From assembly GCA_016840065.1 (NCBI GenBank), contig JAEOTB010000108.1, positions 1 through 14,073 on the forward strand: a DNA stretch of 14,073 nucleotides, written 5' to 3'. Under the pieces are notes generated by a model. It was given only the letters and a program-made list of their open reading frames with translations, searched no databases and was not told where the DNA came from. Position numbers and translations under genes: made by a program. Below, piece after piece: positions 1 to 14,073 of this stretch (position 1 is its first letter; each line of letters begins with the position of its first letter). Source of the stretch: Candidatus Hermodarchaeota archaeon. GTDB taxonomy: Archaea; Asgardarchaeota; Hermodarchaeia; Hermodarchaeales; Hermodarchaeaceae.

Positions 1-239
1 GAGACCTGCACTAGGGCAGGGAGGTCTCGGGGGAGCATCTGGAAGGGCAGGGGGAATCCCTGGCTGAGCATGTGGTCCAGCATCTTATGCCCATAGACGC
101 GGGCGCCCAGGGAGTAGTCGATGCCCAACTCGTTGAGGGCTTTCACGAAGGAGCCAATCACGATGCTGAGCCGGTTAGCGTCGAAGTCGTTGGCGAACTG
201 TCGCATTTTCGCCATCGCATCAGGGTCAATCACGGTCAT
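1..239 (-). CDS. Hypothetical protein, runs off the left edge (MTVIDPDAMAKMRQFANDFDANRLSIVIGSFVKALNELGIDYSLGARVYGHKMLDHMLSQGFPLPFQMLPRDLPALVQV...)
   Basis: Manual translation; absent from the ORF track because it has no stop inside the window. The frame is open from ATG 440. ATG 239 is preceded by an SD-like GGTGG and the downstream sequence is more GC-rich and protein-like, so 239 is the preferred start. No recognisable motif. Confidence 0.65.
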   Translation of the reverse strand, partial: MTVIDPDAMAKMRQFANDFDANRLSIVIGSFVKALNELGIDYSLGARVYGHKMLDHMLSQGFPLPFQMLPRDLPALVQV

Positions 240-421
240 TTCCACCAATGGTTCTATTCCATTTATTCGTTCGGCGAAGAAAAAACCTTCCTGTATCCCA
301 TGCAGCTCGCAAAGGTGAATCCAGCTTTGCAGTAGCGAGTTGTAGGCTGTTGTCGGCTGACAGAGGTTTGCGAGCTTTTTGTAATGCTTTGAGAATTCTA
401 TCTTCTTTTGCTTGCTGACAT
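226..421 (-). pseudogene. Possible frameshifted relic of a small wHTH protein (MSASK / EDRILKALQKARKPLSAD...)
   Basis: ATG at 421 gives MSASK, then needs a 1-nt shift in AGCAAAAGAAG to reach EDRILKALQKARKPLSAD, which resembles EERIIKVVQAAGTPLSAE of the wHTH at 8195-8428. That frame stops at 226, overlapping the next start at 239. Confidence 0.25.
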
Positions 422-515
422 TGCTAGAACACACAGACATAATGGCATTGAGAAATTACTATTGGGGGCTCACGGATTGATGTTGGTGGAATAATAACTG
501 CCGGTTTAGTGAGGC

Positions 516-559
516 TTTTATTAACAGATTTCTTCTTCACCTTCAATAGCTGAAAGGAG
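516..559 (+). promoter_or_regulatory. Archaeal TATA-like box (TTTTATTAA, 516-524) and SD motif (AGGAG, 555-559) for the gene at 565
   Basis: Motifs read directly at plausible spacing upstream of the TTG start. Confidence 0.5.
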
Positions 560-564
560 TTGGG

Positions 565-1803
565 TTGTTGTCTCGTCTTCTTGATGTTCGGGTGACTTCG
601 GTTTTCACCTTTCTGTTTTTGGCGGTAAGTGTTTGGTGTGTTTCGGCTCCGGTCCCCAGGGTTGTTGATGGGCTTCCACCGTACTGGCCCACTGAGGACT
701 GGTTGTACTCGACGCCGGAGATGCAGGGCGTGAATCCGAGCCGGTTGTCGGAAATGATGGCAGATATCGAGGCGAACGATTTTGCTATCGACTCGGTTGT
801 GATTGTGCGGAATGGCTACATCATTTTGGAGGAGTACCCGAATCCTGCCTATTTGGCTGACTCACTTCACATCATCTATTCTGCGACTAAGAGTGTGACC
901 TCCCTACTCTTCGGTATTGCTATGCAGCAGGGATACATAACCGACACGTCTCTAAGTGTGGTCGACTTCTTCCCTGACTTTACGATTGCGAATATGGACA
1001 CACGGAAGGAGAGTATGACCCTATGGCATTTGCTGACCATGAGCACCGGCTTCGACTGGGATGAATGGGGTGCTCCCTATGATGATCCGATAAACAATGA
1101 TATGGCTGCCATGGTTGGGAGTCCGGATCCGGTACAGTATGTCTTGGACCGCCCCATGGCCTATGATCCAGGTGAGGTCTGGGCGTATTGTGGTGGGGCA
1201 ACAACACTCCTAGGGGAGATAATTGAACGTGCTACAGGTACCCCCTTTGATACATATGCCAGAGAGCAGCTCTTTGAGCCCCTCGGTATTGATTTGTTCG
1301 TCTGGGGTAATTTTCCGGGCGGCTACGCCAACACCGCTGGGGGACTCTTTTTGCGCCCTGTGGATATGGCTCGCCTTGGACTCCTGATGCTCTGCGAGGG
1401 AATCTGGGACTCAGAGGCGTTGTTAACAGCGGGTTATTTTGCCGAAGCCATTGACGCCTACTATCACGTCAACAACTATGATGGCATCTTCGAAGGCATC
1501 ACCTACCGGTATGGTTACCAGTTCTGGAGTAACCCCGAGCAAGGTGTACACTACTGCTGGGGTATGAACGATCAAAAGATCATATTCGTTCCAGAATATG
1601 ATTTGGTCATCGCCTTTACGGCTGACCCTACCGCAGGTGCCTTTGTGACAGATTATCTCTTATGGCAATACATTCTTCCCGCAATGGATGAACCCTTCTT
1701 CAACCTGGGTGCTCTGCTTCTTCCTAGCCTTGTCGTCTTTGCAGTAGCGGTGCCTGTTGGCATCCTTGGAGTTTATTGGTTCAGAAAACGGAGACACGAA
1801 TAA
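565..1803 (+). CDS. Membrane-anchored serine hydrolase, beta-lactamase class C / 6-aminohexanoate-dimer hydrolase-like family
   Basis: SxxK catalytic motif (YSATKS), HLLTMSTG, PG-x2-W-x-Y, LFEPLGI and GGL-x-LRPVDMARLG family motifs; hydrophobic N-terminal signal; C-terminal TM helix with basic tail (WFRKRRHE). Confidence 0.92.
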   Translation: MLSRLLDVRVTSVFTFLFLAVSVWCVSAPVPRVVDGLPPYWPTEDWLYSTPEMQGVNPSRLSEMMADIEANDFAIDSVVIVRNGYIILEEYPNPAYLADSLHIIYSATKSVTSLLFGIAMQQGYITDTSLSVVDFFPDFTIANMDTRKESMTLWHLLTMSTGFDWDEWGAPYDDPINNDMAAMVGSPDPVQYVLDRPMAYDPGEVWAYCGGATTLLGEIIERATGTPFDTYAREQLFEPLGIDLFVWGNFPGGYANTAGGLFLRPVDMARLGLLMLCEGIWDSEALLTAGYFAEAIDAYYHVNNYDGIFEGITYRYGYQFWSNPEQGVHYCWGMNDQKIIFVPEYDLVIAFTADPTAGAFVTDYLLWQYILPAMDEPFFNLGALLLPSLVVFAVAVPVGILGVYWFRKRRHE

Positions 1804-1860
1804 GACAGTTAGGTTCCTAAAGTTTATTAGCGGATTTTTAGCAGGTTTACTGGGATTCAG

Positions 1861-2253
1861 TTGGCTGGTTCATCTGTTCTTGTAAGAATGGGGGCTATCG
1901 CAGCAGTTGCTATTGTCGTGGTAGCTACCATTAGTTTGTTCACGCCATTACCCCTGCAGACCATATCCGTAGGATTCTTGGTTGTGGGGTTTCTCTTCCT
2001 CGTCCTTTGTGCCGCGGCCTCCTTTGAAGCATACGCTCATCGCAGCACAAGAAGGAAGGTGCAATACGTCCAAGATCGAGCTGGGCGGTTTCATTATCTT
2101 CCAGGTGCTTCGCGGCAAGCAGCTGAGCACAAAACTGAAAATCCCTACAGGGAACACGCCAAAGGGGATTTCCAGGTCATGGTCATCACCTTCACGTTTG
2201 CCATCTGCTTCATGATTGCCAGCCTCATCATCGGACTTATGCCTATATTCTAG
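1861..2253 (+). CDS. Small membrane protein (about 3 TM helices), function unknown
   Basis: 130-aa ORF with two N-terminal and one C-terminal hydrophobic segment; TTTATTA box near 1823-1829. Confidence 0.75.
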   Translation: MAGSSVLVRMGAIAAVAIVVVATISLFTPLPLQTISVGFLVVGFLFLVLCAAASFEAYAHRSTRRKVQYVQDRAGRFHYLPGASRQAAEHKTENPYREHAKGDFQVMVITFTFAICFMIASLIIGLMPIF

Positions 2254-2373
2254 ATTCGCTGCTTATCCCTGCTCAATCTATGGTCTTTAACGCAATGTTC
2301 TTTTCTCGTTGTAGCACTTCCTTTCGTCAAGAGGAAAAAGCTGTTACTTCTGTTCCAAAGTTTGGTTGACGAC

Positions 2374-2619
2374 TTAGTCTATTACTTTGGATTTTGGTAG
2401 TGAGCGAGGTGTGACCACTAGATAGATGCCGATTATGATTGCAGGGAAAACGAACAGGATTGGAAGAAAATATGCTGATTGTCGCTCTGCGTACCAAAAG
2501 GCTCTCCAAGCTTCTATGTCTGGATCTAAGGAGAGGGGGGGTTGCCAACTGGACATATACATTGCATCTGCGAACATGGAATAAAAGACTGAAAGAATGA
2601 GACCAATAACGAGTAACAT
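2374..2619 (-). CDS. Small 2-TM membrane protein; true start may be ATT at 2643
   Basis: Two hydrophobic segments and a basic C-tail. The frame stays open upstream as I-R-K-I-T-I-L-F-M, with AGGAG 9 nt before the ATT. Confidence 0.7.
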   Translation of the reverse strand: MLLVIGLILSVFYSMFADAMYMSSWQPPLSLDPDIEAWRAFWYAERQSAYFLPILFVFPAIIIGIYLVVTPRSLPKSKVID

Positions 2620-2704
2620 GAACAGGATTGTGATTTTCCTAATTGATATCCGCTCCTAACCTGCTTCAAAGAGCTCTATTAAGATAAAGTTTCGTTATTC
2701 TTGT

Positions 2705-3562
2705 TTAACGCTCTCGGATGTAGTAGTTGTAGAAGCTGGTCTTGAGGTGCTTTAGGTAGTTTTCCAAGAACCGAAGGTTCATGGCTCGCTTGGACCGGCT
2801 TTCAGCTGTTTTGTAGGCTTGCTCGATGGGTCCTAGTCTTGGTAGCTCGATTTCTTCTAGGCTTCTCCCCTCTTCGATGGCTGTGATGATGAAGGCTTTC
2901 AAGTCCTCGAGGAAGGTGATTTGTTCTTTCAGGTATGGTTGTGGGTCGTGGACGATGTCTCCGTGACCAGGGACGATGACCTCAAGGTCCATGGTGAGGA
3001 ACTTCCTGTAGGCAGCAAGGTAGGCTTCAGGGTCCCCAGTTCGTTTAGGCTTGTTCTGATAGAAGCCCATGAAAGGGAGTCCGAAGTTGACGCTGCCGAC
3101 GATGAAAAGGTCACAGCCGAACAGGATTTTCTCGGTCGGGGAGTAGGCGATGCTGTGGCCGACGCTGTGACCTCCTGTGTGGTGGAATTCTACTGTCCCT
3201 TCATCGGTTGTGAGTGTGAAGGTTTCGTCAAAGGCTTCCTTTGACCATTTGGTCAGTCGGATGCGTTGTGGCATGTTATCGAGGCATCGCTGGCTGGCGA
3301 TTAGGGTTGCATCCTTGAAGGCGTCTCTTCCATCTCGGTGGTCATTGTGTGTATGTGAAAGAAACAGGTATTTCGTAGGCGCCTTGGATATTGCCTCCAA
3401 TTCCTTACGCAGCGCGGCACCGACATCTAGGGCATGACCGCTTTCGATGGCTATCGAGTAGTCTCCGAGTGTGATGCCGCCTAACACACAGGAGCGGGTT
3501 GTTCGCTGAGTAGTGGTATCCACGACCACATTATCGGATATTGGTTCTAATACGACCATCAC
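2705..3562 (-). CDS. MBL-fold metallo-hydrolase (glyoxalase II / cyclase-like)
   Basis: HxHxDH (SHTHNDHRDG), GGHSVG, GCDLF and VIVPGHG motifs. Confidence 0.92.
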   Translation of the reverse strand: MMVVLEPISDNVVVDTTTQRTTRSCVLGGITLGDYSIAIESGHALDVGAALRKELEAISKAPTKYLFLSHTHNDHRDGRDAFKDATLIASQRCLDNMPQRIRLTKWSKEAFDETFTLTTDEGTVEFHHTGGHSVGHSIAYSPTEKILFGCDLFIVGSVNFGLPFMGFYQNKPKRTGDPEAYLAAYRKFLTMDLEVIVPGHGDIVHDPQPYLKEQITFLEDLKAFIITAIEEGRSLEEIELPRLGPIEQAYKTAESRSKRAMNLRFLENYLKHLKTSFYNYYIRER

Positions 3563-3582
3563 AGATGCCAGAGCGGCTGAGG

Positions 3583-3590
3583 TTATATAT
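3583..3590 (-). promoter_or_regulatory. TATA box (ATATATAA on the minus strand) for the MBL gene; transcript probably leaderless
   Basis: The box lies about 20-23 nt upstream of the GTG/ATG start, typical archaeal spacing for a leaderless mRNA. Confidence 0.55.
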
Positions 3591-3668
3591 CCATTGTGAA
3601 TCCAGAAGTGGTGTGTATGCCGCTATGGTGAGGCTTATAGCAGTGGTTCAGCTGCTATCCTTCATCCC

Positions 3669-4931
3669 TTGAGTGGAGATGCTACTTTGTCAGTACCTGG
3701 TAGTATTCGAGAAACTGCCGCATTCACTCTTCTCTTATTGGCGTTGTGTTCATGGTGGGCTTCGCCTCCGGCAGTTGTTCATTGTATCCCTTCTTATTGG
3801 CCAACCGTGGAATGGCAATATACGACACCAGAGTTACAGGGAGTTGACTCCAATCATCTTCAGGAGATGCTGGATTTGGTTGAGGTCATGGAGTGGGCTG
3901 TTGATTCGGTGATGGTGATTCGGCATGGCTATGTTGTGCTTGAGGAGTATCTGTCCACCTACACTGAGAACTCGTTGCATACTCTTCAGTCGGTGACCAA
4001 GAGCATCGCCTCAATCCTGGTGGGCATGGCCATTAATCAGGGCTACATTACTGATGTGTCTGAGCGGGTCGTGGACTTCTTCCCGGACCTGACTATCGCG
4101 AACATGGATGAACGAAAAGAGCAGCTTACGCTTGAGCATTTACTCACCATGACCACGGGCTTTGAGTGGGATGAGTGGACCTACGGTTACGATGACCCCG
4201 CGAATAATAACTTGGCAGCGATGCATGCCAGCCCAGATGCGGTTCAGTATGTTCTTGACCGCCCGATGGCGTTTGAGCCTGGGCGTGTGTGGGTTTATTG
4301 TTCAGGGGCGTCCGTTCTTCTAGGAGAGATTGTTGAACGAGCCACGGGCCAAGACCTGAACGCCTTTGCGCGTGCGAACTTGTTTGATCCTCTCGGTATC
4401 GGTATGGTGATGTGGTACCGGGCGCCGGGGGGCTACTACCATACGGGCGGCGGGTTGTACATGCGATCCCGTGACATGGCCCGCATCGGCTACCTGATGC
4501 TCAATAATGGCACATGGGAGGATTCTCAGACTGTTCTTTCATCTGAGTACGCGGCTACCTCCACCGCCAACCTCGTCCGACTCCCTAACACTTTTGATTA
4601 CGGTTACGGGTTTCAATGGTGGTACCTGATAGATTATGACATCTACTATGCGAATGGTCATTATGACCAGAAGATATTCGTAGACCCTAGCCGGGACCTC
4701 GTTGCGGTCTTTACCTGTTCTATCGCTGATGGTGACTACTACCCCGCGAACTACCTATTCCTAAACTATATTCTTCCCGCAATTGATGAATACACACCAA
4801 CCTCCAATCCCCCCACCTCACCCCTTCCACTCGTTTTCGCCGTAGCCGCTGTCGTCACAGTTATAGCCGTAACCGGATTCTTCTGGCTCAGAAGAAGAGG
4901 AGCACCCACCTCAAATGGAAGCTCGAAATAA
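3669..4931 (+). CDS. Membrane-anchored serine hydrolase, beta-lactamase class C-like family; paralog of 565-1803
   Basis: SxxK (QSVTKS), HLLTMTTGFEWDEW, VQYVLDRPMA, LFDPLGI, GGGL-x-MRSRDMARIG; signal peptide; Pro/Thr linker, C-terminal TM and RRR. Confidence 0.92.
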   Translation: MSGDATLSVPGSIRETAAFTLLLLALCSWWASPPAVVHCIPSYWPTVEWQYTTPELQGVDSNHLQEMLDLVEVMEWAVDSVMVIRHGYVVLEEYLSTYTENSLHTLQSVTKSIASILVGMAINQGYITDVSERVVDFFPDLTIANMDERKEQLTLEHLLTMTTGFEWDEWTYGYDDPANNNLAAMHASPDAVQYVLDRPMAFEPGRVWVYCSGASVLLGEIVERATGQDLNAFARANLFDPLGIGMVMWYRAPGGYYHTGGGLYMRSRDMARIGYLMLNNGTWEDSQTVLSSEYAATSTANLVRLPNTFDYGYGFQWWYLIDYDIYYANGHYDQKIFVDPSRDLVAVFTCSIADGDYYPANYLFLNYILPAIDEYTPTSNPPTSPLPLVFAVAAVVTVIAVTGFFWLRRRGAPTSNGSSK

Positions 4932-4940
4932 CCTTGGTGA

Positions 4941-5390
4941 TTGAGTATGAAGATTGAAGTAGCTACAAAGCAGGATATTCCATCGATTGCTGAATGCTGG
5001 GTTGGTCTCCGGCTGCATCAGCGTGAACGTCAGGGCGGTCAAAGGCCCTCGCTTCGTGGAATGATGCGGCAAGTCGAACGGAATATGGAGAAGCCCCATT
5101 GCTTCTATTTCGTCGCCAAGGAGTTGGACCAGATGGTCGCTGCTGCCTTTGTGCGGCTGCGGAGTGGTGGGCGTAGTGCCCATCTTGCTCGTGCTTATAC
5201 GGTACCCTCTCATCGCCGCAAAGGGGTCATGCGTATGCTAGAACAGGCTATCATCGAGTTTCTTCGTCAACGAAGGATTACCACCCTTGACCTTACCGTA
5301 GTCCCTTACAATAGGGAGGGCATGGCCACCTGGCCTACATTGGGGTATAAGCCCACTAAAATCGTGATGACCAAAGAGCTCGTCTACTAG
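4941..5390 (+). CDS. GNAT family N-acetyltransferase
   Basis: Acetyl-CoA-binding motif A (YTVPSHRRKGV) and C-terminal L-x-V-x3-N-x2-G-x3-W-x2-LGY; 9 nt after the hydrolase stop, likely co-transcribed. Confidence 0.88.
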   Translation: MSMKIEVATKQDIPSIAECWVGLRLHQRERQGGQRPSLRGMMRQVERNMEKPHCFYFVAKELDQMVAAAFVRLRSGGRSAHLARAYTVPSHRRKGVMRMLEQAIIEFLRQRRITTLDLTVVPYNREGMATWPTLGYKPTKIVMTKELVY

Positions 5391-5423
5391 AGATTGTATG
5401 GCGCTAGATAGACTGCGGTGCTT

Positions 5424-6524
5424 TCAGTCCCGTTTTAGGGATTTCCGATGCTGCTCCTCTTGTCGCTTCGCGAAGTCCTCCCAGCTTTCGCCTGGACGCC
5501 GTTTGTACATAAAATCATCATCTTCCGACACGGGTTCAGCAGCTTCTTTGGGCTCTTCTTTGGGTTTTCCTTCAAGGGTGTTCAGTGCATCTCGAATCAG
5601 TTTTTGAATGCGTTTATCTTTTTCCCGTTCTAGGGCTTCTCTGAGTGGCTCGACGGCCTGTTTATCTCCGATTTCTTCTAGGGCAACGACCGCGCAAAAC
5701 CGCGCCTTCGCTGAGTCGTCCTTAAGGACTTCGATTAGAGGTTCGATAGCTTCGGATCCTATCACTGTTAGAGTGAAAGCGGACGCCATTCTGACAGTTT
5801 CAGTTTTATGTTTCAAGGCTGGGATGAGGGGTTCAATGGCGGCTGGTCCCACCTTAGCCAGTGCTGAGGAGAGCCGCTCCAGTATTTCCTCATCCTTTTC
5901 CTTTGCAAAAGTCTGGAGGAAAGGCTCAATTAGTACTATCCCGAACTTGGCGAGTAGTGTCGCGGCACCTTCCCACTCCTGAGTGTGAGATGATGTCCGG
6001 ATGACCTGGATCAGGGGGTCGATGGCGGCTTCGTCCATCTTGGTCAAGCCTTTCAGGGCAGCTTGCCGGAGGGCTTCTTCGGGGTCCCGATAGGCGACGC
6101 TGATGAGCGGTCCTACGGCTCGTGGATCCTGCATTCGTGACAGGTTTGTGATAGCCCATGCCCGAATAGCGGGGTGATTGTGGCGGAGAGACCGGATTAG
6201 GGGCTCTACACCGTCTTTCCCAATCATCACCAAAGCCTGGATCGCTGCTGCGCCCACACTTTCGTCATTGAGGGTCAAGAGTTCGAGGAGGGGTTCAACT
6301 GCGACGGCGCCCATCTGCCCCAGGGCGTTGATGATGATATCCTCATCTGTGCTGTTCTGGCTATTGAACAGGGCGTGGATGAGATGAGGGACGGACTCGG
6401 CTCCGTATTTCTGGAGGACCTGTATCGCCTTCTTCCGCTTATCTTCCCGCTCATGTTTCAGGAGTTGTATGTATTTGGCAATCTTTCGGGCGTGTTTTGA
6501 TTCAGGAGGCATTGACAACGGCAA
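5424..6524 (-). CDS. HEAT-repeat (PBS-lyase HEAT-like) alpha-solenoid protein
   Basis: Many repeats of ALxxIG-x2-A(V/I)EPLIxxL (ALGQMGAVAVEPLLELL, ALAKVGPAAIEPLIPAL, ALEEIGDKQAVEPLREAL); charged C-terminal tail. Confidence 0.92.
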   Translation of the reverse strand: MPLSMPPESKHARKIAKYIQLLKHEREDKRKKAIQVLQKYGAESVPHLIHALFNSQNSTDEDIIINALGQMGAVAVEPLLELLTLNDESVGAAAIQALVMIGKDGVEPLIRSLRHNHPAIRAWAITNLSRMQDPRAVGPLISVAYRDPEEALRQAALKGLTKMDEAAIDPLIQVIRTSSHTQEWEGAATLLAKFGIVLIEPFLQTFAKEKDEEILERLSSALAKVGPAAIEPLIPALKHKTETVRMASAFTLTVIGSEAIEPLIEVLKDDSAKARFCAVVALEEIGDKQAVEPLREALEREKDKRIQKLIRDALNTLEGKPKEEPKEAAEPVSEDDDFMYKRRPGESWEDFAKRQEEQHRKSLKRD

Positions 6525-6581
6525 ACACCAATCCTATCCCTAATTCTTCACCTCAATAAATTTTCTCTGTTGGTGAAAACC

Positions 6582-6629
6582 AAAGAAAATCTTTTATATT
6601 CTGCCTTGTCCATCTCGCTGGAATGAGGT
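6582..6629 (+). promoter_or_regulatory. BRE/TATA (AAAGAAAAT-CTTTTATATT) and SD-like GAGGT upstream of the beta-propeller gene
   Basis: A purine-rich tract directly precedes TTTTATA (6592-6598); GAGGT at 6625-6629 precedes the TTG at 6638. Confidence 0.55.
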
Positions 6630-6637
6630 AGGTTTGG

Positions 6638-8062
6638 TTGACAACTCAACAAGGAAATCCATCAGATATTGAAGGTTGGCCGATGCTAAGGCGAGACGCC
6701 GCCGCCTCGGGGACTGATGGGTCCCAGGTGCATCCACCGCTGGAAAAGGTGTGGGAATTCCGGGCTCGTGGGGACATTGAATCCTCTCCAGCCCTAGCGT
6801 ATGGTCTGGTCTTCTTCGGCAGCAAGGACAAACACGTTTATGCCGTCGATGGCAGTACTGGAGAGAGCCGGTGGACCTTCAAAACCGGGAAAGCCGTCAT
6901 AACCACTCCCGTGGTCGCTGATGGAGTGGTGTATGCGGCGAGTGAGGATAAACACATCTATGCCCTGGATGCACAAACGGGTGACAAACACTGGCTATTC
7001 TCACCGGGTAAGGAAATCTCCGTGACCCCCGCGGTAGGTGAAGGTTTGGTCTTTTTCGGCTGCAAGGATAAACAGGTCTACGCTCTTGACGTTAAGACCG
7101 GGCAGCCTCGATGGACGTTCACCACTGAATACAAGGATCATTCGCCCCCCGTCATTATTCAAGGTAAAGTATTGATTACTGGTCGGAAAGGCACCAAAGG
7201 CACGCTTTTTGCCATTGATGCGGCAACGGGGGAATTGGTATGGAAAGAGGATGACCGTCTAGGGATTCCCCATCCAGTTGCTGCATCGAACACTGTTTTG
7301 TCCCGTTCCTCGGACCACCAGCTGTATGCCACAGACCTGCAAACTGGGGCTTCGAAAGGTAGGCTTATCCCTGACAGGCTTTACCATGCCATATTCAGTC
7401 ACAACTACCTCTACGTCTCCTTAATGGGACCCTTTGCCTTGAATGGCTTTGACCTCAGCCACCATGTTTCTGACGGCTGGGATTTGGGATTCATGCCATG
7501 GCCAGGGGTACCCAGCGTACCAGCGGTGAGCGGTGATTACGCCTTTGTTACGGGGCAGAACGCAAACACCTTATACGGTTTCCGAATCTCTAAATTCACT
7601 AAGCGCTGGCAGCACCAATTCAAAGAAATTCTGAAAATGCCTACGGGGGCACCTGTGATAGCCGATGGAAGGCTGTTTGTAGTGAGTGAAAAGGGAAAAA
7701 TCCACGCCTTCAAAGGTACAAACGATCCAAAGTTCACACAACGAATGGAACTTATCCTCGGAACCATCAATAAGGAACCCACATTCAAAGCACGCCTTAT
7801 ACAGAGAACTACCAGATGGCCCAACTGCTGTTGCTTGTGCCTGGACCCCGCTGAGACGCATTTCACCCTCTGAAGTGCCGAGGGCCAAGTCACTCTTGAA
7901 ATATCAGGAGTACCCTACTGCAACGCCTGCAAGCAAAAGGTTACTAAGACGTTCGGTGGAGAGAAACCTGGTGTAGTAATCGACCGAGAGTCGGTACGAA
8001 CCCTTGTTTTCAGAAACGAGAAGTATTGGGCCATGTTCATGGAAGCCAATCACTTACGATAG
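6638..8062 (+). CDS. PQQ-like/BamB-type beta-propeller repeat protein with C-terminal Zn-ribbon-like domain; in-frame TGA at 7871-7873
   Basis: Repeats SPAL/TPVV...VYA(V/L)D-x2-TG-x3-W-x-F. After the TGA the frame continues 62 codons (SAEGQVTLEISGVPYCNACKQKV...LVFRNEKYWAMFMEANHLR, TAG at 8060-8062), supplying the second CxxC to pair with CCLC before the TGA. The ORF track ends at 7873. Confidence 0.85.
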
Positions 8063-8194
8063 TAACAACAGCTGAACGTTGGTGAAATGCAGCCAAGTTC
8101 TTATTTATTCCCTACTAACTATTGCTTTCTCCCACTTGCGTCCGAGGAATTGTCAACTAGAGATTATTTCAATCTGCTAGTCTACGTGGAGAGG

Positions 8195-8428
8195 TCATCG
8201 CGTGTTGTCGATTATGCTTCTTTCTTGATCCTGTTTAGATTTGAGAATATGTGAAAGCATCACATATTGGTGATTATCACGTGTCATCTTTCGGCGTCTA
8301 ACAAGGACCTCAAGTGTCGACGAGATCTCGGCCAAACTGATGCCTGTGCGACGGGAAATCTCTTCAGCCGATAGAGGTGTGCCAGCGGCCTGTACTACTT
8401 TGATTATCCTTTCTTCAATGTCAGCCAT
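8195..8428 (-). CDS. Small winged helix-turn-helix DNA-binding protein
   Basis: IIKVV-x4-PLSAEEISRRTGISLAEISSTLEVLVRRRKM is a typical wHTH pattern. Confidence 0.8.
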   Translation of the reverse strand: MADIEERIIKVVQAAGTPLSAEEISRRTGISLAEISSTLEVLVRRRKMTRDNHQYVMLSHILKSKQDQERSIIDNTR

Positions 8429-8512
8429 TTCAAGACCCAGTGTTTTCGTGTTCCCTTATAATTCAGGTGAGTAACTATTTCAAGTATTGGATTCCGTGAA
8501 CCAGTGAAGCAT

Positions 8513-9208
8513 CTACCGATTGCTTCTCCTTCTGGCCTTGAACGCATATCCTACAAAAACAACCCCGAGTAGTAGGAGCAGGCTAAGGCTGCTGAGGTTT
8601 GTCAAGCCAACAAGCCATCTTTGATCAGCAGCGTCGCTTCCCGCAACCACTTCGAAAGGGTACTCGAAAACATCCTGTTGAGTGTGTAGTGCACCCTCTA
8701 CAGTATCAACGCCTAGTTCCACGCCGACATAGCAAACCAGTAACCTCGTTTGGCCCGGTGCAAGATAACAGGAGCCAGCACTAATAATCACCTGTCGACT
8801 TACTCTTTTCGTTTCACCGACGGTCATGTTTTCTGAAGAGCCCGAAATGCTCGCGGAAAAGGACCAACCACCCCCTGCAGGTCTGGGGATGTACAGAGAC
8901 AAGGTAGAGATATAGACAGCACGAATCGTGTGGGAAGGCCCATCATCGATGGATACCAGTTGTGCTGACGCGATGAAGGAATCCTCGACCATGGTGACCA
9001 CGCTTCTGGGAGCTGACAGACTGACATCAATCAATACCCCGTAAGCGTGTATCTCCCAATGCGTCGTAGCGCTGCTTTGGTCGATAGTGACAGCCACCGA
9101 ACCATCCCCTAACCTTCCACCCACGGTACACTGGACCAAAGGAATCATTCCGATAGCCACACAGGCTACTAGTAACATGCAGGTCCAATGTAGAGGTCTA
9201 ACTCGCAC
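8513..9208 (-). CDS. Secreted, C-terminally membrane-anchored hypothetical protein (beta-rich)
   Basis: GTG at 9208 preferred over 9280: it follows GAGGTG/AGGA and gives a signal-like N-terminus (MRVRPLHWTCMLLVACVAIGMIPLVQC). C-terminal TM plus KARRR. Confidence 0.75.
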   Translation of the reverse strand: MRVRPLHWTCMLLVACVAIGMIPLVQCTVGGRLGDGSVAVTIDQSSATTHWEIHAYGVLIDVSLSAPRSVVTMVEDSFIASAQLVSIDDGPSHTIRAVYISTLSLYIPRPAGGGWSFSASISGSSENMTVGETKRVSRQVIISAGSCYLAPGQTRLLVCYVGVELGVDTVEGALHTQQDVFEYPFEVVAGSDAADQRWLVGLTNLSSLSLLLLLGVVFVGYAFKARRRSNR

Positions 9209-9396
9209 TCCTAGCACCTCTTCAACAACTGCAACCACCTCCCCGCATAAATAACCTTTCTCAAGGCGGCAAAAAGACACCTGAAGTGGATAACAGAAAA
9301 AGAAGAAAGGGGATGCGAAGAAATTGATCCCATCGCGAGCGTTTGAAACTCGTTCCCTACCGAGGTTATCAGCGACAGATGGATTCTGTCCTCGGG

Positions 9397-9627
9397 TTAG
9401 ATGGTCCAGCCGCCCTTCTCCAACAACTGTCCAAGGAGGAGGAGTGCGAGGACGAGTTCTGAGCCGTTGTGGTTTTGGACGAGGAACTCGACCATCCCCG
9501 TGATGGTCTCTTCATCATCTCTAGCCTCTTCGACGGCGGCAACAATCTCAGCCCAGCGGTCTTTAGGAACTCCAAAGGCATCGGCTAGAGACTCTGCGCT
9601 ATGGTCAGCAATGTTGACTTCGCCCAT
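9397..9627 (-). CDS. Small acidic hypothetical protein (MGEVNIADHSAESLADAFGVPKDRWAEIV...)
   Basis: Protein-like amphipathic helices; TTTAATATA box upstream (about 9677-9685) and a U-rich tract downstream (about 9297-9310). Start could be GTG 9651. Confidence 0.7.
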   Translation of the reverse strand: MGEVNIADHSAESLADAFGVPKDRWAEIVAAVEEARDDEETITGMVEFLVQNHNGSELVLALLLLGQLLEKGGWTI

Positions 9628-9722
9628 ACTGTACTTTGGCACGGTACACACCAGTAGAACCCTTCCACACTCTTCCTATATTAAACTGGTTTGAAAATCG
9701 ATATTCAAATCGCCTGTTCCAG

Positions 9723-9763
9723 CTAGAAATAAAGAGGAAAGAGGGACACGGACAACCGTTCCC
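9723..9763 (-). terminator. Hairpin plus pyrimidine/U-tract terminator-like repeat, copy 1
   Basis: Minus strand GGGAACGG-TTGT-CCGTGTCCC-TCTTTCCTCTTTATTTCTAG, just downstream of the stop at 9791; near-identical to 12801-12841. Confidence 0.6.
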
Positions 9764-9790
9764 CTAGGGAGTCAAGATTCTGTAACTAGC

Positions 9791-10888
9791 CTACCCTTCT
9801 TTTCCTAGTTTAAATAGGGTCAATGTAAGCAGGCTTCCGATGATTGTTGGTATACAGGCAATCAAGGTAATCTGATAGAACACCGGTGGTGAATAGAAGA
9901 ACCAAGGCCTGTCAACGGCGATGAATAGCAGTCTAGTCAATAGAATTGGCCAGGTAGGCAGAATAAATAGTGAATAGAATAGTGTAAGGAGTAACACGAT
10001 AATCGCTGCAATAGTGAAGTTTGATAAGTGGTTAATATTATATTTACTCAGAAAGAAGACCCCAGTAAAAGTCGTGACCGTCACACTAAGTACAAAGAAG
10101 GAATTCAGATAGAGTGAGAAGGAAGGGAATGACAGGTAAGTCTGAAGGAGTGCTGGTAATCCTTCGGGGTTGAGGAAATAGGTCATGATGTAGTCGCTGA
10201 AACACCAAACACTAGCGATTGCGCCGAATATTACTCCAGTGAAGAGTCCTGCGATGATATCGTCTCTTGTGCTCTGCTGAGGCCTTGTAGGTGACAACTG
10301 GGACAGTTCTTTCGCTCCCTCAGATTCTGGTGGTTCTTGCGAGAGCTTCTCAGGCTTCCGTGCTCTTAACATGGGTCGAAGCATTTTTTGACCAAAAGTG
10401 TAGGGAATTAGAAAGAGTAGAAAGAGGAAGATACCCAATGGGAACAAGATGAAGGGACCTGCCCAGAACAACATCATACGGATTGTTAAGGGCAAGGTGA
10501 TTAGCACGAGAATCCCAGTGGCTGACATGGAACCGAAAATCAGTAGAAGTTTTCTGATATCATGCAGCAAGGGGTCAGGTGGTCTTGTTCCCAGATACTC
10601 GTGAAGAATTACTAGAATAACAACCTCAGGAAGGAACATGACTGCCAGAATACTAAATATGACAAAACCAGGGATTACAATATTGATTGTAAACAAAACT
10701 AGATTGACATCCCGTTGATAACCCTGTGTAAGAATCCAGAAAGGAGTACCAATCATGAAGCCTAGCAAGATGAGAAGAAGAAAGCTTATTATCCAGAAGG
10801 TTTCGACTCCAGCTTTGAGGCTGCGTTCCCATCTGTTTGTTGATCCTCTAGCTGTTGGCGTCATTGATGAGGATTCACCTTTTCCCAT
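9791..10888 (-). CDS. Multi-pass membrane protein (about 8 TM helices in two blocks), function unknown
   Basis: 365-aa ORF; two hydrophobic blocks separated by a polar linker (RPMLRARKPEKLSQEPPESE...). Confidence 0.8.
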   Translation of the reverse strand: MGKGESSSMTPTARGSTNRWERSLKAGVETFWIISFLLLILLGFMIGTPFWILTQGYQRDVNLVLFTINIVIPGFVIFSILAVMFLPEVVILVILHEYLGTRPPDPLLHDIRKLLLIFGSMSATGILVLITLPLTIRMMLFWAGPFILFPLGIFLFLLFLIPYTFGQKMLRPMLRARKPEKLSQEPPESEGAKELSQLSPTRPQQSTRDDIIAGLFTGVIFGAIASVWCFSDYIMTYFLNPEGLPALLQTYLSFPSFSLYLNSFFVLSVTVTTFTGVFFLSKYNINHLSNFTIAAIIVLLLTLFYSLFILPTWPILLTRLLFIAVDRPWFFYSPPVFYQITLIACIPTIIGSLLTLTLFKLGKEG

Positions 10889-11117
10889 CCACGTCCTGCA
10901 GTGGTGTCTCCAGAACAGGTCAGCGAGATTTAATACCTCTCTATGAGATTTTAAAAAGCCTTCTGACCACTAACTTGTTTTTAGGGCTGCATTTACTGAA
11001 ATCACTGCATCTAGAGTAGCAAATTAGAATCGCCAACATTTCGATGATTTTGTATTTGATGAATACGAGAATTAATAGCCACGAAGAATCAATCCTTTCG
11101 AGTGCACATTGTGAGGT

Positions 11118-11843
11118 TTGCAGGGGATTCACTTGGTTACTAGAGATAATCGTTGGAAACTCCTATGGCTCGCGGTCATCCTTCTTTCAGGAATTGTTCC
11201 GACCCTCATGCTGTATTTTAACCTGATTCCCCGCTGGGTGTTTGTATTACCTCCAGACATCGTGCAGCTGGTACCTCGCAATGAAGAGGTTATCTTCGGA
11301 GTTTTTTGTTGGATGGTCATCATCGTAATCATCGTTGCGAGAGACTACTCAGAAGATCATGGAATAGGCTGGACCGCTCCAATTGTACTAGGCTTCAGTG
11401 TAGCAACCACGTTTCTCGTCATCCAGTCGATACCTTACCTATGGAATACCCTAATCCTACTCACTTTAGTTTTCCATTCCCCTTTGGTCCTCTTGGTCTT
11501 CGCTATCCCTGTCATAATCATTTCTGCTATCACTATATCTTACTTTTATGCGCTAAGGCTCTTCAGGCCCATGTTGAGAAAGCAGCGTCGTCGCTTTCCC
11601 CAGACATCACCTACACCCCCTACTCCTCTTGTTCCCCAGAGTATTCTCGAACAAGGAATCCAAGAAGCACACGGTACGGGCGACCCGCCATCTTGTACCA
11701 TATGTAAGAGAACCATTGCCAAGGGAGAAGCCATTGTCATATGCCCATTCTGCCAAAGCAGAGCCCATCAAATCCACATGGAGAACTGGCTCTTAACTAA
11801 AAGGACCTGCCCCCTCTGCCGAGAACGAATAACTAAAGACTAA
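11118..11843 (+). CDS. Multi-pass membrane protein with C-terminal RING-type zinc finger (putative E3-ligase-like)
   Basis: About 4 TM segments, a Pro-rich linker, then C-x2-C-x12-C-x2-C-x4-H-x2-H-x3-W-x6-CPLC (11694-11819). Confidence 0.85.
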   Translation: MQGIHLVTRDNRWKLLWLAVILLSGIVPTLMLYFNLIPRWVFVLPPDIVQLVPRNEEVIFGVFCWMVIIVIIVARDYSEDHGIGWTAPIVLGFSVATTFLVIQSIPYLWNTLILLTLVFHSPLVLLVFAIPVIIISAITISYFYALRLFRPMLRKQRRRFPQTSPTPPTPLVPQSILEQGIQEAHGTGDPPSCTICKRTIAKGEAIVICPFCQSRAHQIHMENWLLTKRTCPLCRERITKD

Positions 11844-11897
11844 ACCACAGGAATGGCAGCCCACCCTGCGCTTGTCATCTTTAAGAAGCATTTAGGA

Positions 11898-11905
11898 TTT
11901 ATAAG
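11898..11905 (+). promoter_or_regulatory. TATA-like box TTTTATAA upstream of the gene at 11966
   Basis: Motif read directly in the intergenic region. Confidence 0.45.
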
Positions 11906-11965
11906 CCACCACAGCGTAGTGTCACTTGTAACCCTTTCAGTCAGGGAAGATATGAGGGTCTTATC

Positions 11966-12724
11966 ATGATAGGTAATACACGACAGATAACAGTCGTTAT
12001 TCTAATCCTTGGTACCCTGCTCCTCTGTGGAACACTAACCCCCCACACCTGTACAGCAGCCACTGTCTGGTCCGACGACTTCAACGACGGGAACCACAGC
12101 GGCTGGACGGTGGCGCAAGGCGATTTTGGCGTCTCCAGCAACACGCTGGTCCCCACCGCCGACGACAGCAAGATTGTCCACGCGAGCACAGTCACCTCGG
12201 GCACCTGGAGCTTTGACCTCCTCTGGAACGGCACCTTTGCAGCCGTGGAGTTCATCTCCATCGAGTATACCCCCTATGACACCTATGATAGCTGCTTCCA
12301 TCTTAACTTCTACCGCGACACCCAAGACAACTCGCAAATCGAACTTCGCAAATACATCAACACCGCCTCCTCCAGCCTGATCACCGTCGAAACCGCGTTT
12401 CTCACCGGACTCTATGGCACCTGGGTAACCGTCGACATCACCCGGGACGCGAGCAGCGAATTCATGGTCTACGTTAACGGTGCACCCTTATGGACGGTAG
12501 ACGAGGATGTCATCGACACCCAACTCTCCTCATCGTGCTACTACTTCCTCATCTATTGCGACGATCAAGCCTTCGCCATCGACAACGTCGTCGTCAGCGA
12601 CACAGTCGATGTCACACCACCACCGCCACCGATTCCAGGGTTCCCCACTGCAGCCATCCTACTTGGCATAACCACAGCTCTCGGACTCGGTATGGTGACC
12701 CGTTACCGTAGTAAGCGCACCTAA
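11966..12724 (+). CDS. Secreted/cell-surface beta-sandwich (concanavalin A/LamG-like) protein with PGF-CTERM-like anchor
   Basis: Signal peptide; WSDDFNDGNHSGW, W-x-TVDITRD-x4-FMVYVNG and IDNVVVS motifs; C-terminal PPPPPIPGFP, TM helix and RYRSKR. Confidence 0.8.
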   Translation: MIGNTRQITVVILILGTLLLCGTLTPHTCTAATVWSDDFNDGNHSGWTVAQGDFGVSSNTLVPTADDSKIVHASTVTSGTWSFDLLWNGTFAAVEFISIEYTPYDTYDSCFHLNFYRDTQDNSQIELRKYINTASSSLITVETAFLTGLYGTWVTVDITRDASSEFMVYVNGAPLWTVDEDVIDTQLSSSCYYFLIYCDDQAFAIDNVVVSDTVDVTPPPPPIPGFPTAAILLGITTALGLGMVTRYRSKRT

Positions 12725-12800
12725 CGTACGAGAGACTACGAGGACATCGGTAAAACTATGAGACTACTAACACCAAAGCAAGCTAAGGTTCCGGACCGAA

Positions 12801-12841
12801 CTAGAAAAAAGAGGAAGAGGGACACGGAGAATCCGCATCCC
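12801..12841 (-). terminator. Hairpin plus U-tract terminator downstream of acs (repeat copy 2)
   Basis: Minus strand GGGATGCGGA-TTC-TCCGTGTCCC (10 bp, two G-U pairs) followed by TCTTCCTCTTTTTTCTAG, starting about 12 nt after the acs stop. Confidence 0.7.
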
Positions 12842-12852
12842 AGGCGAGAGTA

Positions 12853-14073
12853 TTAGACGCGTTCTTTGACAAGCTTGTCCACAACAGCTGGGTCAGCGAG
12901 CGTGGTGGTGTCGCCAAGCTTGTCCAATTCACCAGCAGCTATGCGCTTCAGAATACGGCGCATAATCTTGCCGCTACGAGTCTTGGGCAGGGCATCAGCG
13001 AACTGGACCTTGTCGGGGGTTGCGATGGGCCCGATTTCCTTCCGCACATGCTTACGAAGCTCCTGACGGAGTTCCTCAGTCTTGTCGATGCCATGTTTCA
13101 AGGTCACAAAGCAGTAGAGTGCCTGTCCCTTGATGTCATGCGGAAAACCGACAACCGCAGCTTCAGCAACTGAATCATGAGAAACAAGTGCCGACTCGAT
13201 CTCTGCGGTGCCCATACGGTGGCCAGAAACGTTGACGACATCGTCAATCCTGCCGACGACCCAGAAGTAGCCGTCCTTGTCTTGGCGAGCGCCGTCGCCA
13301 GTCATGTAGTAGGGTGGGAAGGTCTTGAAGTAGGTGTCAATAAAGCGTTGGTGGTCACCGAACACAGTGCGCATCAGACCAGGCCACGGCTTCGTAATGA
13401 CGAGGTAGCCGCCTTCGTTCCTGCCGACTTCCTGTCCGGTTTCATCGACGATCATAGCCTCAATACCTAGGAATGGAAGAGTACAGGAACCAGGTTTGAG
13501 CGGGACTGCACCGGGGATTGGGGTAATGACGACGCCGCCAGTTTCCGTCTGCCAATATGTTAGTCGCCAGTTAGGCTATTGCCTAGCTGGAATCGACAAT
13601 AGGGCAGCGGCTTTGTCCAACGACTTCGTAATACCAGAGCCACGCTTCAGGGTTGATTGGTTCACCGACGGTTCCGAGGAGTTTGAGGCTGGAGAGGTCG
13701 CGTTTTCTTACCCATTCGTCACCGTGGCGCATGATGGCTCGGATGGCGGTGGGTGCGGTGTAGAACTGGTTAATCTTCCATTTTTCTACTACTGCCCAGA
13801 AGCGGTCGGGTTCGGGGTAGGTGGGTACGCCTTCGAACATGACGCTGGTTGCGCCTGCGGCTAGGGGTCCGTAGACGATGTAAGAATGACCGGTGATCCA
13901 TCCTATGTCGGCGGTGCACCAGTAGATGTCTTCTTCTTGGTAGTCGAAGATATATTTGAACGTTGTCGCCGTGTAGACCATGTAGCCGGCGGTGGTGTGC
14001 AGCACACCCTTGGGCTTGCCCGTGGAACCGGACGTGTACAGGATGAACAGCGGGTCTTCCGCATCCAACCACA
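12853..14073 (-). CDS. acs: Acetyl-CoA synthetase (AMP-forming acetate-CoA ligase), 5'-partial; spliced as 14073..13592 joined to 13560..12853
   Basis: [38 protein letters not shown]|[30 protein letters not shown] and [11 protein letters not shown] motifs. The two track ORFs (13583-14068 and 12853-13455) join into one frame once 31 nt are removed. Confidence 0.96.
13561..13591 (-). other. Candidate 31-nt bulge-helix-bulge (BHB) intron in acs mRNA
   Basis: Insert TCCAGCTAGGCAATAGCCTAACTGGCGACTA. Central 4-bp helix GUCG/CGAC, two 3-nt bulges AU^U and UA^A, inner stem CCAG/CUGG plus UAGGC/GCCUA. Excision restores GAT-ACA (Asp-Thr). Confidence 0.88.

Follow-up and report, generated by a model that had tools for sequence, protein, structure and literature searches.

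The acetate-CoA ligase gene (acs) on the minus strand of the window, the 14,073-nucleotide stretch of DNA analysed here, is split by a 31-nt insert (13591..13561), which is very probably a bulge-helix-bulge (BHB) intron spliced from the messenger RNA by the endonuclease EndA and the ligase RtcB. The coding sequence is otherwise intact: both halves match AMP-binding families in profile searches, and no second lesion was seen in the flanks. Read on the minus strand, the gene runs ...CGC TGC CCT ATT GTC GAT, then the insert, then ACA TAT TGG CAG ACG GAA ACT GGC GGC, and the insert (13561-13591) carries an in-frame TAG (UAG) and shifts the frame. In the proposed mechanism, GUCG of exon 1 would pair with CGAC at the 3' end of the intron to form a 4-bp central helix, next to which would lie a 3-nt bulge on either strand, the intron hairpin and exon-exon pairing. 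A heterotetrameric (αβ)2 EndA would cut each bulge between nucleotides 2 and 3, whereupon RtcB would ligate the exons and probably circularise the intron. The joined message, reading across ...ATTGTCGAT-ACATATTGG..., would encode a full-length acetate-CoA ligase. We infer the cleavage, the ligation and the identity of the responsible enzymes from the sequence. Splicing of this message by the tRNA machinery had been claimed in a sequence-only reading of the window, whose coordinates and insert details proved correct when the minus strand was read again; the splice register, conservation in four gene copies, selection on the exons and the presence of EndA and RtcB all argue for it.

The features of the window, the related inserts and the intron-bearing gene copies are collected in Table 1. 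The part of exon 1 that lies in the window matches PF00501 (AMP-binding) at profile positions 159-316. The remaining genes of the window, which are ordinary and unrelated to the intron, encode two serine beta-lactamase-family proteins, a HEAT-repeat protein and a PQQ-like beta-propeller protein. No Rfam family matched in positions 13300-13850, and ARAGORN found no tRNA across the window. A repeated or mobile element was considered and rejected: within the bin, the intron 31-mer has a single match even when up to 3 mismatches are allowed.

Table 1. Positions of the interrupted acs gene, its predicted splicing elements and comparable inserts (window coordinates unless a contig is named).
Feature	Position	Strand	Description
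acs exon 1, partial	13592..14073	minus	Gene leaves the contig at its end; 160 codons read from 14071, last residues ...SRCPIVD
Candidate 31-nt BHB-type intron	13561..13591	minus	Third nt of 5' bulge, inner hairpin, CGAC, then UA of 3' bulge
Intron inner hairpin	within 13561..13591	minus	CCAG/CUGG and UAGGC/GCCUA, loop AAUA
acs exon 2	12853..13560	minus	235 codons (12856-13560) from TYWQTETGG; stop codon 12853-12855
Central helix (4 bp), 5' strand GUCG in exon 1	13594..13597	minus	Partner CGAC at 13563-13566
5' bulge A-U-U, 3 nt	13591..13593	minus	Predicted EndA cut 13592/13591
3' bulge U-A-A	13560..13562	minus	Predicted cut 13561/13560; adjoining U-C mismatch 13598/13559 makes this the relaxed side
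Exon-exon outer pairing, 5' strand	13598..13610	minus	UAU 13599-13601, CUGCC 13603-13607, CCG 13608-13610
Exon-exon outer pairing, 3' strand	13545..13559	minus	AUA 13556-13558, GGCAG 13549-13553, CGG 13545-13547; GGCAG and CGG paired in MFE
Other coding regions of the window	565-1803, 3669-4931, 6638-7873	plus	
Other coding region of the window	5424-6524	minus	
Intron-bearing acs copy	C113 (window contig)		31 nt
Intron-bearing acs copy, same bin	G000:C105:254-284 (locus L118)	minus	31 nt, several positions different from the window intron; inner pair A-U replaced by U-A; loop CAAAACU
Intron-bearing acs copy	G003		31 nt, third version, longer apical stem
Intron-bearing acs copy	G001		30 nt, clearly different sequence, 9-bp hairpin, whole BHB shifted +1 nt
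EF-1α insert	C10:75524-75552 (loci L115, L117)	minus	29 nt, BHB-shaped; predicted cuts rebuild FKFAYVMDRLKEERE
EF-1α insert	C10:75365-75395 (loci L115, L117)	minus	31 nt, perfect hBHBh' with CAAG/CUUG; predicted cuts rebuild DFIKNMITGASQAD
moxR (AAA_3 ATPase) insert	C10:39546-39571 (locus L120)	plus	26 nt, BHB-shaped; predicted cuts rebuild LLEGVPGIAKT
acs insert of family f9	loci L123-L127; genomes G209, G143, G137, G281, G215		Between ...TACTGGCAAA and ACAGAAAC

The 86-nt RNA folds with a minimum free energy (MFE) of -28.9 kcal/mol, compared with -20.8 +/- 3.3 kcal/mol for shuffled sequences (z = -2.46). Most of the fold drawn in the sequence-only reading is present in the MFE structure, which contains the outer helices CCG/CGG and CUGCC/GGCAG, the central helix GUCG/CGAC, the 3-nt bulge AUU, the inner stems CCAG/CUGG and UAGGC/GCCUA, and the AAUA loop. 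The UAU/AUA pairs that the same reading had placed beside the 3' bulge are possible but lie outside the MFE structure, which has an internal loop at this position. Because these pairs are missing from it, the 3' splice site is, as modelled, a relaxed bulge and the BHB slightly relaxed overall; its surroundings consist of a U-C mismatch and just three A-U pairs instead of a clean 3-nt bulge. The predicted structure combines, in relaxed form, the elements that define an archaeal BHB, namely two 3-nt bulges on opposite strands, a 4-bp helix between them and flanking helices.

For cbf5 introns, EndA has been stated to cut between bulge nucleotides 2 and 3 (PMC2738675). The cuts predicted by this rule in the window (AU^U and UA^A) give ...GUC GAU-ACA UAU... 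and rebuild the Asp-Thr (D-T) pair. The splice register was examined by sliding both cut sites together and counting the pairs in the central, inner and outer helices of each copy. In the window, the register that yields GAU-ACA has 4 of 4 central, 4 of 4 inner (plus five further) and 3 of 4 outer pairs, and the other registers are poor. A shift by one base in either direction was correctly calculated in the sequence-only reading to produce E-T or D-S, and the D-T register alone pairs well. Shuffled window inserts reached the observed geometry in 8 of 20000 cases, the corresponding range for all four copies being 6-18 of 20000.

The acs gene was searched for in 40 relatives and its junctions were then read. 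All four copies of this ortholog found in the genus, located on four contigs of three genomes, are interrupted at the D-T site. The alignment by which the sequence-only reading had proposed to judge its intron returned four different inserts, each capable of forming a BHB. In each of the three 31-nt introns, the register yielding GAU-ACA is the only one with 4, 4 and 3 pairs. The 30-nt intron of G001 is in frame and contains both UAG and UAA; its sole BHB register (3/4, 4/4 and 3/4 pairs) lies one base downstream and gives GAUA/CC, that is Asp-Thr, whereas naive in-frame removal would give Asp-Ser. Cuts between bulge nucleotides 2 and 3 are therefore predicted to produce the correct mature sequence in the window and in the three other copies. 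When the copies are aligned by structure, pairs of the inner stems are exchanged (C-G with A-U, A-U with U-A, and G-C with A-U), and G001 remakes the motif one base over. On a four-sequence MAFFT alignment, which has little statistical power and in which G001 is out of register, the covariation is weak: it amounts to one two-sided pair change, and 96 of 500 shuffles reach this score. The outer exon-exon helices are invariant among the copies and hence uninformative about the structure.

These comparisons also bear on recoding, in which the ribosome would skip the insert by translational bypass of the phage T4 gene 60 type or read through it in another way. A stop codon near the take-off site and a stable hairpin are features of gene 60-type bypass, and the acs insert has a stable hairpin and a stop codon soon after the Asp codon. 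However, the take-off codon GAU has no matching landing codon, since CUA precedes ACA and the only GAC of the insert precedes UAA, and the G001 insert, with its 30 nt in frame, its UAG and UAA and its one-base shift, is consistent with cutting of the RNA but not with a hop. Were the insert read through, 10 foreign residues would interrupt an invariant motif. Recoding is accordingly a highly improbable explanation, and a BHB intron accounts for the register in all four copies.

The second copy in the same bin (C105) overlaps that of the window (C113) by 759 nt at 87% DNA identity, with a near-identical middle and flanks that are about 80% identical. This pattern suggests either paralogs subject to gene conversion or two co-binned populations. 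The bin also holds two full-scoring copies of the central domain of the PolD large subunit (DP2), at G000:C36:12102-13292 and G000:C93:892-2085; as a hint from these duplicates, the bin may mix two related populations, beyond its contamination estimate of 5%. In G003, about 1 kb downstream of acs, a short segment (G003:C133:2039-2167, locus L005) with one TGA corresponds to the C-terminal 43 residues of Acs at 86% identity; it may be the remnant of a tandem duplicate.

In an exon-2 tree, the three intron-bearing copies with a full exon 2 cluster together, albeit weakly (83/26), and a single gain of the intron in the genus appears likely from these sequences. The apical-hairpin sequence common to G001 and the other copies likewise suggests a single origin. 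In the sister genus, 13 acs orthologs were found among 15 genomes, all of them single 656-aa frames, and no intron at the D-T site was found outside the genus in a sample of 301 Asgard genomes. Among metagenomic relatives, a protein-guided scan of 80 loci, all at most 71% identical, revealed the intron in none of the 78 readable ones; a pattern scan of metagenome contigs for C-P-I-V-D followed by 25-55 nt and WQTET gave 0 hits, and the exact 3'-junction pattern was found across genome contigs only in the G003 contig. A protein search with the 70-aa joined junction peptide, built from the window exons, returned no uninterrupted or spliced form from this genus; its best matches were 654-aa Acs proteins with 90% identity, which are probably intronless orthologs of the sister genus.

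A further acs insert occurs in some genomes of another Asgard family (f9). It is about 30 nt long, contains stop codons and interrupts WQ/TETGG, 13 nt downstream of the D-T site. It shares with the window intron the gene, the protein motif, the approximate length and the hairpin shape, but it lies 13 nt further on, between ...TGGCAAA and ACAGAAAC, and the D-T pair is uninterrupted there. Since the site differs and D-T is intact, the f9 insert represents an independent gain.

Both exons of acs are under strong purifying selection. Among the intron-bearing copies, pairwise dN/dS ranges from 0.065 to 0.108 in exon 1 and from 0.025 to 0.048 in exon 2, while dS lies between 0.4 and 2.6. In the AcsA equivalog model TIGR02188, exon 1 covers positions 2-394 and window exon 2 positions 395-628, so nothing has been lost or added at the junction. 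The exon 1 match was obtained with the C105 copy, in which this exon is complete; in the window, exon 1 is represented by its last 160 codons. The two halves score 620.8 and 378.4 bits, about 999 in total, and the cut-off of 724.95 is exceeded by the sum but by neither half.

These data weigh against a pseudogene, in which the insert would be disabling and the gene decaying or dispensable. Such a reading takes the in-frame UAG and the frame shift at face value and could draw on a distant uninterrupted acs paralog in the bin (C104, 44% identity, 650-aa frame), the presence of which means that the intron-bearing acs need not be essential. Yet dN/dS is only 0.025-0.11 in both exons at dS values up to 2.6 in four interrupted copies, no further lesion has accumulated, and a precise BHB is kept while the sequence of the insert varies. 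Moreover, EF-1α, normally indispensable, has two such inserts in the same bin. Decay of the gene is therefore very unlikely, and even less credence can be given to a split Acs with the two halves made as separate polypeptides. A 200-aa open reading frame with an ATG start does lie inside exon 2 (12853-13455), but a protein starting there would lack 35 residues from the beginning of exon 2, among them TYWQTETGG, and these residues are conserved under purifying selection. The break also disrupts a core motif instead of coinciding with a domain hinge, and the TIGR02188 matches abut exactly at 394/395. A continuous protein made from a spliced message remains the preferred reading.

That the insert is genomic, a point which the sequence-only reading had wanted checked, was confirmed with a public marine-sediment run that had been assembled independently: a Logan contig of 596 nt spans positions 13210-13805 with 0 differences. 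No contig skipping the insert was found in that run, where depth was low (3.7). The public runs listed for this DNA number three, all of them DNA runs on marine sediment from a single study, and no RNA run was among them. One might suspect an assembly or sequencing artefact from the metagenome-assembled source, the position of the gene at a contig end and this depth of 3.7, but differing inserts at one site in four contigs from three genomes, together with the identical Logan contig, make it the least probable of the explanations considered.

The window is one contig of a 2.59-Mb bin (131 contigs, 83.9% complete, 5% contamination, GC 47%). The sequence-only reading had called the host probably Asgard-like and expected tRNA-splicing machinery in it, and on both points the bin agrees. 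The same-genus genome G003 is the MAG 'H02S_Hermod_124', one of the Hermodarchaeota bins, which represents a separate genus (PMC8163825); Hermodarchaeota are placed in the Asgard kingdom by NCBI. The bin encodes two EndA paralogs with PF01974 hits at C85:17046 and C10:100418. In fused EndA models, the former (185 aa) corresponds to the catalytic half and the latter (201 aa) to the N-terminal half; the latter also gives a weak hit to the beta-subunit model. RtcB is encoded at C10:52982-54292, and the host thus possesses both a splicing endonuclease and an RNA ligase. Asgard EndA is reported to be an (αβ)2 enzyme with an L1 loop linked to a broad substrate range that includes relaxed BHB motifs (PMC5829648), and the alpha- and beta-type pair of the bin, as judged from its sequences, fits such an enzyme.

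The intron could instead leave the message through another structure-specific nuclease and ligase, or by some other route not involving EndA and RtcB. The relaxed 3' site is compatible with this idea, which we nonetheless consider improbable: the EndA-specific rule, which requires two bulges 4 bp apart, yields the correct junction for the four copies of acs, for both introns of tuf and for that of moxR, and EndA alpha, EndA beta and RtcB are all encoded. To our knowledge, no other archaeal system removes hairpins of about 30 nt at such sites. EndA and RtcB are thus the favoured enzymes. In the tRNA gene set of the bin, ARAGORN recognized only 18 genes, 10 of them with introns, which is typical of heavily interrupted sets; multiple or non-canonical introns probably keep most of its tRNA genes from being recognized.

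Other protein genes of the bin are interrupted in the same manner. The only bin locus scoring as EF-1α (tuf), on the minus strand of C10, consists of three pieces that match TIGR00483 at positions 4-59, 58-102 and 101-426, separated by the two inserts of Table 1. The moxR insert is located just before the Walker A motif, and exon 2 of this gene begins at position 6 of the AAA_3 profile. The cbf5 gene of the bin is uninterrupted, being a single open 349-aa frame that matches TIGR00425 at positions 5-322 without stops. A genome-wide scan for a BHB combined with fusion of open reading frames was very noisy (3216, then 563 candidates); after a strict filter, only acs (twice) and moxR remained. The scan missed the EF-1α introns, as exon 2 of this gene has only about 45 codons, and they were found by a family search. 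One candidate, in PolD DP2 on C36, was a false positive with a continuous true frame.

Taken together, it is reasonably likely that mRNA splicing by tRNA enzymes is routine in this Asgard lineage and obligatory for at least three unrelated genes, including the only bin locus that scores as EF-1α, and that introns are still being gained, given that the acs intron is restricted to a single genus and that a second one in f9 lies 13 nt away. If so, mRNA introns spliced by proteins would be spreading as a population in those archaea that are most closely related to eukaryotes, and acs expression could be controlled at this step. If they are spliced, the conserved and selected acs intron and those of EF-1α and moxR would make tRNA-type mRNA splicing a part of normal Asgard gene expression. 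The presence or absence of the acs intron at the genus level provides a dated example of intron gain. Gene callers will label such genes as pseudogenes or fragments, with the result that functional enzymes may be absent from metabolic reconstructions of these uncultured archaea; one of them is acs, from which acetate metabolism is inferred.

Short introns are also removed from messages in eukaryotes: HAC1/XBP1 mRNA is cut by IRE1 and joined by the tRNA ligase Trl1 in yeast and by RtcB in metazoans. The acs intron resembles them as a short mRNA intron that would be removed without a spliceosome by an endonuclease acting at stem-loops, and metazoan XBP1 is joined by the same ligase family, RtcB. 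However, the nuclease and the motif are different, and HAC1/XBP1 splicing is a stress-regulated switch, whereas there is no sign of regulation for the acs intron. This unconventional splicing is mentioned briefly in one article (PMC13149111).

Closer parallels are offered by archaeal tRNA introns, which are abundant in Asgard genomes with canonical or relaxed BHB motifs (PMC11291895; bioRxiv 10.64898/2026.10.13.758758; PMC5829648). The inserts described here share with them the motif, the size class (here about 26-31 nt) and the presumed enzymes, and, as in tRNA introns at position 37/38, the 5' exon pairs with the 3' end of the intron. In contrast to tRNA introns, the host RNA is a messenger, and the predicted junction has to keep the frame and rebuilds an invariant protein motif.

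As of 2009, splicing of archaeal pre-mRNA had been confirmed for cbf5 only (PMC2738675). No report of a later BHB intron inside an archaeal coding sequence was found in the literature searched, and, for Asgard archaea, full-text searches turned up introns of tRNAs but no report of a BHB intron in a protein gene; the remark in the sequence-only reading that none was known in acs holds for this literature. The acs intron is similar to the cbf5 introns of Crenarchaeota (Desulfurococcales and Sulfolobales; PMC2738675) in being short, intra-coding and bounded by a relaxed exon-intron BHB, in its predicted cuts between bulge nucleotides 2 and 3, in a host with a hetero-oligomeric EndA, and in its patchy presence between related lineages. 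Splicing of cbf5 is backed by cDNA and enzyme evidence, whereas that of acs is predicted from sequence. It lies in acs of a Hermodarchaeota-type Asgard archaeon and not at the catalytic Asp codon that marks the cbf5 introns. The presumed mechanism is shared with tRNA introns and with the crenarchaeal cbf5 intron, but the gene and the lineage are new, and in contrast to cbf5, several unrelated genes of one bin (acs, tuf and moxR) are interrupted.
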